A stretch of 31,147 nt of DNA. It comes from a virus. The stretch lies in UHGV virus genome UHGV-0038737, one strand, 5' to 3'. The notes beneath the pieces were generated by a model. It was not told where the DNA came from, ran no database searches, and was given only the letters and a program-made list of their open reading frames with translations. The number at the start of each line of letters is the position of its first letter. Positions within the stretch are counted from its first letter, which is position 1. Made by a program: the position numbers and the translations under genes. Shown here piece after piece: positions 1 to 31,147 of the stretch.

Positions 1-78
1 TGGGCCGATGCTGACCCGTACGTAGCGGCAGGAGTCTATGAACACGTTTCAGTGAAACCATTTAAGAAAGTGTTCTAA
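1..78 (+). CDS. 3' end of an unidentified ORF that begins upstream of the window
   Basis: Frame 1 is open from position 1 to TAA at 76-78 (...WADADPYVAAGVYEHVSVKPFKKVF*), followed by a hairpin at 143-177. Too short to assign a product. Confidence 0.25.
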   Translation, partial: WADADPYVAAGVYEHVSVKPFKKVF

Positions 79-142
79 TTTATTAGAAATTTGCACTTAA
101 ATCAAAAAGTTACGGACAATTCAACCACCAATCAATAAATTA

Positions 143-190
143 AAGGGCACATTAAAGTACACAATATTTGTGCCCTTCTCTGTTTCTTTC
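143..190. terminator. Candidate bidirectional intrinsic terminator between convergent genes
   Basis: Perfect 9-bp inverted repeat AAGGGCACA (143-151) / TGTGCCCTT (169-177), followed on the plus strand by the pyrimidine-rich run CTCTGTTTCTTTCCC and on the minus strand by TAATTTATTGATT. Lies just downstream of the invertase stop (197). Confidence 0.4.
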
Positions 191-196
191 CCGTTA

Positions 197-745
197 TCAG
201 CTAGCTGGAAACTTTTTATACAGAGTTGAGAGCCCTACTCCATACGTTTTTGATACGCTTTGTCGTGATTCACCGGTTGCCATCCGCTCCCCCATTTCCC
301 GCCATTGCTCATCCGTGAACTTAGGCCTGCGACCACCAACTCGCCCTTTTGCCCTGGCTACGGCCAGCCCTGCTAAGGTACGTTCGCTATTAAGATCAGA
401 TTCATATTGTGCTGCGGAAAGGATGTTACGAAAGTTATAGCGGCCGCTGGCTGTTTTGAGATCCACGCCATCGGTAATACTGCGGAAGTTGATACCCTTT
501 TCCTGTAACTGCTGGAACATCAACAGCGCATGCAGAACGTTGCGGCCTATCCTGTCCAGCTTCCAGACCACCAGTTCATCCCCCGGCTGCATAGTGGCGA
601 TCAGCCGTTTTAGAACCGGCCGATTCGATTTCCTCCCGCTGGCATGCTCTTCAAAAATTTTCTCACAACCCGCTGACTTGAGCGCCGTTAGTTGCAATTC
701 AGTGTCCTGGTGGTTTGTTGATACTCGGGCATAACCGTAAATCAT
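197..745 (-). CDS. Serine recombinase, DNA invertase of the Hin/Gin/Cin/Pin family
   Basis: N-terminus MIYGYARVSTNHQDTELQ with catalytic-serine context, resolvase-type core and C-terminal HTH (GESRQSVSKTYGVGLSTLYKKF). ATG at 745 preceded by AGGAG; the six-frame ORF extends to 790 but the internal Met aligns with the family N-terminus. Confidence 0.9.
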   Translation of the reverse strand: MIYGYARVSTNHQDTELQLTALKSAGCEKIFEEHASGRKSNRPVLKRLIATMQPGDELVVWKLDRIGRNVLHALLMFQQLQEKGINFRSITDGVDLKTASGRYNFRNILSAAQYESDLNSERTLAGLAVARAKGRVGGRRPKFTDEQWREMGERMATGESRQSVSKTYGVGLSTLYKKFPAS

Positions 746-749
746 GGGA

Positions 750-776
750 TTTCTCCTGTTATGAAAACAGGAGAAA
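750..776 (-). promoter_or_regulatory. Stem-loop sequestering the invertase Shine-Dalgarno
   Basis: Perfect 11-bp inverted repeat TTTCTCCTGTT / AACAGGAGAAA with a 5-nt loop. On the minus-strand mRNA the AGGAG of the invertase RBS sits in the 3' arm, 4 nt before the ATG at 745. Confidence 0.4.
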
Positions 777-804
777 CGGCGAAGCATCACCAGATTTTTG
801 ATGG

Positions 805-1104
805 TTATAAAAAAGGTTGGTTTGGGAGGGATGGGGCAAACCTATAGCGCATCGCAAGATAACTCCTCAGAACCCTCCCCATGTTACGCAGGATCCAGTA
901 CCGGTTCTCGCTTTCGTTTGTCGTCTTATCGGCGAAGTCCGGCTGGTATCGCTCGATCCATGTATTTGCATCCGCCTGACTGAAATGCCAGTTCCTCTCC
1001 TGCAGTTCAGCGATGAACTTGTCTGTATGCAGACAGAGATAGCCCTTCGGGTTTTGCTGTATGGCCGCAATAAAAGCAGCACGAATATCCGGTTGACGAG
1101 GCAT
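805..1104 (-). CDS. Hypothetical 99-aa protein, divergent from the dinI-like gene and sharing its LexA box
   Basis: ORF MPRQPDIRAAFIAAIQQNPKGYLCLHTDKFIAELQERNWHF... with ATG at 1104 and GAGGG SD about 8 nt upstream. The LexA box lies 26 nt upstream. No family recognised. Confidence 0.5.
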   Translation of the reverse strand: MPRQPDIRAAFIAAIQQNPKGYLCLHTDKFIAELQERNWHFSQADANTWIERYQPDFADKTTNESENRYWILRNMGRVLRSYLAMRYRFAPSLPNQPFL

Positions 1105-1125
1105 AAATGCACCCTCACTCGCTCA

Positions 1126-1154
1126 TTGACTGTATGTATATACAGTAGTATTTT
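1126..1154. promoter_or_regulatory. LexA (SOS) box within a divergent promoter region
   Basis: CTGTATGTATATACAG at 1130-1145 fits the CTGT-N8-ACAG consensus, with flanks gaCTGT...ACAGta. For the plus-strand dinI-like gene it overlaps a candidate -35 TTGACT (1126-1131) and -10 TATTTT (1149-1154). Confidence 0.75.
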
Positions 1155-1203
1155 TATGAAAACAGATCAAGCACAGGCAGTTTTCACTTATAAGAGGATC
1201 GGT

Positions 1204-1443
1204 ATGTTTGTTGAACTGGTTTATGACAAGCGAAATGTTGAGGGGCTCGAAGGGGCCAGGGAGATCATTCTGGCCGAACTGACGAAGCGGGTGCACCAGA
1301 TTTTCCCTGGTGCCGAAGTGAAGGTAAAGCCGATGCAGGCGAACGCGCTAAACAGCAACTGCACGAAAACAGAGAAAGAACGGCTTAATCGTATGCTTGA
1401 AGAGATGTTTGAAGAATCTGACATGTGGCTGGTTGCTGATTAA
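1204..1443 (+). CDS. dinI: DinI-family DNA-damage-inducible protein
   Basis: MFVELVYDKRNVEGLEGAREIILAELTKRVHQIFPGAEVKVKPMQANALN...EEMFEESDMWLVAD matches the DinI pattern as recalled. RBS AAGAGGA; LexA box 59 nt upstream. Only the last 80 codons of the long six-frame ORF 817-1443 are taken as real. Confidence 0.85.
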   Translation: MFVELVYDKRNVEGLEGAREIILAELTKRVHQIFPGAEVKVKPMQANALNSNCTKTEKERLNRMLEEMFEESDMWLVAD

Positions 1444-1459
1444 TTACATATTCACATCA

Positions 1460-1485
1460 CCGGGCAGTCATCCTTTTCTGCCCGG
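1460..1485. terminator. Hairpin between convergent dinI-like and tfa genes (weak terminator candidate)
   Basis: Inverted repeat CCGGGCAG (1460-1467) / CTGCCCGG (1478-1485) with a 10-nt loop. No strong U-tract on either strand. Confidence 0.3.
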
Positions 1486-1500
1486 TTAATGAAAATCACA

Positions 1501-1914
1501 TCACGCTGCGGGTTTTTCAGGCCACTGAATATCTGGCACGGTGATATCCAGCGCGTTCAGCGCATCACTGTAACTCAACCAGGCATGCAGGGCTGCGGTT
1601 TCTGAATCACTCAGTTTCATGCCCACCAGGATTTTTGTCTGCCATACAGAAATAGTCGGAGCGATTTCTGACAGCAACAGCCGCCGTTGATTTTCTGCTA
1701 TCGCCAGCGGGTCCAGTTCTGGCAGTTGTTCAATACGCGGTCCTTTCTCGTCAAATATGCCCGCGAATCCATCGGGAGGATTAAAAAACGCCAGATAGTC
1801 AGCCTCGCTCATCTCTTGCAAGTCCGCAGGTAGTGAGCCAGCCGCTTCATACGCAGACAGCATACCGTTATCGAGGTAAAATCCCTGCGTGCTGATGCTG
1901 TAAAAATATTTCAT
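1501..1914 (-). CDS. tfa: Tail fibre assembly protein (Tfa chaperone)
   Basis: MKYFYSISTQGFYLDNGMLSAYEAAGSLPADLQEMSEADYLAFFNPP... is typical of lambdoid/Mu-type Tfa. Start ATG 1 nt after the tail fibre stop. Confidence 0.85.
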   Translation of the reverse strand: MKYFYSISTQGFYLDNGMLSAYEAAGSLPADLQEMSEADYLAFFNPPDGFAGIFDEKGPRIEQLPELDPLAIAENQRRLLLSEIAPTISVWQTKILVGMKLSDSETAALHAWLSYSDALNALDITVPDIQWPEKPAA

Positions 1915-1915
1915 A

Positions 1916-2797
1916 TCAATACCCCATCACTCTTATATGAAAAAAAGGGACCCAGCCTGTCTGAGGAGTTTTAACGCTGACGGTTAAATATGTTGTTAAT
2001 AGCCCACTGCCATTATCTTTATCTCTGCATGTTTTAACATCAGCATTGTATCCGGGGGTTTGATTTCCAAATCTGTCGCCTGAAATGGACGCAACGGCAG
2101 TAATAATGCCGTTAGGTAATGCGACGGGGAGCGGCACTTTATAGTAGTGCGTATAATACGTAATACCTCCCACTGTCTGAGGGTTGTATGCTCCTACTGC
2201 GATGACGCCACCTATGAGGAAATCCATTTGATAAATATCGCCAATTTTTATCACGCTGGAGTTTGTTCCTGACCTGACATAGGTGATACCCAGATTGGAC
2301 AGCGCGGCGTCTCTGGTTGTCGCCCCGGTCCCTCCCTGGTCAATACTCAATGCTGTACTTAGCCCTTTCAGCTCTGTGATATCGCTATTTGCCCCTTTCC
2401 GGGCGAGACCACCGATGGCAGGAATGCTGAGGCTGGTGCCGTTGATTGTCACAGTGACCAGTTGGTTCGCTGAGGTACTGGCGAACGTTTCCCACGCACC
2501 GATATTCTCGTCATACTCATTGATGAGCTGAGACATGGCCTGTGCCAGTCCATCAACCGAGATAATGTCTGATACCAGAATGCCGTACTTCTGGCCGCTC
2601 AGCGCCGGGGAAGCAGCTGGAGTAACCGTCATTGACGTGGCGCTGTTCACGGATGAAATCTGGAACAGCTGCACCGGGTTAGACATCACGATAATTGTCT
2701 GCCCAGCGCGAACCTGGCTGGCCGGTGCCGTCCAGTTTGTGCCCGTCCCGGTGGCGGTATTTCCATTAATGGCGATGGTGCCGGTGTTATAAAGCAT
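1916..2797 (-). CDS. Side tail fibre protein
   Basis: Contains the conserved fibre motif LSIDQGGTGATTRDAALSNLG and Gly/Thr/Ser-rich beta-type composition. ATG at 2797 with GGAG RBS (the ORF track starts at TTG 2812). A Tfa gene follows directly. Confidence 0.8.
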   Translation of the reverse strand: MLYNTGTIAINGNTATGTGTNWTAPASQVRAGQTIIVMSNPVQLFQISSVNSATSMTVTPAASPALSGQKYGILVSDIISVDGLAQAMSQLINEYDENIGAWETFASTSANQLVTVTINGTSLSIPAIGGLARKGANSDITELKGLSTALSIDQGGTGATTRDAALSNLGITYVRSGTNSSVIKIGDIYQMDFLIGGVIAVGAYNPQTVGGITYYTHYYKVPLPVALPNGIITAVASISGDRFGNQTPGYNADVKTCRDKDNGSGLLTTYLTVSVKTPQTGWVPFFHIRVMGY

Positions 2798-2812
2798 ATT
2801 TTCTCCAGGCAA

Positions 2813-2837
2813 TAAAAAAACCCCGCCGGAGCGAGGT
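2813..2837 (-). terminator. Rho-independent terminator downstream of the lipoprotein gene
   Basis: Minus-strand RNA CCUCGC-UCCG-GCGGGG (one G-U pair) followed by UUUUUUU, 20 nt after the lipoprotein stop. Confidence 0.55.
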
Positions 2838-2857
2838 TTATGTTTAAGCGTAGTGGG

Positions 2858-3091
2858 TTATTTGCAGGTTGTTTCGGTAAATGTATTCGCACTTACCCAG
2901 CGCCAGCTGAAAGGATATCCAGCCCGGTACTGCGTCTGGTTGTTTTGTTTACGCACACCGTAAATCTGAACCGTAGTTTCCTGACCGCCAACGATTGCAG
3001 TGCCGCTGCAAACTGGTTCCTGTTTCTCAATTACGCCAGCGCATCCTGTAAGCATGACAGCGCCTGCCATGCAGATAATCAGTTTTCTCAT
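2858..3091 (-). CDS. Small lipoprotein moron (77 aa), possibly Cor-like
   Basis: Signal peptide MRKLIICMAGAVMLTGC with lipobox LTG-C. Own terminator downstream and a separate AT-rich, repeat-rich upstream region. Embedded between tail genes. Confidence 0.6.
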   Translation of the reverse strand: MRKLIICMAGAVMLTGCAGVIEKQEPVCSGTAIVGGQETTVQIYGVRKQNNQTQYRAGYPFSWRWVSANTFTETTCK

Positions 3092-3202
3092 TTTGATAGT
3101 ATCCAGAGGAATTCAGTATCTTAGACGATACCAATACAATTCTGGTGGGTATAATTGATTGGATAGATCAATATTATGTTATTGATCGCTAAAAACGATC
3201 AA

Positions 3203-3877
3203 TCAATCATAGGCCGCTGTATTTATGGCGGTTAATGAAATGCCAGTATTCGTTCCCCCTCCAGGTGAACCTGCCCCAGTGGAGGTCCCCCCTGCGTTTA
3301 TCCTCGTATTGGCCCCGTCAAACCTGCATGAAGAATAAGCATTTATCGTGTAGATAGTCGGAGGCTGGGTTGAATTATTCACAATGATGGTCTGACCCAA
3401 CTGAGCAGGTGCAACGGCCCATGACCCGCTCAGCGTCTGGTCAATATTTATCCCGCCGTTTGCACCAGGCGTGCCAACCGTCTGCAGGTCTGATAGCACA
3501 CGGGACTCATTAGTTAACACAAGCTTTCCGCTCGCATCCCATATTGCCAAACCCCATTTCGGTAATATCTGCGGGAATATGGCAAAAACGTACGCCGTTA
3601 AAGTGAAACTTTGGTTGTAGGGATTAACACCAGCAACATACACATTACCGCCGTTCCTGTAAGACATAACCGGAGTGGGCTGTGCTGTATTGGTGGTTTT
3701 GATAAAAACCATCACTGGGTAATCAGCGTTTAAAGCGATATTTTGAGCAACCTGCTGAGAACTGCCATTCGCGGATGAATTGAAGGTATACTTCCCGTAA
3801 AGACAGAAAGGCGTTGATTGTGGCGTTACAAAGGGATTCCCGTTATCCATTAATATCATCGCGCCAAATTCGGCCAT
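3203..3877 (-). CDS. Hypothetical tail-region protein (224 aa)
   Basis: ORF translationally coupled to the upstream gene (TAATG overlap at 3877). Gly/Asn/Thr-rich beta-type composition, downstream of J. Function unknown. Confidence 0.6.
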   Translation of the reverse strand: MAEFGAMILMDNGNPFVTPQSTPFCLYGKYTFNSSANGSSQQVAQNIALNADYPVMVFIKTTNTAQPTPVMSYRNGGNVYVAGVNPYNQSFTLTAYVFAIFPQILPKWGLAIWDASGKLVLTNESRVLSDLQTVGTPGANGGINIDQTLSGSWAVAPAQLGQTIIVNNSTQPPTIYTINAYSSCRFDGANTRINAGGTSTGAGSPGGGTNTGISLTAINTAAYD

Positions 3878-4179
3878 TATGCTTTCTCCATGAAAACGAC
3901 CACCTCACATTTAGAGGCCGGGTAATTACCCAGGCCCAAAGAAGAGGCTGCGGTTACGGTTATTGTGTTCCCTGACGCGACAATGCTCCTCCCTACGCTG
4001 TTACCTCCTTCATCAAGTGAGAGCGCAAAACCGACCTTCATTCCTGAGGGTACAGTGAAAGACCAGCTGCCGGAGTTTTGTCCGGCGGCAAGTTGTATAC
4101 GTCCAACAACGGAAACGGGCTTGATTCCGTAGTTGTTGGGGTTTCCCGAAGCATCCCAGGTCTGTATTCCATAAGCCAT
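3877..4179 (-). CDS. Hypothetical tail-region protein (100 aa)
   Basis: ORF starting 2 nt after the J stop and overlapping the next gene start. Function unknown. Confidence 0.6.
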   Translation of the reverse strand: MAYGIQTWDASGNPNNYGIKPVSVVGRIQLAAGQNSGSWSFTVPSGMKVGFALSLDEGGNSVGRSIVASGNTITVTAASSLGLGNYPASKCEVVVFMEKA

Positions 4180-4180
4180 A

Positions 4181-7100
4181 TCAGAACACCCCCGTTAATC
4201 GGCCAACCTGCACTCTCAGAACGTTGTTGCCATCCTTGACGCTGATTGTCTGGTTGGTCTGCTTCATGGCTCCCTCCCCAGCTGTCGAACCGTAGTTCTC
4301 AAACGTCCCGGACTTATCCAGTTTCCAGCCAACAGAGCCGGCAACATAATTGTTCGACTGGATGTAATTGCCAATTTTTGCATTGCTTATGGTCCCGTCG
4401 CCAATGACTGTATCCCTGATAATGGCCTGGCCATTCTGGATAACGAACGGCAGTGTTACAGTCCCGCCGACCATAGTAGTCACGGCGAAACGGTCTGCCA
4501 GGAAGATTACCTGTGGCTGCATGCCGGAGGGTGTATTTTGAACCCCAATACCCATCCCGGCAGCGTAATACTGCCCGTTACTGGACACCCCCACCTTGAT
4601 GTTATACATCGCGCTGAGGTTACCGTTTACATCTGCTATAGCCTGTGCGTTGACGTTTATCGCTGCACTGTTTTCGCCTGATTTAACAGTCAGAGTGTTG
4701 ATTTTTGTTGCCGAAGCCTGGGTGAAATCAGCAAGAGTTTCTGTCAGGTCCGTTGAGTTAGAGATATTGCCACCAGCTTCTGCATCCAGTGTGACCAGCG
4801 CGCGTGCGACCGCCTGGCTGGTATCGGCAATCGTAGTATCCACTCTGTCTATACTGGCACTGTTCCCGGCGTTTGTTGCTGTCTGGGAACGACGACTGAC
4901 AACCTGCGCCAGCCCATTCTGGATTATCGCAATTGCCGAATTCTTCACGCCTCCTGTCATACCGTCCATTGAAACGGAAATCTCATCGATTTTTACCGCC
5001 GCCTGCGCCAGCCCGTCAGCGTTTTCCTGTATATCTTTCGCCTGCTGCTCCAGCTCGTCGGCATGGTTTTTGATTTCGTCAGCCATGCCAGCAATTTTTT
5101 CATTGCTGTCCACTGCGCTCTCAATCAGATCTTTAAACGTAGCGGAGTCTTTGATCTCCTCCAGGATCACATCGGTGATATCGGAAACATCGATGCTGGC
5201 CTGACCTCGCACCCAGTCGGTATACCCGGACTCGTTTCCCGTTCTGTCGACCAGTTGCGCGCGATACCAGAAAATCTGCCCTGCCTTAAGACCCATCTGC
5301 TGATATTTGCGCTGCGGATAAGGCACATCGGCCAGCAGCATTGCATCATCTTCGCTACCGGTCAGGCTGTACTGAATTTCCGTCTTCAGCGTGTCTTCGG
5401 TATTCGCCGGGAATCCCCAGTTCAGCTCGATACCGAATACCACGTTTTCAGAAGCGATGAAGCCAACCGGCTTCGGTGGGTTTCCCACTTTACCCGTCAA
5501 CGTTTTCTCTTCTGAATAGCCCCACCCAGATGAAATTTCGGCGGCATTGATGGCACGCACGCGAACCAGGTAGCGTCCTGCATAAATCCCCGGAACATCG
5601 AATGACGTGGTGGAGCTGCGCGGCACATTCACCCAGTTCCCGTCATTGCGACGCCACTGTGCCTCATACGCGATAGCATTTTTCGCCTGGTCCCAGCTGA
5701 CGCGCATGGTCTCAACGCTGATATTCTGCTGAACGACAGAAAACGAACTGATCGCGATATTAGCTGGCGGGGACTGATTACCGGGCGGAATTACACTTAT
5801 TGGCCGCTGGTCGATAATGGCACCGGTATCGATACGCGCATATTTATCCGGATCGTGCAAAGCGCCAGCAATCGAATACGTTCCGTCATTATTATCCGTA
5901 ACGCTGATAACGCGATATTGCTGCGCGTAAAGCTCTTCAGACTCGACAATCCACACCGATTCCACTGCAGGTGTTTCGCTGTATGCCGTTGTCACAGTGA
6001 CGGCCCGCCCGTTTACGCTCTGTATCGTCCTGCTCTGCGATGCGCCGGACGGAAGGTTAACCATCAGACGGCTTCCGGGAGCGGCTGCCGAATCACGATC
6101 AAGCGTGATAACGCGACCGTTAACCGCACTGATGCGCCCTCCCATCACCTTTCCGGATAACAGATCATCGGCAACCGCGATAATATAACCAGGCTGTGGA
6201 ATGTTGCCGTCCAGGCCAACATCAAACGATACGATGCGATCCTTGTTATTGGTCAGAATCCCCCAGCGTCCCTTACGGTTTGCCTCCGACTGCCGGGTAC
6301 AGCCAATGGCTGTCATTTCGAGCTGGTTTGTGCCAAACCGAGCGACGAGCTCCTGTTCAAAAACCGGCTCCATCGCATCTGCGTAGGCATTACCCGGATC
6401 AGACCAGGAAACCAGCGCAGTGGTATAGCGGTTTTTAATGGTGCTGCCAGAATAGGTAAAGCGGCCGTCAACCACGTTAGCGCGGGTGTAGCTGTAATCC
6501 ACATCACGGGGCATATCTGCCAGCGCAACGATTTGATCGCCGCCCCAGTACGTCATGCCACGGAATATGGCCGCAAAATCACGCAAAACGGTATACGCAT
6601 CATTCCTCTCCTGCACATAAACGTTGCACGTATAGCGGGGTTCTGTTCCGGTACCGCCTTTACCGTCGGGAACTGGCTGATCGCAATACTGCGCAACCTG
6701 GTAAAGTGTCCATTTATCAATATTTGCCGCCGTCAGGCGGTCGCCAAGTCCGAAACGGTCGCTCACCACCAGATCGTAAAAAATCCACGCCGGATTGTCC
6801 GTCCATGCCCACTTAAACGCCCCCGTCCAGGTGCCGCTATAGGTCCGGGTTTCCGGATCGTAAGTATCCGGCACGCGGATAACGCGTCCGCGCGGTTCAC
6901 AGGAAATTTGCGGGATGGAGCCGTTAAACTGGCTTGAGTCGAATTCGATGTACAGCAGCGCGGTATTTGGATAACGCAGTTTGGCGTCAATGACCTCTGT
7001 GTAGCTCTGCAGCGTCATCGTGTCGCCAATTTTCGCGCTGTTGGCATCCGCTGTTAGCTTACGCAGGCGCACCGTCCATGTGCTGCCTGCCTGCGGTAGG

Positions 7101-7630
7101 TCGACGCGATGGCTGCGTTCGTAGCCGGAAGTTGTCTTGCCGGTTACGCTGGTATTAAGTACCGTCTGCCAGGTGCCGCCATCGGTCTGCAGATCAATAG
7201 CGTAGTTAATTGAATAGCCAACCAGATCGCCATCGTCCTCCTGTTTAAAAAGCGATGGCCACTTGAGGCGCAGGCGAACGGCTGACAGTTGCGTGTTGGT
7301 AAAGGTATGTGTCCAGCCGGTGGTGCTTGACACTTCGGTGCCCACGCTGATTTCATTTTCGGTGCCGGGGATACCCTGAATATATTTTTGTGCCTGAGTC
7401 CCCGGACGAAATTCCCACGTAACGCCGCTGAAGTTTTGGGAGCCGTCGGCGTTCTCCAGCGCCGTTCCGTCCAGGTAGATATCCTTCCCGGTGAGCTGTC
7501 CAGCAAACTCCCCTTCCCCAAGCGCAACGAGGATCTTTGCCTTCGCTACAGATTGCAGATCATCAGGCTGTTCGGTGGGAGTTCGGGAACTGGAGCTCCC
7601 GCCTTTTCGTCCGGTAATTGTTTTAGCCAT
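4181..7630 (-). CDS. J: Tail tip / host specificity protein J (central tail fibre)
   Basis: 1149 aa, of lambda gpJ size, with fibronectin-like middle region and a distinct C-terminal domain. Position directly after I. Confidence 0.92.
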   Translation of the reverse strand: MAKTITGRKGGSSSSRTPTEQPDDLQSVAKAKILVALGEGEFAGQLTGKDIYLDGTALENADGSQNFSGVTWEFRPGTQAQKYIQGIPGTENEISVGTEVSSTTGWTHTFTNTQLSAVRLRLKWPSLFKQEDDGDLVGYSINYAIDLQTDGGTWQTVLNTSVTGKTTSGYERSHRVDLPQAGSTWTVRLRKLTADANSAKIGDTMTLQSYTEVIDAKLRYPNTALLYIEFDSSQFNGSIPQISCEPRGRVIRVPDTYDPETRTYSGTWTGAFKWAWTDNPAWIFYDLVVSDRFGLGDRLTAANIDKWTLYQVAQYCDQPVPDGKGGTGTEPRYTCNVYVQERNDAYTVLRDFAAIFRGMTYWGGDQIVALADMPRDVDYSYTRANVVDGRFTYSGSTIKNRYTTALVSWSDPGNAYADAMEPVFEQELVARFGTNQLEMTAIGCTRQSEANRKGRWGILTNNKDRIVSFDVGLDGNIPQPGYIIAVADDLLSGKVMGGRISAVNGRVITLDRDSAAAPGSRLMVNLPSGASQSRTIQSVNGRAVTVTTAYSETPAVESVWIVESEELYAQQYRVISVTDNNDGTYSIAGALHDPDKYARIDTGAIIDQRPISVIPPGNQSPPANIAISSFSVVQQNISVETMRVSWDQAKNAIAYEAQWRRNDGNWVNVPRSSTTSFDVPGIYAGRYLVRVRAINAAEISSGWGYSEEKTLTGKVGNPPKPVGFIASENVVFGIELNWGFPANTEDTLKTEIQYSLTGSEDDAMLLADVPYPQRKYQQMGLKAGQIFWYRAQLVDRTGNESGYTDWVRGQASIDVSDITDVILEEIKDSATFKDLIESAVDSNEKIAGMADEIKNHADELEQQAKDIQENADGLAQAAVKIDEISVSMDGMTGGVKNSAIAIIQNGLAQVVSRRSQTATNAGNSASIDRVDTTIADTSQAVARALVTLDAEAGGNISNSTDLTETLADFTQASATKINTLTVKSGENSAAINVNAQAIADVNGNLSAMYNIKVGVSSNGQYYAAGMGIGVQNTPSGMQPQVIFLADRFAVTTMVGGTVTLPFVIQNGQAIIRDTVIGDGTISNAKIGNYIQSNNYVAGSVGWKLDKSGTFENYGSTAGEGAMKQTNQTISVKDGNNVLRVQVGRLTGVF

Positions 7631-7639
7631 ATCGCGCCC

Positions 7640-7668
7640 ATAAAAAAAGCCACCCGAAGGTGGCTTGT
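7640..7668 (-). terminator. Intrinsic terminator-like hairpin immediately upstream of J
   Basis: Minus-strand RNA AAGCCACC-UUCG-GGUGGCUU followed by UUUUUUUAU, ending about 11 nt before the J ATG. Confidence 0.6.
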
Positions 7669-7683
7669 AAAAAGGTTTGTTAA

Positions 7684-8274
7684 CTACTGCTGATCTTCGA
7701 CATAAATTCCGGCAGAAATAATTGCCCCGCCGATTCTCCGGCGGCCGTACAGGAGCGGAACCGGGTAACCCTGTGCGGCGGTATTTGTGACTCCGCCGAA
7801 CGCGTATGAGGCGCGGTTATCTGAGCTCTGTTTGCTGGCCAGCCCCGCTGGTTGAGGGGAAAGCATCTGAACAACCCCGCCAATCATCATTGCGGCACCG
7901 AATTTGTATAAGAATGGTGATGCCGCAGCCCAGGGTGTGAAATTAAGCACCGCCCCAACGGCAACCAGAACTGCACCAAGTATTGTCTGGAGTAATCCGG
8001 CCTTTTTGCTCCCGATAATCACCGGGACAATGCGAATGACATCGCCGGTGACCGGGTAACCCAGGTCATCAACACCAATATTCTTTTTCCCTTTGAATAC
8101 TGAATAAGTGAGACCACGGCGTTGGCTGGAAATCATAAACTGCTCAAAGCCCGGTATAGTCTTTGCCAGCGCAACACTCGCTTCGTTCACGCGGGAAATC
8201 AGGCGATGGTGAACTTTACCGAATGTTTTCCCGAGCACGCCGCCAAGCTCAATCCGGGTCATTACTTCCTGCAT
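7684..8274 (-). CDS. I: Tail assembly protein I
   Basis: MTRIELGGVLGKTFG... and the C-terminal hydrophobic Gly/Ala-rich region resemble lambda gpI. Alternative start at 8262 overlaps the K stop as TAATG. Confidence 0.85.
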   Translation of the reverse strand: MQEVMTRIELGGVLGKTFGKVHHRLISRVNEASVALAKTIPGFEQFMISSQRRGLTYSVFKGKKNIGVDDLGYPVTGDVIRIVPVIIGSKKAGLLQTILGAVLVAVGAVLNFTPWAAASPFLYKFGAAMMIGGVVQMLSPQPAGLASKQSSDNRASYAFGGVTNTAAQGYPVPLLYGRRRIGGAIISAGIYVEDQQ

Positions 8275-8993
8275 GTTTCACCTGCCATTACATCTTTATA
8301 ACGAACGATTTTCATCGTGCGCTCCTGCCAGTATCCGCCATAAGGAACACGCTGACTCAGATGCCCATAAAGATGGTGCAGCAGCATGTTACCCTCCAGT
8401 AAAATCCCGGCATGATTCCACTTATCGGCCTGCACCTGCATGATGACGAGGTCCCCTTCCTGAGGCGGGCCATCAAACTCCCTGAATCCGCACTCGTACC
8501 AGCACTCCTGATAGAAATTGTCCGGGTAGTCGTTTTCCCACCAGGGATAATCCACCCGGTAATCGTGGAGCTCGATACAGTGGGTCTGCCGGAAATAGCT
8601 CATTACCAGACCCCAGCAATCGAAGTGGCCAAGCACGAACGGACGCTCCAGCAATGGCAGCTCCCCGCGTGGCTGAATGGTACGTAAATCCCCCTCTGGC
8701 CAGCTCACAATATGCCAGGGCAGCAGCGTTGCATCACACTGCGCCTTATCCAGCTCGCTGGCCTGCGTCGTCGCATCAGGATGGCTGTGAACAATGGCCA
8801 CCACCGTCCCCCAGTCTTCTGCCGCTGCGTAATCTTCGGGGGACAGGTGAAAATGTTCAGTCGGCTCTGCTGCGAGATTACGACAGGGAAAATAGCGCTC
8901 AACCCGGCTTTTCTGTGCCACCACGCCGCAGCACTCTCGCGGATATTCCGCTGCAGCGTGTGCCATGATGGCATCAATGGTTTTCTGGCGCAT
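8262..8993 (-). CDS. K: Tail assembly protein K (JAB/MPN plus NlpC/P60-like)
   Basis: MRQKTIDAIMAHAAAEYPRECCGVV...HSHP matches the lambda gpK N-terminus as recalled. ATG at 8993 with AGGAG RBS, 1 nt after the L stop. Confidence 0.9.
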   Translation of the reverse strand: MRQKTIDAIMAHAAAEYPRECCGVVAQKSRVERYFPCRNLAAEPTEHFHLSPEDYAAAEDWGTVVAIVHSHPDATTQASELDKAQCDATLLPWHIVSWPEGDLRTIQPRGELPLLERPFVLGHFDCWGLVMSYFRQTHCIELHDYRVDYPWWENDYPDNFYQECWYECGFREFDGPPQEGDLVIMQVQADKWNHAGILLEGNMLLHHLYGHLSQRVPYGGYWQERTMKIVRYKDVMAGETCRK

Positions 8994-8994
8994 A

Positions 8995-9750
8995 TCAGCT
9001 CCTGATAAGAGATGTACCGGGGAAACCGCCAAACGGCAGCTCGTTGCTGTCTCCGTGCCGGAGCTTGCAGGCCGTCAGCGTGCCGTTGCAGACATCCAGC
9101 GATGGATCGTCAACCGGATTATTGTTTTTGTCGAAATAGCGCGTTCCGGCATAGTCGCAGCCGTCGCCGGTCCGGTACTTGTTCCGGATGCACCAGCTGC
9201 ATAACGAATGCAGCTGCCGCGTGGGTATCATCTGGCCCTGTAAATCCATCGGACTGGAAAGCGTAAATTCAACAGATTCATCCGTCTCGGTGCTTCTGGC
9301 ATCGATATAAAAGACCTTCAGCTTTTCCTGTGACGGGTCTGCAGTGGGATTGCCCTGCGGAAAATTTCTGGCGTCCAGATACTGTGCCAGCGTGTCGTGG
9401 ATACTCACTTTCGCCTGCAGCAGATCGTCATACGCCAGACAGAGCGCTGAGATCGAGCTGTCCAGGTTCGCCACACTCAGTTTTGGCTGTGGACTGGTAC
9501 CGTCCGTAGTCGCTTCAATACCCTCAACCTGACACGGCCAGGCTTTATACTCCTCCCCCTGCCACCAGATGGACTTCGCCGGAAGTTTATTCTCATCCCC
9601 GCCTGCAGCCTCAATCTCTTCCGGGGTATGCGCGATATTATGTGCGTGGAAGCGGAGTACATCTGACATACCGAACGCTGTGCCATCGACAGAAAAAAGC
9701 CGGACTTCATTGCCCGGCTCGAGTTTTTGATAATCAGCATTAAGACTCAT
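8995..9750 (-). CDS. L: Minor tail protein L
   Basis: 251 aa, gpL-like, with a C-terminal Cys cluster. ATGA overlap with the M stop. Confidence 0.9.
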   Translation of the reverse strand: MSLNADYQKLEPGNEVRLFSVDGTAFGMSDVLRFHAHNIAHTPEEIEAAGGDENKLPAKSIWWQGEEYKAWPCQVEGIEATTDGTSPQPKLSVANLDSSISALCLAYDDLLQAKVSIHDTLAQYLDARNFPQGNPTADPSQEKLKVFYIDARSTETDESVEFTLSSPMDLQGQMIPTRQLHSLCSWCIRNKYRTGDGCDYAGTRYFDKNNNPVDDPSLDVCNGTLTACKLRHGDSNELPFGGFPGTSLIRS

Positions 9751-10094
9751 GGTGCAAATGCCTGTTCAAACGTTGCGGTTACGGTTATCACTTTTACGTT
9801 TTTAACCACCTTTTTGAGCGTGTCAGCCTCGACACGCCACAGCGCGGTATCGCCGAAAGGCGGTGTGAAAATAAACGACTTCACTTTATGCCGCCGAAGG
9901 AAAGCGTGAATTTCATTCGCTGTAGTCGGATCCCCTGAAAAGGAATATTCATAGGTACGAATCTCATCATTCAGGCCGGAGCCGCTCACCTGTGCGTACC
10001 CGTCGCCGAACTGAACCTTCCTGACTGTGTCTTTGCTTCCCTCGGTGGGCTGGCTGGAAACCTTAATGCCCCAGGGGAATGTTTCTATCGTCAT
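9747..10094 (-). CDS. M: Minor tail protein M
   Basis: 115 aa, gpM-like, placed between tape measure and L. Confidence 0.9.
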   Translation of the reverse strand: MTIETFPWGIKVSSQPTEGSKDTVRKVQFGDGYAQVSGSGLNDEIRTYEYSFSGDPTTANEIHAFLRRHKVKSFIFTPPFGDTALWRVEADTLKKVVKNVKVITVTATFEQAFAP

Positions 10095-10099
10095 AACTG

Positions 10100-12616
10100 T
10101 TACCTGCGATTGGTCGCATTCCAGATAAGCCCACCGGGCTGGATTGCCCTGGCGATACCCTCGTTGACAGATTTGTTAATCACCTGCTGATACGCCTTAC
10201 CCAGCCTGTCTCCGTCGTTTTGCTGCTGTGCGTTACCGGAAGCATTCTCGACCGTCACCGGCGCGTACACGCTCACCCCGAAAGGTGCTGCAGCGGGACC
10301 TGTACCACCGCCCCCGACATACCCACCCGTGGCATACCCTTTCATCATCCGGTAAAGATTGCCGACGCCGATCCGGCTGGTAGCCTCTTTGGTGAAAACA
10401 AATTCACCACGGTGAACGACACCTGCAGGTTCATATTTCCCGCCTGAACCGGTATAACCGCCACCTGCAAATCCCAGCGCGGTTGTCGCTGAATCCACCA
10501 GGCCTACCATCGCCTGTTTCAGCAGGATCTGTGTCAGCATGGAGAGCGTGGAGCGGGTGAAGTCAGCCCAGTCAGCCTTACCGCGCGTCAGCATGTCAGC
10601 CATATTTTGCCCGATTCCATCAAACGTACTGGTAGCAGCCGACTTCATCTGGCCATAAGCATCTGAAGCAGAATCAACATAATCTGCCCATGCGGATTTG
10701 GCCCCGGATTGCCAGTCGTCCCGCAGCTTATCCTGCTCGGCGTAATACGCCTGCAGCGCCTGCAACTCATTCTGATAACCAGCGTCGTTCTCCGAACCGC
10801 CACCATTTTTCCACCCCTGAAGAAGCTGGGCCTCCTCGTTGCGGCGTTGTGCTGCACGACTGCTCATACCAGCACTTTCCGCCAGGGCCCTGGTTTTCTC
10901 GCCGATCTGCGTGACGTATTTTTGGGACGTATCCTGCAGGCGGTTAAGCCGCTCCTGCGCCACTATCTGATCGCCAAGCTTCGCGTTCAGCTCTGCACGG
11001 GAAAGCACCTCGCTTTTACTGGCCAGCAGGGATTTTTCCTCAGCAGAAAGCGTCCGGGTCTTCGCGGCCTCTTCCAGAACTGTAAACCGGGACTGTTGAC
11101 GCCACAGCTCCTGACGCTGCTGACTGATGGTGTCATTTATCCCCTTATGCTCCTGCAGGGTGCGCAACTGTGCCTGCAGCTCCAGCGTCTGGGCGCTGGC
11201 CGTATCGGTTGCACGGGCACCTGCGGGGGTTCTGATTGCCGGGGTCTTCTTCGGCTTTTTAAGGGTGTCTTCGTACTCTTTTTTCGCGGCAGCCAGGTTG
11301 ATGTTGTAGTCAGCCTGGAGGATTCGCCCCTCTTTCAGCGCCTTGTTGAGCTCGCTCTGCCTGGCCGTGTATTTCTCCAGTGCCGTCTGCGTTTTGGCAT
11401 AGTTTGCCTGAGCCTGCGCAGCATACTTCTGGCGATCCGATTCCGCAGCCGCTTCGCGCGAAGCATTCTCTTCATTCGCCCTGGCAATTCCCGCCTGCTG
11501 CTGAGCCATGTCCAGCGCCAGCCTGGCCGTTTCGCGATCATTCCAGAATCGGGCGCGGGCCTCATCATTGACATATCGGTCACCTTTACGCAGGTTCCAG
11601 ATTTCATCGGCTTTTTTGAACGCGGCTTCGGCTTTTGCCACCATCTCCTGCGCGGTGTCAGGTCGGCCAATATCGAGGGCTGCATCCCACATCGACTTGA
11701 AGGCGCGCCTCAGGGAGTCCGCTGAAGACTCTATCGTCCCCATATTGTCGCGGATGGCTTTGGTCTGATCGTTGAATCCGGCTGTAGCCGCCTCGTTAGC
11801 CGCCTGCAGTGCGCCAGCCTCATCACCGGCACGCTGCAGCTGCGCCACATGGGCAATCTGTTCTGCGGTAACGTTATGGAACTGCTGGGCCATCGCGATC
11901 AGGCCCGATGTCGGGTCAGTTGCGAGCTTGCCGTAGGCTGCAGCGACTTTCTCCACCGGCACGCCGGAGGCATCAGTAAACCGCGCCACCGCCTGGCTCA
12001 TTTCATCAAAGCGCGAGCCAGTACGCACACCTGCATTGATAAGCTCGGTCAGGGCTTCACTGGTCTGGTTGAACGTTAGCCCCGCTGCCTGTCCGTTCCG
12101 CGCCAGTGCCAGCATGCGGTCAGCTGTCAGTCCGGCTGTGTTCCCCGACAGTACCAGCGTTTTGTTGAAATCAGACAGAGTGGAAGAGCCATGGTACCAG
12201 GCATAGAACAACGCGCCCGTTGCAACGGACAATGCACCAATGCCGACCATCAACGGGGAAATCGTCCCCAGTAACGCCCGGAATGTCGGAATGATCCCGC
12301 CAAAGGAGTCCTTAACCTGACCGCCCTGCTGAAGCAGAATCAGCCAGGGGTTCTGCCCACCCGCCAGCTGCGTGGCCACGTCAGTAAACTGCGCCGGGAG
12401 CATACGCATCGCTGCGTTATACTGACCCACTGAAATACCGGCCTTACGCGCGGCGTTCTCCTGGCGGCTGAAGGACTGCTGGATACGTAACGCTTCATCG
12501 TTTGCCGTATTGCCGGTCTGTTTTAATTCTTTTTTGACGTAGCTGAGCTGCTCGTTGAATTTTGTCGAGTTAACGTCAAGGTTAACGACCAGATCACCGA
12601 CTGCCGTCTGGGCCAT
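10100..12616 (-). CDS. H: Tail tape measure protein H
   Basis: 838 aa, Ala/Gln-rich coiled-coil composition with a Gly-rich C-terminus. Strong AGGAGG RBS. Confidence 0.9.
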   Translation of the reverse strand: MAQTAVGDLVVNLDVNSTKFNEQLSYVKKELKQTGNTANDEALRIQQSFSRQENAARKAGISVGQYNAAMRMLPAQFTDVATQLAGGQNPWLILLQQGGQVKDSFGGIIPTFRALLGTISPLMVGIGALSVATGALFYAWYHGSSTLSDFNKTLVLSGNTAGLTADRMLALARNGQAAGLTFNQTSEALTELINAGVRTGSRFDEMSQAVARFTDASGVPVEKVAAAYGKLATDPTSGLIAMAQQFHNVTAEQIAHVAQLQRAGDEAGALQAANEAATAGFNDQTKAIRDNMGTIESSADSLRRAFKSMWDAALDIGRPDTAQEMVAKAEAAFKKADEIWNLRKGDRYVNDEARARFWNDRETARLALDMAQQQAGIARANEENASREAAAESDRQKYAAQAQANYAKTQTALEKYTARQSELNKALKEGRILQADYNINLAAAKKEYEDTLKKPKKTPAIRTPAGARATDTASAQTLELQAQLRTLQEHKGINDTISQQRQELWRQQSRFTVLEEAAKTRTLSAEEKSLLASKSEVLSRAELNAKLGDQIVAQERLNRLQDTSQKYVTQIGEKTRALAESAGMSSRAAQRRNEEAQLLQGWKNGGGSENDAGYQNELQALQAYYAEQDKLRDDWQSGAKSAWADYVDSASDAYGQMKSAATSTFDGIGQNMADMLTRGKADWADFTRSTLSMLTQILLKQAMVGLVDSATTALGFAGGGYTGSGGKYEPAGVVHRGEFVFTKEATSRIGVGNLYRMMKGYATGGYVGGGGTGPAAAPFGVSVYAPVTVENASGNAQQQNDGDRLGKAYQQVINKSVNEGIARAIQPGGLIWNATNRR

Positions 12617-12914
12617 AGCGCACGCCTCCTGAAATACCTGCAGCCTTCGCCATCAGCGTATCGTCATCCGGATCATCGATGTCGATGGCTTCCGGTGCAG
12701 AGGAAAGAATGCTGAAACTGTCCGGGGTTAACTCCGGATCGGCAAAAAACAGGGTTGAGATGGTGTAGAGCAAGCCGGAGAAATGTGCGTCCAGCTGCGC
12801 ATCATGAAAGTAATTGTCCTGGTAGAAGATTTTCCAGTCGCCGTATTCCGTTGAGGACATGCCAGCAAGCATGGCACGCCAGTCCGGGCGACCGAACTCA
12901 CGCGCCAGTTTCAT
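12594..12914 (-). CDS. T: Tail assembly chaperone T segment (G-T fusion by -1 frameshift)
   Basis: The -1 frame relative to G is open from 12959 and overlaps the G 3' end. Product carries an acidic C-terminus, as in lambda gpT. Coordinates are those of the ATG-delimited ORF; the fusion would join within 12941-12947. Confidence 0.7.
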   Translation of the reverse strand: MKLAREFGRPDWRAMLAGMSSTEYGDWKIFYQDNYFHDAQLDAHFSGLLYTISTLFFADPELTPDSFSILSSAPEAIDIDDPDDDTLMAKAAGISGGVRYGPDGSR

Positions 12915-12922
12915 GGCAAACT

Positions 12923-13345
12923 TCAGCTCACTGGCGAGGGCTTTTCCGCAGTAACAGGTTCAGCGGGTTCATTACGTTCTTCACCGGGCTCAGCCTGGTC
13001 ATCAGTGACCGGCGCAATCATCCCGGACAGGAGTTTCACCTTATATTCGGCTTCGGCAACAAGTTCGGTCGGCCATGTCTGCATGACCTCATCCTGAATC
13101 TGCTCCACTTCCGCCGCCGCGTTTTCTCCCTGCGATCCTTTAAGCGCGTGGCCATGCCAGAGTGACATTGCCACCAGATATGCTCCACTCTTCACGGTAA
13201 GGGTAATGGCAGCCTGAAAATCACCAGCTTCAACCGCCTCAAGTTGTTTCAGGTATTCGAGGTATTCAATACGCTGCAGCGCCGACAGCTGGAACAATGT
13301 GACGCTGCTGCCGTTACTTTCAAGCAGCTCGCTCTTTAGAAACAT
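12923..13345 (-). CDS. G: Tail assembly chaperone G
   Basis: 140 aa between V and T. GGAG RBS. Ends ...PVTAEKPSPVS*. Confidence 0.8.
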   Translation of the reverse strand: MFLKSELLESNGSSVTLFQLSALQRIEYLEYLKQLEAVEAGDFQAAITLTVKSGAYLVAMSLWHGHALKGSQGENAAAEVEQIQDEVMQTWPTELVAEAEYKVKLLSGMIAPVTDDQAEPGEERNEPAEPVTAEKPSPVS

Positions 13346-13361
13346 AATTACTCCGGGGGAA

Positions 13362-13377
13362 CGGGGCTTTCGCCCCG
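13362..13377 (-). promoter_or_regulatory. GNRA-tetraloop hairpin between V and G
   Basis: Minus-strand RNA CGGGGC-GAAA-GCCCCG in the 36-nt V-G spacer, just upstream of the G SD. Confidence 0.45.
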
Positions 13378-13381
13378 GTTA

Positions 13382-14119
13382 TCAGGAAACAGTGACTTTG
13401 CAGATCGCCACAAAGTTACCGTCATTGCTCATGACGATGATTTCGACGGTGCCCGCCGCCACGCCGGTGACAGTCAGGGTATTGCCGTTAACGGTGACCG
13501 TTGCTTTTGAAGGATCAGAGCTGGCTACGCGGAAGGATTTATCTGACGCACTGGCCGGCAGGACAGAAACCACCAGTTGCGTTGTGGCTGCGACCGCGAC
13601 AGCTGCAGTAGATTTATCCAGACTGATCCCCGTGACAGCAATCGGCGCGGTACCGCCGTCCTCTGCCAGCGACGGTTTGCCGTTGTTTGTGATTTTGGCC
13701 GTGCGGGTCATGACCTCTTTGGAAGTAATGGTTTTACCGAGGCTGCTCACCCAGCCATTAAACACATCGACAACACCATTTGGGTATTTGATTTTATATC
13801 CCCTCACGGTGCCCTCATCGAACCAGTTCACCAGGTCCTGCTGACCGGAATCTCCCGGCATCCACGCGAGCGTCAGATTGGTTTCACCGGCTGATTTCTG
13901 CCCCTGCATCGTTGATGTCCAGTCAGCATTTTCATCATCGATGTAGGTGTCATCTTCAGATTCAGCCGTCAGTTCACCGGGCTGCAGGTCTTTAATCTTT
14001 GCCAGGCGCAGCCAGTCAACGTCTGAAAGCGGGTTGGCATAGGGGTCACCGGTTCCGGTGTAAACCCATAGGGTGGTACCAGCACCTTTTGTTGGTGCCA
14101 GCGGGTTTGGTGTGGCCAT
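13382..14119 (-). CDS. V: Major tail protein V with C-terminal Ig-like domain
   Basis: [45 protein letters not shown]... is close to lambda gpV as recalled. Confidence 0.92.
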
Positions 14120-14126
14120 AGGGTCC

Positions 14127-14525
14127 TCACATGTCGTAAGTAATGGAATATTTCAGGTCGGCAGAACTCCACAGCGCCATATCGTCATCGCGCTGGTAGT
14201 CATAACCCTGCTGAACCATTGTGGTGATAAGGGATTCAAGACCCGGAACCTCTGCGAGAACCGGATACACTCTCGTCTCCATCCAGTCATCCAGATCAGA
14301 ATCAGGTACCTGAGCCTCAAGAAAGACTTCGATATGCAGAATGGCCTGCCAGCTATCGGCGTCCAGTTCTTCCCCTGTGTATTCCGCATCTGTCAGGTAG
14401 ACGGCAACAGCGGGAAAATCACCCTCTTCGAGCACTGCAGGTCTGCCGTCAAAATAAATGACATCAGTACCAATCGCGCTTTCCAGCGCGTCAATAATCA
14501 CCTTGCGAATATCGCTGTGTTTCAT
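14127..14525 (-). CDS. U: Tail terminator protein U
   Basis: 132 aa between Z and V, matching lambda order and size. Confidence 0.85.
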
Positions 14526-15076
14526 CGTGTCAGAATTAACCTGAGTTGGTTGGTAAGGGATGCCCGGAGCTCTTTGGGCATATCTGACTCCATGAGCTTC
14601 GGCAGTTCTTCTTTAAATGCCGTAGTTAATGGAGCTGCCAGCGGGATGCTGACCACTTCAATGGGGTAACGAGGTTTTGAAGTCCGCCTCATGACATGCC
14701 AGCGACCATTTTTAAGTTGCTGGATAAAGCCGCCCGGAAAACGAAATGGCCCTATGCGCAGAACGCTGTTGGCCCCTTTCTTGTCCCGTTTTCTGCGGGA
14801 AAGTCGCACGCTTGCGGTACCGAGTTTAATGGCCGGTAAATTTCCCCGGTTTACCCGGATAAGTGCACGAGGTCTATTGACCGTCGCACGCTTCACCCTG
14901 GCGCGTTGCTTTACCAGTTTTCGCGGTACGCGCGTATCTTTTGATACGACTGCCACGCTGCGGCTGACGGCCCGGTTTGCCACGCGGTTAACGGCCTGCG
15001 CCGATGCCCGCGGAACAGCCGTTTTGCTGATGCTGTTAAGGTTTTCTATGGCCTGTTCAAGGCCTTTTATGGACAT
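14522..15076 (-). CDS. Z: Tail completion protein Z
   Basis: 184 aa, basic, between FII and U. AAGGAG RBS. Confidence 0.85.
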   Translation of the reverse strand: MSIKGLEQAIENLNSISKTAVPRASAQAVNRVANRAVSRSVAVVSKDTRVPRKLVKQRARVKRATVNRPRALIRVNRGNLPAIKLGTASVRLSRRKRDKKGANSVLRIGPFRFPGGFIQQLKNGRWHVMRRTSKPRYPIEVVSIPLAAPLTTAFKEELPKLMESDMPKELRASLTNQLRLILTR

Positions 15077-15085
15077 ATGCGCTCC

Positions 15086-15439
15086 TTAACGGCGACGCGA
15101 AGATGCAGGTGGAGAGCCGTTACCCAGACAGATATGACAGGAGCCACAGTCATCCGGACCAATACGTTCAACCCAGAATTGCCGACCGTTAATCGTCAGC
15201 GTGTCCATACGCTGCAGCTGCCTGACAGTGGCGGTTTCCACAAACAGGGTCGGGCTGGTTCCTTCAACACGAATCCCGGCACCGGCATATCCGATATTTT
15301 CTGGATCATCGAATACACCGACCAGGGTGGCACCTGACAAAGCGCCTGACATCACCTTTGCCTCTGTGCCCATCACACCACGGATAGCGCTATCAGCTCG
15401 CGACATGGCCTCGTCAAAGAGATTATCGAAATCAGCCAT
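15086..15439 (-). CDS. FII: Head-tail joining protein FII
   Basis: MADFDNLFDEAMSRADSAIRGVMGT...GPDDCGSCHICLGNGSPPASSRRR is near-identical in pattern to lambda gpFII (117 aa). Confidence 0.9.
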   Translation of the reverse strand: MADFDNLFDEAMSRADSAIRGVMGTEAKVMSGALSGATLVGVFDDPENIGYAGAGIRVEGTSPTLFVETATVRQLQRMDTLTINGRQFWVERIGPDDCGSCHICLGNGSPPASSRRR

Positions 15440-15449
15440 GTGGCCCCCT

Positions 15450-15875
15450 TCAGACTTCGAAAGCCAGCCCCTTTGCGATCAAGTCGTCGGCATCCTGTTC
15501 AGATACGCGGATAATCACACCAGGCTCTACGATAGATACCGGCTCGTTACGCGTGGCATGCAGAGCGTCAATATGCAGGGTGGCCAGCGTTTCTACTGAT
15601 ACCAGGTCACCCGTTGTGGCCGATTCCGTTTTTACTTTTGCCACGTTAGCAACATTGTTGTCGGTGCTGTCGGTGCTGTCGGTGCTGTCGGTGCTGTCGG
15701 AAGCATTCTGCACGCCGTTTTCACCGTCAACTGACCCGGCATTGCCATCCAGTTCCTCTTCAAGCTCAGCAATACGCATCGTCAGTTCCTGAATGGTGCC
15801 GCTGGTACTGACCTCGCGGTTAAGCTGGGTCCCAAGTTCATTCAGGCGGGCGACCAGCTTTTCTTTTTCTGTCAT
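15450..15875 (-). CDS. FI: DNA packaging protein FI
   Basis: MTEKEKLVARLNELGTQLNREVSTSGTIQEL...HIDALHATRNEPV resembles lambda gpFI. ATG at 15875 with GGAG RBS (the ORF track begins at 15911). Confidence 0.88.
   Translation of the reverse strand: MTEKEKLVARLNELGTQLNREVSTSGTIQELTMRIAELEEELDGNAGSVDGENGVQNASDSTDSTDSTDSTDNNVANVAKVKTESATTGDLVSVETLATLHIDALHATRNEPVSIVEPGVIIRVSEQDADDLIAKGLAFEV
15661..15696 (-). repeat. 9-bp tandem repeat (4 copies) inside FI encoding (Asp-Ser-Thr)n
   Basis: TCGGTGCTG x4 on the plus strand, read as GAC AGC ACC x4 on the coding strand (SDSTDSTDSTDSTD). Confidence 0.9.
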
Positions 15876-15920
15876 GGGAAATACTCCAGAAATGTGGCCC
15901 AACAGGGCCACTGGGGAAAG

Positions 15921-16946
15921 TTATGCCAGCTTGACTGAAACGAACGCGTCCGGATCTGGCAGCAGCATCAGCGGAGCTGACTGAATCATGGTGAACTCGC
16001 GAGCCGGGTCGCCCGTTTGCACCCAGTTTTTCGGATAGCGCGTTGAAGCATTAATGCCTTCGCGCTGTGCATCTGCATCCAGAATGCAGCCATAGGTACG
16101 CAGACCGCGCGCCTGGGTATTTCCCAGCACCATTGTCAGATCCGGCAGGTAGTTCTTTTTGACGTCATCCTCGATGTACTGACCGGAGTACACAACGATG
16201 GCAACGTCGCCATACATCCCCTTATATGAGACGGCCATTCCCAGGTCTTTTACGGCGGTTTCGAGCTCAGAGCTTGAACCGCGACGCGTATCCAGCTTTT
16301 CCTTCACCGCGTCAAAGGAGCGGAACAGCGCCCAGCCCTTTGGATCGAAGACGATAATGTTGACCACACCGCTGGCGTTAAGCGCGTACGCTTCAATATC
16401 ATCGGTCGGGTCGTACGTTTTTTTGTCGCGAGAAGACCAGGCAGCTGCACCCGCCTGGGTGATGTTGTTACCGGCACTGCGTCCCATATCAACTTCAACC
16501 GGCTCAAACGCTTCCCCGGTCATGGTGTATTTACCACTGAGGACTGCAGCAACGGCCTGCTTTTCTTCTACCTGCGCAATTGCAAGCTCTTCATCTTTCA
16601 TGTTCTGAAGAATGATGCGTCGGCGGCGATAGGCAGGGTCGGCCAGATTCTGTGGATCTTCATCAGGCAGGCGGCGGAGGGTCATCAGCGGATTCACTTC
16701 GTGTTTTGGCTTCACATACCCCGGCGTAAATTCCGACGTGCTGCCACCACGGGAACGAATCACTTTCCCGGAGACAATCGGCGATACGTACAGCGCCATA
16801 TTGACCATGCCCGGAATTTGCGACAGGTAGACTTTTTCTGTACTGAAGGGATAAGTTTCGCGAAAGAAGATACGCAGGAAGAGCGGATCGAACTTGAATT
16901 TCTTCTCATTGACCGCCAACAGTTGGGCCGTTGTGTAAATTGACAT
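15921..16946 (-). CDS. E: Major capsid protein E
   Basis: MSIYTTAQLLAVNEKKFKFDPLFLRIFFRETYPFSTEKVYLSQIPGMVNMALYVSPIVSG... is near-identical to lambda gpE as recalled. ATG at 16946. Confidence 0.95.
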   Translation of the reverse strand: MSIYTTAQLLAVNEKKFKFDPLFLRIFFRETYPFSTEKVYLSQIPGMVNMALYVSPIVSGKVIRSRGGSTSEFTPGYVKPKHEVNPLMTLRRLPDEDPQNLADPAYRRRRIILQNMKDEELAIAQVEEKQAVAAVLSGKYTMTGEAFEPVEVDMGRSAGNNITQAGAAAWSSRDKKTYDPTDDIEAYALNASGVVNIIVFDPKGWALFRSFDAVKEKLDTRRGSSSELETAVKDLGMAVSYKGMYGDVAIVVYSGQYIEDDVKKNYLPDLTMVLGNTQARGLRTYGCILDADAQREGINASTRYPKNWVQTGDPAREFTMIQSAPLMLLPDPDAFVSVKLA

Positions 16947-16957
16947 AGATGTTTCCC

Positions 16958-16983
16958 GTAAAAAAAGCCGCGATGGCGGCTTC
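16958..16983 (-). terminator. Hairpin with U-tract between D and E
   Basis: Minus-strand RNA AGCCGC-CAUC-GCGGCU followed by UUUUUUU, about 14 nt upstream of the E ATG. Confidence 0.45.
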
Positions 16984-17013
16984 TGTGGATGATGGTTAGT
17001 GTTAAGTCGGATG

Positions 17014-17346
17014 TCAGACGATACTGATGGCTGTACCTGCGAATGCGTTGCGTTTGATGTGTTCATCCGTCACCGCATCCGGCCAGAGCACATCTTCAAT
17101 ACGGAAAGAGCCGGACTTATAGAATGCCAGCTCAGTGCTGCTCTGGTCGGCAGACACCGCCAGAACGCCACAGGCAGCCCCCGCATGCTGGCCATCCCAG
17201 ACGGTCAGCTTGCCGGAAGTGGCATCCAGCATCAGGGGCGTCATCGCCGGTACTGCTTTCGTCAGTTCACCAGGTGCAAAACCGGTATGCGCCGGATCAC
17301 TGTTCCCGAGGGGCTGATTGTGCGTAAATTGTTCAGTGTTAGACAT
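17014..17346 (-). CDS. D: Head decoration protein D
   Basis: [26 protein letters not shown]...FAGTAISIV is very close to lambda gpD (110 aa). Confidence 0.93.
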
Positions 17347-17355
17347 GTTGACCTC

Positions 17356-17763
17356 TTAAACAGGCGTATTTAACAAATCGTCACCCGCTTCGGCAGAAGC
17401 GCTACCTGCCGTTATGGTGCCGGGTGCGGTTTCCATCAGACGATCCAGCGCGGTATCCGTACGCGCCTGAGCACTCAGAGGAGCCGCGGCAAGGATGCGC
17501 TGGGCACTTTCCACCGTCATCCCGGGCGTTTCCGCCAGCGCGCGCGCCTGTGATTCACGCCCTTTCGCCTCTTCACAGTTCAGGATCCCCATAATGCGAC
17601 CGTTTTCGGCTGCGACCGCCGCTGCCACCTGGCTGCTGATATCAACAGTTGCGCCCGCTGCAGGGTCAGTAACGACCGCAGCAGGCACGTCAACGGTGGT
17701 CACGGTCTGGTCAGCAGATGCTGCTGGTTGAGTGGTATCTGCGGATGCAGTAGTACCTTTCAT
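17356..17763 (-). CDS. Nu3: Scaffolding protein Nu3, in-frame internal start within C
   Basis: In-frame ATG at 17763 (MKGTTASAD...) preceded by GAGGAGGAA, giving about 135 aa co-terminal with C, as in lambda C/Nu3. Confidence 0.65.
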   Translation of the reverse strand: MKGTTASADTTQPAASADQTVTTVDVPAAVVTDPAAGATVDISSQVAAAVAAENGRIMGILNCEEAKGRESQARALAETPGMTVESAQRILAAAPLSAQARTDTALDRLMETAPGTITAGSASAEAGDDLLNTPV

Positions 17764-18693
17764 GCTTCCTCCTCGGGAAATCATCGTTCGTTTGTTAATT
17801 GCATCGCGCATAACGTTCAGCGCATCCATGTTGTTGACCAGCTGCTCCGCCAGGCCGTTGTCAACTGATTCCTGGCCTGAAAACACAGCTGCTTCAGTAT
17901 CAAGAACGGCCTGAACCGACATGCCGGTATAACCCGCCACCTTTTCAGCGAACATCTGCCGGGTAGCGTCGATACGCGCCTGAAAATCTGCGCGTACCTC
18001 TTTGGGTAATTTCTCGTAGGGGTTCCCGTCCACCTTGTGATCGCCGCTGTAAATCAGCGTGACCTCAACGCCGCTGGTTTTAAGGGCGGCGCCGTAATTG
18101 CTGTGGGCCATCATGACCCCGATGGATCCCGTTCTGGCCGTCTGGGTCACAAGCCGACGTGATGCCGCACTGGCAATCAGCTGGCCAGCGCTGCAGTTCA
18201 TATCGTTGGCTAACGCCCAGATGGGTTTGATATCCCGCATGCGGGCGATGATGTCCGCACAGTCAAAGGCACCCGCCACCATTCCACCTGGCGTATCCAT
18301 ATCCAGAAGAATGCCGTCTACACCCGGATCGCTGATTGCCTGCTGGAGGCGGGCGATGATGCCGTTGTACCCCGTCATCCCCGAATACGGCTGGAGTGAG
18401 CGGGTTTTACTGACCAGCGTCCCGGAAACAGGCAGCACCGCGATACCATCAGTAACCTGGTAGCTTCGCGCTGGTTTTGGGCCCATGTCCTCATCATCAC
18501 CAAAGAGAGCCAGCGGTTCAGCCATCTGCTCTGCACCTAGCGTCACGCCCGACACGGTGTCGGTCAGACGGGTGATACCTAACTGACCAGCGAGAGCACA
18601 AAAGAAAACCCGCGCATAGGCGGGTTCAAGTAAAAGCGGCTCATTGAAGGCCATACTGGCAATGTGCGGGAGATTACGCAGCTCTGGCGTCAT
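17356..18693 (-). CDS. C: Prohead protease C (S49/ClpP-like), with nested scaffold in its 3' third
   Basis: [36 protein letters not shown] matches the lambda gpC N-terminus. ATG at 18693 preceded by AGGAGG (the ORF track starts at 18708). Confidence 0.92.
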   Translation of the reverse strand: MTPELRNLPHIASMAFNEPLLLEPAYARVFFCALAGQLGITRLTDTVSGVTLGAEQMAEPLALFGDDEDMGPKPARSYQVTDGIAVLPVSGTLVSKTRSLQPYSGMTGYNGIIARLQQAISDPGVDGILLDMDTPGGMVAGAFDCADIIARMRDIKPIWALANDMNCSAGQLIASAASRRLVTQTARTGSIGVMMAHSNYGAALKTSGVEVTLIYSGDHKVDGNPYEKLPKEVRADFQARIDATRQMFAEKVAGYTGMSVQAVLDTEAAVFSGQESVDNGLAEQLVNNMDALNVMRDAINKRTMISRGGSMKGTTASADTTQPAASADQTVTTVDVPAAVVTDPAAGATVDISSQVAAAVAAENGRIMGILNCEEAKGRESQARALAETPGMTVESAQRILAAAPLSAQARTDTALDRLMETAPGTITAGSASAEAGDDLLNTPV

Positions 18694-20266
18694 CGGTCCC
18701 CTCCTCATTCGATTTTTTCAGTCCAGACTCAAAGGCCGAAGCCGCCCACGCTGGCGGTTTAAGTCCCGCTGCGCGACGCTCCATCGTTTCGCGAACCTGC
18801 TGGGCAAAGATTTCCTGATAATCTTCCCCCCGTTTGGCGCATTCCTTCTCATAGGTGCTCAGCCCAGCCTCAATGAGCATGACAGCCTCCTGCACCTCCT
18901 TCAGACCGTCAATGGCCATTCTCCCGGAGCCGATCCAGTCTGCATTTCCCCAGGCGCTTCTCGCCTCCTGAAAACTGAATCGGGCTTTAGACGGTAGTGT
19001 CACCACCCGGCGAACAATGGCCTCTTCCAGCCAGCATAAAAACATCTGACAGGCCTGGCGGGAGGCAACAAATTTGCGGCGCCCCATAAAGTACGCCCAG
19101 GACTCGTTAGCACTGGCGCGGGCGGTGGAATAACTCATCTGCGAATAGTTGCGAGAGAGTTGCTCATACGACACACCCAGCCCTGCAGCAATGTAGCGCA
19201 GCAGAGATTGTTCAAACGTCGAATAGCCGTTATCAGTATCCTGCGCTGACTGAAGATTCAGGGAGTCGCCCGGCATCAGATGCGGCACCTTCGCGCCGCC
19301 GAGACGAACCGGCGCAGCGGTATAGTACGAGGCCATCTCCCCCAGCCAGCCGGTCATCTTGCTTTGCTGCTCTTTACTGTCTGAGCCGAGAATAAAGTCC
19401 ATCGCGGTTTGCGTATCCAGCTCACTTTCAATCGTGGCGGCATACATCGCCTTGACAATCGCGCTCTGGAGCTGCGTATTCTGCAGTGTATCGAGCATTT
19501 TCATTTGCTCCATGACGCTGTAAAACACGTTAGCACCGCGTGTCTGCCCATCTTCCAGGGGTTCAAATACGTGGATAAAGGAAGGCCGCCCGCCTGGCAG
19601 CTCACGCGGGATGTAGGTCCACTTCTGCGCCATCCACCCCGGATAGCCATCTTCGCTGACGTAATATCCCAGCGCGGCGCCACTGTCATTTGTTCTGACC
19701 CCCGCCCGACAGTTTCGCGTGTCTCCGGCGTTATTGGGGTTGCTGATGCGTTTCGGGCTCACCATTTTGAACTGTGTGCGGAAAAGACGCGTGGAATCAC
19801 TGTCCCAGGTGGCCTGTGCACATAACTCACCGTTAAACGCATGCATGGATACACCTTCACGGATCATCATGGTGAATGTACGCTTACGTTCCGCATCAAT
19901 GCAGCAGCAATCATCCTCCGCAAATTCTTTCCAGGCCGCCTCAACTTCACGGGAGAACGCCCGGGCCTCTTCCTCTCCAATGCCAAGAAAACGCCAGCTG
20001 GGCCGATAACTGAGCCGGAAAAACGACCCTACAATGTGGTCCTGATGGAGCTGTACCGCGTTTGCCGCATAGCCGTTATTGCGGACCAGATCGTCAGCGC
20101 GCGCGTTACCACGGGAAAAATTAGGCAATAACGCAGCATCTGCGCTTTCACTCGGTGGATTCCAGGCGCGGAGCTGACCGCCAAAGCCACCAGCACCGCC
20201 ATGGTATCCGGCATAATCCCGCAGAGCGGTTTTACCGTCCGGTCCTAACAAAGCAGGTGTTTTCAT
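18674..20266 (-). CDS. B: Portal protein B
   Basis: 530 aa, lambda gpB-like, between W and C. Confidence 0.93.
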
Positions 20267-20469
20267 GCGTAAAATCCTGCCGGTCCCCGGCGTCGTGGAG
20301 TGGTGCCAACCTGTGACTCAAGTTCGGCAATGTATTTTTTCAGGTCACTGACGGAGGTCGCGGTAAACTCAACCCGCCGGCCGTCTTTTTGCACCGTTGC
20401 CACCCGCTTTCCCATCATGAGATCGTGCAACGCAGCGCGGGCGGCATCCAGATCAGTCTGTGTCGCCAT
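20263..20469 (-). CDS. W: Head completion / head-tail joining protein W
   Basis: [51 protein letters not shown]... is near-identical to lambda gpW. Confidence 0.92.
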
Positions 20470-22391
20470 TATTCATCTCCAGATAATGCCCTGGCATAAT
20501 CAGCCAGGGTTTTGTTATTGGTCCGGTTCCCCTCTTCCTCCAGTAGGCTCGCGAGCAGTGAATCAAGATTCAGTTGCCATCGCGAAATACTGATCCGCAG
20601 GGCAGCCAGCGCGTACACGAAGCAGTCCAGCGCCTCATTTCGTCGCTTTTTGCTGTCCCAGACGATTTTCTTACGCCCGTCCACCCATTTTTCAACCTGC
20701 TCCTCAGCAGTAAGCTGCTGCGCCTCAGCCAGATCATAAATTTCGGGGTTATTGGGAAAATGCACGGCACCGGCAAGAGGTTCACTCCCTTCCGGCTGAA
20801 GTGTGAAGCGGTTATAAATCTGCTCCTTTGCGGTATCAGTCCCCACTTCCGTCAGATAAACGCCGTTCTTGTTGCGTTTACGCGGCATATTCGCGACAGG
20901 CTTACCGTAAACGGAAGCCCCTTTAATCGGGATCACGCGAAACAAACCATGCTTTTTTGAGCGATTGTAGACAATGGTGGGGTCAATACCGCCGATATCC
21001 CAGCAGATACGGGATACCGACATTTCCACGCCATTCTTTCGGAGATAGGTTTTGTTAATCGCCTCGTCCACCCTGACGAGGGTCGCTTCATCATCATGAC
21101 GGCCCATAATGATCTGCCGGTCAATCAGCCAGCTTTCCTCACCGGGCCCCCATCCCCAGACGCGCATTTCATATCGATCCAGTTGGGAGTCGATCCCGGC
21201 TGTCAGATAAGCAACACGCTCCGGTACGGATGCCCCGAAGAACTCTTTGCGTTCGGCCATGAGCTCCGCGTCAGGCCGTTCACCAATTTTAGGCTCCCAT
21301 GTTTCGCCCAGAGTGGTGTTCACGAAGGTTTTACGCTTTCCTGTATCCCCTTTCGTTTTTAGCCAGTCTTTAACGATCTGAACCCAGGTGGTAAACGGGC
21401 TGTATGCCGTCCAGATGTGAAACGTCACGCTGTCTGGCGGGTCGATTTCGGTGCCTGTTGATGAAAACCAGGATAAACCGTCGCGCGTCCAGATCCCGGT
21501 GGTGTCGCAGATGTAACGAGCTTCAGTGAAATCCAGCTCCTGCTGCTTAATGACGCAGGCATTATGTTCACACAGGTAAAAGACGCTGGAGGGTTCGCCC
21601 GGTGTCCATTTCAGCCCGAACGGGGTCTCTTTGTCGCCGAATTTAAGGTACTGCTCTTCACCACAGTGCGGACAGGCAACATGAAAACGCATGAAATGCC
21701 CGGACTCGCTGGCAGCACGCTCAATCTGGCAGGTCCCCTTTGTTTTTGGCGTTGAGCCGCGAATAGATTTGGGCCAGACAGACCCCTCAATACGTTTATC
21801 ACCCAGGAACGTCGGGGATCCCTCTTTCTCAATATCTTCATCGAATGCCGCCAGTTCATCGTAACCGGCGACATCGACCGATTTCTCACGATAGTTTTTC
21901 GCCGCTTTACCACCCAGACACCAGAACCCGCGACCGTTGGAGAAGCGTTTCATACTGAGCGTATTGTCCCGGTGCTTTTTTCCATACCAGGGGGCCAGCG
22001 CCAGAAGTGACGGAATATCGCGAATCGTCGGCTCAACATGCGACTTCATAAAGTTTTCGGCGTCACCATCAGTAGGCAGCCAGATAAGGGAATTTCGCTG
22101 CTTGTGCTGAATAAAATACGCATAAACACCCAGCAACATTTTTGAATAGCCAACACGGGCAGACTTAACAACGTTGACCTCACGTATGTAATCGTTACCC
22201 ATCGCATTCATGATCGCGCGTTGAAACGGCAACGTTTCCCAGCGCCCTTCCTGGTAGGCCGACTCTTTGGGGAGATAGTAATTATCGTCTGCCCATTCAA
22301 CCGCCGTTTGCGGCTCAGGTCGGTACAGCGAAAGTAGACCCGCGCGCGCAGAGTGCTGCAGCCCCTTAACCTGACTGTTCGATATATTCAC
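20469..22391 (-). CDS. A: Terminase large subunit A
   Basis: 640 aa, lambda gpA-like. Overlaps the Nu1 3' end by 26 nt as in lambda. Confidence 0.95.
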
Positions 22392-22911
22392 TCAGCAACC
22401 CCGGTATTATTTCATCCAGCGCAGCTGCTTTGTTCATGGCTTTAATGATGTCCTTCTTGAGGAAATCAATATGTCGGTTTTCCAGCTCCGGGAAGCGCCG
22501 CTGAACCGACAGAGGAACTCCATCAAGAATGCTGGCTACTTCTCCGGCCATCCGCGACAGCACGAACGTGCAGAATGCGGTTTCCACCACCTCAGCGGAA
22601 TCTTTTGCATTTTTTAGTTCCTGGGCATCTGCCTGCGCTCGGGTGAGGCGGTGACGCTCATAGTCAATCGTACCAGGCTGAAGGTCGGATTCCGATGCAA
22701 GACGAAGGTCTTCCACCTCCTTCCGTAATTTCTCATTCTCAATCGCCGCGTCGCGTGCGGAATACCATTCGATAGCCGCGGAAGATTCATAGAGGACCTC
22801 ATTACCTTTTCCACCGCCACGTGCTACAGGCATTCCCTGATCCTGCCAGTTCTGAATGGTTCGCACGCTGACCCCAAATATTTCAGAAAGACGCTTTTTG
22901 TTGACCTCCAT
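22366..22911 (-). CDS. Nu1: Terminase small subunit Nu1
   Basis: MEVNKKRLSEIFGVSVRTIQNWQDQGMPVARGGGKGNEVLY... is near-identical to lambda Nu1 (181 aa). Confidence 0.95.
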   Translation of the reverse strand: MEVNKKRLSEIFGVSVRTIQNWQDQGMPVARGGGKGNEVLYESSAAIEWYSARDAAIENEKLRKEVEDLRLASESDLQPGTIDYERHRLTRAQADAQELKNAKDSAEVVETAFCTFVLSRMAGEVASILDGVPLSVQRRFPELENRHIDFLKKDIIKAMNKAAALDEIIPGLLSEYIEQSG

Positions 22912-23110
22912 AGCTCACTCCATACACAAAAACAGAGAAAGGAAACGCCCTCTGGCTATTTAGCCGTTTTTAAGGCTTATCATTTCCTTTCTTTTCAGGG
23001 GTGTTTACAGTTAAAACAATGAATTAGCGAGAAGAAGAACGGAAACGGCAAATGCCTGAAAATTTTCATAAATAGCGAGAATCTGCGCGGACGCCGCCCC
23101 GTAACAGGGC
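22912..23110 (-). other. cos packaging site (cosN and cosB region)
   Basis: The minus strand reads ACGGGGCGGCGTCCGCGCAGATTCTCGCTATTTATGAAAATTTTC...CGTTTCCTTTCTCTGTTTTTGT...ATG(Nu1), collinear with the lambda left end as recalled. The 12-nt cohesive-end equivalent GGGCGGCGTCCG is at 23088-23099. Confidence 0.7.
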
Positions 23111-23267
23111 GGATCGCCGGAAAGGACCCGAAAAGATAATGATTATCAATTGCAAGTTATTCCCTTCAAGATAATGCCACCTGGACGGCAATGGCATTGG
23201 CCCGTGTCTGTAATCCATTCATCGGCTGCTTTTTAAGCTCAGATGTATTGCTTTTTGTTTTGCAGAA

Positions 23268-23504
23268 CTACCACCTTGTTACTGCAATCGGAATTGGTTT
23301 CCTGGTAGAGTTCCAAACCCAAATTTTCAGTGGAGGATGGACGGTCATTTTATCCCGTAAAAAATCGCCTGTTGCTGTATCTGGAATGTTTTCAGACTCA
23401 GCAAAACTGATTGATGCCGGGTCTAAAACAGATATCAGTGCGCTATTCGTACCATCCGTTATTTGAACTGGCTCACTACCGATTGTCATTCTTTCTGTTG
23501 CCAT
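23268..23504 (-). CDS. Hypothetical protein (78 aa)
   Basis: ORF MATERMTIGSEPVQITDG... with ATG at 23504 immediately after a G8 tract (the ORF track starts at 23597). Last gene of a three-gene cluster. Confidence 0.45.
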   Translation of the reverse strand: MATERMTIGSEPVQITDGTNSALISVLDPASISFAESENIPDTATGDFLRDKMTVHPPLKIWVWNSTRKPIPIAVTRW

Positions 23505-23507
23505 GTG

Positions 23508-23515
23508 CCCCCCCC
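23508..23515 (-). repeat. G8 homopolymer tract (C8 on plus strand) in the RBS region of the 78-aa ORF
   Basis: Minus strand TAG-GGGGGGG-CAC-ATG: the tract begins in the stop of the 94-aa gene and ends 3 nt before the next ATG. Confidence 0.9.
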
Positions 23516-23799
23516 TACGCCAGTACGTATTCAGGTGTTGATGGATTGATGATAAATTTCTGCGCAGCTTCAGGTATGAGGCCATAGATAACATCAATGT
23601 GATAACCGTCCTTTAGGGTCGGCTCCTTTATCACATTTCCGGCCTCGTCATATTCACCGTCACTGTTATACAGAACGCCCCGCACAGAAAACTGAATAGA
23701 CTTAGTCGGTACTGCCCATCCAGCCCCCTCAGACCACCAACCAGTGGCTGCTCTCGCAGTAGCCTCATCAGGGAATCGTAAATATGTCAGCCTGCTCAT
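23515..23799 (-). CDS. Hypothetical protein (94 aa)
   Basis: ORF MSRLTYLRFPDEATARAATGWWSEGAGW... with start overlapping the stop of the upstream 356-aa gene. No family recognised. Confidence 0.5.
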   Translation of the reverse strand: MSRLTYLRFPDEATARAATGWWSEGAGWAVPTKSIQFSVRGVLYNSDGEYDEAGNVIKEPTLKDGYHIDVIYGLIPEAAQKFIINPSTPEYVLA

Positions 23800-24869
23800 T
23801 ATCTTATGTACTCGATTCGTTGGATGTAGCGCTTACCCCAGTCAGTCGTTGATGCTGGTATTTCAACCTCTTCTGCACCGCCAAAATCGATTTGCTTGGT
23901 CGTTGCGTCGCTATAGTGCAAACGCACAGAGGTTGCAATTCTGCTGGGGTTCTTGATGTTCGCAAAAGCCTTGGATCGTGTTGCAGCAGCGCTGGATGCA
24001 ATGATTGGTGATGTTGAACAGGGATTATCTTCAAGCTGCAGTGTTGCAAACTCCAGAGAATATGATGAATCTCCAACGTAGGTTTCGCCACCGGGTGTGA
24101 TACTGGTTGATGGCCCCATATAGATTATATAGGAAGGTGACTTTACGGATTTTGTCGCAATAACAGTCCCGGAAAACCGTATTACGCCGGGAGAGATAAA
24201 CTCTGCGGTTGTAGTGAGTCCATCAGAAATACCGGTGAATGACACTGACGCATCAGAGATATTTATTACAGATAAAATCTGCGCATCAACAATCAATTGG
24301 TGCGCTAAAATGACAAATGCATACCCTCTCGACTTCTCTGTTTTTTGAATAAAACCGCTAAAGCTGTACTTCTTTCCCGCCGTAACTTTCTGCGGACATG
24401 CAGCGTAGTGTGGCCCTTCCAAATTAGATTCTGTAAGCCTGAATGTCGGGGTATTCAGTATTCTTTCTGCGGAATTACTTATTGCCGCACGCACTGCCCC
24501 TACCCCCCCCGTATAGTAGGTGTTGGTCGCCTGCACTTCAGGCTCATGCCTTCCAACTGCCACACCATTTCGGTACTCAAGCGGCCATACGTCAGGTGCA
24601 GCGAACTGAATAGTTCCGTCAGCTGAGTAGTATGCATGGTTGCTTGCGCAGCTGAACGAAACCCGATAATCCAGTGCAGAGGAGGTAAGATCGATATCGC
24701 TAAGGTCAACCCACTCGCCAGGCGGCAGCGTCATAACATTAGCACCGGGAATAACTATGCCGGATGGAAAACTATCTGATGATGCGCCAAGCTCAGTCAC
24801 ATCAGGGATAAATAAGCCTTTCATAATTGCACCACAAGCGATGATAAATATTTCAAATAAAACCGGCAT
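23799..24869 (-). CDS. Hypothetical beta-rich protein (356 aa; start could be Met16 at 24824)
   Basis: Long ORF with Ser/Thr/Gly-rich composition and no recognisable catalytic or nucleotide-binding motif. Hydrophobic N-terminus. Contains an in-frame G8 tract. Confidence 0.55.
   Translation of the reverse strand: MPVLFEIFIIACGAIMKGLFIPDVTELGASSDSFPSGIVIPGANVMTLPPGEWVDLSDIDLTSSALDYRVSFSCASNHAYYSADGTIQFAAPDVWPLEYRNGVAVGRHEPEVQATNTYYTGGVGAVRAAISNSAERILNTPTFRLTESNLEGPHYAACPQKVTAGKKYSFSGFIQKTEKSRGYAFVILAHQLIVDAQILSVINISDASVSFTGISDGLTTTAEFISPGVIRFSGTVIATKSVKSPSYIIYMGPSTSITPGGETYVGDSSYSLEFATLQLEDNPCSTSPIIASSAAATRSKAFANIKNPSRIATSVRLHYSDATTKQIDFGGAEEVEIPASTTDWGKRYIQRIEYIR
24503..24510 (-). repeat. G8 homopolymer tract inside the 356-aa coding sequence
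   Basis: Coding strand ACG GGG GGG GTA (T-G-G-V). Eight consecutive G. Confidence 0.9.
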
Positions 24870-24923
24870 AGGCCACGCTATTTCATGGCTCTGGTTTTCT
24901 CTATTAAGGAGCTTCTGTAATGG

Positions 24924-25181
24924 CTACTTCGTTTTTGCTTCCGCTCTTTTACGGCGGCGCTCTTCTTTCTTCTCGGCGTTTGCCATGTCCATGAATGCCT
25001 GCATGATCGAGTTCCTCATCATGTAACTTACAAAGTGATGATTGACGCAGCCGTTGAGACGGAGTTGCTCGCCAAACTGATCAACCGAGGCCAGCACCTG
25101 CATCATGTCCTTCTCACCTTTCATGAACTCTGAGAAGTCGCGCCCCGCTCTGGAGGCGCATTCTATTATTCGGGTGCTCAT
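24924..25181 (-). CDS. Hypothetical small protein with basic C-terminus (85 aa)
   Basis: ORF MSTRIIECASRAGRDFSEF...KKEERRRKRAEAKTK. ATG at 25181 overlaps the KilA-N gene stop (TGATCATGA). Confidence 0.45.
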   Translation of the reverse strand: MSTRIIECASRAGRDFSEFMKGEKDMMQVLASVDQFGEQLRLNGCVNHHFVSYMMRNSIMQAFMDMANAEKKEERRRKRAEAKTK

Positions 25182-25183
25182 GA

Positions 25184-25912
25184 TCAGGCCGCCGCATAGA
25201 GCAATTTCATCTGCCCTTTTACCTGGAATGCCGACATGCAACGCGCTTCGAAATCACGATAATCAGAGCACCCATTGGCAATGCTGGTAACGGCAATGAT
25301 CTGTCGCTCAACCAATGTCAGCGCGTCAGGTTTAAGGTGCTGATGGATTTTGTCTCCCGCAGCCAGCCGTCTTTTAACCTCTGCATATACTTCTGGTGGT
25401 AATACCGGGCCATATACCCACTTGGCACTGATCATCCCAAATAGTGCGGGGCGACGACCTGGTCGATGACGGGGCAGCCCTGACATTTTGAACATCGCAG
25501 AATAAAACGGATCGCTAAACCTCTTTTCCCATGGCTGAGATTTATCCAGAAGGAAAATAGCCTTTATTCTTTCATCGTCGATATGATGAACGGAACCCTG
25601 AATGATTGCGTCAATTTGCTCATCACACCAGATCTCAAAATCTACAGAAAGCCATCGAGCAAATCTGACCGCCAGTTTTGGGTGAAGCCATGTTCCGCCG
25701 CCACGGTCTTTGCGAGCGCGGCTGGTTTTTACATATGTGATATTCCCATATCTACTCTTTAACGCCTCGATGTAACGGACAGTCTCAGGAAGCCTAAGCC
25801 ACTGAGCCGGCTCCTTGTTGAACTTGTCAGCTGCCGCAGTCGCGTCAAACCAGCCATCGTCAGAAAAACGCATGGGATGGCCTTCGAAATCAATCGGGAT
25901 GATATTGGACAT
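25184..25912 (-). CDS. KilA-N domain protein (Bro-N/KilA-N N-terminus, P63C-like C-terminus)
   Basis: MSNIIPIDFEGHPMRFSDDGWFDATAAADKFNKEPAQWLRLPETVRYIEAL is a typical KilA-N N-terminus. The ORF track extends to 25987 and the upstream Met cannot be excluded. Confidence 0.7.
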   Translation of the reverse strand: MSNIIPIDFEGHPMRFSDDGWFDATAAADKFNKEPAQWLRLPETVRYIEALKSRYGNITYVKTSRARKDRGGGTWLHPKLAVRFARWLSVDFEIWCDEQIDAIIQGSVHHIDDERIKAIFLLDKSQPWEKRFSDPFYSAMFKMSGLPRHRPGRRPALFGMISAKWVYGPVLPPEVYAEVKRRLAAGDKIHQHLKPDALTLVERQIIAVTSIANGCSDYRDFEARCMSAFQVKGQMKLLYAAA

Positions 25913-26061
25913 CGTATTTACCTTTTTGGTGATATGAGCCAGTTCTCGCAGACATGGACAGCCCAAGAGCGGCACGATGTAAGCCACCGTCCTGTCTCTG
26001 TCTCATATCCCGAAAAGCTCTTGGTTGATATGCGCACGAGAATGCGCGGTTTACTGCGGAT

Positions 26062-26088
26062 ATAAAAAAGCCCCGCATAGGCGAGGCT
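26062..26088 (-). terminator. Rho-independent terminator after the protease gene
   Basis: Minus-strand RNA GCCUCGC-CUAU-GCGGGGC (one G-U pair) followed by UUUUUUAUAU, 19 nt after the stop at 26107. Confidence 0.55.
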
Positions 26089-26106
26089 GGAATCAGACAG
26101 GGGGGA

Positions 26107-27009
26107 TTAAGACTGGATATTCCAAATCATTGCGTTACCGTTATGATTTTCAATGATTTTTGCCAGTGGTGCTCCACCAAAAGAATGCATGTAGCTGTGA
26201 TGTATAGTCAAAACCAAATCTTGAAGTACTTGATCACTTTCAAGTTCGGTAACATTCAACCCAATTTTCTGCGCCTTATCAAAATGAATATGACGCGAGT
26301 GGGTATAGGTTGTGTGATGGTTGTTTAACTCTGAACAAACATGTGTTGCTTTTGATTCTGCCTCAGGATCATTATCAAACATGCCTGTCATAAGCCAATG
26401 CTTAACAATCTCATTTGCCCATTTGATTGCTTTCTCACACTCGCCGATGATCGTCGGGTTTAGCTTTTGAAGAATGAACTGCCACATCTGAACAGCTGCG
26501 GGATTTTGAAAAATTTCCGTCTGCGCACGATTCCATTCTTCAATGATGGCATGGGTGGAGAAACCGTTGAACTGAGGATCAATTGGGCCAATGTTGGACT
26601 GTTTACCCATGATGATTTCATTGGCACAACATGCAAGCATAGTTCCGCAGGACATTGAAATCATAGGAACAATTGCTCTGATGTTAGTTCCAAACTTCGA
26701 CCTTAAGTAATGCCCGATTGATTCCAAAGCGGCAATATCACCACCTGGAGTATGAAGTATCAAATCCAACCCTTTTGATACATCTAAACCATTGATGGCT
26801 GTCATCAACCCGTTCTTATCATCATCAGTCATCTGAGTAAGATGGCGTACTTCTGCACCACCATGCTGTAACCACCCTGAGTAATATGTGATTACATTTC
26901 TTCCAGTATGATTCGAAAGTTGAGATAAGTATTTACGGCGAACCTCATCCATAGGACTTTTATGGGCGAGAGCCGTTATCTCGCCCAGTACGTCGCTCCA
27001 ATTAGGCAT
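26107..27009 (-). CDS. ClpP-fold serine protease, SDH / S49-like family
   Basis: Motifs GLDLILHTPGGDIAALESIGHYLRSKFG, IRAIVPMISMSCGTMLACCANEIIMG and GPIDPQ are characteristic of the ClpP/crotonase-fold SDH serine proteinase family as recalled. AT-rich gene, translationally coupled to the upstream small ORF. Confidence 0.8.
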   Translation of the reverse strand: MPNWSDVLGEITALAHKSPMDEVRRKYLSQLSNHTGRNVITYYSGWLQHGGAEVRHLTQMTDDDKNGLMTAINGLDVSKGLDLILHTPGGDIAALESIGHYLRSKFGTNIRAIVPMISMSCGTMLACCANEIIMGKQSNIGPIDPQFNGFSTHAIIEEWNRAQTEIFQNPAAVQMWQFILQKLNPTIIGECEKAIKWANEIVKHWLMTGMFDNDPEAESKATHVCSELNNHHTTYTHSRHIHFDKAQKIGLNVTELESDQVLQDLVLTIHHSYMHSFGGAPLAKIIENHNGNAMIWNIQS

Positions 27010-27012
27010 AAA

Positions 27013-27213
27013 TCAGTACGTGTAAAGTTGATGACTTGTAGTTTGGTTTTGCTTCGATTGTGTAGCGGTACCTTGTGAGTACCAAACACCTGTGTTTCCA
27101 CTCGTACTAGTTTGCTGTGCCATTACACGAGAAGCGAAGTTGTTAACAGTTTCACCAGTCAACATTTCTGCCGGTTTGATATTGTAAACATCGTAGAACT
27201 CAGCTGGGGTCAT
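27013..27213 (-). CDS. Small protein (66 aa) with Gln/Ser/Thr-rich tail, first gene of the protease operon
   Basis: ORF MTPAEFYDVYNIKPAEMLTGETVNNFASRVMAQQTSTSGNTGVWYSQGTATQSKQNQTTSHQLYTY. Strong RBS AAAGGAG 8 nt upstream. Stop 3 nt before the protease ATG. Confidence 0.6.
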   Translation of the reverse strand: MTPAEFYDVYNIKPAEMLTGETVNNFASRVMAQQTSTSGNTGVWYSQGTATQSKQNQTTSHQLYTY

Positions 27214-27235
27214 AATGATAGCTCCTTTTATAGCG

Positions 27236-27296
27236 CTACATATAGTGCCTGTGCCAAGGGGGACATACTATATGTGCCATTGTTGTCATATTTAAA
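27236..27296 (-). promoter_or_regulatory. Putative promoter/operator region of the small-protein/protease operon
   Basis: Lies between an upstream terminator and the RBS. Contains repeated TGGCAC and ATATAGT-like motifs and candidate -35 (ATGACA) and -10 (TATAGT) elements. Exact promoter not resolved. Confidence 0.3.
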
Positions 27297-27302
27297 TGTG
27301 CA

Positions 27303-27324
27303 AAAAGCCTCAAAAGAGGCTTGA
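27303..27324 (-). terminator. Rho-independent terminator insulating the lysis cassette from the downstream moron
   Basis: Minus-strand RNA AAGCCUC-UUUU-GAGGCUU followed by UUUGCACAUUU. Confidence 0.5.
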
Positions 27325-27583
27325 AAAAGATGCAAAAATACTATCTATGACGTGACTATAGCTACTTACCCACAGTTTATACAAGCCAAAAATGCTAAAT
27401 TCAGATAATCCTATTCGCTGAAAAACTACACAAAAGCTACGTTCATCTTGTCATTAGATAACGTCAGTAACTTTCACTGGATCTAAGCCATTGGTGAAAA
27501 AGCTAATTGCATGATGAAGCACTGTAATGTAGCAGTTGAGGTTGTTAAATGAGAATCACCCTAACAATGTCAACGGACATTAT

Positions 27584-28099
27584 TCATTTTCGTAACTTCT
27601 CAATCTCTCGTATACCCGCCAGGTTATTGTTGCCCTTCTCAATAACAGCCAGCAAAGGTTCAATCCAGAGGACGGCCTGGCAATACGTCATTGAGCTGGC
27701 GGCAGCGGTACTATCATCGGTTGCGTTAGTGTTCCCGGTATCGGGGTGCATTGCGCTGGCACGTAAACGGTACGCGTATTTGAGCAGCCCACCAGCGACA
27801 TCAGCAGGAACAGGCAGATCACAGGTCTTTTCACGTCGGAGAATCTCCCGGTATTCGATGACAGTTTCTTCGGTGCTGGTGTCGATCAGGGAGTTTAGCC
27901 TGTTGGCATGTTCTGCAACCTGATTGAATCGATTGAAGTTGAATGCCTGGGTGGCGATCACCTGCCCCTGCATAGAGTTGTCACTTCGCAGAACGTCGTT
28001 ATCGCTCTGAAGGCGACTGGCGTTGGAGCAACTCTTAGCGAGAGCGACCGAAAGGACAGCAATAACAACAACGCCTATAAGACCCGGATTAATTTTCAT
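27584..28099 (-). CDS. Rz: Rz-like inner-membrane spanin (i-spanin)
   Basis: MKINPGLIGVVVIAVLSVALA N-terminal transmembrane segment then coiled-coil-like region. Starts 1 nt after the endolysin stop. Confidence 0.75.
   Translation of the reverse strand: MKINPGLIGVVVIAVLSVALAKSCSNASRLQSDNDVLRSDNSMQGQVIATQAFNFNRFNQVAEHANRLNSLIDTSTEETVIEYREILRREKTCDLPVPADVAGGLLKYAYRLRASAMHPDTGNTNATDDSTAAASSMTYCQAVLWIEPLLAVIEKGNNNLAGIREIEKLRK
27688..27834 (-). CDS. Rz1: Rz1-like outer-membrane lipoprotein spanin (o-spanin), embedded in Rz, GTG start
   Basis: In the +1 frame inside Rz: (M)KRPVICLFLLMSLVGCSNTRTVYVPAQCTPIPGTLTQPMIVPLPPAQ*, with lipobox LVG-C, Pro-rich mature part and GGGAG upstream. Found by hand translation; not in the ORF track. 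Confidence 0.6.
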   Translation of the reverse strand: MKRPVICLFLLMSLVGCSNTRTVYVPAQCTPIPGTLTQPMIVPLPPAQ

Positions 28100-28644
28100 T
28101 GGTCTAACCCCCAGCACGCCAGCGCGCTTTCCTGGTCCCGTCGCTCAACCTGACCATAGCAGCCATTCTTCTGGCCTTTGGTTAGACGACAATCACGGCC
28201 ACCGTCTTTAATCCACCAGCGGATTGCCTCGCATGCACCGATGCGGTCACCTGCGTTGATGCGCTTATAGAAGGTCGATGGGAAGCATTTACCGGGGCCG
28301 ATGTTATATGGGCAGAAAGAAGCGATACCCGCTTTCTGTGGTTCGGTCAGTGGTACTTTGATATTTCGGTCAACCCACGCCAGCGCCTTGTCGCGTTCAA
28401 TGGCGTTTACCTGGGCGCATTTCTCAGCTGACAGCTTCATGCCCTGTACTACTGGCTTGCCATCAACCATTGTTGCACCACGGCAAATGGTCCAGAGTCC
28501 GCCGCCGTCGCGATATGCTGTCAAGCTGTTACCCTCTTTCTCATCCAGAAACTGATCGAGAATCACGGGTGCGGAAGCCCCGGCAAGAATCAAACCAACG
28601 ACCGCTGCGCTCAATTTATTCTTCAGCTTTAGAGACATAGCCAT
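28096..28644 (-). CDS. Endolysin, T4-lysozyme-like (GH24), with N-terminal signal-anchor-release (SAR) segment
   Basis: MAMSLKLKNKLSAAVVGLILAGASAPVILDQ then DEKEGNSLTAYRDGGGLWTICRG (Glu-Asp-Thr catalytic pattern). Confidence 0.9.
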   Translation of the reverse strand: MAMSLKLKNKLSAAVVGLILAGASAPVILDQFLDEKEGNSLTAYRDGGGLWTICRGATMVDGKPVVQGMKLSAEKCAQVNAIERDKALAWVDRNIKVPLTEPQKAGIASFCPYNIGPGKCFPSTFYKRINAGDRIGACEAIRWWIKDGGRDCRLTKGQKNGCYGQVERRDQESALACWGLDQ

Positions 28645-28894
28645 TGCGCCGATCCTCCCGTTCTTTCCAGCGGAAATACCAGTTCACTGCACAGGTGATT
28701 ACCGTGCATGCGATACCGACAATAATTGCCCAGTCGCTCAGGCTTAACCCTGCAATTCTGTCGGCCAACATCCAGGACACCTCTTTTGCTGTTTTAGCTG
28801 TTTCGGCGTATGCCTTCGCTGATACACCGCAGCCGGTCAGCGTGGTGCCTGTTCCATATGAAAGTCTGCTGTAAATGGTGCTCATTCTGGTCAT
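28616..28894 (-). CDS. Holin (probable pinholin partner of the SAR endolysin) with dual-start motif
   Basis: MTRMSTIYS... (Met1-Thr-Arg-Met4) with transmembrane segment LSDWAIIVGIACTVITCAVNWYF and charged C-terminus. Strong SD GGAGGTGA. Overlaps the endolysin start. Confidence 0.65.
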   Translation of the reverse strand: MTRMSTIYSRLSYGTGTTLTGCGVSAKAYAETAKTAKEVSWMLADRIAGLSLSDWAIIVGIACTVITCAVNWYFRWKEREDRRNGYVSKAEE

Positions 28895-29329
28895 AGCCTC
28901 ACCTCCGATTCTTCGGATGGCGCTGTGTGTGTATGAAAAGGGTCAGGCTTCACGGGCTGGATTTATCAACAAAGCACGTAGCGGATGATCCCCGAGAGGC
29001 CTGAAATAGAAAAGATAGGGCGTACCGGTCAAGATGGCGTGTCGCGTTGAGCTTTCGCTGTTATGATCCTAGTCTGGATTAGTTGCGGCGCCGGCGCTTA
29101 TTATTGGTTTGCCTCATAGGTCTGCATTTCACAGCAATTGAAAGAGTATTCCTCACAGGCCTTGTGCTGCACATCCAAACGCTCTGTCCATTGCGAAAAT
29201 ATCTTGCGATAAGAAGTAATTAAATTTTGACTTTTCATTAGATAAATGAATTTCTGATTGAGGATACTTTCACTAAATGAGATTTTAATGACGAATCTGA
29301 AAGATCAAATTACCTAAAGGATAATCAAA

Positions 29330-29827
29330 GTGAACAATTTTATTCAAGCTTTAGATGTTTCGATTAAAACCCAAAATTGGTACTCAGTATTATTTATATC
29401 GCTTACGCTGCCAGACATTTTCGGGAAGATTGATGAACCAAACAAAGGATCGCAGGCAAGAACTGTTAATTGGTACAACAAGTACATGAAAGATATGTAT
29501 ACACATCATATCGGCCCCGATCGCCTAGAGCATACATTCCTAAGCGGCAACGACTTTTATGCACTTCGCTGCGCATATCTTCACGAAGGAAGTGACGATA
29601 TTAGAAATCAGAGTGCTCAAGATGTTTTAGAAAAATTTGAATTCGTCCAGCCAATAAGTAATCAAAGCCTACACTGCAACCAATTTAATCAAATGCTTCT
29701 ACTGCAGGTTGATCGATTTGGGAAAGATGTGATGTCAGCTGTTGGCTCATGGCTAAAAGATATTGAGGGTGATGTAGAAAAAACAAACAAACTCAATGAG
29801 TTATTAAAAATAAAAATAATACCATGA
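29330..29827 (+). CDS. Hypothetical 165-aa protein, antisense AT-rich moron between Q and the holin; possible HEPN-like fold
   Basis: GTG start with AAAGGA RBS. Very AT-rich relative to flanking phage DNA. Contains an R-x4-H motif (R80-CAYL-H85). Confidence 0.55.
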   Translation: MNNFIQALDVSIKTQNWYSVLFISLTLPDIFGKIDEPNKGSQARTVNWYNKYMKDMYTHHIGPDRLEHTFLSGNDFYALRCAYLHEGSDDIRNQSAQDVLEKFEFVQPISNQSLHCNQFNQMLLLQVDRFGKDVMSAVGSWLKDIEGDVEKTNKLNELLKIKIIP

Positions 29828-29892
29828 GTAAATATTATTTAGTATTGATCTCGAATTCGATGAAACTAACTTACTGAGCGCACCCTTACCTC

Positions 29893-29930
29893 TAAAAACT
29901 AAAAAGCCCAAGGCGCTAACCTCGGGCTTA
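29893..29930 (-). terminator. Late terminator (tR'-like) downstream of Q
   Basis: Minus-strand RNA AAGCCCGAGG-UUAGCG-CCUUGGGCUU followed by UUUUUAGUUUUUAG, about 70 nt after the Q stop. Confidence 0.6.
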
Positions 29931-29997
29931 AAAACTCATTTACTGCCTGTGCATACAACAATGGCACAATATCAGATTTACACGAAATGTAAGCTAT

Positions 29998-30687
29998 TTA
30001 ATTGACTTTTGCAATACCCTGCTGGGAATAAGTCGCCTTTTGTTGTGATCGTGTTCTCACAGTGCAAAGCAGAGATTCGCTATCGAGCCCCTTAAAGATG
30101 CTGCACATAACTCGCCAGTAGTCCGCGTAATTGTGGCTCCAGTTGTCCGGTTTGACACCACACATAGCAGCTAAGTCCTGTTGCTGATAAACATCACGAC
30201 CAGCCAGTTCCGCCTTCACATCCTGCGCAGCCAGCCAGATTAATGCCTTCAGGCGCTCCAGGGTTTTCCCAGCTATTTTGCGCGCCCCCATCTGGGACTT
30301 GAATTCATCCCACGCCCACTGAGTAATCAACACCTGATTATCCCAGCGCACATTCTCGCTGTAGTTCCATAACAGCCACGCCTTTTGGTGTTCTTCGAGT
30401 GACATCAGTGCGCGGCGCCACGATGAGGTGGAGTATTCAACCGGCTGCACCAGCGGAATATGCGATCCCTTAGCATGCGACTGTTTACCGGGGATTGGCG
30501 GGTTATCCAGAGTTATCATCTCGCCAGTAACCTCATCCTTCACCTTCATCTTCTTCCGCTTAAAGGTACCGGTATCGAACTGCGCGTTCTCAAGCCAGGC
30601 CATTAACTGCCCTTTCGTCGCACCACTCAGATCGGCGGTGGCCACTATCAGCTGCTGGCGCACGTATTCGAGAAATTGAGTGTTCAT
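29998..30687 (-). CDS. Q: Late-gene antiterminator Q-like protein
   Basis: 229-aa ORF in the canonical position between rusA/ylcG and the late terminator/lysis genes. Assignment is mainly positional. Confidence 0.6.
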   Translation of the reverse strand: MNTQFLEYVRQQLIVATADLSGATKGQLMAWLENAQFDTGTFKRKKMKVKDEVTGEMITLDNPPIPGKQSHAKGSHIPLVQPVEYSTSSWRRALMSLEEHQKAWLLWNYSENVRWDNQVLITQWAWDEFKSQMGARKIAGKTLERLKALIWLAAQDVKAELAGRDVYQQQDLAAMCGVKPDNWSHNYADYWRVMCSIFKGLDSESLLCTVRTRSQQKATYSQQGIAKVN

Positions 30688-30821
30688 ACAGCACCGCCTA
30701 TGGTTTTGATGTAGTTCTTCAGTATTCGGTAGTCCGTCAGCACAGAGCCGGGGAAATGGTATAAGCGCAATCGCTGCCAGCGAACGCGGAGGTGATCGGC
30801 AAAGTAGGATTCGAATGTCAT
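30684..30821 (-). CDS. ylcG: YlcG-like small protein (45 aa)
   Basis: [49 protein letters not shown] overlaps at both ends (rusA stop and Q start). Resembles DLP12 YlcG as recalled. Not in the ORF track. Confidence 0.55.
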
Positions 30822-31147
30822 GCGGACTCCAGTTCAGTAATGGTCAGTTCAAGTCTGCCGCCTTTGACGACCGGCATTCTCTTCACGCTGTAGTAGTCGA
30901 CTTGTTGGTCATCGAGCCAGAACCCGGATTTCGTCAGGGCGTCGAACGCGGCCTTTTGCAGATTGTCCAGGTCGCGGCGGCGGCGATCCGGCATATGGCA
31001 CTCAATGCGTATTTTCACGGGTGTAGCCAGGCCGATATCCAGCATTGAGTCTTTGATGATTCTGGCGACACTGTCGCGGTACGCCTGCCCCTCTGTGCTG
31101 ATGTGCGTGCGCCCGCGGTTATGCCGGTAGTAGCGGTTGTTGCTCGG
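30818..31147 (-). CDS. rusA: Holliday junction resolvase RusA (5' end beyond the window edge)
   Basis: ...[75 protein letters not shown] matches the RusA C-terminal two-thirds. The frame stays open to position 31147. Confidence 0.9.

Follow-up and report, generated by a model that had tools for sequence, protein, structure and literature searches.

An intact PinL-type DNA invertase, probably orphaned by replacement of its tail-fibre cassette, with an inherited leader hairpin predicted to hold its translation low

Gin of phage Mu (G segment) and Cin of P1 (C segment) follow the same host-range switching logic on tail fibres as the lambdoid PinL lineage to which the gene studied here belongs. 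Pin of e14 (pixL/pixR, P segment), a small serine invertase 55% identical to the protein described below, has its proximal crossover site ~80–85 nt upstream of the ATG and acts on a segment that, as in the relatives of our locus, carries alternative fibre ends and tfa genes. Lambdoid prophages are also already known to carry orphan invertases: PinQ (Qin) and PinR (Rac) are serine invertases that lie by stf/tfa and have no invertible segment of their own, and PinQ is reported to invert the P segment of e14 in trans (PMC12529663). The closest described counterparts are gp30 of HK225 (JQ086371), PinL of phi80 (JX871397) and gp26 of mEp237, which are the same gene in the same place beside attP/attR at yciI. 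HK225 gp30 is annotated as "DNA invertase", and the phi80 GenBank record names the gene pinL, labels the hairpin IR3 and lists the neighbouring fibre fragments as pseudogenes. The locus is thus already known and annotated, an ordinary leftover and not a new system.

We analysed a 31,147-nt stretch of viral DNA (UHGV virus genome UHGV-0038737; hereafter the window), which right of position 78 is a lambdoid prophage at the phi80 attachment site, beside yciI, and spans ~31 kb of a prophage of roughly 47 kb (Table 1). Its left 3.2 kb are 98% identical to HK225, with phi80, mEp237 and mEpX1 matching too, and the closest sequence found for the window as a whole is a prophage of E. coli ECCRA-119, at 97.8–99.2% identity over the aligned blocks. 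The invertase gene sits at the attR end of this phi80/HK225-like prophage. A sequence-only reading of the window had placed it next to the tail-fibre and Tfa genes; both are indeed nearby, but a 99-aa ORF and a dinI-family gene intervene. The last codons of that ORF extend into the crossover site, and PGAP calls its equivalent a pseudogene lacking the C-terminus. Two stretches of the window, one in the N-terminal part of the fibre gene (2341–2807) and one in part of the C-terminal region of the J-type tip protein (4386–5212), have no megablast match in HK225 or ECCRA-119 and are local mosaic replacements in receptor-binding genes; the fibre of HK225 differs from the window's in its N-terminal part. 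The ECCRA-119 annotation lists its fibre gene as a pseudogene.

Table 1. Features at the left end of the window
Feature	Position	Strand	Basis or remark
yciI 3' end (host gene)	1–78	+	annotated in matching genomes
att core, att80 type	~60–76		HK225 attP core maps here
Serine DNA invertase, 182 aa, phi80 PinL / HK225 gp30 lineage	197–745	-	Pfam, Gin structure
Leader hairpin SL2	750–776	-	11 perfect pairs, 5-nt loop
Small stem-loop SL1 (GGUGA/UCGCC)	777–792	-	abuts SL2 directly; terminator-like score
pix/gix-type 26-bp crossover site	805–830		centre 817–818; half-site matrix
40-bp junction, invertase module / HK140-like module	831–870		homology breakpoints either side
99-aa ORF, homologue of HK225_029 and HK140_027	805–1104	-	
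dinI-family gene	1204–1443	+	Pfam DinI, E 5e-22
tfa, single copy	1501–1914	-	Pfam Caudo_TAP, E 1e-18
Side tail-fibre gene	1916–2797	-	
cor	2858–3091	-	followed by two small ORFs, then J-type tip protein

The invertase is full length and carries Resolvase (E 3.6e-39) and HTH_7 (E 1.5e-9) domains in Pfam searches. Its best relative of solved structure is Gin (3UJ3, E 1.4e-56 over residues 1–181), with gamma-delta resolvase (E 4e-25) and Tn3 resolvase (E 4e-19) far behind, which supports the Hin/Gin/Pin-family membership proposed from the sequence-only reading. The protein is 55% identical to PinE, 51–52% to Gin and ~52% to Cin, and its amino-acid identity is 100% both to the mEp237 invertase and to invertases of loci that have paired crossover sites. 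Translation from the ATG at 745–743 gives MIYGYARVST, with YARVST at residues 5–10 and the catalytic serine at residue 10. An N-terminal extension from GTG 790 or ATG 787 (a 197-aa ORF) was considered and rejected: relatives have a 1-nt indel between the hairpin and the ATG that breaks this frame, and GTG 790 is therefore not the start. The enzyme is catalytically intact and, we infer, active. Its helix-E region differs from that of Gin and Cin in the comparison made (GRYNFRNILSAAQYESDL versus GRFFFHVMGALAEMEREL). The AT-rich, Fis-motif-like G-N13-C sequences that gin has at ~101 and ~147 do not recur at these positions of the window gene, and synonymous variation shows no clear dip over codons 25–60; the Fis motif is too degenerate for this to speak against an enhancer. 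PinQ and PinR, at 37% identity, belong to a different subfamily. They also lie in the opposite orientation to the window gene, with their 3' end facing tfa, and around them we found neither crossover sites by the matrix described below nor a hairpin over the Shine–Dalgarno sequence upstream.

Among 80 relatives from IMG/VR, 59 have a pair of crossover sites with AA/TT centres lying 1.2–3.2 kb apart, 20 have a solitary site and one has a mismatched pair, and an invertase ORF of 179–188 aa is kept in all of them, paired and solitary alike. The arrangement is exemplified by E. coli 1094 (locus L002), in which the same invertase is followed by an inverted fibre C-terminus with its tfa and then by a second tfa and the fibre gene, so that the locus holds two fibre C-termini and two tfa genes, inverted relative to each other; the proximal site (4805–4830 of that locus) and the distal site, inside the fibre gene (6354–6379), have opposite TT/AA centres, and exchange at the centre is predicted to join ...ALTNL to QLGEAAK... 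in frame. Two further loci, L043 and L047, share an 1871-bp segment that runs one way in the first and the other way in the second, with its ends at the predicted site centres and with 100% identical invertase flanks, and the PinL-type family is therefore active. Site pairs likewise occur in genomes of Pseudocitrobacter, Erwinia, Morganella and Kluyvera. In several relatives the distal site is identical to that of e14, CTCTCGAAAACCTTGGTTTGGGAGAA, and CTCTCACAAACCTTGGTTTGGGAGAA is a distal site of the family. In most relatives, the enzyme flips a 1.2–3.2-kb segment of alternative fibre C-termini and tfa genes, whose proximal boundary is the site 85 nt upstream of the invertase ATG and whose distal boundary is a site inside the fibre gene, at the conserved codons ...L(T/S)NLGLG.... 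As a family, the lambdoid PinL copies are numerous and active in tail-fibre inversion, and about one quarter of those examined have lost the distal site.

Several loci in this collection depart from the common arrangement. Phage mEpX1 (JQ182727) has a site pair at 2252–2277 and 3751–3776, ~1.5 kb apart, with complementary TC/GA centres and scores of 20.1 and 15.1 bits, and the DNA between the sites holds a single fibre C-terminus and one small ORF, without an alternative cassette. Flipping this stretch would detach the fibre end, so that mEpX1 possibly has an on/off rather than an either/or switch. The mEpX1 invertase (1638–2186 of its locus) is a chimera, with Pin/Gin-like sequence over the first ~60 residues (MQIGYVRVSTNDQNTDLQR...) and the rest identical to the window protein, and its leader and site centre (GA) differ in keeping with this. 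The fibre gene of HK140 (JQ086370) holds a strong gix-like site at 4018–4043, GTCTCCTAAACC GA GGTTTGTGCGAC, scoring 20.8 bits, and the region examined has no invertase gene, an orphan site that mirrors the window's orphan invertase. Among six draft loci, several contigs end a few hundred bases upstream of the invertase, and one Kluyvera assembly has the invertase region split over contigs of 202 and 426 bp; such breaks upstream of the invertase are the pattern expected for a segment present in both orientations.

We modelled crossover sites with a half-site weight matrix built from the relatives, with the window excluded. As positive controls, the matrix found exactly two sites with complementary centres in L002 (21.5 and 17.3 bits), e14 (27.6 and 23.4 bits) and Mu (23.1 and 23.1 bits). 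A matrix built without e14 and Mu still recovered both pairs (26.0 and 21.5 bits in e14, 20.8 bits for both gix sites of Mu), and the family sites are therefore of the pix/gix class. Within the window there is one site, TTATAAAAAAGG TT GGTTTGGGAGGG, at 20.4 bits by the matrix that leaves the window out. Read on the invertase strand, it is CCCTCCCAAACC AA CCTTTTTTATAA, nearly the same as the e14 proximal pix site of the K-12 sequence (TTCTCCCAAACC AA CGTTTATGAAAA): e14 and the window share the fibre-side half-site TTCTCCCAAACC and the AA/TT centre, which in Mu is GA/TC, whereas the outer half-site ends in ...AAAGG in the window and in ...AAACG or ...AAACC in the e14 comparison. The site begins 85 nt upstream of the ATG, as do the proximal sites of all close relatives, and the position just upstream of the gene is also that of e14 and Mu.

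This site has no partner in any of the sequences searched. The next best match in the window scores 7.5 bits, and the top match in shuffled sequence averages 10.9 ± 2.4 bits. The complete HK225 genome has only one site at 20.4 bits, followed by a match of 13.1 bits with a non-matching centre, and the complete ECCRA-119 prophage with its host flanks likewise has a single site, the next match reaching 9.2 bits; host DNA to the left, from ompW to yciI, has none. The position in the window fibre gene equivalent to the distal site (2279–2304) scores -9.6 bits, and the best anywhere in 1901–2845 scores -2.0. Whole-site matching returned no inverted partner of the 26-mer at 17/26 or better, and a generic inverted-repeat search over positions 1–8000 returned chance-level pairs only. 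Din invertases use poor secondary sites at low frequency, and a matrix scan would miss these. The window also has no inverted duplicate of fibre or tfa sequence, only one tfa and one fibre end; it thus differs from e14 in having one site, not two, and no alternative cassette, and from Mu and P1 in having no invertible segment.

These searches bear on several claims of the sequence-only reading. It had reported no crossover-site pair by eye, which holds as far as a pair is concerned but had overlooked the single site at 805–830; the search for inverted repeats and hix/gix-like sites that it proposed has now been run and gives that one site without a partner. Its remark that an inverted alternative fibre/Tfa copy is missing is borne out by computation. 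Of its two explanations, an orphan enzyme is supported by the one crossover site and the lack of a fibre equivalent, and sites lying partly outside the window are contradicted by HK225 and the ECCRA-119 prophage, which, complete, hold the same single site.

How the partner was lost can be traced by comparison with the paired loci. Residues 1–171 of the window fibre are 80% identical to the L002 fibre, and the similarity stops at ALSNLGI versus ALTNLGL, a point that coincides exactly with the distal site of L002. On the invertase side, homology to the paired relatives ends at ~828–840, just past the inner half-site, and from 871 on the sequence is common to HK140. We propose that a fixed fibre C-terminus with its own tfa, dinI and the small ORF replaced the variable fibre end and the alternative cassette, and that the distal site was lost because of this replacement. 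Of its two junctions, one would fall within the fibre gene, on the upstream side of the distal site, and the second 0–40 bp past the proximal site, the only crossover site left. A junction made by the invertase itself at a secondary site was also considered: the homology breaks at ~830–840, after the whole inner half-site, not at 817/818, and with the break away from that centre nothing suggests that the invertase made the junction. With a single site, there is no inversion substrate in cis and the invertase is an orphan: the window copy is a Din member by protein and by site and an orphan by context. The orphan state is probably recent, and from sequence alone we would expect no inversion in this strain.

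HK225 is 98% identical at the DNA level over the invertase, small ORF, dinI, tfa and fibre C-terminus, and its solitary site is identical. The phi80 PinL is truncated to 172 aa, without its HTH end, whereas the window copy is full length, and the phi80 hairpin has C-G at the stem base where the window has U-A. With its fibre pseudogene fragments and truncated pinL, phi80 represents a further stage in the decay of the switch.

The ribosome-binding site of the invertase, as the sequence-only reading had it, is buried in a perfect 11-bp inverted repeat. On the mRNA-sense strand, 776–766 (TTTCTCCTGTT) pairs across the loop TTCAT with 760–750 (AACAGGAGAAA), giving 11 perfect pairs, or 12 counting G777.U749, and the 3' arm contains the Shine–Dalgarno sequence AGGAG (757–753), 7 nt ahead of the ATG. 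The 31 kb hold no perfect 11-bp hairpin other than this stem-loop, SL2; first-order Markov simulations give an expectation of 0.11. The isolated stem has a predicted stability of -14 to -16 kcal/mol, the 121-nt leader folds with a z-score of -4.8 against shuffles, and the mean ensemble probability of being unpaired over positions -15 to -4 is 0.04. By the same prediction, the leaders of e14 (0.49) and Mu (0.59) leave the Shine–Dalgarno sequence far less occluded, and occlusion in e14 is weak compared with the window. Across 19 distinct leader variants the SL2 stem is conserved, with the bases around it varying freely and 99% of cells paired; 9 of its 12 pairs never vary, one shows a compensatory change from U-A to C-G (phi80 type) and one contig has a C.A mismatch. 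Covariation is weak, a score as high as that observed being reached in 40 of 500 shuffles, and the 3' arm is also constrained as the Shine–Dalgarno sequence. SL2 is present in paired and solitary loci alike; because loci with intact flipping segments have it too, it is a feature of the lineage and not specific to orphans.

The 11–12-bp stem, at about -15 kcal/mol, would lock AGGAG in the mRNA and keep translation very low, as the sequence-only reading proposed; the predicted fold and the strictness of its conservation agree with this. The stability of hairpins over the Shine–Dalgarno sequence is reported by de Smit and van Duin to set expression, and on that relation a stem of ~-15 kcal/mol should cut initiation by orders of magnitude. 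Low invertase levels are to be expected because the enzyme need act only rarely. SL2 thus probably limits translation, given a transcript that includes its 5' arm, and the start of such a transcript is itself a prediction: a consensus scan found no promoter on the - strand between 750 and 1200, and our guess is that a -10-like TATAAC inside the outer half-site forms part of one. SL1 is likewise conserved, and its variants with G.U and U.G wobbles keep their pairing on the mRNA-sense strand only. It leads into the U-rich 5' arm of SL2, and the stretch from 792 to 777 scored as terminator-like. In the mEpX1 group, whose leader is unrelated in sequence, the Shine–Dalgarno sequence is predicted to be paired as well. 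The closing G.U, the SL1 wobbles and the mEpX1 pairing hint at a role at the RNA level on the invertase strand. A leader peptide coupled to the gene through an overlapping ATGA was rejected, with no conserved start codon in frame and a TAA in the loop that stops several variants.

As a side observation on these leaders, five relatives and others have CTGATAACC(A/T)GG ~45–55 nt upstream of the ATG, a motif common to otherwise different leaders that belong to the 88%- and 72%-identical invertase subgroups and that could be part of a promoter or regulatory site. The window has CATCAAAAATCTGG in its place (783–796, in the region upstream of SL1).

We consider it likely that the window holds an intact Din invertase left an orphan in cis by cassette replacement, whose inherited hairpin should hold translation very low. 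The enzyme might instead be retained for action in trans on the fibre segments of other prophages, whether an e14-type P segment or one of the same family. Action in trans is possible, given that the pix half-site and the AA/TT centre are common to both sets of sites: the family sites are of pix type, the two e14 sites, with that same centre, reach 26.0 and 21.5 bits in a matrix made without e14, and several relatives share the e14 distal site CTCTCGAAAACCTTGGTTTGGGAGAA outright. The ORF is intact, the protein is 100% identical to copies beside segments that evidently flip, and there is the precedent of PinQ on the e14 P segment (PMC12529663). Yet the window has no second invertible segment, the protein shares only 55% of its residues with PinE and 37% with PinQ/PinR, the truncated phi80 copy suggests that orphan copies can simply decay, and recent loss of the segment would equally leave an intact ORF; we regard retention for this purpose as unlikely. 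Continued flipping in cis, through a partner outside the window or a degenerate site inside it, we regard as very nearly out of the question. The window covers only part of the prophage, and secondary-site recombination is known for Cin-type enzymes, but neither the complete HK225 nor the near-identical, complete ECCRA-119 prophage has a second site, the best other match in the window falls under the shuffle mean, and no copy of the conserved fibre half-site turns up within 2 mismatches, nor is there an inverted coding duplicate.

The 27-bp palindrome could also be a DNA operator for a dimeric protein or, together with SL1, a transcriptional stop or insulator. A protein-binding palindrome would account for a near-invariant stem as well as an RNA helix does, the one compensatory change keeps the symmetry either way, and the terminator-like score from 792 to 777 goes with a U-rich stretch. 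That the conserved G.U closing pair and the SL1 wobbles pair only on the mRNA-sense strand argues against this reading, as does the occlusion predicted for the unrelated mEpX1-group leader, which points to RNA-level action; no U-run follows SL2, and no Rfam family matches (none near 750–800 at E up to 1). A LexA box in particular was rejected, since the arms are spaced as CTG-N9-CAG and not CTG-N10-CAG, a LexA-like box lying instead at 1128–1147. Taken together, an operator or stop seems quite improbable. More elaborately, the SL1 and SL2 leader may be a regulated translational switch that times fibre switching, with orphans kept for PinQ-like flipping in trans, a combination that we offer as a speculation with little probability; temperature, a trans-acting RNA or protein, or read-through in a late or SOS-induced state might open such a switch.

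On the preferred reading of a cis orphan left by cassette replacement, the locus should be labelled as a PinL-type orphan invertase that retains a solitary crossover site and not as a working host-range switch, and for the window itself this matters little beyond correct annotation. The PinL lineage as a whole offers a convenient natural series for studying the decay of a switch and the action of orphans in trans, and its invariant hairpin over the Shine–Dalgarno sequence is a candidate mechanism, simple and testable, for keeping invertase dosage low.

Two further elements lie between the invertase and the fibre genes. The sequence GACTGTATGTATATACAGTA at 1128–1147 matches CTGT-N8-ACAG, the pattern of a LexA box. 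It is located between the divergent dinI and 99-aa ORF and overlaps a predicted + strand promoter (1126–1154); were the small ORF under SOS control and transcribed on through SL1, the mRNA of the orphan invertase could be SOS-inducible. Between the convergent dinI and tfa, at 1459–1486, is a perfect 9-bp GC-rich hairpin (CCGGGCAGT...ACTGCCCGG), likely a bidirectional terminator that would halt ordinary late transcription short of the invertase side.

Follow-up and report, generated by a model that had tools for sequence, protein, structure and literature searches.

The window that we analysed, a stretch of 31,147 nucleotides taken in full, begins in chromosomal DNA and from about position 60 onwards becomes the att end of a lambdoid prophage of the phi80/HK225 kind; matches to HK225 and phi80 both open at position 60, the annotated attP core of both records. 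Positions 1-76 hold the 3' end of a chromosomal gene (its product ending ...FKKVF before the stop), with the phage/host junction at about 60, and the attP of HK225 resembles yciI according to the HK225 record. The closest complete E. coli genomes are only 98.3-98.4% identical to the window; the prophage of E. coli ECCRA-119, for example, matches at 98.3% identity over 25 kb, with an indel of about 285 nt at the window's end. A search of positions 1-3200 against Rfam gave nothing above threshold. The genes and sites that matter for the argument are as follows:

197-745, minus strand: pin-type invertase (Pfam Resolvase and HTH_7; annotations of related records)
749-777, minus strand: 12-bp hairpin between the 99-aa ORF and the pin ATG (folding z = -4.7; IR3 in the phi80 record)
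805-830, no strand assigned: hix/pix-like 12+2+12 site, TTATAAAAAAGG TT GGTTTGGGAGGG, at the edge of the pin module
805-1104, minus strand: the 99-aa ORF, identical to HK225 gp29 and a member of PHROG 3893
831-864, minus strand: putative diverged 5' remnant of a humD/umuD'-like gene, of modest similarity, read through as the tail of the ORF
865-869, minus strand: former TGATG junction between orf79 and the umuD'-like gene, now TGAGG, with the stop out of frame and the ATG destroyed
871-872, minus strand: 2-bp contraction of a T-run, TTTT in HK140 and mEp390 and TT here (alignment with both)
874-1104, minus strand: conserved core, codons 1-77, common to the 79-aa family (family comparison)
1112-1116, minus strand: Shine-Dalgarno sequence GAGGG, 7 nt upstream of the ATG of the ORF
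1126-1154, plus strand: dinI promoter TTGACT-17-TATTTT (promoter scan), with the LexA box within its spacer
1130-1145, no strand assigned: LexA operator CTGTATGTATATACAG, a CTGT-N8-ACAG match common to two divergent promoters
1142-1147, minus strand: -10-like hexamer TACTGT of the ORF promoter, lying in the LexA box as two bases plus the left half-box
1165-1170, minus strand: -35-like hexamer TTGATC of the ORF promoter, 17 nt upstream of the -10
1204-1443, plus strand: dinI-like gene (Pfam DinI, E 5e-22)
1501-1914, minus strand: tail-fibre assembly gene (gene order)
1916-2812, minus strand: tail fibre (gene order)

Our subject is the minus-strand ORF of 99 codons that opens with an ATG at 1104 and closes with a TAA at 805. 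Judged by comparison it is a real gene and not a chance reading frame, because its product is 100% identical to HK225 gp29, because residues 1-79 match PHROG 3893 (E 2.4e-42), because homologues run to hundreds in Enterobacter, Escherichia, Klebsiella, Salmonella, Citrobacter and Erwinia, and because dN/dS among them is low, with a pairwise median of 0.097 over 1090 comparisons of 103 distinct coding sequences, a value by which the family is under strong purifying selection. The family assignment that the earlier note, written from the letters alone, had found wanting is thus supplied by PHROG 3893, whose members are usually 79 aa long (hence orf79, the name that we use for the family) and, at that length, are 62-98% identical to the 99-aa product.

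Beyond PHROG 3893, recognised protein families have little to say. Searches of Pfam, NCBIfam and PADLOC with the ORF gave no significant family, orf79 has no Pfam model of its own, and a profile search of PDB sequences returned nothing; the ORF has no Pfam DinI match, unlike its neighbour, and neither it nor the homologues labelled 'DNA polymerase V' match an S24/UmuD' domain in Pfam or NCBIfam. That label, the NCBI/UniRef name on many orf79 homologues (P0153-P0155, P0020, P0117 and others), probably spread from the adjacent umuD'-like gene. Searched exhaustively with HMMER, a set of 1.84 billion representatives yielded only 157 hits, nearly all of about 79 aa, and no trustworthy domain fusion; the few longer hits seem either to read through into umuD' after a frameshift or to be low-complexity matches to unrelated sequence, and there is therefore no Rosetta-stone support for an origin of orf79 from a split LexA. 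A separate curiosity is a set of proteins (P0198 and P0208; locus L049) in which orf79 residues 1 to about 76 continue, without a change of frame, into the HTH_7-bearing C-terminal portion of a Hin/Pin-type invertase; 170 member sequences belong to one of them, and these fusions are deletion products between orf79 and the invertase gene downstream. In the literature we found no experiment and no expression data for any member of the family.

On the other strand lies the dinI-like gene, whose coding sequence the HK225 record opens at an upstream in-frame ATG (288 nt; window 1156-1203 region). We think a start at ATG 1204 more likely, because it has an AAGAGGA ribosome-binding site and because the DinI domain match begins with the first residues. 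A longer plus-strand ORF, 817-1443, is an in-frame upstream extension of the same gene; it is unsupported and was rejected.

What ties the two divergent genes together is the near-consensus LexA box at 1130-1145 (with its flanks, GACTGTATGTATATACAGTA), for which shuffled sequence gives a chance expectation of 0.34 matches to CTGT-N8-ACAG per window, and whose equivalents are annotated as LexA sites in phiKO2 and P1. The window holds a second match to the pattern, CTGTGTTCCCCGACAG at 12136-12151 inside structural genes, which is probably a chance match because its GC-rich centre is unlike that of LexA boxes. The operator lies 25 nt from the ATG of the ORF and between the divergent genes, just as the earlier note had it when it described the ORF and the dinI-like gene as sharing an SOS box. 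How general this arrangement is can be judged from a survey of 137 loci, made up of 57 from one-genome-per-species contigs and 80 from viral contigs. A LexA box stands 13-26 nt before the orf79 start in 51 of 56 genome loci (42 perfect, nine with one mismatch) and, always perfect, in 76 of 80 viral ones, and it precedes orf79 also in six diverse phages and an IncX3 plasmid; together with a -10 that falls inside the operator, these counts bear out the same note's description of the ORF as SOS-timed. Divergent dinI, by comparison, accompanies 67 of 80 viral loci and only nine of 55 genome loci, so that the dinI-like gene is an optional neighbour across the family. The box is kept at 42 of the 46 genome loci that have no dinI, and the operator therefore belongs to orf79 at least as much as to dinI.

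The promoter elements tell much the same story. The hexamer TACTGT occurs in 98 of 110 distinct upstream regions of orf79, and TTGATC, at a spacing of 16-18 nt, in 88 of them, while the spacer itself varies in sequence. The ORF has this family layout, with the box at 25 nt and a TTGATC-17-TACTGT promoter; the generic promoter scan did not list that promoter because its score of 8/12 on the minus strand falls just under the threshold. Its absence from the generic scan does count somewhat against our reading of the locus; nonetheless, the layout makes the ORF a predicted member of the LexA (SOS) regulon, one that would be induced in the SOS response.

The second constant companion of orf79 is the gene that follows it. 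In HK140, mEp390, Klebsiella phage RCIP0114 and two Erwinia phages, a UmuD-like gene lies directly 3' of orf79, and in the survey a UmuD'-like gene comes next at 48 of 55 genome and 54 of 60 viral loci, or about 89% of the informative loci. The two cistrons are usually locked together by a 1-nt overlap of stop and start (TGATG), found at 36 of the 48 genome and 51 of the 54 viral loci with a partner. For the HK140 partner, the NCBIfam HumD equivalog model returns 222 bits, over its cutoff of 120, and identity to P1 HumD, N15 gp26 and phiKO2 gp23 is 65-69%. All orf79 partners share the N-terminus MGFPSPA, which we take to be that of E. coli UmuD' after cleavage between Cys24 and Gly25, so that the HumD-like partner begins exactly at the UmuD cleavage point. 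P1 HumD functionally replaces UmuD', according to the note in the P1 record and to McLenigan et al. (1999) as cited in PMC11541004. The occurrence of the two genes is asymmetric, in that humD is often found without orf79 and orf79 only rarely without a UmuD'-like gene, and it is on account of this asymmetry and of the stop/start overlap that we argue for a functional link between orf79 and HumD.

The nature of any such link is constrained by what orf79 has been joined to. Near-identical orf79 alleles precede two unrelated UmuD'-like bodies, a HumD type of 129 aa and a type of 106 aa, and conservation of the cassette starts at the promoter and ends about 15 codons into umuD'; any contact made by orf79 would therefore involve the N-terminal arm or else an independent host target. 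The shorter partners, of 105-107 aa (for example L006 2740-3060 and L004 2740-3057; the mEp390 and Klebsiella types), keep the MGFPSPA..DY.EQR arm and are without the GDSM serine motif. They score below the cutoffs of the HumD and S24 models, and may not act as classical UmuD'. In a few lineages an intact orf79 has no UmuD'-like gene at all. Three viral loci (L084, L090 and L100, from about 3503 onwards) offer a variant of their own, in which the 79-aa orf79 is intact and has both its LexA box and dinI, and in which a full flagellin gene (Flagellin_N/C) stands 263 nt downstream in place of humD; flagellin beside a Pin/Hin-type module recalls the hin-fljB arrangement.

It is against this background that the window departs from the family. 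With two bases lost at 871-872, the reading frame changes two codons short of the family stop, and the former junction, now TGAGG, no longer has its stop in frame and has lost the start of the partner. Beyond this broken junction a weak similarity continues for about 35 nt; no humD cistron follows, and the pin-type invertase takes its place downstream of the ORF. From about 828 downwards the window carries a pin module common to phi80 and mEp237, both of which are without orf79. Residues 80-99 are accordingly a 20-aa out-of-frame tail that stems from the frameshift and the pin junction, and since the ORF ends in the hix/pix-like site, that tail is a chimeric read-through. The site at 805-830, which encodes the last eight codons and the stop, lies 60 nt upstream of pin, and it agrees at 18 of 26 positions with the reverse complement of what we take to be the hixL sequence. 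The crossover site of an invertase joins different DNA, and homology is expected to stop there; homology to the pin modules of phi80 and mEp237 does break off inside 805-830. By a crude half-site score the site outranks all others in the window, yet it does no better than shuffles, and we found no convincing partner crossover site within the window, so we call the site hix/pix-like, a candidate crossover site that is supported by the homology breakpoint and not by the score. Between the ORF and pin, the hairpin at 749-777 buries the pin Shine-Dalgarno sequence AGGAG, and it could limit pin translation or read-through from the SOS promoter.

The ORF in the window is thus the orphaned first cistron of a broken SOS module. 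It retains intact signals for expression (promoter, operator and ribosome-binding site) and an intact fold-forming core, and it differs from the nearest 79-aa alleles by just 1-4 non-synonymous and 3-6 synonymous changes. The arrangement is rare: among the 137 loci it occurs at the HK225 locus only, and the identical 99-aa form is found in two of 5426 complete E. coli genomes. The same 20-aa tail is also found on a divergent, Klebsiella-type core (P0119), and the arrangement has therefore spread. As an orphan, the ORF may still be made on SOS induction and could act in trans with the host's UmuD', or it could be decaying.

Some idea of what the protein might do comes from its predicted structure. 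An AlphaFold2 model built on an alignment of 62 sequences (38-94% identity) reached a pLDDT of 80 and a pTM of 0.71, with residues 1-70 above 88 and the tail at a low 46-67. The predicted elements (helices at 4-14, 27-36 and 43-53, strands at 23-26, 57-59 and 69-72) follow the H1-S1-H2-H3-S2-S3 topology of a winged helix, which is the fold that we predict for orf79. Foldseek returned from BFVD only the HK225 protein itself, and from the PDB no hit below E 0.03; the structural neighbours of the model are all winged-helix domains, and many of them belong to transcription factors. The core is near neutral (pI 6.7), the tip of the wing is acidic and the putative recognition helix, QADANTWIERY, is largely non-basic. 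For the modelled protein DNA binding is possible, though not indicated by the charge of the core.

The family is not confined to phages. With tblastn, orf79 homologues turned up on 1045 plasmid records, 947 of them conjugative, and the IncX3 backbones that we examined carry, in order, a resolvase gene, a LexA box, an orf79-like gene and an S24 'umuD' gene. In the blaNDM-5 plasmids examined, ISKox3 interrupts the operator in its left half and the S24 gene is cut short by IS26; in NZ_CP021836.1 the LexA box is intact. The plasmid loci in question are L154, L155 and L156, of the IncX3 and IncC/IncFIB types.

Modules of this general kind are familiar, and the comparison with them is instructive. 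In P1, an annotated LexA site separates lxr from a divergent humD; in phiKO2, an annotated LexA site lies between dinI (gp22) and umuD' (gp23), with dinI divergent as in the window; N15 has a humD-type gp26 and no annotated LexA site. These elements share with the orf79 module a UmuD'-type gene and, in P1 and phiKO2, a single LexA operator beside it, divergent genes and a place in an accessory region. None of the three has orf79, which is therefore best seen as an optional addition to a known module, a winged-helix first cistron set between operator and humD; the window itself, of course, has lost humD. The ImpC protein encoded by impCAB-type plasmid operons is DinI-like. Those operons, which are listed in PMC11541004 from Lodwick et al. 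(1990), resemble the orf79 module in placing a small cistron before a umuD homologue, within an SOS operon of a mobile element, but orf79 differs in having no DinI match, a predicted winged helix and no umuC homologue after it. Acinetobacter offers a further analogy in UmuDAb and its small co-repressor DdrR, a UmuD-family protein with an SOS-specific partner, although that pair is chromosomal and Acinetobacter-specific and UmuDAb has a DNA-binding N-terminus of its own (PMC11332147). Small winged-helix co-regulators of the PapI/PefI type are another close known system.

The systems that the earlier note had in mind were the Gifsy prophages of Salmonella, and its account of how they work was correct. 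Antirepressors of the Gifsy type (GfoA, GftA, FsoA) bind their repressor and free it from DNA. The Gifsy operons run from a LexA box through dinI and the antirepressor gene to irsA, on one strand and 1.3 kb downstream of the replication genes, and their repressors are not cleaved on induction (PMC3121763). The likeness to Gifsy-1, -2 and -3 (GfoA, GftA and GfhA) consists of a LexA box, a dinI homologue, an ORF of about 70-80 aa and a lambdoid prophage around them; 186 Tum, in turn, is a small protein with a LexA-repressed promoter whose -10 overlaps the operator. The analogy is not borne out at this locus. The Gifsy operon is a same-strand unit downstream of replication genes, whereas our ORF is divergent from dinI, lies near tail fibres and att, has no irsA homologue beside it and belongs to a family that normally heads a humD operon. 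Tum has a DinI-like C-terminal half and binds the 186 CI, while the ORF has neither a DinI domain nor any similarity to Tum; the homology search against known antirepressors that had been proposed gave, with hhalign and the family profile, a probability of 0.1% for Gifsy-2 GftA and of 0.1% for Tum. The window's own repressor lies outside the window, but HK225 and the ECCRA-119 prophage both encode the identical 99-aa protein; their CI repressors are unrelated to each other and, where Gifsy-type repressors are short and non-cleavable, both combine an HTH with an S24 domain that has cleavage motifs (257 aa with HTH and Peptidase_S24, motifs CGDG and GDSM and a downstream Lys in HK225; 236 aa with HTH_3 and Peptidase_S24, motifs QAG, GESM and FKKL in ECCRA-119). 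In addition, the presence of the module on conjugative plasmids makes a phage repressor a less likely target.

We therefore come to the reading that we favour and hold to be probable, if well short of settled: the ORF encodes a LexA-repressed small winged-helix protein, the orphaned first cistron of a mobile-element SOS module (dinI/orf79/humD) that is carried as cargo for tuning the SOS response or translesion synthesis. In the canonical module, a single LexA operator covers the -10 of the TTGATC-17-TACTGT promoter, which would drive a bicistron of orf79 and, through the TGATG overlap, the HumD/UmuD'-like gene, with dinI often transcribed divergently from the same operator. Upon DNA damage, RecA-stimulated cleavage of LexA would derepress both promoters, and the orf79 protein would be made alongside DinI and, where the module is intact, alongside a pre-activated homologue of UmuD'. 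As cargo it would then act on a conserved host or partner protein, perhaps on the N-terminal arm of a UmuD'-type protein or on some other component of the SOS response; we do not suppose the phage's own repressor to be the target. There are points that sit less comfortably with this. P1 HumD works without orf79 (McLenigan et al. 1999, as cited in PMC11541004), the joining of orf79 alleles to unrelated UmuD'-like bodies, or to none, means that a physical partnership may not exist, and the near-neutral core and acidic wing neither support nor exclude DNA binding.

The alternative that fares best, one that we think unlikely yet take seriously, is that the ORF is a dead relic, its 99-aa product unstable or useless after the loss of humD and the frameshift, with too little time since the event for the ORF to have disappeared. 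A shifted frame, a lost humD start and a chimeric tail modelled with low confidence are what such a relic should look like, and the rarity of the 99-aa form fits as well. A relic would be harder to reconcile with a core, ribosome-binding site, promoter and operator that are all intact, with the few non-synonymous differences from the nearest 79-aa alleles, or with the spread of the same tail to a Klebsiella-type core.

A somewhat less probable idea is that orf79 is an autonomous SOS-induced DNA-binding regulator, which would switch phage, plasmid or host genes independently of HumD. The winged-helix neighbours, many of them transcription factors, would suit it, as would the persistence of intact orf79 in several lineages that have no UmuD'-like gene and the pairing of near-identical alleles with unrelated UmuD'-like bodies. 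The charge of the core, of the wing tip and of the putative recognition helix is nevertheless not what one would look for in such a protein, the LexA box is the sole conserved palindrome in the regulatory region, and the linkage to a UmuD'-like gene, in most cases through a stop/start overlap, speaks against a role apart from HumD.

More speculative still, and in our judgement distinctly improbable, is the notion that orf79 is an unrecognised SOS effector of lambdoid phages and IncX3 plasmids that works through UmuD-family S24 proteins: either as a separate half, for recognition of DNA or of a target, of a two-polypeptide, LexA- or UmuDAb-like regulator, with the HumD-like protein as the other half, or as a modulator of Pol V assembly by way of the MGFPSPA arm.

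Least likely of all, and very improbable in our eyes, is the earlier note's proposal of an SOS-induced antirepressor, a small protein that would bind the prophage repressor and trigger induction like GfoA/GftA or Tum: a small LexA-controlled protein beside a dinI homologue is what Gifsy and 186 have, a near-neutral winged helix could be a protein binder and antirepressors are known to act across phages (PMC3121763), but these points are outweighed by the missing profile similarity to GftA and Tum, the un-Gifsy-like gene order, strand and location, the usual co-translation with humD, the two unrelated and apparently cleavable CI repressors that accompany the identical protein, and the roughly 1000 plasmid records, mostly conjugative and including IncX3, on which the module is also found.

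For the window itself, our result is mainly corrective, in that the ORF is an orphaned piece of a module and very probably not a prophage induction switch. For the family as a whole, LexA-controlled dinI/humD cargo on phages and plasmids was already known, with a purpose that is poorly understood; what is new is a third conserved and unstudied component that many of these modules have as the first gene after the LexA operator, and that is co-translated with the UmuD' homologue. It has spread through hundreds of enterobacterial prophages and into the IncX3 backbone, including the blaNDM-5 and blaSHV-11 plasmids that we examined. If orf79 does tune SOS mutagenesis or the SOS response, it would bear on how mobile elements control the supply of mutations under DNA-damaging antibiotics.

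Follow-up and report, generated by a model that had tools for sequence, protein, structure and literature searches.

The Escherichia coli genes uvrA and ssb form a divergent pair with one common LexA box. Both genes have been given the same heterology index (PMC8072944). Among phages, the record of phiKO2 (NC_005857) shows a DinI gene (gp22) beside a tail-fibre gene, together with a divergent SOS-type gene (gp23, UmuD-like), and annotates a 'lexA binding site' and overlapping divergent promoters between gp22 and gp23. A passage of PMC7556043 states that the dinI-like gene of phiKO2 is LexA-regulated, and the same paper places a LexA box upstream of a dinI-like gene in Serratia phage OS31. In phage phi80 (JX871397), which carries cor, a tail fibre, a dinI-like gene, a pin-type invertase, attP and int, a predicted LexA site is annotated ~40 nt upstream of the dinI-like gene dinL. 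[quoted passage not shown] Nalidixic acid induces the Gifsy dinI homologues 4.6- to 23-fold (PMC8072944). The Gifsy operon carries an antirepressor because the Gifsy repressors are not cleaved.

We analyzed a related arrangement in a 31,147-nucleotide stretch of DNA, referred to below as the window. Positions 700-1600 are 100% identical to Enterobacteria phage HK225 (NC_019717) and are identical also in prophages of E. coli ECCRA-119 and YZMc10-2. Identity with HK225 starts at the att core (60-76), and positions 1-59 are unlike the phage record; the window is therefore an integrated HK225-like lambdoid prophage of E. coli. Its distal 8 kb (22893-31147, beyond the cos junction) contains three blocks, from the lysis region, that are 81-94% identical to HK225, and this patchy similarity indicates that the prophage is a mosaic relative of HK225 and not HK225 itself. 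Read from the attachment site, the gene order is pin-type invertase, a 99-aa ORF (HK225 gp28), a DinI-family gene, tail-fibre assembly and tail fibre. The features of this end of the prophage are as follows.

197-745, minus strand: pin-type DNA invertase, the first gene from the attachment site
805-1104, minus strand: leftward ORF of 99 aa (HK225 gp28), with Shine-Dalgarno GAGGGT at 1116-1111
868-1104, minus strand: conserved 79-aa core of gp28 (phrog_3893, predicted winged-helix)
805-867, minus strand: non-homologous 20-aa tail of gp28, at a recombination junction
807-832, minus strand: hix/gix-like invertase crossover site CCCTCCCAAACCAACCTTTTTTATAA, adjoining the pin-type invertase
1204-1443, plus strand: DinI-family gene, 79 aa (PF06183), with Shine-Dalgarno AAGAGGA at 1192-1198
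1459-1486, no strand assigned: 9-bp GC-rich hairpin in the RNA fold of 1380-1500, between the convergent dinI and tail-fibre-assembly genes
1501-1914, minus strand: tail-fibre assembly gene, convergent with the dinI-like gene
1916-2812, minus strand: tail-fibre gene, following the tail-fibre assembly gene

The tail-fibre end is the usual position for such cassettes in HK97-, phi80- and N15-like phages. On the HK225 map the module occupies 21.4-22.1 kb and CI 33.3-34.1 kb, a separation of about 11-12 kb, and in the integrated ECCRA-119 prophage the module is ~36 kb from the immunity region; both distances agree with an earlier remark, made in a first-pass annotation of this DNA, that an SOS-responsive module here would lie far from the immunity region.

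That annotation had also proposed that the divergent pair shares a near-consensus SOS box, which was said to overlap the promoter of the dinI-like gene. The elements that we assign to the interval between the two genes are listed below.

1128-1147, no strand assigned: predicted LexA operator (SOS box), the 20-mer GACTGTATGTATATACAGTA, with a 16-mer core CTGT-N8-ACAG at 1130-1145
1126-1131, plus strand: -35 hexamer TTGACT of the rightward (dinI) promoter, from a promoter scan, kept in 26 of 28 intergenic sequences
1149-1154, plus strand: -10 hexamer TATTTT of the rightward (dinI) promoter, from the same scan, after a 17-nt spacer
1165-1170, minus strand: -35 hexamer TTGATC of the predicted leftward promoter, with CAGATCAAG conserved in the gp28-dinI intergenic alignment
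1142-1147, minus strand: putative -10 hexamer TACTGT of the leftward promoter, placed by its 17-nt spacing to TTGATC

The box core, CTGTATGTATATACAG, is found exactly at 1130-1145 and, as the annotation had it, begins 26 nt upstream of the ATG of the 805-1104 ORF on the minus strand. The 20-mer GACTGTATGTATATACAGTA agrees with the LexA consensus TACTGTATATATATACAGTA at 18 of 20 positions. Scoring with a LexA position weight matrix had been suggested as a check, and on a symmetrised, approximate matrix built from 30 E. coli LexA operators, GACTGTATGTATATACAGTA obtains 24.9 of 30.25 bits. Ranked with these training operators it would come 4th, and the recA operator scores lower (22.5 bits). As a control, the maximum score in 200 Markov-1 sequences of 31 kb each averaged 10.7 (sd 2.4), with a top value of 21.4. 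The description of the site as near-consensus is thus well founded, and the score, far beyond random expectation, indicates that CTGTATGTATATACAG is not a chance match. An AT-rich-centred palindrome scoring inside the range of proven operators, it has the properties of an E. coli-type LexA operator.

The next best site within the window reaches 12.0 bits, leaving 1128-1147 as its sole strong LexA site. CTGT-N8-ACAG occurs twice in the window (0.34 copies expected), and the second copy (12136-12151) was rejected as a LexA site on account of its GC-rich centre and chance-level score. Elsewhere in HK225, and in the ECCRA-119 prophage along its right arm, both immunity regions included, no site exceeds 13.6 bits. 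The sequence at that value is a weak LexA-like site, TCCTGTGAATTTGTTCAGTT, outside the window in the interval between cII and the replication genes of the ECCRA-119 prophage (8088-8107 of locus L120); it barely exceeds random expectation and is probably a chance match.

The promoter scan returned 1126-1154, the span marked in the first-pass annotation, exactly as a sigma-70-like promoter, TTGACT-17-TATTTT. The box occupies the end of the rightward -35 hexamer plus most of the spacer, so that the overlap with the dinI promoter suggested earlier holds for both its -35 and its spacer. On the opposite strand, the predicted -10 hexamer TACTGT is the right arm of the LexA box itself. The arrangement TTGATC-17-TACTGT recurs across the gp28 loci compared, and most of the dinI-less gp28 loci shown, otherwise unrelated in their upstream sequence, have TTGATC ~17 nt ahead of the box. 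With these assignments, transcription would start near 1161 on the plus strand and near 1135 on the minus strand. The two predicted promoters overlap almost totally and point apart, and both predicted -10 hexamers (TATTTT and TACTGT) are weak. Relative to these predicted promoters, the box is placed where bound LexA would occlude transcription.

We then compared the interval in 28 distinct gp28-dinI intergenic sequences. The block ATTGACTGTAT...ATACAGTAGTATTTTT, with both half-sites, shows next to no variation, and the same is true of the CAGATCAAG block, of both Shine-Dalgarno sequences and of both -35 and both -10 regions; the block ACAGTAGTATTTTT around the rightward -10 is conserved. Variation is seen at the central bases of the box and in the flanks. 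Retention of the CTGT and ACAG arms with a drifting centre is the pattern expected of a LexA operator within two promoters, and the box is conserved beyond neutral expectation in these orthologous regions. Each gene family was also followed on its own. For close DinI homologues in viral contigs, 55 of 57 distinct upstream regions contain a box of at least 15 bits; these boxes end 14-17 or 40-57 nt before the ATG and sit in several promoter layouts. For phrog_3893, sampled in different species, a box of at least 17 bits ends 14-24 nt before the ATG at 28 of 32 loci, and dinI is the divergent neighbour at only 7 of the 32. Of the four box-less loci, one is truncated by a contig end, two encode distant partial homologues and one has the gene order reversed. 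Because boxes precede each family independently, dinI and phrog_3893 are each probably SOS genes in their own right, and in the HK225 lineage the two genes appear, from these alignments, to share one operator. In one IMG/VR contig (L079), whose gp28 is 44% identical, there are two adjacent LexA boxes, GCTGGATAAAAACACAGTA and TACTGTATATCCAACCAGTA, one per gene.

Promoters commonly hold short AT-rich palindromes, and the gene adjacent to this one encodes a possible winged-helix DNA-binding protein, so the palindrome might be thought a coincidence or the operator of a phage-encoded regulator instead of LexA. We regard this as scarcely credible, given that the score lies so far above random, that the conserved positions are the LexA-contacted CTGT/ACAG arms, that E. 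coli LexA consensus boxes recur before both gene families in unrelated promoter contexts, and that the immunity regions contain no similar site.

It is instead very probable, on this comparative evidence, that 1128-1147 is a functional host-LexA operator, set inside two back-to-back promoters and silencing both genes until DNA damage; the interpretation offered in the first-pass annotation thereby has strong comparative support. A single LexA dimer would cover the rightward -35 and spacer together with the leftward -10 and start site and so would shut both genes off in the undamaged lysogen. Upon DNA damage, activated RecA would promote LexA self-cleavage, leading to expression of the dinI-like and leftward genes. 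Once made, the DinI-like protein would act on RecA filaments, binding them and modulating their co-protease activity. The leftward product is a predicted winged-helix protein whose translation is coupled, in relatives, to that of a HumD-family UmuD'-like protein. In the HK225-type prophage, a pin-type invertase cassette has taken the place of the gene for that UmuD'-like partner.

Compared with the described systems, the HK225 box is an unannotated instance of an arrangement that is already annotated in related phages. The resemblance to phiKO2 extends to the position of the DinI gene beside a tail-fibre gene and to the divergent SOS-type gene, but in phiKO2 the UmuD-like gene is itself divergent and the 79-aa gene is absent, whereas HK225 has the 79-aa gene and no UmuD-like gene; in addition, the annotated phiKO2 LexA site lies downstream of the dinI -10, and the HK225 site lies in the spacer. 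Phage phi80 shares the gene neighbourhood at the tail fibre, and its invertase protein is 99% identical to that of the window, but it has no phrog_3893 gene and contains pseudogene fragments between dinL and pinL. HK140, mEp390 and Flotzy have a cassette of dinI, LexA box, 79-aa gene and humD-like gene, in which both divergent promoters and the box are retained at 80-90% DNA identity and the 79-aa gene is 78-95% identical to that of HK225. These phages keep a UmuD'-like gene overlapping the 79-aa stop, which HK225 is without. The HK140, Flotzy and HK225 records bear no LexA-site feature in the stretches examined. The Gifsy operon is unidirectional and is located 1.3 kb downstream of replication genes, in contrast to the divergent module at the tail-fibre end of HK225. 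The uvrA-ssb pair likewise has one operator for two divergent genes, but these are host repair genes, and their promoters are farther apart with less overlap.

The rightward gene was called dinI-like in the first pass, and its product matches Pfam DinI (PF06183) with E = 5e-22 and 78.4 bits (cut-off 24.2) over positions 2-63 of the 63-position profile. The protein also matches phrog_189, RecA filament binding protein DinI, and aligns with E. coli DinI (1GHH, E = 3.8e-6), keeping the acidic C-terminal helix. It scores 37.9 bits against the NCBIfam DinI equivalog NF007893, under the cut-off of 111, and is therefore a phage/MsgA-type paralogue, not an orthologue of chromosomal E. coli DinI. The GenBank start for HK225 dinI, ATG 1156 (95 aa), was rejected: it abuts the -10 hexamer and is ATA, ATT or GTG in relatives. 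The true start is likely ATG 1204, which has a good Shine-Dalgarno sequence and gives a product of 79 aa. Beyond the gene, the hairpin at 1459-1486 is a probable terminator, although it lacks a strong U-tract. A DinR-like sRNA at the 3' end of the phage dinI mRNA, an idea taken from PMC10907235, was considered and set aside (no Rfam match; unremarkable fold, z = -1.15).

The leftward gene had been described as a divergent 99-aa ORF. An ORF of that length is indeed present at 805-1104 on the minus strand, but it is really a 79-aa family gene with an acquired 20-aa tail. The first 79 residues match the uncharacterised family phrog_3893 (E = 2.4e-42). Almost all homologues have a length of precisely 79 aa and the C-terminus NMGRV[FH], and gp28 itself retains the whole core, at 94-95% identity to full-length family members. 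When 1.8 billion representatives were searched with a profile, only a small family of 160 clusters was returned, with no informative domain fusion. Searches of PHROGs, Pfam and NCBIfam gave the leftward protein no annotated match; within Pfam and NCBIfam, the 79-aa protein produced one sub-threshold WVELL match only. It had no match among PDB sequences, no similarity to E. coli LexA by hhalign, and no homologue by tblastn in phage P1, a humD carrier. A structural model of moderate confidence (pLDDT 75) predicts a winged-helix fold, and the best Foldseek hit of this model to the PDB (E = 0.27) is not significant.

The genomic context of the family is more informative. An ORF whose product begins MGFPSPAxDYxE, the N-terminus of processed UmuD', follows the 79-aa gene in HK140, Flotzy, SZQ1 and the majority of the 32 species sampled; its start codon and the stop codon of the 79-aa gene overlap as ATGA. 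The 129-aa form of this UmuD'-like protein, found in HK140, matches NCBIfam HumD NF051876 (2e-66). UmuD'-like proteins of 105-107 aa are often encoded downstream of the 79-aa gene in related loci outside the window (L007, L008, L010, L011, L013-L015, L031 and L033, at about 3240-3560); these have no Pfam match, S24 included, and keep the N-terminal arm MGFPSPAxDYxE. They look like an uncharacterised short form of UmuD'-like protein, different from the HumD type of 129 aa. In three metagenome representatives (P0136, P0228 and P0260), the 79-aa domain runs straight into an ...MGFPSPA... UmuD'-like domain in one polypeptide. As natural fusions these would speak for a functional link between the two; the alternative is that they are frameshift artefacts.

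The window differs in that no UmuD'-like gene lies under the LexA box, and the gp28 ORF enters DNA of the invertase cassette. Positions 745-828 match the E. coli SZQ1 pin cassette, which abuts an invertible tfa/tfa' segment there, with 100% identity, and the homology stops at 828, inside the hix-like site. This site, CCCTCCCAAACCAACCTTTTTTATAA, resembles hixL at 18 of 26 positions. The 42-nt junction that follows (829-870) supplies the 20-aa tail of gp28. No partner crossover site for CCCTCCCAAACCAACCTTTTTTATAA was found within the window, and this, together with the break in homology inside the site, makes the pin-type invertase look orphaned. The crossover site marks the junction at which the humD-like gene gave way to the pin-type cassette. 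The possibility that the SOS module itself lies in an invertible segment was discarded, as neither a partner crossover site nor a long inverted repeat was found. A match of locus L020 into the 20-aa tail was spurious: a normal stop codon is present there, followed by a humD-like gene.

These observations bear on whether LexA governs dinI alone, with the 99-aa ORF being a decaying remnant of a two-gene operon for which regulation is irrelevant. The prophage is without the humD-like partner that nearly all relatives possess, the ORF runs into 20 foreign codons, and the exact gp28/pin junction is present in only 2 of 5426 complete E. coli genomes, all of which would fit such decay. However, the 79-aa core has stayed whole, the gene keeps its Shine-Dalgarno sequence, its ATG and its leftward promoter elements, and metagenomes contain similar tailed proteins, one of 99 aa (98% identical) and one of 97 aa with the same tail on a core that is only 61% identical, which suggests that the tailed form persists. 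We therefore consider control of dinI alone unlikely, though it is the most serious competitor to a shared operator. Whether or not it is still regulated, the HK225 leftward gene may no longer be functional, because of its foreign 20-aa tail and the missing usual partner.

A different role for the leftward gene is suggested by the Gifsy prophages, in which dinI homologues have been shown to be linked to small antirepressors under LexA control (PMC3121763). The leftward gene is small, LexA-boxed and functionally unassigned, with a winged-helix-like fold predicted, and it could by analogy encode an SOS-induced antirepressor like Gifsy GfoA/GftA, 186 Tum or N15 AntC, making the module an induction switch sited away from the immunity region. 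Several features make this very improbable. HK225 CI (gp46) combines an HTH with a Peptidase_S24 self-cleavage domain (E = 1.1e-15), in contrast to the uncleaved Gifsy repressors, and the repressor of the ECCRA-119 prophage carries a LexA-family annotation; with such repressors, neither prophage needs an antirepressor. The Gifsy antirepressor gene is downstream of dinI in the same operon, and here a hairpin and a convergent gene are found instead. Moreover, the 79-aa family is coupled to a UmuD'-like gene in almost every genome, including loci at which no other phage gene was noticed (context was surveyed unsystematically), and this near-constant coupling indicates a RecA- or translesion-related role.

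The same coupling raises a broader and more speculative proposal, namely that the phrog_3893 winged-helix gene and its UmuD'-like partner constitute an SOS cassette that is widespread, though so far undescribed, in temperate phages and chromosomes of enterobacteria, a LexA/UmuDAb-type architecture split into two coupled polypeptides. Constant coupling with the ATGA overlap, a LexA box in 28 of 32 species, and the apparent natural fusions of the 79-aa domain to MGFPSPA... speak for it, and we found no description of a LexA-boxed two-gene cassette of this kind in the literature searched. The lack of sequence similarity to LexA, the moderate model confidence (pLDDT 75) and the chance that the fusions are frameshift artefacts speak against it, and on balance we hold the proposal to be doubtful. 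If it were true, the N-terminal winged-helix and C-terminal S24-like domains would reside on separate polypeptides, the small protein would serve the UmuD'-like protein, or RecA, as a dedicated partner or regulator, in a loose parallel to DdrR and UmuDAb of Acinetobacter, and HK225 would hold the winged-helix half alone, still under LexA control.

Given that LexA control is already accepted in related phages, the single instance in HK225 adds little by itself. If the module is LexA-controlled, host DNA damage would directly switch on two accessory genes at the tail-fibre end, independently of CI cleavage and lytic development and probably earlier. The phage DinI could change the duration of RecA activity, with possible effects on prophage induction, SOS mutagenesis and the antibiotic responses of the lysogen. 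Beyond this prophage, the 79-aa family is almost always LexA-boxed and UmuD'-coupled across Enterobacteriaceae, which makes it a candidate new component of the SOS regulon.

Follow-up and report, generated by a model that had tools for sequence, protein, structure and literature searches.

Introduction

The late operon of a lambdoid prophage of the N15/phi80/HK225/mEp237 type, encoded on the minus strand, contains a short reading frame whose product looks like a small lipoprotein. The question raised by this locus is which gene it is and what it would do for a cell that carries the prophage. An earlier note, made from the letters alone, had described the frame as a lipoprotein moron and put forward a Cor-like role in superinfection exclusion. 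The window analysed here, which as a whole is this lambdoid prophage, is the full stretch of 31,147 nucleotides of the virus genome UHGV-0038737.

The Cor proteins of HK022, N15 and phi80 inactivate FhuA and lower the uptake of ferrichrome (PMC3594210). Cor expressed from a prophage excludes FhuA-dependent phages of other immunity groups (PMC3594210; bioRxiv 10.64898/2026.03.26.714494). The mechanism by which Cor proteins functionally inactivate FhuA has not yet been elucidated (bioRxiv 10.64898/2026.03.26.714494). We identify the frame at 2858..3091 as cor of a phi80/HK225/N15-type lambdoid prophage, with a probability of about 0.95. The features discussed are collected in Table 1.

Table 1 Positions of the features in and around the cor cassette, numbered from the first letter of the window
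Feature	Position	Strand	Basis
Hin/Pin-type DNA invertase	197..790	-	PHROG 125, E 2e-75
Conserved 99-aa protein	805..1104	-	PHROG 3893, E 2e-42
DinI-family protein	1201..1443	+	PHROG 189, E 8e-20
Tail fibre assembly gene	1501..1914		Pfam Caudo_TAP
Side tail fibre gene stf, 293 aa (short)	1916..2797		alignment to phi80 stf
Intrinsic terminator of the cor cassette; 9-bp stem, 4-nt loop, T7-A-TT tail	2811..2839	-	fold and identity to phi80
cor CDS, 77 codons and stop, Cor precursor	2858..3091	-	ORF list, NF047972, PHROG 1119, identity to phi80 Cor
Mature Cor, 61 residues, ~6.8 kDa, predicted small beta-barrel fold	2861..3043	-	
Lipobox Cys-17 codon	3041..3043	-	sequence analysis
Lipoprotein signal peptide, residues 1-16, ending L-T-G	3044..3091	-	sequence analysis and phi80 FN582354 annotation
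Candidate cor promoter, predicted	3117..3155	-	phi80 FN582354 features transferred by alignment
phi80 gp23 homologue, 224 aa	3203..3877	-	PHROG matches of the gp22/gp23 pair: 557 and 425
phi80 gp22 homologue, 100 aa	3877..4179	-	PHROG matches of the gp22/gp23 pair: 557 and 425
J-like tail tip gene, 1149 aa	4181..7630	-	
J C-terminal ~330 residues, receptor-binding end of phi80 (FhuA-dependent) type, putative functional partner of cor	4181..5173	-	identity to phi80 gp21
I-like tail assembly gene, upstream of cor in the direction of transcription	7684..8274		

Identity of the gene

In the ORF list the translation begins MRKLIICMAGAVMLTGCAGV and the full 77-residue product reads MRKLIICMAGAVMLTGCAGVIEKQEPVCSGTAIVGGQETTVQIYGVRKQNNQTQYRAGYPFSWRWVSANTFTETTCK. 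This protein matches the NCBIfam equivalog NF047972, "phage exclusion lipoprotein Cor", with 140.9 bits (E 9e-42; the cut-off is 31 bits), residues 1-76 aligning with positions 1-76 of the 78 in the model. Among the PHROGs the match is to family 1119, "Cor superinfection exclusion protein" (E 7e-37). E-values of this order place the ORF beyond chance; it is a real gene. By tblastn every residue agrees with Cor of phi80, mEp043, mEp213 and HK225 (100% identity). The same search located a homologue in 242 phage records, among them HK022 (79% identity), Erwinia and Aeromonas phages (56-61%) and the lytic T1-like phages and Dhillonvirus (35-43%, with T1 Cor at ~37%). The coding DNA has no differences from phi80 or from HK225 and 50 from HK022; the ribosome binding site and the terminator are also identical to phi80, and a few base differences are found only upstream of about -25. 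The Cor-like nature proposed earlier, for which an alignment to Cor proteins had been named as the check, is upheld both by the NF047972 score and by full identity to the phi80 and HK225 proteins; the similarity is total, protein and coding DNA alike being identical to phi80.

The phi80 record FN582354 describes its gene as a "moron gene" for a "conversion resistant protein Cor precursor" that "blocks TonB-dependent outer membrane FhuA receptor", and elsewhere as "lysogenic conversion lipoprotein cor". The features annotated there are a signal peptide, an acylated Cys, and a promoter and a terminator, both marked as putative. To call the gene a moron, as had been done from the letters, agrees with this record ("moron gene product", own promoter, own terminator).

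The 390-bp cassette 2813..3202 is present at 99% identity or more in 40 of 5,426 complete E. coli genomes. Among the matches listed, which come from eight E. coli genomes, it is 100% identical, the upstream region included, and in all eight it bears the RefSeq name "cor: phage exclusion lipoprotein Cor". A search across 5.8 billion proteins gave 113 clusters, which are mostly from Escherichia, Enterobacter, Salmonella, Klebsiella and Rahnella, and many are already named Cor.

Pfam holds no Cor model and returned only DUF4223 and MiAMP1 below threshold (E ~0.03). Both were rejected, the DUF4223 match covering the N-terminal 29 residues only. The NCBIfam lipoproteins TraV, TssJ and BPTD_2524 were also rejected; they score far under their cut-offs and match mainly the N-terminus (residues 1-58 at most). 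Nothing counts against the identity as Cor. What the window carries here is the known cor gene in a form identical to the phi80 prototype, and the NCBI pipeline annotates it as a matter of routine; as a textbook moron it carries little weight as a discovery.

The Cor precursor

The N-terminus of Cor comprises a basic n-region (MRK), a hydrophobic core and the lipobox Leu-14, Thr-15, Gly-16, Cys-17, with Ala at +2. These are the features of a type II (lipoprotein) signal peptide, with an outer-membrane sorting residue at +2. The sig_peptide and mat_peptide limits given for phi80 in FN582354 are the same as those of Cor in the window. The 77-residue lipoprotein with an LTG-C lipobox described in the earlier note is indeed encoded here, on the minus strand; position 2813, where that note began the feature, is the end of the terminator T-run.

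Mature Cor contains two further cysteines, Cys-28 and Cys-76, which probably form a disulphide. In an alignment of 49 full-length Cor homologues Cys-17, Cys-28, Cys-76, Ile-43, Tyr-44, Gln-52, Gly-58, Pro-60 and Phe-61 are invariant, Gly-16 is nearly so, and Trp-63 and Trp-65 are at least 90% conserved. The traits of the family, a YRAGYPF / W-x-W core and the pair of mature cysteines, are all found in Cor of the window.

Terminator, promoter and spacer

The cassette has the downstream terminator of its own that had been claimed for it, a stem at 2839..2818 and a T-run placed directly after the cor stop. Five of the nine base pairs in the stem are GC pairs, and the 4-nt loop and closing strand are followed by seven T. 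The hairpin folds at -17.6 kcal/mol, with z = -2.5 relative to shuffled sequences. The sequence is that of the putative rho-independent stem-loop annotated in phi80 and of the terminator annotated in HK225.

Mapping the phi80 features onto the window predicts a cor promoter with an extended -10, TGGTATCGT, at 3133..3125, a weak -35 at 3155..3150 and a start near 3117. Two blocks upstream of cor, TTGGTAT and CAATTATACCCA, are kept in phi80, HK225 and HK022. A consensus scan picks a different candidate, TTGATC-18-CATAAT, at 3202..3173. Because the scan and the phi80 mapping disagree, the exact position of the promoter is unsettled.

The predicted -10 is one base off that of phi80 (TATCGT vs TATTGT), and one could imagine that through promoter decay cor is silent or non-functional in this prophage. 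We consider the chance of this to be very slight. The coding sequence, ribosome binding site and terminator are the same as in phi80, and the cassette together with its upstream region matches that of HK225, a viable phage. Moreover, the same 390 bp recur without a change in the eight E. coli matches listed, and at 99% or better in the 40 genomes. The same very low odds cover the idea that cor is aimed at a receptor other than FhuA, since two proteins of one and the same sequence must share their target when the host species is the same. We therefore retain the reading of an intact cor directed at FhuA.

The 111-bp spacer between the gp23 homologue and cor has 31.5% GC, compared with 52% for the window. 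We note that GATC sites are found at 3166, 3184 and 3197, in the segment 3161..3211; this makes three in 111 bp, where ~0.4 would be expected. Three TTGATC / GATCAAT elements just upstream of the cor promoter make up two overlapping perfect 8-bp inverted repeats, ATTGATCG/CGATCAAT and GATCAATA/TATTGATC, and a 12-nt imperfect inverted repeat is also present in this segment. The GATC array is conserved in phi80 and HK225 and in part in HK022. It is a long shot, but cor may not be simply constitutive and the array might serve as an operator, or as a switch that responds to Dam methylation, and in this way tune the level of Cor. Such a switch, if real, would balance phage resistance against the loss of ferrichrome uptake. 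Co-regulation of cor with fhuA by Fur was rejected, the Fur match being at chance level: the best Fur box upstream of cor agrees at 12 of 19 positions and is equalled by 33% of shuffles.

Gene neighbourhood and the J protein

The order J-gp22-gp23-cor-terminator-stf is common to the window, phi80 and HK225; in HK022, too, cor follows J. The gene order of HK225 is the same as that of the window down to attP. The position assigned to the lipoprotein in the earlier note, between tail-region ORFs and the tail fibre gene, is correct, with the gp22 and gp23 homologues upstream and stf downstream. Alignment to phi80 stf places the stf start at ATG 2797 rather than at TTG 2812 as in the ORF list.

PHROG names the products of the gp22/gp23 pair (3203..4179) "outer membrane protein" and "membrane associated protein". 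They gave no significant match in Pfam and none in NCBIfam, and by eye they have no evident signal peptide or hydrophobic segment. The PHROG names look unreliable; the two may be tail-tip accessory proteins.

Two antisense ORFs, 2840..3124 (+, 94 aa) and 2535..2792 (+, 85 aa), matched no PHROG family and on that ground were treated as non-coding shadows. The second, antisense to the stf start, is "gene 25, moron gene product" of phi80 in FN582354, a record that gives it its own promoter and a terminator overlapping that of cor. It is doubtful as a gene because no PHROG family matched it.

At the far end of the prophage the arrangement is that of HK225, with the 99-aa ORF separating the invertase from the tail fibre module. 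The invertase gene adjoins the attachment site, and some 700 bp lie between it and the tail fibre assembly gene. The similarity to HK225 runs out at ~57-60, a point that corresponds to the attP core annotated in the HK225 record, where a likeness to E. coli yciI is noted. Only the first ~57 bases are therefore host DNA, and the window opens at the junction of prophage and chromosome.

The J-like protein is a clear recombinant with a junction near residue 800-830 (~5170-5230). Over residues 1-800 it shares 93-99% identity with HK225 and for the most part more than 90% with HK022, but only 45-60% with phi80. Identity to HK225 falls to 22-47% over residues 801-1100, and the last ~350 residues are ~90% identical to phi80 gp21 (85, 98, 84 and 94% in successive hundreds over 801-1149). 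Over its final 49 residues J is 94-100% identical to phi80, HK022 and HK225 alike. The phages phi80, HK022, N15 and mEp213 are FhuA-dependent (PMC10373560; PMC9311878). Since the C-terminus of J is of the phi80 type, the prophage in the window very probably uses FhuA as they do. As in the relatives, ~1 kb separates the receptor-binding end of J from cor, which lies downstream. With a J end of phi80 type and phi80 dependent on FhuA, the exclusion gene would therefore lie beside the receptor-binding end that matches it.

Proposed function

Published work has established the exclusion function for Cor of phi80, and since the two proteins are identical it should carry over to Cor of the window. 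We picture cor as a self-contained moron cassette inside the late tail operon, with a weak promoter and a terminator of its own; the predicted promoter would allow Cor to be made from the repressed prophage. The 77-residue precursor would be exported, lipidated on Cys-17 and cut by signal peptidase II. Under the standard Lol rule, Ala instead of Asp at +2 predicts that Cor is delivered to the outer membrane. Here the mature protein would inactivate the ferrichrome transporter FhuA, as is known for the identical protein of phi80. FhuA would be the receptor of this phage type as it is for T1, T5, phi80, N15 and HK022. With its receptor function inactivated by Cor, the lysogen would be closed to superinfection by FhuA-dependent phages of any immunity group, and the likely cost would be a lower uptake of ferrichrome.

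A strain carrying this prophage is accordingly expected, from the sequence identity, to resist FhuA-dependent phages (T1, T5, phi80, N15, HK022 and mEp) and colicin M, and to be poor in the uptake of ferrichrome and albomycin. The presence of a cor prophage is relevant to the choice of therapeutic phages and to the interpretation of host range.

The stf ATG is only 13 nt past the terminator T-run. For stf to be expressed, the antiterminated late transcript would therefore have to read through the terminator of cor, and with such read-through Cor would also be produced late in lytic growth. Cor made at this stage could protect progeny from FhuA in debris, by analogy with what has been proposed for Llp of phage T5. 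It is possible, though we doubt it, that this is the main role of Cor, the late protein blocking FhuA of the lysing cell and its debris and so sparing the progeny, and not protection of the lysogen. The location of cor inside the late tail operon, the read-through that stf would require and the same role proposed for T5 Llp are in keeping with such a lytic function. Strictly lytic T1-like phages and Dhillonvirus carry cor homologues, and the gene must therefore be useful without lysogeny. The phi80 gene, however, was defined by lysogenic conversion (FN582354), and the cassette has its own conserved promoter-like block upstream. A lytic role is, moreover, compatible with exclusion by prophage-expressed Cor and does not displace it. 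We thus keep protection of the lysogen as the principal function.

Structural model and the relation to Llp

An AlphaFold model of Cor was built from the 49-sequence alignment. The mean pLDDT is 83.7, rising above 90 for about residues 30-77, and five strands form a small barrel. A Foldseek search of BFVD with the model returned a Cor-type protein of Dhillonvirus (E 4e-6) and then a 75-residue protein of phage DT571/2 (E 6e-4), which we take to be a T5-like phage. The top 50 Foldseek matches in the PDB did not include Llp; only weak matches to small barrels of the Tudor/chromo/SH3-like kind were observed (E of at least 0.085), and these were rejected as homology, the resemblance being that of a generic fold. 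Sequence searches of all PDB chains, with the single sequence by phmmer and with the 49-sequence profile, gave nothing meaningful for Cor and no homology to Llp at E up to 10. The modelled barrel nevertheless has the same fold as T5 Llp.

It has been suggested that Cor proteins act like Llp (10.1101/2022.06.28.497910), and we regard this as the probable mechanism. Cor anchored in the periplasmic leaflet would bind the plug side of FhuA, and the extracellular loops of FhuA would in response be folded allosterically over the phage binding site. [quoted passage not shown] The work of Arguijo-Hernandez 2018, in the summary given in PMC9311878, describes Cor as needing or acting through other outer membrane proteins. 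The lack of a sequence link to Llp by phmmer or the 49-sequence profile, and of Llp among the Foldseek matches, is also in line with this alternative, which we judge unlikely. On the Llp-like mechanism, which we prefer, the present analysis adds modest value: the model offers an independent link between Cor and Llp at the level of fold, and this link lends support to the mechanism proposed for Cor.

Comparison with known systems

The closest known system is Cor of phi80 (UniProt P17651; CBH95076.1 in FN582354), which has the same protein, coding DNA, ribosome binding site, terminator and gene position. The 111-bp region upstream of cor differs by a few substitutions from phi80 and by none from HK225. 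The surrounding prophage is a different mosaic, the N-terminus of J and the head genes in the window being nearer to HK225, mEp237 and N15 than to phi80. Cor of HK022, N15, mEp167 and the T1-like phages has in common with Cor of the window the family, the length, the lipobox, the cysteine pair and the link to FhuA-dependent phages; the HK022 protein (79% identity) and those of T1-like phages and Dhillonvirus (about 35-43%) have diverged from it in sequence.

T5 Llp (PDB 8a60 chain B, 7qjf) is more remote, with 13% identity to Cor in the structural alignment and no match that is based on sequence. T5, which encodes Llp, is a lytic phage and expresses the protein early, and a periplasmic binding mode has been solved for Llp but for no Cor.

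Among other morons, HK97 gp15 stops DNA entry at the inner membrane, and Lom and Bor are not known to be receptor blockers; as proteins and in their targets all three are unrelated to Cor. The likeness is one of organisation and of effect on the host: HK97 gp15 and lambda lom and bor are likewise self-standing cassettes of promoter, gene and terminator, placed inside the late operon or behind it, and like cor they alter the cell envelope of the lysogen (PMC3594210).

Follow-up and report, generated by a model that had tools for sequence, protein, structure and literature searches.

Do three closely spaced GATC sites ahead of a small lipoprotein gene form a methylation-dependent switch, or are they a coincidence of sequence? 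The question comes from a sequence-only reading of the viral genome UHGV-0038737 (31,147 nt, hereafter the window), which had described two overlapping inverted repeats carrying the three sites, compared them with the Dam-dependent switches of pap, agn43 and the phage gtr operons, and proposed that the lipoprotein might be expressed heterogeneously among lysogens.

That reading had not recognised the lipoprotein gene. Judged by sequence identity and gene order it is cor (2858..3091, minus strand), which encodes the FhuA-inactivating superinfection-exclusion protein of phi80-type phages: the 77-aa product matches PHROG 1119 (E 7e-37) and is 100% identical to the Cor proteins of phi80 and mEp237, the window being 100% identical to mEp237 throughout this region. 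The gene lies after J-gp22-gp23 with its own terminator and its own predicted promoter, the arrangement of the cor moron in phi80, mEp237 and mEp213. Upstream lies a gp23-like 224-aa gene of the tail region (3203..3877, minus strand), whose stop codon adjoins the module discussed below and marks the 5' edge of the moron; downstream, the moron ends at an intrinsic terminator (2818..2839, minus strand), which the records of mEp237, mEp213 and phi80 list as such. In another lineage the TGA stop codon of the upstream gene overlaps TTGATCG. Cor inactivates FhuA at a ferrichrome cost, and the Cor proteins of HK022, N15 and phi80 are cited as protecting lysogens (PMC3594210), so the identification of the gene as cor supplies a biological rationale, namely phage resistance traded against ferrichrome uptake. 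Our literature search found no published link of cor to Dam or OxyR, and no methylome or reporter data for cor prophages.

The description of the DNA itself proved exact. The GATC sites are at 3166, 3184 and 3197, and the inverted repeats GATCAATA/TATTGATC (3166-3173/3180-3187) and ATTGATCG/CGATCAAT (3181-3188/3196-3203) are both perfect and located between the stop codon of the 224-aa ORF (3203-3205, minus strand) and the cor start (3091). A third, outer inverted repeat, matched at 11 of 12 positions (3150-3161/3200-3211), had not been mentioned. With spacings of 13 and 18 bp, the sites span 31 bp, less than any other GATC triple in the window, and the nearest further GATC is more than 1.9 kb away on either side; a second tight triple, of 37 bp, is found within gene J (5128-5165). 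The clustering by itself is not significant, since a triple this tight arose somewhere in 43% of simulated windows (P ~0.43, 111 random sites). What does go beyond chance is how well the cluster is conserved and how closely it follows the geometry of a known type of protein-binding site. Counted from the ATG, the three GATC sites stay at -109/-96/-78 in almost every one of 51 distinct sequences upstream of cor. The inverted repeat at 3166-3187, on the other hand, is not a conserved unit: its arms fall in two separate half-sites, and the bases between them are variable.

The cluster lies just ahead of the predicted cor promoter. On the minus strand we read a weak -35 hexamer, TTATAC (3149..3154), followed after an 18-nt spacer by an extended -10 element, TGGTATCGT (TGnTATCGT, 3125..3133). 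The phi80 record FN582354 marks the -35 at the equivalent of 3150-3155, places its -10 signal equivalently to ours, and puts the transcription start at the equivalent of 3117, so that the start is predicted at 3117..3119 (minus strand), 7-8 nt past the -10; it rests on this database annotation plus our consensus reading, and the promoter itself is a prediction. In other contexts a -35-like element (TTGAAC, TTATCA) is equally far from the module. Two further promoters were considered and set aside. One within the cluster (TTGATC-18-CATAAT, 3202-3173) has a -10 that is not conserved, most lineages carrying an AT-rich hexamer at 20-nt spacing; the other, an antisense promoter built on a perfect plus-strand TATAAT (3150-3155), is kept only in cor contexts and has no usable -35. 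Read on the other strand, this TATAAT falls in the cor -35 region, and an antisense promoter, though less firmly rejected, is not needed.

Scoring against the OxyR half-site consensus ATAGnTnnnAnCTAT (10 scored positions per half-site) identified a candidate bipartite OxyR site on the minus strand. The distal half-site, D (3185..3199, centred at about -75), reads ATCGtTtttAgCGAT, that is ATCGTTTTTAGCGAT or ATCGnTnnnAnCGAT, and matches at 8/10 positions; the promoter-proximal half-site, P' (3154..3168, centred at about -44), reads ATCtaTccaAtCaAT, that is ATCTATCCAATCAAT or ATCtnTnnnAnCnAT, and matches at 7/10, its ATAG element being replaced by ATCT in this phage. Between them lies a 16-nt spacer (3169..3184), within the ~16-17 nt used by the reduced OxyR tetramer, whose central bases differ among lineages and most of whose positions carry ~0.1-0.5 bits of information. 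Of the 62,200 ways in which two half-sites can be set 16 or 17 nt apart in the window, the pair at 3154-3199 scores highest, with 15/20. Two of the GATC sites (3197-3200 and 3184-3187), 13 bp apart, belong to half-site D, which with its flanks has the form TTGATCG-N7-CGATCAA (3196-3202 and 3182-3188), while P' begins at the ATC of the third GATC (3166-3169) and ends on the first base of the -35 hexamer, with the conserved extended -10 lying 18 nt beyond. All three GATC sites overlap the ATCG/CGAT recognition elements of D and P', just as in gtr A/C and mom, where they occupy identical internal positions. For a 16-nt spacer mom is the sole precedent; in agn43, gtr and opvAB, which have been shown to phase vary, the spacing is 17 nt, or 32 bp between centres.

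These two 15-bp half-sites, and not the overlapping inverted repeats, are thus the conserved unit, and the view of the repeats as the operator has to be replaced accordingly. The promoter-proximal half-site reaches beyond the repeats (3166-3203) that had been described for the interval 3150-3205. A canonical OxyR register with a 7-nt spacer, at 3163-3199, was also considered as the conserved unit; it scores 16/20, the next best scoring 13, and was equalled in 1 of 100 simulated windows. We rejected it because its inner ATAG is not conserved in other lineages and contexts, which leaves the pair with the 16-nt spacer as the conserved unit. The 7-nt register may still be relevant in the mEp237 lineage, the only one in which the spacer forms an extra half-site in this register (3163-3177).

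Among the consensus sequences of other regulators (Fur, FNR, CRP, DnaA, IHF, Lrp, ArcA, H-NS, Fis, LexA), none had a match that stands out in the window. A Fur box was attractive because Cor blocks an iron receptor, and was rejected: its score of 11/19 is reached at 201 places in the window. The Lrp consensus is matched at 12/15 positions at the site, a score equalled at 34 places in the window, and the second GATC box that a pap-type arrangement would place about 100 bp away is lacking, so the analogy with pap does not hold.

The module is better conserved than its surroundings. Over 53 cor lineages the majority frequency was 0.95 for D, 0.93 for P' and 0.91 for the -10 element, whose TGnTAnnnT is kept across contexts without cor as well, and 0.58-0.72 at the third codon positions of the flanking genes; this comparison with neighbouring codons points to selection on the module. 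Natural losses of GATC, in the variants that we aligned, spare the half-sites. In the HK022-type phages GATC1 and GATC3 are lost and the half-site pair still scores 15/20; in one variant (L014) GATC has become GATA, which yields ATAG, and in another (L012) the altered C falls outside the half-site. Among distant Cor homologues, GATC is missing from the upstream regions of SSU5 and a Stx-type podovirus, the palindrome of Erwinia phage Midgardsormr38 is of another kind, spaced at 9 bp, and 'Aeromonas' phage pAEv1818 retains the distal half-site.

The same module was found away from cor. A pattern that fixed the GATC cores only retrieved 20 independent sequence contexts, and at the positions left unfixed the OxyR consensus bases predominate, both in D (T6 85%, A10 90%) and in P' (A10 100%, C12 100%, A14 95%, T15 100%, T6 70%), while non-consensus positions vary freely. 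Conservation of T6, A10, C12, A14 and T15 is what the OxyR consensus predicts and, within these alignments, constitutes an independent test of it. The flanks ATTG/CAAT are conserved beyond what that consensus needs, suggesting that another protein or Dam kinetics may be involved. The module recurs ahead of about 10 other phage gene families, and the products encoded behind it include, besides Cor, several small membrane peptides, a secreted protein with a TonB-C domain, a phage Dam methylase and a Ner-like regulator; among the ORFs tested in the window, none encodes a phage Dam. An AT-rich module with a good P' is present in Yersinia, Serratia, Pectobacterium, Enterobacter, Rahnella, Gilliamella and others (Enterobacterales, Orbales), genomes that would be expected to carry Dam and OxyR. 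The exact pattern also matches a different, GC-rich element in Sphingomonadaceae, so that the bare pattern is not specific.

The presence of GATC sites in an OxyR-like site directly before the cor promoter suggests that cor is probably under methylation-dependent control of the agn43/mom/gtr type. The reading that we favour, and consider reasonably likely, is that a bipartite OxyR site upstream of the cor promoter, open to methylation at its three GATC sites, acts as a Dam/OxyR ON/OFF switch. How the site is built, how well it is conserved, where it lies with respect to the promoter elements and that it recurs elsewhere are observed; from these we infer the binding of OxyR, its block by methylation and the bistability. 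The half-sites, 16 nt apart and centred near -75 and -44, would lie on the same side of the helix. A tetramer of reduced OxyR would bind DNA whose GATC sites carry no methyl groups and protect them from Dam, and methylation would in turn prevent OxyR from binding. Each methylation state would tend to perpetuate itself through replication, so a lysogen population would consist of Cor-ON and Cor-OFF cells, a mixture that would hedge resistance to FhuA-dependent phages and colicin M against ferrichrome uptake. Comparative support for the Dam-sensitive, agn43/gtr-type site originally suggested before the lipoprotein gene is strong (mom/gtr geometry, the best OxyR match in the window, conservation and adjacency to the promoter), the parts that did not stand being the pap analogy and the repeats as operator; heterogeneous cor expression in lysogens would be the expected consequence. 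We lean towards the OxyR-bound state being ON, which is the weakest step of the proposal. In agn43 and mom, the closest single-site systems, OxyR is a repressor, and this counts against it.

The alternative that survives best keeps the same two proteins and reverses the outcome, and we regard it as unlikely, if well worth considering. As in mom, OxyR bound to un- or hemimethylated DNA would repress Pcor and full methylation would be permissive, making the site a methylation gate through which cor expression would depend on the phage DNA's state of methylation or replication, with no heritable switch and with lysogens uniformly Cor-ON in dam+ cells. The GATC spacing of 13 and 18 bp and the 16-nt spacer are indeed those of mom, but the cor site lies ~16 bp nearer the promoter, in mirrored order, and abuts the -35 like the activating OBSD half-site of opvAB. 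OxyR represses both single-site systems, agn43 and mom, and phase variation of mom is not established (PMC2909390), yet agn43, with one site and three GATC, does phase vary. Lysogens of phi80 and N15 are described simply as Cor-protected, in keeping with uniform expression; HK022, however, has lost two of the three GATC sites and kept the half-sites, so that a repressor model predicts cor to be locked off in its lysogens, and HK022 Cor is nonetheless cited as protecting lysogens (PMC3594210).

We think it improbable that a different protein recognises the ATTGATC units, be it another LysR-type regulator (for example HdfR) or a host or phage factor, with the GATC sites serving that protein or SeqA and the likeness to OxyR being a by-product of the generic LysR T-N11-A palindrome. 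The distance of 31 bp between GATC1 and GATC3, about three helical turns, could permit SeqA to bind hemimethylated sites, which we count in favour of such a protein. [quoted passage not shown] HdfR binds the GATC-containing std site in a methylation-sensitive manner, but the geometry of std differs, its GATC sites being spaced 13 and 9 bp and placed at -220 to -242 (PMC6735912). The occurrence of the module in unrelated phage types, lambdoid siphoviruses and Yersinia myoviruses, points to a host rather than a phage factor.

Finally, it is highly improbable that the nested repeats form an RNA or DNA hairpin (attenuator, processing site or roadblock) ending the late tail operon, with GATC incidental: the late operon (Q, lysis, Nu1 ... 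J, gp22, gp23) does transcribe into the region and the minus-strand RNA of 3140-3215 folds at -18.5 kcal/mol (z = -4.5 vs shuffles), a score explained by the palindromic half-sites, but the stems have no U-tract, a terminator scan of 3092-3215 was empty with terminator-like sites only past cor, there was no Rfam match, the stem arms are invariant and so show no covariation, the conserved unfixed T6 and A10 of D would fall in the loop, the outer stem is lost in other lineages and contexts, and the upstream genes are unrelated in other contexts of the module.

Cor is the textbook example of superinfection exclusion by receptor blocking (phi80, N15, HK022) and is regarded as a constitutive prophage gene despite its ferrichrome cost. 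If the Dam/OxyR switch that we favour is real, phage-resistant and iron-proficient cells would coexist among the lysogens, the way in which exclusion, colicin M resistance and the fitness effects of prophages are measured would have to change, an E. coli phage gene would join the very short Dam/OxyR list (agn43, mom, gtr, opvAB), and HK022 and N15 would be natural locked variants for comparison. Moreover, the recurring module offers a simple sequence signature with which to look for further epigenetically switched phage genes. More tentatively, and with less confidence than we place in the switch at cor, the module may be a portable bet-hedging promoter cassette, consisting of an OxyR/Dam module of mom geometry plus a weak -35 and extended -10, that temperate phages of Enterobacterales have attached to at least 10 unrelated accessory genes. 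A sizeable share of prophage moron expression would then be phase-variable instead of constitutive, and the phage Dam gene would control its own expression, by way of methylation at the OxyR site in front of it.

Set beside the systems already described, the cor locus probably joins the class of Dam/OxyR switches as a new member. The pap and std systems resemble the proposed cor switch in that the GATC sites ahead of a promoter are contested by Dam and a DNA-binding protein. In pap there are two GATC boxes ~100 bp apart, bound by Lrp/PapI, whereas cor is without a second GATC cluster; std, as noted, differs in the spacing and distance of its sites.

Mu mom shares with cor a GATC triple with intervals of 18 and 13 bp, the 16-nt half-site spacer and the placement of GATC inside the half-sites, and its half-site pair scores 14/20 (cor 15/20). 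In both the site is upstream of a weak phage promoter at a similar distance (GATC at ~-87/-69/-56 in mom and -83/-70/-52 in cor), the cor site being the nearer one and abutting the -35. Unlike cor, the mom site is mirrored relative to the promoter, so that the 13-bp pair is proximal in mom and distal in cor. In addition, mom is a late lytic gene that needs the phage activator C, whereas cor is a moron expressed from the prophage, and mom is repressed by OxyR, whereas for cor we lean, tentatively, towards activation. In mom the same module acts as a methylation gate (PMC2909390).

The agn43 (flu) gene likewise has a single OxyR site and three GATC, spaced 19 and 13 bp. Its half-sites, ATAGAATAAAACGAT and ATCGTTTATATCGAT, score 16/20, and it shares GATCAATAT with the window. 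It differs from cor in being a chromosomal or island adhesin gene and in its 17-nt spacer (16 nt in cor); the agn43 site overlaps the -10 and the early transcribed region, which is why OxyR is a repressor there.

The P22 gtrABC operon, like cor, is phage-borne, and the gtr genes are lysogenic-conversion genes that alter a phage receptor. Its OxyR(A) and OxyR(C) half-sites have the form TTGATCG-N7-CGATCAA, with a GATC pair 13 bp apart, which is the form of cor 3182-3202, and OxyR binding to the gtr half-sites, and its loss on methylation, are demonstrated experimentally (PMC2909390). In contrast to cor, gtr has three half-sites, four GATC and 17-nt spacers, and OxyR takes alternative positions, AB (activating) and BC (repressing); with two half-sites and three GATC, cor offers no obvious alternative position.

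The Salmonella opvAB operon is, like cor, horizontally acquired and trades phage resistance against fitness, and its expression requires OxyR (PMC4856963). It differs from cor in having four half-sites and four GATC (one per alternate half-site) over ~130 bp, with switching that uses non-adjacent sites. Its OBSC (-75) and OBSD (-43, just upstream of the -35) nevertheless match the centres of the two cor half-sites at -75 and -44.

The window is late-region DNA of a lambdoid prophage of the phi80/mEp237 type and reads on the minus strand, with Q (29998-30687), the lysis genes, Nu1 (22366-22911) with the head and tail genes, J (4181-7630), a gp22-like gene (100 aa, 3877-4179) and a gp23-like gene (224 aa, 3203-3877). 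A gap of 111 bp separates the last of these from a lipoprotein gene (77 aa, 2858-3091), beyond which lie an intrinsic terminator (2818-2839) and then tail-fibre genes and an invertase. Over bases 2800-3900 phage mEp237 is 100% and phi80 89% identical to the window. PHROG 1119 (E 7e-37) and 100% identity to phi80 Cor identify the lipoprotein as Cor, a lysogenic-conversion protein that inactivates FhuA, guards lysogens against FhuA-dependent phages and colicin M, and lowers ferrichrome uptake (PMC3594210). The mEp237 record also matches the window at 96-97% over 295-828 and 2433-6898. The stretch between them (828-2433) differs: beside the DNA invertase (197-790) the window encodes a tail fibre of 298 aa and an assembly protein of 137 aa, where mEp237 has a 467-aa fibre. 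It is a tail-fibre tip module that has been swapped or inverted.

The sequence-only reading had described clustered GATC sites and overlapping inverted repeats upstream of the lipoprotein gene and proposed a Dam-dependent switch. The GATC sites are confirmed at 3166, 3184 and 3197, and both repeats (3166-3187 and 3181-3203) are exact; a third, outer repeat pairs 3150-3161 with 3200-3211. No other GATC triple in the window is as tight. Since one this tight is expected somewhere in the window in 43% of random placements (111 GATC sites, 31 kb), and since a second tight triple of 37 bp (5128, 5153 and 5165; window 5128-5168) lies inside J, clustering alone proves nothing. Neither a palindrome nor an OxyR-like sequence surrounds the triple in J, which is compatible with chance. 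The case for the cor site rests on conservation and on its match to known binding geometry, not on clustering.

On the minus strand, comparison with the OxyR consensus ATAGnTnnnAnCTAT reveals a distal half-site, ATCGTTTTTAGCGAT (3199-3185, 8/10), and, after 16 nt, a proximal half-site, ATCTATCCAATCAAT (3168-3154, 7/10). This pair (3199-3154) is the best of the 62,200 two-half-site placements with a 16 or 17-nt spacer in the window. A register with a 7-nt spacer, from 3163, scores 16/20 (next best 13), and only 1 of 100 simulated windows attained 16. A consensus scan of the window for Fur, FNR, CRP, DnaA, IHF, Lrp, ArcA, H-NS, Fis and LexA gave nothing unusual.

Loci retrieved by Cor protein, and hence blindly with respect to upstream DNA, provided 51 distinct upstream variants from IMG/VR (Cor identity at least 77%). 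GATC stands at -109, -96 and -78 from the ATG in almost every variant, and the sequence separating the second GATC from the third differs. In a 53-sequence alignment of cor lineages, majority-base frequency was 0.95 in the distal half-site (3185-3199), 0.93 in the proximal one (3154-3168) and 0.91 in the extended -10 (3125-3133), and 0.76 in the -35 to -10 spacer, 0.72 at cor third codon positions and 0.58 at those of gp23. The HK022 group (L064-L072) lost GATC1 by an exact 4-bp deletion and GATC3 by TTGATC to TTTATC, and keeps both half-sites (15/20). Single bases remove a GATC and leave the half-site undamaged in two further upstream variants, creating ATAG in L014 and altering the C outside the half-site in L012, and N15 (L338, 2500-2560) has the distal half-site but just one GATC. 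All these look like natural locked forms of the cor promoter, and those of the HK022 type and N15 may be methylation-blind; the pattern is suggestive only, its chance probability being about 1 in 8 for the three point changes.

In 'Aeromonas' phage pAEv1818 (L090, 1090-1140), a Cor homologue of 61% identity, without annotation in the record, follows gp22/gp23-like genes and has TTGATCGttgcaaaCGATCG in front of it (8/10 as a distal half-site), with a third GATC 32 bp upstream. Erwinia phage Midgardsormr38 (L091, ~1130-1150) has another palindrome upstream of cor, TTCGATCGgaaCGATCGAA, whose two GATC sites are spaced by 9 bp, as in the GATC-2/GATC-3 pair to which HdfR binds in Salmonella std.

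The strongest evidence comes from other genes. Searching with the intergenic region alone (blastn) also retrieved Yersinia myophages in which the module lies upstream of a gene unrelated to cor, and at least 120 stretches in IMG/VR matched the pattern TTGATCG-N7-CGATCAA-N11-TGATC, whose 19 fixed bases are expected about once per 1.4e11 bases. Among the matches listed, 98 sequences were unique and represented 20 downstream contexts, five of them divergent cor genes. Also among these matches, some ten families of genes with no relation to cor follow the three-GATC module and promoter (IMG/VR loci L099, L101, L103, L104, L108, L113, L122, L130, L141, L167, L177 and L187), always with the start codon 63-74 nt past the third GATC. 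The products encoded in the non-cor contexts are 39-40-aa membrane peptides ending ECPYD, 47-49-aa MEL...LHRLAEKLGL proteins, 95-103-aa membrane proteins, a secreted TonB_C-domain protein (a possible decoy for TonB-dependent receptors), a Ner-like HTH_35 protein, a D12-class (Dam-type) methylase and several products without known function. With one representative for each of the 20 contexts listed, and scoring only positions left unfixed by the pattern, conservation fell on T6 (85%) and A10 (90%) of the distal half-site and on T6 (70%), A10 (100%), C12 (100%), A14 (95%) and T15 (100%) of the proximal one, exactly the positions predicted by the OxyR consensus; the positions between these, and most spacer bases, carry almost no information. 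Because the 7-nt-spacer register depends on an ATAG that is not conserved across these contexts, the 16-nt-spacer pair is the conserved unit. The context test argues that the module is a protein-binding site of the OxyR type rather than a side effect of cor or gp23.

In two of the loci (L101, 12091-12140, and L140) the module in front of the methylase gene has four GATC sites, arranged as two 13-bp GATC pairs, with half-sites ATCGATTTAACCGAT and ATCAGTTAAATCGAT 16 nt apart, which suggests that the phage methylase governs its own promoter by methylating an OxyR-type site. At the genome end of Yersinia phage vB_YenM_06.16-1 (L096, 226-330) a 62-aa ORF next to tail-fibre genes has the module (16/20, N16) upstream of it. 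After the module comes ATGCCCCATAACAAC, which is similar to ATGCCCCAATAACCAC in the Pmom region of Mu, and the layout in this myophage may be mom-like. A different element, GC-rich and conserved, occurs in Sphingomonadaceae (Novosphingobium, Sphingomonas, Erythrobacter; loci such as L221, L224, L242, L251, L253 and L276), which are not known to be Dam hosts. It shares the TTGATCG-N7-CGATCAA-N11-TGATC skeleton, is followed by GAATGCAATTATTCCTCAGGACAGTGTCAACTGTGTCAAC and is frequently present more than once in a genome.

Directly past the proximal half-site lies a weak -35, TTATAC (3154-3149, minus strand), then an 18-nt spacer and the extended -10 TGGTATCGT (3133-3125), whose TGnTAnnnT is kept both among cor lineages and across the other contexts listed. 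Annotation in the phi80 record FN582354 places a -35 and a -10 at these same elements and a start site at the equivalent of 3117. Taking 3117 as the predicted +1, the half-sites centre at -75 and -44, against -75 and -43 for OBSC and OBSD of opvAB, where OBSD is immediately upstream of the -35 and expression requires OxyR (PMC4856963). The repressing half-site C of gtr lies farther downstream, over the -35, with GATC at -46 and -33 (PMC2909390), and the agn43 site covers the -10. On the plus strand, 3150-3155 is a perfect TATAAT kept in all cor lineages (GGRTATAAT). An antisense transcript from it would begin at ~3162 and run straight into the OxyR-type site, a layout like that of agn43. This TATAAT is complementary to the cor -35 region, no -35 accompanies it, and it is not kept outside the cor contexts.

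From the observed anatomy we infer binding, methylation state, bistability and direction as follows. Reduced OxyR would bind the unmethylated site and block Dam, OxyR would in turn be blocked once all three GATC sites are methylated, and both states would propagate, giving Cor-ON and Cor-OFF lineages. We lean towards the OxyR-bound state being ON because of the opvAB-like position, the poor -35 and the HK022 lineage, which lost GATC1 and GATC3 but kept the half-sites, and yet its Cor is among those cited as protecting lysogens (PMC3594210). The site may instead work as in mom, with OxyR as repressor, methylation merely permissive and no bistability. In favour of this is the identical 16-nt geometry; against it are the position of the cor site, nearer to its promoter, and the HK022 variant. 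The site, whose conserved ATTG/CAAT flanks exceed the OxyR consensus, may serve SeqA or a LysR-type protein other than OxyR, but OxyR-bound gtr sites have the same flanks and the std/HdfR geometry differs. An RNA hairpin at the module, despite folding better than shuffles (z = -4.5), has no U-tract, Rfam match or covariation, and the conserved bases fall in its would-be loop.

A literature search that covered few subscription journals, and so does not prove absence, found no link of cor to Dam, OxyR or phase variation. The Dam/OxyR mechanism class is well known, and cor is probably a further member of it. The cassette before about ten unrelated prophage gene families, a phage Dam gene included, is a more novel lead than cor alone, and we know of no earlier description of this recurrence.

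For comparison with known systems, the agn43, mom and gtr sites were read from their own sequence records. The cor site (GATC spacing 13 and 18, 16-nt spacer, 15/20) has the exact spacing numbers and spacer of the Mu mom upstream region (ATAGAAAACGACGAT and ATCGGTAATACAGAT; 18 and 13, 16 nt, 14/20), with GATC at equal positions within the half-sites, and mom is the only precedent for its 16-nt spacer. The spacer is 17 nt in agn43 (ATAGAATAAAACGAT and ATCGTTTATATCGAT; GATC spacing 19 and 13, 16/20) and in the AB or BC pair of P22 gtr (A ATCGGTAACAACGAT, B ATAGATAAAAACTAT, C ATCGCTTGTATCGAT; GATC spacing 13 within A and within C, 18/20). Both OxyR(A), aTTGATCGgtaacaaCGATCAAt, and OxyR(C), aTTGATCGcttgtatCGATCAAa, of gtr have the TTGATCG-N7-CGATCAA form of window 3182-3202, and EMSA and in vivo methylation analysis showed that the gtr half-sites bind OxyR and lose this binding on Dam methylation (PMC2909390).

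Follow-up and report, generated by a model that had tools for sequence, protein, structure and literature searches.

The window analysed here is the whole of a 31,147-nt stretch of DNA, the viral genome UHGV-0038737, in which the late genes all lie on the minus strand (Table 1). Gene identities were settled by Pfam and DNA comparisons. Gene G matches Pfam PF06894 (Phage_TAC_2) along its full length (E=6.5e-52), and its product shares 91% amino acid identity with N15 gp14 and 47% with lambda G. The −1 frame matches PF06223 (Phage_tail_T, E=1.7e-12), with 62% identity between the T part and lambda T. The gene order is V-G-T-H, with the start of H overlapping the end of T, so that the G-T pair has the major tail gene on one side and the tape measure gene on the other, as in lambda. 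These two domain matches and this position bear out the initial annotation, which had proposed a G-T programmed −1 frameshift window here.

Table 1. Position of the features discussed in the text, in coordinates of the window.
Feature	Coordinates	Strand	Details
Gene G, tail assembly chaperone, 140 aa	12923..13345	-	Open reading frame; stop TGA 12925..12923 (included)
G / −1 (T) frame overlap, 37 nt	12923..12959	-	One base, 11 G codons and stop
Slippery heptamer G_GAA_AAG (predicted)	12941..12947	-	0 frame GC-G GAA AAG; −1 frame GGA AAA G
T part of predicted fusion, −1 frame, 115 codons and stop	12594..12941	-	Translation; Pfam PF06223
ATG-initiated reading frame within T, 106 aa	12594..12914	-	
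Candidate stimulatory RNA structure	12861..12935	-	Predicted branched fold, starting 5 nt after the heptamer
Major tail tube gene V, upstream	13382..14119	-	Pfam Phage_TTP_12 and Big_2
Tape measure gene H, downstream	10100..12616	-	Pfam TMP_2 and Tape_meas_lam_C
Serine resolvase/invertase gene	197..790	-	Pfam Resolvase and HTH_7
S49 protease (lambda C-like) gene	17356..18708		

Over G-T, the window matches a chromosomal prophage of E. coli ECCRA-119 at 100% identity, and this stretch was found in 31 of 5426 complete E. coli genomes. Among phages, mEp237 is the closest (98% DNA identity over G-T), followed by N15 (93%) and HK225 (92%), and collinearity with the head and tail genes of these three extends over approximately 23 kb of the window. 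Judged by these comparisons, the locus is an N15/mEp237-like lambdoid prophage of E. coli. A scan of 12400..13500 for promoters and terminators found nothing. At the left end of the window, the serine resolvase/invertase gene adjoins tail-fibre genes, which suggests an invertible host-range segment of the Gin/Cin/Pin type; no inverted repeats of at least 18 nt were found near this gene in 1..3400.

A single credible slip site in the G-T overlap

The last upstream stop in the −1 (T) frame lies at 12962..12960, and from 12959 the frame is open as far as its stop at 12596..12594. The frame analysis thus agrees with the initial annotation, both in opening the T frame at 12959 and in overlapping it with the last 12 codons of G. 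The overlap (ACCTGTTACTGCGGAAAAGCCCTCGCCAGTGAGCTGA) contains no other in-phase NNA_AAG or X_XXY_YYZ motif, and GGAAAAG, previously named as the sole A-rich slip candidate, is indeed the only credible slip site within these 37 nt. The heptamer departs from the canonical X_XXY_YYZ pattern, as its first three bases are G, G and A while bases 4–6 are AAA, and it conforms to the NNA_AAG or A_AAG motif, with an A-site AAG following a codon that ends in A (GAA_AAG).

GGAAAAG is present seven times in the window against 4.4 ± 1.8 expected, which is no enrichment, hence the raw occurrence of the heptamer carries no weight. The features that stand above chance are phase, position and conservation among relatives. 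In-phase copies of G_GAA_AAG were also observed at 497..503, 9322..9328, 16296..16302 and 25523..25529 (all minus strand), in the genes for the resolvase, tail protein L, the major capsid protein E homologue and a KilA-N protein, and at these four copies the −1 frame closes after 4–22 codons. Given these copies in four further genes, that for the major capsid protein among them, the bare heptamer is evidently tolerated, and its occurrence in a highly expressed capsid gene suggests that it is only weakly slippery.

As a G-T slippery sequence GGAAAAG is already known and not new, having been annotated since the N15 genome record (AF064539), where a misc_feature “slippery sequence for -1 translational frameshift” at 10027..10033 corresponds to GGAAAAG. 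The same heptamer is marked in the phi80 record (FN582354), with G and T joined, and the record of phage LLS (PQ299149) lists a “minus-one programmed translational frameshift site GGAAAAG”. Among the motif classes that the PRFect study gives for tail-chaperone frameshifts is “twofour” (XXYYYYZ; PMC10885494).

T as part of a predicted fusion protein

A shift at the heptamer is predicted to give a GT fusion of 250 aa, made up of G residues 1–135 followed by ALASELKFAMKLAREFG... Database records of close relatives treat T differently. In the identical E. coli ECCRA-119 locus (L121, NZ_CP029242.1 2687743..2688057), PGAP/RefSeq lists T as an incomplete pseudogene fragment, and in mEp237 (L004) and HK225 (L122) T is annotated from a non-conserved ATG. 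G and T are left unjoined in all three records and the frameshift product is missing. The pseudogene flag of PGAP is a failure to model the shift.

Annotation from the ATG amounts to T being made alone from position 12914, without any frameshift. An ATG-initiated frame of 106 aa does exist in T and several records begin the gene there, yet this ATG is a Leu codon in 102 of 146 distinct sequences (CTG in 100 of them, ~70%, including lambda and phi80) and is preceded by no good Shine-Dalgarno sequence. Upstream of it, the T-frame residues E5, L6 and F8 are kept in 145–146 of the 146 distinct sequences. F8 lies beyond the G stop, so its conservation is not explained by G coding. The T domain of lambda, moreover, is known solely as part of GT (PMC5009743). 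Separate synthesis from this ATG is therefore highly improbable; a start codon that is not conserved, together with conserved residues upstream of it, indicates that T is translated from the heptamer onward, without a start of its own.

Conservation of the heptamer among relatives

Related loci (n = 264) were gathered from genomes, viral contigs and phage records and comprised 194 distinct G-T DNAs. GGAAAAG was present in 170 of these, at loci extending down to ~32% G identity, and the GGGAAAG of lambda proper in 20; the remaining four consisted of AAAAAAG (L102), GGCAAAG (L062) and two broken genes. The description of the heptamer as “non-canonical” in the initial annotation thus stands in so far as the sequence differs from lambda G_GGA_AAG and from the strict X_XXY_YYZ rule, but a heptamer found in most distinct loci is not unusual.

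The same distribution bears on whether the heptamer arose by decay of the lambda site (GGGAAAG, with G to A) in a defective prophage, or is instead a run of A's at which transcriptional slippage takes place. It is one base away from the heptamer of lambda, and the PGAP flag on T in ECCRA-119 would suit a decaying gene. Against this, GGAAAAG is common to the viable phages N15, phi80, mEp237, HK225 and LLS as well as to the large majority of distinct loci, hence it is widespread and possibly ancestral rather than a product of decay. Four A's are far too few for RNA-polymerase slippage. Decay and transcriptional slippage can both be set aside as vanishingly improbable.

The shift windows that would give GT, when intersected across all relatives, are reduced to the heptamer ± 3 nt, i.e. 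3 nt upstream and one sense codon downstream. At L081 the −1 frame opens just 3 nt before the heptamer, and at L007 the G stop falls one codon after it. From these aligned frames, the shift site is confined to the heptamer.

Entropy, computed over 99 distinct 61-nt segments, was 0.08, 0 and 0 bits at heptamer bases 1, 4 and 7, which are third-codon positions, against 1.39–1.86 bits at ten upstream third-codon positions. The codon preceding GAA varies between GCG, CCG, CTG, GTG and ACG, each ending in G, with base 1 being G in 98 of the 99 segments, while slightly further upstream all four bases occur at the end of Pro, Val and Ala codons. As third positions are fixed in the heptamer and vary upstream, the seven bases are selected as nucleotides and not only as codons. 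G-ending codons are preferred for Ala, Leu, Pro and Val in E. coli, which somewhat weakens the argument from base 1; slightly further upstream, however, codons for these amino acids are not fixed for a G ending. Base 2 is also near-invariant, and the only alternatives observed, G at base 3 in lambda and AAA at bases 1–3 in L102, restore full X_XXY_YYZ complementarity. Beyond the heptamer, base 9 is C in most relatives.

Two observations concern individual members of this dataset. L062 (IMGVR_UViG_3300048929_000058) is the single relative with G_GCA_AAG in place of G_GAA_AAG, which may reflect a hexamer site (NNA_AAG) that works, a copy that is defective or an error in assembling the metagenome. 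G-T overlaps identical to lambda (L010-L022 and L035-L040) were detected on low-coverage contigs assigned to Neobacillus, Pseudomonas, Kitasatospora, Shewanella, Paenibacillus and others. These are most likely lambda DNA contamination from sequencing controls, not real prophages of such unrelated bacteria.

Probable slippage mechanism and efficiency

Taken together, the sequence patterns make it very likely that the locus is a working programmed −1 ribosomal frameshift site of the tail chaperone pair G/GT. Most ribosomes would read GCG GAA AAG CCC ... and terminate at the TGA to release G (140 aa). A small fraction would slip back by one base with tRNA-Glu on GAA in the P site and tRNA-Lys on AAG in the A site. 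In the A site, tRNA-Lys would re-pair perfectly in moving from AAG to AAA. In the P site, tRNA-Glu (anticodon 3'-C-U-mnm5s2U-5') would move from GAA to GGA. The G-C pair at position 1 and the A-U pair at position 3 would be retained, with a G.U pair tolerated between them; the anticodon of tRNA-Glu is given as 3'-CUS-5', with S = mnm5s2U, in PMC6787027 (Supplementary Table 3). After the slip, translation would continue in the T frame as GCC CTC GCC ..., producing the GT fusion.

Measurements on related heptamers help to judge the P-site step. Among the dnaX-context values of Tsuchihashi & Brown reproduced in PMC6787027 (Supplementary Table 3), frameshifting is 81% for A_AAA_AAG, 57% for G_GGA_AAG, 22% for A_ACA_AAG, 20% for A_GAA_AAG, despite its worse P-site fit, and 5% for A_AGA_AAG. 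GAA in the P site is therefore compatible with substantial shifting, since A_GAA_AAG reaches its value even with an additional mismatch at base 1, and by analogy the G at base 1 of G_GAA_AAG would give a better P-site fit. NNA_AAG hexanucleotides and intermediates of the G_GA/G_GU type are recognised shift sites, and of the contexts that can follow AAG in E. coli, 3' CC is reported to be the most prone to shifting (PMC5009743); the context in the window is AAG-CCC. Evidence against comes from a reconstituted E. coli system without stimulators, in which AUG_GAA_AAG, a sequence containing G_GAA_AAG, yielded mainly the 0-frame product and was considered by the authors “less slippery” than G_GGA_AAG, with an unfavourable second-position mismatch (PMC6924986). 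On that evidence efficiency may be low and the contribution of the P site may be small.

The initial annotation had left the choice between P-site mispairing and a shift mainly of the Lys codon. If only tRNA-Lys slipped (an A_AAG or NNA_AAG shift), tRNA-Glu would not re-pair in the P site but would only let go of its third base. No other tetranucleotide comes close to A_AAG in E. coli, which gives 5.6% with the IS3 pseudoknot, although alone it is barely shifty without a stimulator (PMC4066793). NNA_AAG motifs work to a degree set by the P-site tRNA (PMC5009743), A_ACA_AAG and A_AUA_AAG shift at 22–29% in the dnaX context without P-site complementarity, among the values reproduced in PMC6787027, and the G_GCA_AAG of L062 is a motif of this kind. 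Such a slip has no need of base 1, yet base 1 is G in all but one segment and after five different codons, while neighbouring wobble positions are saturated; nor does it account for the near-invariance of base 2 or for variants that return to full X_XXY_YYZ. Slippage of tRNA-Lys alone is accordingly rather unlikely, and re-pairing in the P site is the better supported of the two, base 1 being the near-invariant wobble of a variable codon. Because the first G persists whichever of the five codons precedes GAA, slippage of both tRNAs is favoured over slippage of tRNA-Lys alone and is probably the main route.

Tail assembly in lambda needs the G-T fusion, which is produced at a low fixed ratio, something known for lambda only; its G:GT ratio is ~30:1 (PMC5009743), so that the level of shifting needed is low. 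At the locus described here efficiency is probably low as well, at or below the ~4% of lambda, and it may be raised by the favourable CC on the 3' side and by a stable RNA fold downstream.

A candidate downstream RNA structure

The predicted fold downstream of the heptamer is branched, with a closing helix of 10 bp (GCCAGUGAGC/GCUUGCUGGC, 12935..12926 with 12870..12861) that encloses two hairpins. The 91 nt at 12950-12860 have a minimum free energy of −45.8 kcal/mol and z=−4.37 relative to dinucleotide shuffles (z about −4.4 to −4.9), ranking the fold 2nd of 896 by z in sliding 88-nt windows of the minus strand. When the T peptide was recoded synonymously, 99.5% of the recodings were less stable than this fold. 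A local hairpin directly after the site (CGCCAGU...ACUGGCG) was considered and rejected, as it was no better than shuffles (z=−0.84) and the longer branched fold was preferred.

The most structured 88-nt window of the scanned strand lies elsewhere, at 17620..17707 (minus strand, z=−5.7; 131-nt fold of −64 kcal/mol, z=−4.2), inside the S49 protease gene. This fold may mark the start of a nested scaffold (Nu3-like) gene or be an effect of Ala/Val-rich repeats.

Independent predictions gave a similar architecture for lambda (z=−2.2), phi80 (z=−3.2) and L080 (z=−1.75). The closing helix keeps at least 8 of its 10 pairs in the N15, phi80 and lambda clades, and pair 16/84 shows a compensatory swap between A-U and G-C (AU 36, GC 8), in the lambda clade and separately in L033. 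The helix is lost, however, in Fels-1-like and L129-like clades, and the slid-partner control for helix conservation was not clean. Relative to synonymous recodings z ranged from −2.8 to −0.2, being weak in other clades (−1.7 to −0.2) and −2.5 in Fels-1, but there the fold differs. Synonymous-site entropy along T showed no clear trough over the predicted structure, with only a few fixed GCC Ala codons at paired positions, hence strong structural selection is unsupported. Rfam contained no family at the site, the sole match being a chance snoRNA (E=0.48), and nothing similar to the SD-like stimulator of dnaX (GGAGG) was found within 20 nt upstream. According to the standard review, tailed-phage shifts seem to go without stimulators, and lambda-type G-T shifting has no known stimulator.

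We tentatively suggest that in the majority of lambda-like tails of enterobacteria the weak G_GAA_AAG heptamer may rely on a branched RNA structure that is conserved (12935..12861, minus strand) and lies within the first 27 T codons, although on the predictions above this dependence is doubtful.

Relation to known frameshift systems

The programmed −1 frameshift of lambda G/GT at G_GGA_AAG is reportedly the subject of work by Levin, Hendrix & Casjens (1993) and Xu, Hendrix & Duda (2004, 2013). The locus in the window resembles it in having homologous G and T genes in the same order, a shift six codons before the G stop, an A-site Lys moving from AAG to AAA, and the downstream T sequence ELxF..KLAREx GRPDWRAML. 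It differs from lambda in that base 3 is A, not G, so that the P site would hold Glu GAA (mnm5s2U34) instead of Gly GGA with a middle G.U pair required, and in its 3' context, which is CCC here and UGU in lambda. No essential difference was observed from N15 genes 14/15, phi80 gpG-T and LLS genes 11/12, all of which have an identical GGAAAAG in the same phase.

The dnaX site A_AAA_AAG (Tsuchihashi & Brown 1992; Bock et al. 2019) shares the A-site step of tRNA-Lys from AAG to AAA. The dnaX mutant A_GAA_AAG, with GAA in the P site, still shifts at 20% in the presence of stimulators. In dnaX an upstream SD-like stimulator and a downstream hairpin are proven and frameshifting is ~80%, whereas the present site lacks an SD-like element and its fold is predicted. 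GAA_AAG also fits the NNA_AAG motifs of IS3 type, for which, as Licznar et al. (2003) are cited in PMC5009743, the A-site Lys slip dominates. Unlike those motifs, the preceding base is conserved as G, which would allow partial re-pairing in the P site and make the site an intermediate between hexamer and heptamer. The site is best described, from these likenesses, as an ordinary G/GT tail-chaperone frameshift, with GGAAAAG being the commonest form in the gene family.

Implications for lambda-type tails

The basic picture of G/GT frameshifting is unchanged by these results. For annotation, automated pipelines miss the G-T shift, and a rule accepting G_GAA_AAG in gpG-family genes would mend many prophage annotations. 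If the downstream structure does support shifting, the strength of the heptamer and the strength of the structure would co-evolve to hold the G:GT ratio, and host mnm5s2U34 thiolation would act on that ratio twice over, through each of the two slipping tRNAs (Glu and Lys) that bear this modification. Most phages of the lambda-type G-T family use a heptamer which biochemists took as a “less slippery” control. Phages with GGAAAAG are a natural test of the tolerance for a middle-position G.U pair in the P site, and they could show if context or RNA structure offsets a weak heptamer.

Follow-up and report, generated by a model that had tools for sequence, protein, structure and literature searches.

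A gene cassette beside cos in a lambdoid virus genome probably encodes a portable accessory virion adhesin with its own adaptor

Among the closest described systems is the RcGTA head spike, composed of the fibre Rcc01080 and the base Rcc01079 (PDB 6TB9; Bardy et al. 2020; Westbye et al. 2016). The spike is located on the capsid pentons, has a pentameric base and binds capsular polysaccharide. A second described structure is the appendage of the Sf11 Dit protein gp17 (PDB 9OCC), which is flexible, projects from the virion and was left unexplained by its authors (PMC12724387). In Pantoea phage AAS23, which was placed in the Drexlerviridae and in which the authors found no integration genes, LC-MS/MS of virions identified 10 peptides of gp83 and 3 peptides of the adjacent 81-aa protein gp82. 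A three-gene cassette related to these systems was analysed in virus genome UHGV-0038737 (31,147 nucleotides; this whole stretch of DNA is called the window). Its features, all on the minus strand, are as follows.

24825..24931, minus: conserved cassette leader, which forms the upstream boundary; the 15 codons behind the apparent hydrophobic N-terminus lie in it.
23799..24824, minus: ORF1, predicted free-standing appendage or fibre with a CBM-like jelly roll; 341 aa from Met16 (the longest ORF extends to 24869, 356 aa).
24696..24824, minus: ORF1 N-terminal peptide (aa 1-43 of the 341-aa form), putative tether or anchor; two G-hydrophobic-hydrophobic-I-P-G/D motifs (GLFIPD, GIVIPG) and a low-confidence linker.
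24522..24695, minus: ORF1 conserved N block (aa 44-101; DLSDIDLT...WPLEYRNGVAVGRHEPE); 96% identical in close relatives, invariant residues, pLDDT >90.
24045..24521, minus: ORF1 hypervariable middle (aa 102-260), exchangeable CBM-like domain with putative ligand-binding role; overlaps the NF048003 match.
23799..24044, minus: ORF1 C block (aa 261-341 and the stop; QxExG..TSPI..ATRAAAF...DWGxRYIQRIEYIR); 56% identical in close relatives, pLDDT 86-98.
23515..23799, minus: ORF2, 94 aa, phrog_18574, optional partner; if present, always between ORF1 and ORF3.
23268..23504, minus: ORF3, 78 aa, phrog_4772, small, predicted all-beta partner and putative virion adaptor; its ATG lies behind a GGGGGGG run.
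23391..23398, minus: approximate site of recombination within ORF3 (about codon 36-38); upstream of it the cassette sequence is common to the window, HK639 and the related loci L062 and L064, and downstream it diverges.
23089..23099, minus: cosN core GGGCGGCGTCC, lambda-type (context, outside the module).

The three ORFs run in the direction of the late genes and are closely spaced, as the preliminary description had stated: the stop codon of ORF1 and the start codon of ORF2 overlap (TAATG), and only 10 nt separate ORF2 from ORF3. They are regarded as real genes because each falls in a conserved protein family (PHROGs 11600, 18574 and 4772). The 5' neighbour of the trio encodes a KilA-N/P63C protein, and the 3' neighbours encode Nu1 and the large terminase subunit. 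The GC content, reported earlier to be below that of the structural genes, was indeed 0.466-0.472 over 22.5-25 kb versus 0.53-0.59 in the structural genes. The position beside cos applies to the window, where the lambda-type cosN GGGCGGCGTCC at 23089-23099 lies about 170 nt past the ORF3 stop; it is not a general feature of the relatives, whose cassettes precede varied types of terminase or follow a P22-like coat gene. When the minus strand was scanned from 25300 to 23200, no promoter-like site was detected within or just upstream of the trio on the coding strand, the sole such site being downstream of ORF3, and no convincing terminator belonging to the trio was found. The SDH protease and KilA-N genes in the neighbourhood resemble accessory cargo.

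The largest of the three proteins had been described as a 356-residue polypeptide with a hydrophobic N-terminus. This segment is probably untranslated, because distant homologues begin at the position of Met16 (MKGLFIP..., ATG at 24824), behind good Shine-Dalgarno sequences, and PGAP also calls the 341-aa form. The 15-residue extension before Met16 is hydrophobic (Kyte-Doolittle 2.24) and is missing from the distant homologues; judged from these alignments, Met16 is most likely the translation start. Use of the upstream ATG would give ORF1 a membrane-like N-terminus. A lipoprotein or signal-anchor reading of the longer form, suggested by the similarity of IIAC to a lipobox, was rejected: a positively charged n-region is missing, the Cys is residue 12, and distant homologues do not have the extension. 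In proteins taken from the conserved starts, hydrophobicity analysis revealed no signal peptide or membrane segment.

ORF1 exceeded the curated cut-off of NCBIfam NF048003 (GTA_spike_fiber) with 43.9 bits versus 36 (E 3.7e-11, residues 116-299 of the 356-aa form), and the PGAP name of a protein identical to ORF1 is phage head spike fiber domain-containing protein (NF048003). With this match the earlier statement that no family could be recognised does not stand. Pfam gave no match for ORF1, ORF2 or ORF3. Conservation along ORF1 is uneven. Residues 1-43 have a pLDDT of 46-67 and are 98% identical across 13 close relatives, and the G-hydrophobic-hydrophobic-I-P-G/D motif recurs in the N-termini of members of the ORF1 family. 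The middle part averages 17% pairwise identity in close relatives (range 5-97%). As far as can be judged from the alignments, this mosaic, with an N-terminus 96-98% and a middle about 17% identical, is the pattern of receptor-binding proteins. The model of the middle part resembles CBM folds at low confidence (pLDDT 39-78), so that a CBM-like beta jelly roll is suggested by a weak model and by homology to proteins whose ligand sites are unsolved. The C block is common to ORF1 and the Sf11 Dit appendage; in RcGTA Rcc01080 and the cyanophage proteins it is unaligned.

When the ORF1 family profile was compared with the PDB, the best solved relative was 9occ_C (Sf11 Dit, residues 165-455, E 9e-43); Rcc01080 of 6tb9 was matched over residues 82-282 (E 2.1e-15). 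By tblastn, the C-terminal parts of Kagunavirus Dit proteins were 25-29% identical over 83-94% of ORF1. Further relatives are baseplate proteins or are annotated as 'tail proteins'. Members of the family occur in Kagunaviruses, in AAS23 and in large Erwinia phages, including phages without reported integration genes or placed in lytic-type families. For the preliminary description, clear homology of the large protein to a core virion component would have counted against it. The homology found is to a virion component, though an accessory rather than a core one.

Whether the trio moves as a unit had been raised as a question, and the answer differs between the genes. ORF3 directly follows free-standing ORF1 homologues on the 3' side in 38 of 45 evaluable loci (IMG/VR contigs, some duplicates included; a scan of one genome per species gave two loci only), the remaining seven homologues having no ORF3, and it accompanies none of the fused forms. 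The ORF1-ORF3 pair is conserved, but ORF2, with 13 homologues, is limited to a subset (14 of 53 related loci). An ORF2 homologue, gp054 of cyanophage S-WAM2 (hhalign 98.5%, E 3e-15), directly follows two ORF1-like tail proteins. Among representatives of 50%-identity clusters, 26 of 27 library matches of ORF3 are stand-alone proteins of 75-84 aa. AAS23 gp83 is a free-standing ORF1 homologue (HMM E 6e-54) followed by gp82, whose family matches that of ORF3 at a moderate profile level only (hhalign 83%, E 9e-6); gp82 is, by this comparison, a probable distant relative of ORF3.

Searches of the PDB with the sequences of ORF2 and ORF3 and with profiles made from them yielded no meaningful match up to E 10, RcGTA entries included; the weak matches obtained (kinesin light chain TPR repeats, alpha-xylosidase) were rejected as spurious. 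An ORF3 model built on a four-sequence alignment was poor (pLDDT 57), and Foldseek returned nothing below E 1 for it. No similarity was detected between ORF3 and ORF2, the N-terminal domain of Kagunavirus Dit, the N-terminal part of a fused homologue, Pavtok gp6 or S-WAM2 gp053. Neither small protein matched a Pfam or NCBIfam family, Caudo_TAP or another chaperone family. A genuine Caudo_TAP gene is present elsewhere in the window, at 1501-1914.

ORF2 and one and the same ORF1 N-terminus are combined with lambda-type, HK97-type and HK639-type heads. More distant ORF1-ORF3 pairs are found in P22-like podophages, directly 3' of the coat gene, and in Pavtok a free-standing pair lies between TerL and portal; elsewhere the cassette lies 5' of terminase genes, which are of several types. 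The ORF1-ORF3 pair travels as a cassette next to genes for heads and packaging, and at least four head types are represented. Homology to HK639 begins at window position 24931, and the gene 5' of this point differs (Rha in HK639, KilA-N in the window). At the other side the HK639 cassette (gp74-76) stops 17 bp short of where the linear record ends, and the gene that comes next encodes a different small terminase. ORF1 and ORF2 of the two phages are 98% and 100% identical, respectively. ORF3 is 67% identical over the whole protein and diverges from about codon 27; the head proteins show no similarity, and the tail-tip proteins are 38-55% identical.

The divergence within ORF3 has the appearance of a recombination junction. 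The megablast match to HK639 stops at window position 23398, and in every comparison between alleles pairwise blastn homology stops about 113 nt into ORF3, whereas in pairs with the same allele (the window and L012; HK639 and L064) it continues past this point. Apart from scattered substitutions, the first 22-26 residues are common to the three ORF3 alleles. A correlation between ORF3 allele and head type was discarded as proof of capsid docking, because linkage to neighbouring DNA explains it equally well and because one allele (B) was found with two different small terminases.

We consider it likely that these genes are expressed late and specify a portable accessory adhesin of the virion together with an adaptor for it. 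Of the roles proposed in the preliminary description, only that of an accessory receptor-binding module gained support, because ORF1 is homologous to virion-borne sugar-binding appendages and has the mosaicism of receptor-binding proteins, and because the homologous AAS23 pair was detected in virions. According to this proposal ORF1 would be a monomer-type appendage with an N-terminal anchoring peptide and a flexible linker. Its N and C blocks would form a conserved beta domain and the middle part an exchangeable CBM-like jelly roll, which may bind a host surface polysaccharide (O-antigen, capsule or similar). Such binding could provide a reversible first contact and thereby faster or wider adsorption. 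ORF3 would act as a small virion-bound adaptor: its conserved N-terminal part would hold the ORF1 anchor and its variable remainder would dock on a structure of the particular phage. ORF2, a third partner that can be absent, may help in assembly or may add a further structural piece. Sugar binding, contact between ORF1 and ORF3 and a role in adsorption are steps that we infer from these comparisons. As for the site on the particle, the analogy with RcGTA tentatively suggests the capsid; by analogy with Sf11, the tail tip or hub is a possible site.

A more specific form of the proposal, which we regard as rather unlikely as a whole, is a capsid-mounted head fibre as in RcGTA, in which ORF3 would be a small base, perhaps at the vertices, and the N-terminal peptide would tether ORF1 to this base. 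With the same reservation, the pair might be a plug-in head-fibre kit for HK97-fold capsids (lambda gpE/gpD, HK97-, HK639- and P22-type), the ORF3 base tethering an exchangeable lectin. The NF048003 match, the homology to Rcc01080 and the short hydrophobic-Gly motifs and flexible linker of ORF1, which resemble the anchoring logic of RcGTA, are consistent with this arrangement. So is the location of free-standing pairs, always within or beside head and packaging genes (TerS/TerL, TerL-portal in Pavtok, P22-like coat), and their presence in P22-like podophages, which lack both a long tail and a distal tail protein. However, no PDB chain, Rcc01079 included, is similar in sequence to ORF2 or ORF3, the ORF1 anchor motif is unlike that of RcGTA, a single ORF1 anchor serves phages with sequence-unrelated capsid proteins, and ORF1 resembles the appendage on the Sf11 tail far more than it does the GTA fibre.

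Alternatively, ORF3 might attach to the tip or tube of the lambda-type tail (in podophages, to the hub) and carry ORF1 as a lateral accessory receptor-binding protein, the pair being a split version of the Sf11/Kagunavirus Dit fusion. The closest solved relative is a Dit appendage, which includes the C block missing from RcGTA, and other relatives are baseplate or 'tail proteins'. Moreover, the similarity between the tail tips of the window and HK639 (38-55%) is comparable to that of ORF3 (67%, with nearly all differences after codon 26), while the heads are unrelated. We nevertheless judge this arrangement unlikely: in the loci examined no free-standing gene lies inside the tail gene block, ORF3 is dissimilar to Dit N-terminal domains, and P22-like podophages carry the pair too.

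ORF2 and ORF3 occupy the classic position of fibre chaperones, directly 3' of a fibre-like gene, and the linkage of ORF2 to ORF1-like proteins is kept as far as a cyanomyophage. They could thus be folding or assembly chaperones similar to tail-fibre-assembly proteins, with ORF1 binding the virion directly. This seems improbable, since fused forms of the module have no ORF3, which argues against a need for ORF3 in folding, AAS23 virions contain the small protein encoded downstream, Caudo_TAP and other chaperone families are unmatched, and the ORF1 anchor is near-identical across phages with differing head and tail proteins.

In lambdoid phages, morons are known to occupy the interval from Rz to cos. 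It is very improbable that the trio, for all its location in this interval beside the cargo-like SDH protease and KilA-N genes, its low GC content and the membrane-like N-terminus that the upstream ATG would give ORF1, is a non-structural moron (lysogenic conversion, superinfection exclusion or another host-directed function; in a variant, a free lectin released at lysis), as the cargo position and the lysogenic-conversion and exclusion roles in the preliminary description would have it: the coding strand has no promoter-like site inside or immediately 5' of the trio, which also has no convincing terminator of its own, a PADLOC search of the trio was empty, the conserved start gives a soluble ORF1 protein without signal or membrane segment, the homologues are virion parts, and the family is also present in Kagunaviruses, in large Erwinia phages and in AAS23, where the authors found no integration genes.

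If the accessory adhesin proposal is correct, a small mobile cassette provides temperate phages of E. coli, Enterobacter and their relatives with an additional sugar-binding adhesin that can be swapped and does not depend on the classical tail fibres, which would affect the prediction of host range from prophage sequences. It would assign a likely role to three PHROG families so far without function and would suggest what the unexplained Sf11 Dit appendage does. If the head-fibre kit were true, the head, besides the tail, would help to find the host in many temperate enterobacterial phages; lambdoid coliphages would have their first RcGTA-like head spike, and the orphan Sf11 appendage would be explained. 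The conserved 5' part of the cassette was found in 6 of 5426 complete E. coli genomes, and its practical weight there is therefore modest. In the literature on HK639 and 'head spike fiber', a search gave no functional study of these genes; HK639, which carries the same trio with an ORF1 98% identical, is a cultivable phage for tests.

The proposed adhesin can be compared with known systems at several levels. Beta jelly-roll CBMs of families 4, 16, 22 and 29 have no sequence similarity to ORF1, and the likeness lies in the low-confidence region of the model. E217 gp45 and Pa193 gp46 (PDB 8ENV, 9B45) are core baseplate wedge or triplex proteins of about 500 aa from contractile tails; ORF1 does not have their extra domains, and the tail of this phage is lambda-type and non-contractile. 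In AAS23, gp82, encoded behind the ORF1 homologue gp83, is like ORF3 in size and pattern; gp83 and gp82 are encoded outside the structural gene cluster, yet they are found in virions; unlike the pair in the window, they sit among small genes without assigned function.

The Sf11 gp17 appendage, the closest relative among solved entries, spans the N block, middle and C block of ORF1. In Sf11 and the Kagunaviruses, however, the module is fused to a Dit domain in the tail gene block and has no ORF2 or ORF3 neighbour, whereas ORF1 is free-standing, has about 43 residues before the module, adjoins packaging genes far from H, M and L and has small partners of its own.

Compared with RcGTA, the host background differs (an enterobacterial lambdoid prophage versus an alphaproteobacterial GTA). 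The partner gene is upstream of the fibre gene in RcGTA and downstream of ORF1 here, the partner proteins are unrelated in sequence, and sequence and profile searches with ORF2 and ORF3 found no relative of Rcc01079 next to ORF1. The RcGTA anchor is an (I/L)-x repeat, I-A-L-G-L-G-L-G-L, fitting five base pockets, as against GLFIPD, GIVIPG and a linker in ORF1, whose N and C blocks are additional to the RcGTA fibre. The central domains of Rcc01080 and ORF1, on the other hand, are homologous and the two proteins have a QxExG...TS.I.T...TRA motif in common. Both are monomer-type proteins of about 325-340 aa with a short N-terminal anchor (putative in ORF1), a flexible body and an adjoining small partner gene, and it is to the RcGTA fibre, an accessory, non-essential adhesin in the described case, that ORF1 is likened.

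The window is a lambdoid prophage, read here on the minus strand. Q, holin, lysozyme and a spanin-like ORF come first in gene order, followed by a low-GC SDH-type protease and, directly before the trio of interest, a KilA-N/P63C protein with an 85-105 aa ORF. Past cos lie, in this order, Nu1, large terminase, portal and S49 protease, then gpD- and gpE-type head proteins and a lambda-type tail. Features with window coordinates are:

29330-29827, plus strand, 165-aa ORF in a 37.6% GC patch between Q and holin
26107-27009, minus strand, SDH-family ClpP-fold serine protease gene in a 41-45% GC island
26069-26088, strong terminator-like hairpin (8 pairs, 6 GC, T run) 3' of the SDH protease gene
25184-25987, minus strand, KilA-N/P63C ORF
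23799-24869, minus strand, ORF1, longest reading 356 aa
23515-23799, minus strand, ORF2 (94 aa)
23268-23504, minus strand, ORF3 (78 aa)
23191-23466 (6192-6467 in the related locus L001), plus strand, 91-aa ORF of the RefSeq annotation (PGAP)
23089-23099, lambda-type cosN core

ORF1 and ORF2 overlap in TAATG, and 10 nt separate the ORF2 stop from the ORF3 start, which is preceded by a G run. GC content is ~0.47 at the trio vs 0.53-0.59 in the head and tail genes. The ORFs, tight packing, lower GC and nearby cos of the preliminary description were all confirmed. The hydrophobic N-terminus it assigned to ORF1 is probably wrong: the membrane-like end exists only in the 356-aa reading, and the start conserved across the family is Met16 (MKGLFIP...), the position at which distant homologues begin, with a good Shine-Dalgarno sequence upstream. 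The PGAP call is 341 aa. PGAP left out ORF2 and ORF3 and called the plus-strand 91-aa hypothetical protein instead; the minus-strand ORFs are real genes because both belong to conserved families.

Three other genes were also noted. The KilA-N/P63C ORF (267 aa from the first GTG vs 242 aa by PGAP) weakly matched the PADLOC candidate PDC-S22 (E 1e-4). The SDH protease had no PADLOC match; its gene, placed between KilA-N and the lysis genes, appears to be a self-contained accessory unit. The 165-aa ORF, on the opposite strand, occupies the slot of stx in Stx phages and matched neither Pfam nor PADLOC.

ORF1 had been described as lacking a recognisable family. A Pfam search indeed gave no match, but ORF1 exceeded the curated cut-off of NCBIfam NF048003 ('GTA head spike fiber' domain). 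When a family profile built from 30 members was run against PDB sequences, it matched residues 165-455 of the Shigella phage Sf11 distal tail protein gp17 (E 9e-43), the RcGTA head spike fibre Rcc01080 (E 2e-15) and the baseplate proteins E217 gp45 and Pa193 gp46 (~E 2e-5). ORF1-type modules were also found at the C-termini of Kagunavirus distal tail proteins. The authors of the Sf11 structure modelled only residues 3-165 of gp17; the remainder is a large flexible extra appendage, whose function was unknown to them (PMC12724387). The RcGTA fibre binds cells bearing capsule; its residues 2-10 are gripped by a pentamer of the small base protein, and it is otherwise flexible.

Block identities were computed among 13 close relatives of ORF1. 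The N-terminal peptide and N block were 96-98% identical, whereas mean identity was 17% in the middle (range 5-97%) and 56% in the C block. Receptor-binding proteins usually show this signature, in which the attachment end is constant and the ligand end exchangeable. The first ~43 residues are predicted to be disordered and contain, once or twice, a short G-hydrophobic-hydrophobic-I/V-P-G motif and then Gly/Ser/Pro-rich linkers, a pattern recurring across the family. Some proteins of ~590 aa carry two complete modules in tandem (L028 259-2028, L036 6001-7767, and also P0021, P0022, P0034 and P0036); in both L028 and L036 an ORF3-family gene follows.

The distribution of the small partners was determined by a six-frame HMM scan of 51 IMG/VR loci, two genome loci and several isolate records. 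An ORF3-family gene directly followed a free-standing ORF1 homologue, or ORF2, in 38 of 45 evaluable loci. It was never found beside fused ORF1-type modules, be it in three IMG/VR loci, the Kagunavirus distal tail proteins, LIET2 gp085 or the S-WAM2 tail proteins. ORF2 was present in 14 loci, always between ORF1 and ORF3. By this distribution, ORF1 and ORF3 constitute the conserved unit and ORF2 is an accessory partner; the three genes do not always travel together. In a library of one representative per 50%-identity cluster, 26 of 27 ORF3-family matches were stand-alone proteins of 75-84 aa; the ORF3 structure model was poor. The T4-like cyanophage S-WAM2 has a clear ORF2 homologue (hhalign 98.5%, E 3e-15) immediately 3' of two 'tail proteins' bearing the ORF1-type module (97%, E 1e-10), and the link of ORF2 to ORF1-like proteins is ancient. 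In one viral contig (L027 580-2410), parts of the ORF1 C block and of ORF2 are duplicated and scrambled upstream of an intact ORF3 and lambda-type Nu1 and A, a layout that points to a recent illegitimate recombination event or to faulty assembly.

Experimental evidence from virions comes from Pantoea phage AAS23, whose gp83 is a free-standing ORF1 homologue (HMM E 6e-54) and whose next gene, gp82, encodes 81 aa; both lie outside the structural cluster. The phage's authors detected both proteins in virions by LC-MS/MS (gp83, 10 peptides, 35% coverage; gp82, 3 peptides, 38% coverage). The gp82 and ORF3 families share length and gene position and aligned over 66 columns (hhalign 83%, E 9e-6), so that a relationship is probable, not certain.

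Whether the appendage sits on the head or the tail can be argued both ways. It may sit on the head, as the RcGTA precedent would suggest by analogy; the genes neighbouring the cassette (ORF1 and ORF3, with or without ORF2) and its occurrence in podophages point the same way. It may also sit on the tail: the similarity to the Sf11/Kagunavirus tail appendage is much closer, the other relatives belong to baseplates or tails, and the tail tips of the window and of phage HK639, which shares the trio, are homologous while the heads are not. That the small proteins are pure chaperones is disfavoured by the fused modules, which lack ORF3, and by the presence of gp82 in AAS23 virions. An adaptor role of ORF3 fits better than a folding role, because ORF3 appears only with modules not covalently fused to a virion protein. 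The moron, lysogenic-conversion or exclusion role considered previously is unlikely: the coding strand has no promoter-like site inside the trio or immediately 5' of it, neither a signal nor a membrane segment is present when reading begins at the conserved start, PADLOC gave no match, the homologues are virion parts, and the family also occurs in Kagunaviruses, large Erwinia phages and AAS23, in which no integration genes were found by the authors.

Immediately downstream of the cassette are terminase genes, which belong to at least three Pfam types. A near-identical ORF1 N-terminus and ORF2 accompany three head modules: lambda-type (window), HK97-type (L062) and that of HK639. More distant ORF1/ORF3 pairs directly follow the coat gene in P22-like podophages, before gp4 and gp10, and in Erwinia phage Pavtok the ORF1 homologue lies between large terminase and portal. 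In the relatives with an HK97 head, ORF3 and the small terminase are separated by an inserted 485-aa protein of unknown function, which has a sub-threshold glycosyltransferase family 2 match (L062 10550-12007, L063 1664-3121, L010 7573-9030). Of 5426 complete E. coli genomes only 6 contained the conserved 5' part and four the window's allele, which makes the cassette rare in this species. Three separate places in strain EC2001 (NZ_CP133811.1) match the region; the best for the whole 2.3 kb (4540388-4542685) is apart from the best for the conserved ORF1 5' part (3282384-3282795), and more than one prophage of the strain may contain the cassette.

The HK639 trio, which ends 17 bp short of the end of the linear record, is 98% (ORF1), 100% (ORF2) and 67% (ORF3) identical to that of the window; the gene upstream is Rha in HK639 vs KilA-N in the window. 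The common DNA extends from window 24931 to about 23398 and stops inside ORF3, at about codon 36-38 (window ~23391-23398). Whichever two different ORF3 allele types were compared, homology broke off near this point; the three alleles share their first 22-26 residues save scattered substitutions, then diverge. The junction may be a domain boundary used in module exchange or just a recombination hot spot. Between window and HK639 the head proteins have no detectable similarity and the tail-tip proteins are 38-55% identical. Since no virion protein is conserved like the ORF1 anchor, except ORF2 and the N-terminal part of ORF3, we infer from these comparisons that ORF3 bridges the constant anchor and a docking site specific to each phage. 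The allele pattern could also be due to simple linkage; two different small terminases occur with allele B.

The free-standing cassette of two or three genes, including small partner families of its own (phrog_4772, phrog_18574), its constant location next to packaging/head genes in phages with unrelated head types, and the exchange junction in mid-ORF3 all appear to be undescribed in the searchable literature. ORF1 has already been named automatically by PGAP, and the kind of part it represents, an accessory sugar-binding appendage, is already known.

Follow-up and report, generated by a model that had tools for sequence, protein, structure and literature searches.

A length-variable poly-G tract as the predicted Shine-Dalgarno site of a small late gene in an HK639-like prophage: probably a tolerated slippage hotspot

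Does the length of a G homopolymer placed directly in front of a phage gene set how strongly that gene is translated? The question was raised by a run of eight G's on the minus strand of the window (the whole stretch of DNA that was analysed, 31 147 nt). The earlier note had read this strand as TAG-G7-CAC-ATG, with the run starting in the stop codon of a 94-aa gene and ending 3 nt before the start of a 78-aa gene. This reading was exact when checked against the sequence, which runs CTG GCG TAG GGGGGGG CAC ATG GCA. Base G23515 is both the third base of the 94-aa ORF stop codon and the first G of the tract. The coordinates of the tract, of the genes around it and of a second G8 run are collected in Table 1. 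The same intergenic G8 is present in independent assemblies (strains YZMc10-2, ES6 and ECCRA-119 and the related loci L071, L072, L076, L077 and L079), so the run in the window is not a read error. Promoter and terminator scans and an Rfam search gave nothing at the tract. The end of an antisense ORF lies 42 nt away, and the site is free of other overlapping features. A G-quadruplex was rejected as an option, since the site is without four G-runs.

Table 1. Positions of the two G8 tracts and of the surrounding features in the window.
Feature	Position	Strand	Basis
Large terminase subunit	20469-22391		
Nu1, small terminase subunit	22366-22911		
Antisense 91-aa ORF	23191-23466	+	PGAP annotation
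78-aa gene (HK639 gp76 equivalent), minimal cupin / double-stranded beta-helix protein	23268-23504	-	
ATG start of the 78-aa gene, CAC (3 nt) after the tract	23502-23504	-	
G8 homopolymer, predicted Shine-Dalgarno region of the 78-aa gene	23508-23515	-	Sequence; duplex with 16S 3' end, about -11 kcal/mol
TAG stop of the 94-aa gene, one base shared with the G8 tract	23515-23517	-	
94-aa gene (HK639 gp75 equivalent)	23515-23799	-	
356-aa gene (HK639 gp74 equivalent), virion-appendage / spike-fibre-like	23799-24869	-	
Second G8, in frame in the 356-aa gene (ACG GGG GGG GTA GGG)	24503-24510	-	
KilA-N/P63C protein	25184-25987	-	
SDH-family ClpP-fold serine proteinase	26107-27009	-	

The window represents a lambdoid E. 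coli prophage of the HK639/phi80 type, and its genes are encoded on the minus strand. The 356-aa, 94-aa and 78-aa genes are tightly packed where the late operon ends, immediately upstream of cos/Nu1, and the ATG of the 94-aa gene overlaps the stop of the 356-aa gene as TAATG. The SDH-family proteinase and the KilA-N/P63C protein are encoded between the lysis genes and this fibre-like module; in strain EC2001, the proteinase region is swapped for a different sequence. In several phage types, the three-gene module has lysis/Rha/KilA-N genes in front of it and the terminase behind it. It is rare, being present in 4 of 5426 complete E. coli genomes, and among phage records HK639 is the only one that carries it. 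Genome contigs were scanned with protein patterns and a DNA pattern without any match, and a second DNA-pattern scan, of viral contigs, gave no contigs beyond the known set.

Both genes flanking the tract have matches in PHROG families: phrog_18574 for the 94-aa ORF (E 2.8e-37) and phrog_4772 for the 78-aa ORF (E 7e-18). The 78-aa ORF is intact in alleles down to 22-40% identity. Its homologues (n = 20, 76-85 aa) have their N-terminus in common, and all of them begin with M-A/T-T-E/R at this start position. Gene callers agree on the start, and the AF2 fold of the protein is confident (pLDDT 95). The 78-aa ORF is a genuine protein-coding gene starting at this AUG. Its cupin-like fold was considered as a guide to a specific function and yielded none. 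In other phages, the homologue is always located directly behind a fibre- or enzyme-like gene, with the upstream stop at most 10 nt from the start. In Enterobacter prophages (L084-L088), a gene for a 620-aa SGNH/GDSL hydrolase protein is followed by the 78-aa homologue and then by a gene for a 485-aa protein. This gene order suggests that diverse enzymes or fibres of the virion surface have the mini-cupin as a partner. In the RefSeq/PGAP records of YZMc10-2, ES6, ECCRA-119 and EC2001, the antisense 91-aa ORF (WP_040092035.1) is annotated, and the 78-aa and 94-aa genes are omitted. The antisense ORF gave no matches, whereas for both small ORFs there are PHROG families, homologues that are conserved and folds predicted with confidence, and its annotation in place of these genes is probably a mis-annotation.

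The junction between the two small genes was compared among relatives. At the homologous position it reads TAGGGGAGCACATG, TAGGGGGAGCACATG, TAGGGGGGAGCACATG, cggagTGAattATG or gagaTGAggaaataacATG, and TGAGGAAAAAATG is shared without change by 10 loci of a diverged clade and by one viral contig. These junctions are ordinary Shine-Dalgarno (SD) sequences that overlap or abut the upstream stop. The variants found are GGGGAG, GGGGGAG, GAGGA and GGAG, with stops at most 10 nt from the start, and the more distant relatives carry ordinary GGAG or GAGGA sites. In the window, UAGGGGGGG pairs with ACCUCCUUA of the 16S rRNA 3' end (-11.2 kcal/mol, aligned spacing 4). This anti-SD pairing, the real gene downstream and the SD sites of the relatives all argue for the proposal of the earlier note that the tract forms the ribosome-binding region of the 78-aa gene; this gene would be translationally coupled to the 94-aa gene upstream. 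Judged from its sequence, the tract is a G-rich predicted SD of a coupled small late gene. It shares with the ordinary SD of a coupled pair a purine-rich complement to the anti-SD, 3-10 nt before the AUG and overlapping the upstream stop. It differs in being a pure G homopolymer, which would pair in part by G-U wobble, and in being unstable in length.

Tract length was tallied in 41 de-duplicated related records with this junction. The interrupted forms G4AG, G5AG and G6AG were found in nine, three and one records, respectively. The pure tracts span G6-G11 across 28 records: G6 (four records), G7 (four, including phage HK639 and strain EC2001), G8 (12, including the window), G9 (five), G10 (one) and G11 (two, one of them a poor assembly with N's). 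Forty of the 41 records have CAC-ATG as the 3' flank of the tract, and the remaining one has TAC-ATG. G6 has the same length as G4AG, and G7 the same length as G5AG, which fits a single A/G substitution. Twelve records share the flank haplotype of the window (280 nt upstream and 237 nt downstream, i.e. 517 identical nt); ten of these have G8, one has G7 and one has G9. Interrupted tracts do not vary within flank haplotypes (8/8). When EC2001 was compared with YZMc10-2 over 4.7 kb, three substitutions were found, and the only indels were deletions at the two G tracts. Between ECCRA-119 and YZMc10-2, one base in the coding tract is the sole difference over 5.1 kb. The length heterogeneity that the earlier note had expected is thus present among near-identical relatives, from G6 to G11.

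Such variation could stem mostly from sequencing or assembly error around a tract that is biologically fixed at G8, since homopolymers are a source of error on several platforms. Four contigs from independent assemblies (L080-L083) start exactly at the 3' end of the tract, so that their 'partial' proteins begin HM..., and another contig (L058) ends 7 nt past it. Assemblers thus struggle at this site, and the breaks may come either from read errors or failure or from length heterogeneity within the sample. One of the G11 records is of low quality, with N's and a partial duplication, and EC2001 is shortened at both tracts. However, the lengths are reproducible within lineages and different between them: about 12 independent records have G8, HK639 and three further records have G7, and G9 is shared by three samples of one project and two other records. 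The span from 6 to 11 is too wide for consensus errors of short-read assembly, and other homopolymers are without indels in the same 4.7-5.1 kb comparisons. The G4AG, G5AG and G6AG forms, moreover, are true sequence variants of the same site. Error as the main source of the variation is therefore improbable. Weighing these points, we take most of the variation to be genuine and heritable, and slow in consensus sequences; assembly errors could account for some of the length differences. In one G11 record (IMGVR_UViG_2654587654_000007, L012 1734-2260), a partial tandem duplication affects the 3' half of the 94-aa gene, with TAGG followed at the join by TGAATATGACG and then by the tract. As this record contains N's, the duplication may be an assembly artefact.

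The effect of length on translation was estimated with a home-made model in which an RNAduplex energy, a spacing penalty (Salis 2009 form) and the local mRNA folding energy were combined. This model is crude and leaves out coupling kinetics and the possible inhibition by over-long SD helices. The SD plus spacing term was -8.8 kcal/mol for G6, -10.3 for G7, -11.2 for both G8 and G9, and -10.9 for both G10 and G11, a difference of 2.4 kcal/mol between G6 and G8. After addition of the mRNA unfolding term, the totals given by this crude model were 0.7-1.0 kcal/mol for G6-G11, a spread of about 0.3 kcal/mol. The predicted change in expression would be about 1.1-fold, and at most about 3-fold if the SD term alone counted.

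The earlier note had proposed that changes in tract length would alter the SD-to-start spacing and the efficiency of translation. This part of its reading was not upheld, since the 3' edge of the run is fixed 3 nt from the AUG and the modelled totals are so close. All of the G6-G11 variants have at least six G's ending at this edge, and any five G's suffice for pairing with CCUCC, with one G-U wobble. The SD would thus be a sliding run of G's that finds a good register at every length from G6 to G11, and the effect on spacing is expected to be weak. The most stable register also takes in the UA of the stop codon, and its spacing shifts with length; this shift is predicted by the model to be buffered by the other registers. 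The stop-to-start distance also changes with length, from 8 to 13 nt, a range that stays compatible with bacterial termination-reinitiation coupling. G8 is the modal length in the lineage of the window (10/12) and coincides with the best predicted SD plus spacing term, so there may be some selection on tract length.

Length also sets the frame relation between the 94-aa and 78-aa genes, and the tract could in principle govern a fusion protein made by readthrough or frameshifting. Ahead of its ATG, the 78-aa frame has no stop for 31 codons and overlaps the 94-aa gene there (as a 109-aa ORF starting with TTG), and with G7 or G5AG both ORFs are in one frame, with TAG alone between them. The frame relation, however, is not conserved: the distance from T(AG) to A(TG) is n + 5, and n = 6, 7, 8, 9, 10 and 11 are all found. 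The TAG persists whatever the length of the tract. A slippery site is absent, and re-pairing in the +1 frame is impossible for the P-site GCG. In distant relatives, the coupled genes are separate and have different stops. The varying frame, the constant TAG and the missing slippery site led us to discard such a fusion, which is extremely improbable.

The reading that we consider probable is that the tract is a G-rich SD turned into a slippage-prone run, the length of which drifts almost neutrally, i.e. a tolerated hotspot rather than an on/off switch. The interrupted forms GGGGAG and GGGGGAG, which persist in many relatives, are probably ancestral. A single substitution at the A position, presumably from A to G, would have given the pure G6 or G7. 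The uninterrupted run would then have been subject to replication slippage, the mechanism that we infer, and would have drifted between 6 and 11 G's in separate prophage lineages. Because the run always ends 3 nt before the AUG and the CCUCC of 16S rRNA could pair with any stretch of G's (G-C plus G-U wobble), length changes would chiefly displace the upstream stop by a few bases, with ribosome binding and coupling left essentially intact. The tract would be at most a fine-tuning knob, presumably close to neutral. If it is merely a tolerated hotspot, this would account for the contig breaks at the tract in several assemblies. The tract may also contribute to the annotation differences among these prophages. 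Under this reading, it would further illustrate how one base change can turn a GGAG site into a run of unstable length.

The presence of a second G8 run in the same module bears on whether the tracts are tolerated or maintained. The two G8 runs, both on the minus strand, are the only G/C runs of at least 7 in the 31-kb window. Runs of length 3, 4, 5, 6, 7 and 8 numbered 496, 122, 25, 3, 0 and 2, and an iid model predicted 10.7, 2.8 and 0.74 for lengths 6, 7 and 8. No other G/C run of at least 8 was found in 367 kb of related loci. Two same-base runs of at least 8 within 1 kb were obtained in 1.6% of 4000 first-order Markov simulations (p ~0.016). Dinucleotide shuffles, a null that ignores the real depletion of G/C runs in the window, gave 1.36 expected G8/C8 matches, and at least two matches occurred in 39 of 100 shuffles. 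The statement of the earlier note that two G8 tracts within 1 kb are unlikely to be due to chance therefore stands for their proximity and against the depletion of runs, but not for their raw count. The pair is notable, yet less overwhelmingly than had been implied. The outlier status of the tracts in a genome depleted of G/C runs could mean that they are maintained, rather than merely tolerated.

Maintenance by selection would make the intergenic tract a contingency locus, in which the length of the poly-G sets a graded or on/off translation of the 78-aa gene via the SD register or the stop-to-start distance. Together with the coding G8, it would diversify the virion-appendage module among progeny phages (bet-hedging). 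Besides the rarity of two such runs 1 kb apart on the same strand of one module, this is favoured by the variation of both tracts among near-identical relatives, in which they are the sole indel sites, by the shift of the UA-of-stop register with length and the 2.4 kcal/mol range of the SD plus spacing term, and by precedents in Campylobacter phage polyG tracts (Sorensen 2021, cited in PMC10877375) and in T2/T4 loci (10.1101/2025.10.21.683753). However, no observed length abolishes the SD, and the modelled totals hardly differ. The length is also stable within lineages, with G8 in 10 of 12 records of one haplotype and G9 in all three samples of one project, a stability that speaks against rapid switching in consensus sequences. 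Fixed GGGGAG or GAGGA sites serve many relatives well, and the stop codon is the only fixed upstream element whose spacing to the AUG would matter. We hold a contingency role of the intergenic tract to be unlikely. If length did tune expression, this would be a rare case of control by a simple sequence repeat (SSR) at the translational level. It would place a contingency locus in a temperate coliphage, on an accessory virion-appendage module, and would add to what has recently been reported on contingency loci of T-even and Campylobacter phages.

The coding G8 in the 356-aa gene is a different case. Sixteen records carry this allele; the coding tract is G8 in 13 of them, G7 in two (ECCRA-119 and L079) and G6 in one (EC2001), i.e. 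it is OFF in 3/16, a count that also favours a contingency system. With G7, the frame reads straight into a TAG and gives a 122-aa fragment, and PGAP calls a 231-aa C-terminal ORF from a GTG located two bases after UAGGGG. A natural two-gene arrangement, with a TAG stop and a GTG restart after UAGGGGCA, was considered for G7 and is not favoured. The other alleles are single ORFs (325-372 aa) and homology to gp17 of Shigella phage Sf11 crosses the tract, so the short forms would be frameshift-OFF states. From its sequence context, the coding G8 appears to be a better ON/OFF switch candidate than the intergenic tract.

The 356-aa protein itself has a GTA_spike_fiber domain (NCBIfam, GTA head-spike-fibre, E 3.7e-11) and matches phrog_11600. 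Among the relatives of its gene (L006-L069), the N-terminal ~110-115 residues are conserved, and the C-terminal parts are unrelated alleles, with products of 325-372 aa. A conserved N-terminus with unrelated C-terminal alleles is a pattern typical of fibre genes. A mosaic breakpoint separates the two parts at about 24520-24540 on the minus strand, with the coding tract 12-27 nt downstream of it. Another C-terminal allele of the fibre-like gene has a G-rich coding stretch, which is GGGGGGAGTGGGGGG in L064 (2032-2046) and GGGGGAGTGGGGGGG in L046 (7612-7634); the two stretches have an equal total length. G runs seem to recur in this fibre-like gene family. Residues 59-354 of the 356-aa protein are homologous to the C-terminal appendage of the Sf11 distal tail protein gp17 (PDB 9OCC, E 1.3e-12). 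This 'extra appendage' projects from the tail, and its function is given as unknown (PMC12724387).

The two tracts might act as a joint contingency system in this temperate lambdoid coliphage, with the coding tract switching the appendage protein and the SD tract tuning the dose of the mini-cupin. Such a joint system is rather improbable. If it were true, each burst would contain particles differing in surface decoration and adsorption.

Classical intergenic tracts change the spacing between two fixed elements, for example -35 and -10. In contrast, the tract studied here is the predicted SD itself and would slide, and no strong change in expression is predicted by the model. At G8, it exceeds the slippage length for uninterrupted G/C runs (~7 or more). 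It resembles the bacterial homopolymeric loci (poly-G/C of Neisseria, Haemophilus and Campylobacter; PMC11868660) in being a G run of slippage length near a gene start and in being polymorphic in length among otherwise identical sequences. It differs from them in its setting, a temperate phage and an E. coli host, where such tracts are rare. Among phages, the A-runs of T2 agt and T4 rIIA are SSR contingency loci (bioRxiv 10.1101/2025.10.21.683753), and hypermutable polyG tracts are described in receptor-binding genes of Campylobacter phages (Sorensen et al., 2021, Cell Rep 35:109214, cited in PMC10877375). These loci have in common with the present one a phage homopolymer in or next to a virion surface or appendage module. 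They are, however, coding tracts with reversible frameshifts and demonstrated phenotypes, whereas the tract at 23508-23515 is intergenic and predicted to be nearly neutral; in the T2/T4 preprint, intergenic SSRs appear only as putative contingency loci (10.1101/2025.10.21.683753). The Campylobacter-phage type, a coding polyG with frameshifted OFF variants, fits the coding G8 at 24503-24510 and not the intergenic tract. It is thus the coding G8 that resembles the receptor-binding polyG of Campylobacter phages (Sorensen 2021, cited in PMC10877375 and PMC11868660) and the T2/T4 loci (10.1101/2025.10.21.683753).

What the first reader, a model, noticed from the sequence alone, without database searches (positions are those of the whole stretch)
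24503..24510. G8 homopolymer tract inside the 356-aa coding sequence (possible slipped-strand switch)
Eight consecutive G on the coding strand (ACG GGG GGG GTA) lie within the 356-aa ORF. Tracts of this length slip during replication, and a one-base change would frameshift the gene, so it could act as an on/off contingency switch. Such tracts are uncommon in enterobacterial coding DNA.
Basis: seen in the sequence. Interest (0 to 1): 0.5.

Follow-up and report, generated by a model that had tools for sequence, protein, structure and literature searches.

The report
Slippery G8 run in phage fibre gene
A run of eight G's inside a tail-appendage-like gene of a lambda-like E. coli prophage has repeatedly gained or lost bases in nature, so about 7% of sequenced copies encode only a truncated stub, which makes it a real mutational on/off site although nothing shows it evolved to be a switch.

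Summary
C8 on the + strand at 24503-24510 is G8 on the coding strand (ACG GGG GGG GTA, codons 120-122) of the 356-aa ORF 23799-24869(-). The tract length varies among near-identical prophage copies: G8 in most, and G7, G9 and G6 in others. The intact product is listed in 126 index blocks and the off-frame fragment in 9 contigs, about 7% OFF. Off-frame states lie on six SNP backgrounds. Three G7 backgrounds have identical G8 counterparts, and the G6 copy's nearest G8 relative differs at one marker. That gives at least 6 independent length changes against 6 substitutions in about 1,350 bp. Two 37-kb prophages with zero substitutions differ only here and in a 9-bp repeat. G7 puts a TAG directly after the tract (122-aa stub); G6 and G9 give 130/131-aa stubs. 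The gene (HK639 gp74 family) is homologous to the unexplained appendage of Shigella phage Sf11's distal tail protein and to the GTA head-spike fibre, so it is probably an accessory glycan-binding virion part. A second G8 (23508-23515), at the ribosome-binding site of the gene after next, varies from G6 to G10. Other alleles of the gene lack the coding tract, ON predominates, and codon usage shows no selection for the tract. My verdict is a genuine hypermutable on/off hotspot whose adaptive role is unproven.

The parts
24503..24510 (-). G8 homopolymer (tract 1), codons 120-122 of the fibre-like gene; the hypermutable site
   Evidence: Length is G8 in most copies and G7, G9 or G6 in others.
23799..24869 (-). 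356-aa ORF (HK639_74 family; probable true start M16 at 24824, giving 341 aa); accessory tail-appendage / spike-fibre-like late gene
   Evidence: phrog_11600; HK639_74; NF048003 GTA_spike_fiber, aa 116-299; Sf11 gp17 residues 166-455; RcGTA Rcc01080.
24522..24869 (-). Conserved N-terminal part (aa 1-116, ...GRHEPExQxTN); this is all that remains when the tract is out of frame
   Evidence: Alignment A1. P0004 and P0023 are 97% identical over this third only. pLDDT is above 90 for residues 56-115 (numbered from M16 as 41-100).
23973..24524 (-). Hypervariable central domain (aa ~116-299), GTA-spike-fibre / CBM-like beta-sandwich; the tract lies in its first codons
   Evidence: profile positions ~111-300 recur 4-8 times in large proteins; phage baseplate proteins, CBM6-like folds.
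24500..24502 (-). TAG that comes into frame immediately after the tract when it is G7 (or G10), ending the product at residue 122
   Evidence: PGAP and other callers split the gene here in the G7 copies.
24492..24494 (-). In-frame GTG (Val) that gene callers use as the start of the 231-aa C-terminal fragment in off-frame copies; reinitiation here is speculative
23508..23515 (-). Second G8 (tract 2): the G of the TAG stop of the 94-aa gene plus G7, 3 nt upstream of the ATG of the 78-aa gene; a G-rich Shine-Dalgarno of variable length
   Evidence: Variants are G4AG, G5AG, G6, G7, G8, G9, G10 and G3TG4.
23515..23799 (-). 94-aa gene (HK639_75, phrog_18574); its ATG overlaps the TAA of the 356-aa gene (TAATG)
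   Evidence: and 36 (listed in 625 index blocks, always downstream of an allele of the ~350-aa gene).
23268..23504 (-). 78-aa gene (HK639_76, phrog_4772), last gene before cos/Nu1

Best explanation
The G8 run is a genuine slipped-strand hot spot inside a non-essential, late-expressed gene for an accessory tail-appendage or spike-fibre-like protein of an HK639-type lambdoid prophage. Gain or loss of one or two G's during replication shifts the reading frame at codon 122. G7 brings a TAG into frame immediately (122-aa stub). G6 and G9 give 130/131-aa stubs. In each case only the conserved N-terminal part is made, without the variable glycan-binding-like domain or the conserved C-terminus. Lysogen and phage populations therefore carry a heritable, and in principle reversible, minority of OFF genomes. 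I think the tract most likely arose incidentally in this one young allele and persists because the gene is dispensable, rather than having been selected as a switch. It still supplies standing on/off variation on which selection for adsorption or host range can act.

Shown: the tract, its rarity, natural length polymorphism with repeated independent changes, the frameshift consequences, and the protein's homology.

Inferred: replication slippage as the cause, reversibility, virion location, late expression, and any effect on adsorption.
For: 1. Polymorphism among near-identical copies. Four complete E. coli genomes and the window differ over 1.8 kb by one substitution plus indels confined to the two G tracts.

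2. ECCRA-119 and YZMc10-2 prophages have 0 substitutions in 37,363 bp. They differ only by G7/G8 and by one 9-bp repeat unit in FI.

3. Exact-product look-ups: G8 products in 53+11 contigs, G7 fragments in 4-5, G9 in 2, G6 in 1. On one index, the intact product is in 126 blocks and the off-frame 231-aa fragment in 9 contigs, from 8 different samples including six Logan run assemblies and an NCBI third-party assembly.

4. Haplotypes: G7 lies on four SNP backgrounds, three of which have identical G8 counterparts. G9 and G6 lie on two more backgrounds. This gives at least 6 independent events against 6 substitutions in about 1,350 bp.

5. Frameshift consequences were computed and appear as split CDS calls.

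6. Rarity of such runs, and literature stating that indel rate rises exponentially with run length and that G.C8 runs are hot spots in E. coli (PMC8510543).

7. Accessory or structural nature of the protein: homology to the Sf11 gp17 appendage (profile E 1e-29), the RcGTA head spike fibre (E 3.6e-13) and E217/Pa193 baseplate proteins. The homologous unit lies within genes annotated 'minor tail protein' in Kagunavirus-type phages.

8. Signs that the tract is incidental: it is absent from ten other alleles, all copies of this allele differ by at most 7 nt, and codon usage is unremarkable (P about 0.016 for this peptide; 1 of 49 Gly-Gly dipeptides encoded GGGGGG against 2.6 expected).

9. A parallel case: in lambda, loss of the accessory side tail fibres under selection came mostly from frameshifts at short homonucleotide runs in stf (PMC2762979).
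Against: No read-level data were available, so within-population heterogeneity and true switching rates are unknown. In the sample of the 24 longest contigs, the only two off-frame copies were complete genomes (platform not checked). EC2001 has both tracts shortened relative to its nearest draft relative, which is what long-read homopolymer under-calling would produce, so some individual calls may be errors. The comparative data imply a rate only about 10^3 times that of an ordinary site, which is low for a classical contingency locus. Two G8 runs in one 1.6-kb module, against none in about 195 kb of background, is more than an 'incidental' view easily explains. The protein's presence in virions and its dispensability are inferred, not shown.
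Confidence: 0.58

Rival explanations
1. An evolved contingency (phase-variation) locus. The tract is maintained by selection because stochastic on/off switching of an accessory receptor-binding appendage lets the phage hedge between adsorption or host-range phenotypes, as polyG tracts do in Campylobacter phages.
For: Length changes are repeated and independent. The gene class, a variable glycan-binding-like virion appendage, fits. The tract sits at the first codons of the variable domain, with stops close by in both alternative frames. A second hypervariable G tract lies in the same module, while such runs are absent from about 195 kb of background. An OFF lineage (haplotype D) is found in three unrelated runs, so OFF is stably inherited. 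There is a precedent in Campylobacter phages (Sorensen 2021, cited in PMC10877375) and a demonstrated fitness trade-off for lambda side fibres (PMC2762979).
Against: The tract is allele-specific and absent from all other alleles sampled. The allele is so young (at most 7 differences) that persistence of G8 says nothing about selection. ON is about 93%. G8 is at the short end for switching in a mismatch-repair-proficient host. Codon usage shows no enrichment. There is no evidence of reversion or of a phenotype.
Confidence: 0.3
2. The length differences are sequencing or assembly errors at a difficult homopolymer, and the real tract is always G8.
For: In the sample of the 24 longest contigs the only off-frame copies were two complete genomes. 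EC2001 has both G tracts shortened relative to its nearest draft relative. No reads could be inspected, and the sequencing platform of each assembly was not checked.
Against: G7 appears in six further samples: five Logan run assemblies and an NCBI third-party assembly. G9 appears in a sixth Logan run and in two ENA contigs. G7 is consistently associated with particular SNP haplotypes, for example three different runs sharing 1221G and an interrupted tract 2, which fits inheritance rather than random error. No other homopolymer (A7, T7, C6) differs between the compared prophages.
Confidence: 0.05
3. Programmed recoding. G GGG GGG acts as a slippery heptamer for -1 ribosomal frameshifting (or RNA polymerase slips on the run), so the G8 allele itself makes both the full-length protein and an N-terminal stub in a set ratio, as dnaX does.
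For: The heptamer fits the X XXY YYZ pattern in the zero frame. The -1 frame stops after 9 codons and the +1 frame stops at once.
Against: There is no stimulatory structure downstream (RNA fold z = -0.5). The motif is absent from all other alleles of the gene. G/C runs are poor substrates for transcriptional slippage compared with A/T runs (general knowledge). This reading also does not explain the DNA-level polymorphism.
Confidence: 0.04

Closest known systems
Hypermutable polyG tracts in Campylobacter phage genes (Sorensen et al. 2021, Cell Rep 35:109214; seen here only as a citation in PMC10877375)
   Same: A poly-G run inside a phage structural or receptor-binding-type gene; slippage creates ON and OFF subpopulations of the phage.
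   Different: From memory, those phages carry several tracts that are conserved across related phages, and switching and phenotypes were shown experimentally in a host that lacks MutS/MutL-type mismatch repair. Here there is one coding tract, in one allele, G8 only, in a temperate coliphage whose host has mismatch repair, and no experiment.
Simple-sequence-repeat contingency loci of Haemophilus, Neisseria and Campylobacter
   Same: A homopolymer in a coding sequence, frameshift on/off, length polymorphism among close relatives, and a surface-interaction gene.
   Different: Classical loci show broad length distributions, roughly balanced ON/OFF states, measured high rates and conservation of the repeat. 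Here about 93% of copies are G8 and the inferred rate is modest.
Lambda side tail fibre gene stf: Ur-lambda versus laboratory lambda, and frameshift loss under selection (PMC2762979)
   Same: An accessory, dispensable fibre of a lambdoid phage switched off by one-base indels at short homonucleotide runs, with a known adsorption and fitness trade-off.
   Different: A different protein and locus (stf lies after J; this gene lies between the lysis genes and cos). The lambda runs are short and the events were selected in the laboratory, whereas here the variants are natural.
C-terminal appendage of Shigella siphophage Sf11 distal tail protein gp17 (PDB 9OCC; PMC12724387)
   Same: Sequence homology over residues 59-354 of the window protein to gp17 residues 166-455 (E 1e-29 with the family profile).
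   Different: In Sf11 the unit is fused to the Dit ring protein and its function is unknown. Here it is a free-standing protein with its own ~58-residue N-terminus, encoded away from the tail genes.
RcGTA head spike fibre Rcc01080 (PDB 6TB9; NCBIfam NF048003; PMC10218006)
   Same: The central variable domain (aa ~111-304) matches this domain, and the GTA fibre is reported to bind capsular polysaccharide.
   Different: Only the central domain is shared. The attachment site (head versus tail) is unknown here, and no binding data exist.

Membership tests
SSR-mediated phase-variable (contingency) locus | A simple repeat long enough to be hypermutable, placed where a length change alters expression | tested here: met
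   G8 lies within the ORF. G.C8 runs are indel hot spots in E. coli (PMC8510543). Non-G8 lengths give stops at residues 122-131.
SSR-mediated phase-variable (contingency) locus | Repeat-length polymorphism among closely related genomes, arising repeatedly | tested here: met
   G6, G7, G8 and G9 occur among copies with 0-2 other differences; at least 6 independent events on distinct haplotypes.
SSR-mediated phase-variable (contingency) locus | Heterogeneity within a clonal population and reversible switching at a high measured rate | not testable with these tools
   This needs read-level or experimental data. The comparative estimate is only about 10^3 times the per-site substitution rate.
SSR-mediated phase-variable (contingency) locus | The repeat is retained or over-represented across homologues (evidence of selection for mutability) | tested here: not met
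   Ten other alleles have no G run of 6 or more in the gene. All tract-bearing copies are at most 7 nt apart. The codon test is neutral.
SSR-mediated phase-variable (contingency) locus | ON and OFF states give different, selectable phenotypes | not testable with these tools
   Only inferred, from homology to virion appendages and glycan binders.
GTA_spike_fiber domain proteins (NCBIfam NF048003) | Score above the curated cut-off for the domain model | tested here: met
   43.9 bits against a cut-off of 36, aa 116-299. The PDB profile hit to 6tb9 Rcc01080 has E 3.6e-13.
Virion tail-tip / baseplate accessory protein | Physical presence in the virion | not testable with these tools
   Indirect evidence only: homologous unit fused to Dit in Sf11 and within 'minor tail protein' genes of Kagunavirus-type phages; fold hits to E217 and Pa193 baseplate proteins; position in the late transcript.
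Programmed -1 ribosomal frameshift site | Slippery heptamer plus a downstream stimulatory structure, conserved among homologues | tested here: not met
   The heptamer G GGG GGG is present, but the downstream fold has z = -0.5 and the motif is absent from other alleles.

The most novel reading that the evidence does not exclude
The tract, possibly together with the second G tract at the neighbouring ribosome-binding site, is a selected phase-variation device of a temperate lambdoid coliphage. It would stochastically equip or strip virions of an accessory glycan-binding tail appendage, hedging between fast adsorption or extended host range and escape from non-productive binding. As far as my literature searches found, this would be the first repeat-driven phase-variable receptor-binding function in an enterobacterial phage, and it would operate in a mismatch-repair-proficient host.
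Probability: 0.28. Interest if true: 0.72.

Novelty: new member of a known kind. Interest (0 to 1): 0.58.

Why it matters
Repeat-driven on/off switching is well established for bacterial surface genes and, more recently, for Campylobacter phage receptor-binding genes. E. coli and its phages are generally thought to rely on invertases, methylation switches or retroelements instead. Here, public data alone show that a homopolymer in a coliphage appendage gene has flipped repeatedly in nature. That gives a ready experimental system, since HK639 is an isolated phage with the same G8. It could be used to ask whether temperate coliphages use slippage to vary adsorption. It could also help assign a function to a large, uncharacterised family of appendage proteins, including the unexplained domain on the Sf11 distal tail protein. 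There is also a practical point for annotation: split or 'hypothetical' CDS pairs at this locus are tract-length variants of one gene.

Tried and rejected
1. The first AlphaFold run with 22 sequences gave mean pLDDT 46.6 and was not used. A 64-sequence alignment gave a usable model (pTM 0.75).

2. Flank-pattern scans with a variable gap found only HK639 and one IMG/VR contig (both G8) in viral contigs, and nothing in the JGI metagenomes or the GTDB species genomes. This allele is rare outside E. coli isolate and run assemblies.

I worked around this through neighbouring genes and the 231-aa C-fragment.

4. Pfam gave no hit for the three module proteins. The 94-aa and 78-aa proteins have no meaningful match to solved structures.

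5. Programmed frameshifting was considered and rejected (absent from other alleles).

6. A codon-usage test for selection on the tract was neutral.

7. The idea that 24869 is a lipoprotein-type start (IIAC) was rejected by inspection of the sequence: the N-region is short and uncharged, and M16 is the conserved start.

8. A G-quadruplex reading was rejected by inspection: only G8 and one G4 block are present.

9. Literature searches for poly-G or homopolymer switching in lambdoid or E. coli phages found nothing. A Salmonella paper concerned host genes only.

Full report
**The observation**

The + strand reads ...CCCCTACCCCCCCCGTATAG... with eight C's at 24503-24510. On the - strand this is G8 inside the 356-aa ORF 23799..24869, read as ACG GGG GGG GTA (T-G-G-V; the tract starts at nucleotide 360 of the gene). 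The conserved start is probably M16 (ATG at 24824, giving 341 aa), because M16/G18/L19 are nearly invariant in the family and PGAP uses that start in one genome.

Under an iid base model, about one G/C run of 8 or more is expected per window, so the run is not striking on that basis. Real enterobacterial DNA is depleted in such runs, however. I found none in 100 kb of E. coli chromosome (iid expectation about 2), none in 65.8 kb of flanks of related prophages, and none elsewhere in the window. Foster and colleagues describe 8-G.C runs as genome outliers and indel hot spots, with indel rate rising exponentially with run length (PMC8510543). A second G8 lies only 1 kb away at 23508-23515.

**Context**

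The window is the late region of a lambdoid prophage on the - strand: Q, holin, lysozyme, then accessory genes, then Nu1/A terminase, head and tail genes. The tract-bearing gene is the first of a three-gene module:
- the 356-aa gene;
- a 94-aa gene whose ATG overlaps the first gene's stop (TAATG);
- a 78-aa gene.

The module sits between the lysis genes and cos/Nu1. Phage HK639 has the same module (HK639_74/75/76) at 97.9% DNA identity at the right end of its genome. No convincing promoter precedes the module, and a terminator-like hairpin follows the upstream SDH-protease gene. The default reading is expression from the Q-antiterminated late transcript; this is an inference.

**What the protein is**

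- Pfam gives nothing. PHROGs places it in phrog_11600 (unknown function), with a weak match to a tail protein family.
- NCBIfam finds a GTA_spike_fiber domain at aa 116-299.
- A profile of 22 homologues hits the Sf11 distal tail protein gp17 (PDB 9occ, E 1e-29), aligning residues 59-354 with gp17 166-455. It also hits the RcGTA head spike fibre Rcc01080 (E 3.6e-13).
- In the Sf11 paper, gp17 residues 3-165 form the Dit ring and tailspike adaptor. The remainder is 'a large extra appendage... of currently unknown function' (PMC12724387).
- The RcGTA head spike fibre is reported to bind capsular polysaccharide (PMC10218006).
- Among isolated phages, only HK639 has the unit free-standing. In Kagunavirus-type phages it lies within a gene annotated 'minor tail protein'.
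- An exhaustive profile search finds 12,045 representatives. In many of them the central segment (profile positions ~111-300) is repeated 4-8 times, so it is an autonomous module.
- A 64-sequence AlphaFold model (pTM 0.75) is confident for the conserved N and C parts. Its best fold matches are baseplate proteins of Pseudomonas phages E217 and Pa193, followed by CBM-like domains.
- The family alignment shows a conserved N-terminal part (to ...GRHEPExQxTN, aa 116), a hypervariable middle and a conserved C-terminus.

The G8 codons lie four residues into the variable domain. I infer an accessory, probably glycan-binding, virion appendage. Its presence in particles has not been shown.

**Does the tract vary?**

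Only 4 of 5,426 complete E. coli genomes carry the segment. Over 1.8 kb they differ from the window by one substitution, plus indels that fall only in the two G tracts. Tract 1 is 8, 8, 8, 7, 6 and tract 2 is 8, 8, 8, 8, 7. PGAP splits the gene into two CDS in the G7 and G6 genomes.

The prophages of ECCRA-119 and YZMc10-2 have no substitution in 37,363 bp. They differ only by G7 versus G8 and by one unit of a 9-bp repeat in FI. HK639 has G8.

I predicted the products for G5-G11 and looked them up by exact sequence:

| Tract | Product | Contigs |
|---|---|---|
| G8 | 356 aa / 341 aa | 53 / 11 |
| G7 | 122 aa N-fragment / 231 aa C-fragment | 4 / 5 |
| G9 | 131 aa N-fragment | 2 |
| G6 | 130 aa N-fragment | 1 |
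| G10, G11 | 123 aa / 357 aa | none |

Sampling through an upstream neighbour gave 21 G8 copies, one G7 and one G6 among 23 long contigs that carry this allele. The two off-frame copies were the complete genomes already seen, which raised the artefact question. EC2001 in particular has both tracts shortened relative to its nearest draft relative.

A look-up of the 231-aa C-fragment then returned nine contigs from eight samples: Logan assemblies of DRR829169, ERR12083577, SRR15321620, SRR28298293, SRR33526475 and SRR17405964, an NCBI third-party assembly, and CP029242. Seven samples are G7 and one is G9. On the same index the intact product is in 126 blocks, so about 7% of copies are off-frame.

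**Independent events**

Over the 1,366-bp segment covering the gene and the 94-aa gene there are six substitution columns, leaving aside HK639's own seven differences and a mosaic stretch in L042. These define the backgrounds:

| Haplotype | Marker | G8 copies | Off-frame copies |
|---|---|---|---|
| A | reference | window, L023, L024, L025, L041, L043, L044 | L034 (G7) |
| B | 449C | L021, L040 | L033, L036 (G7) |
| C | 1171C | L027, L046 | L035 (G7) |
| D | 1221G, T inside tract 2 | none sampled | L032, L037, L038 (G7) |
| E | 903T | L029 (also 913G) | L026 (G6) |
| F | 263A | none sampled | L039 (G9) |

That is at least six independent length changes against six substitutions in about 1,350 bp. 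One 8-nt tract has changed as often as all the other sites together, which is roughly 10^3-fold per site. Haplotype D occurs in three unrelated runs, so the OFF state is inherited. This pattern is hard to reconcile with random assembly error, although individual calls such as EC2001 may still be errors.

**Consequences of a length change**

- **G7 or G10:** TAG (24500-24502) comes into frame immediately, giving 122/123 aa.
- **G6 or G9:** nine extra codons follow, giving 130/131 aa.

Only the conserved N-terminal part would be made. An in-frame GTG 5 nt after that TAG, preceded by the G run, is where callers start the 231-aa fragment. Reinitiation there is conceivable but speculative.

**The second tract**

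23508-23515 consists of the last base of the TAG stop of the 94-aa gene plus seven G's, 3 nt before the ATG of the 78-aa gene. It is a G-rich Shine-Dalgarno. Across relatives it reads GGGGAG, GGGGGAG, G6, G7, G8, G9, G10 or GGGTGGGG. It is therefore also unstable. It cannot shift a reading frame and can at most tune initiation.

**Evolved switch or incidental hot spot?**

Against an evolved switch:
- Ten other alleles of the gene have no G run of 6 or more in the gene.
- All tract-bearing copies differ by at most 7 nt, so retention of G8 is uninformative.
- ON predominates.
- With this phage's codon usage, P(G8 | T-G-G-V) is about 0.016, and 1 of 49 Gly-Gly dipeptides is encoded GGGGGG against 2.6 expected.

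For an evolved switch:
- The gene class fits.
- The tract is placed at the start of the variable domain, with nearby stops in both other frames.
- Two unstable G runs lie in one module.
- There is a precedent of polyG tracts in Campylobacter phages (Sorensen 2021, cited in PMC10877375).
- In lambda, loss of the accessory side fibres is advantageous in structured habitats and arises mostly through frameshifts at homonucleotide runs (PMC2762979).

Programmed ribosomal frameshifting on G GGG GGG was considered. There is no downstream structure (z = -0.5) and no conservation of the motif.

**Verdict**

The run is a real, naturally active slipped-strand hot spot that turns an accessory tail-appendage-like gene off in a minority of copies. 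It meets the operational tests for a phase-variable locus that could be run here: a repeat in the ORF, recurrent length polymorphism, and frameshift on/off. It fails the one test that speaks to selection, which is conservation or enrichment of the repeat. I put about 0.58 on an incidental but functional hot spot, about 0.3 on an evolved contingency switch, and about 0.05 each on artefact and on programmed recoding. My literature searches found no description of such a site in a lambdoid or E. coli phage, so I class it as a new member of a known kind.

Noticed in passing
window 23508-23515 (- strand): A second G8 run, overlapping the TAG stop of the 94-aa gene and lying 3 nt upstream of the ATG of the 78-aa gene (a G-rich Shine-Dalgarno). 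Among relatives it reads G4AG, G5AG, G6, G7, G8, G9, G10 or G3TG4, so it is also length-unstable.
   Followed up: yes
window 15659-15700 (FI-like gene, - strand): A perfect 9-bp tandem repeat (TGTCGGTGC, 4.7 copies) whose copy number differs among otherwise identical prophages: the window has one or two units fewer than L007 and L008. It is the only other difference between two 37-kb prophages with zero substitutions.
   Followed up: partly
window 23191-23466 (+) versus 23268-23504 (-): PGAP annotates a 91-aa ORF on the + strand (WP_040092035.1), where HK639's annotators and PHROGs (phrog_4772, E 7e-18) support the antisense 78-aa ORF. By my own arithmetic from the difference positions, the two frames share third-codon positions, so substitution patterns cannot separate them.
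   Followed up: partly
L011-L020, L029, L042 versus window 23268-24869: The module (a ~350-aa variable gene, the 94-aa gene and a ~80-aa gene, sometimes with extra genes) is mobile. The identical 94-aa protein is listed in 625 index blocks, behind many different alleles of the first gene and in front of at least four terminase types (Nu1, Terminase_4, Hendrixvirinae TerS, Terminase_2).
   Followed up: partly
window 23799-24869 versus HK639_74 (L005): All 7 nucleotide differences between the window allele and HK639's are non-synonymous, and 6 of them lie in the variable central domain. This hints at diversifying selection, but the numbers are too small to test.
   Followed up: no
window 25184-27009 and 26069-26088 (- strand): Two accessory genes sit between the lysis cassette and the module: an SDH-family ClpP-like serine protease (300 aa) followed by a strong terminator-like hairpin, and a KilA-N/P63C protein. 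HK639 has a Rha-like regulator at that place, and some relatives lack the protease.
   Followed up: no
L022 (JAPUTB010000002.1) 3313-3576: In one prophage only the first 87 codons of the fibre-like gene remain. They are directly followed by a different tail module (PhiTE-type tube, tail assembly chaperone, SLT tape measure), which looks like a recombination breakpoint inside the conserved N-terminal part.
   Followed up: no
P0094 (116 aa) and P0150 (106 aa): Representatives consisting of the N-terminal part alone exist for other alleles. P0094 ends exactly at ...HEPEVQSDN, the junction with the variable domain. I did not determine whether these are contig ends, truncations or real short genes.
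   Followed up: no
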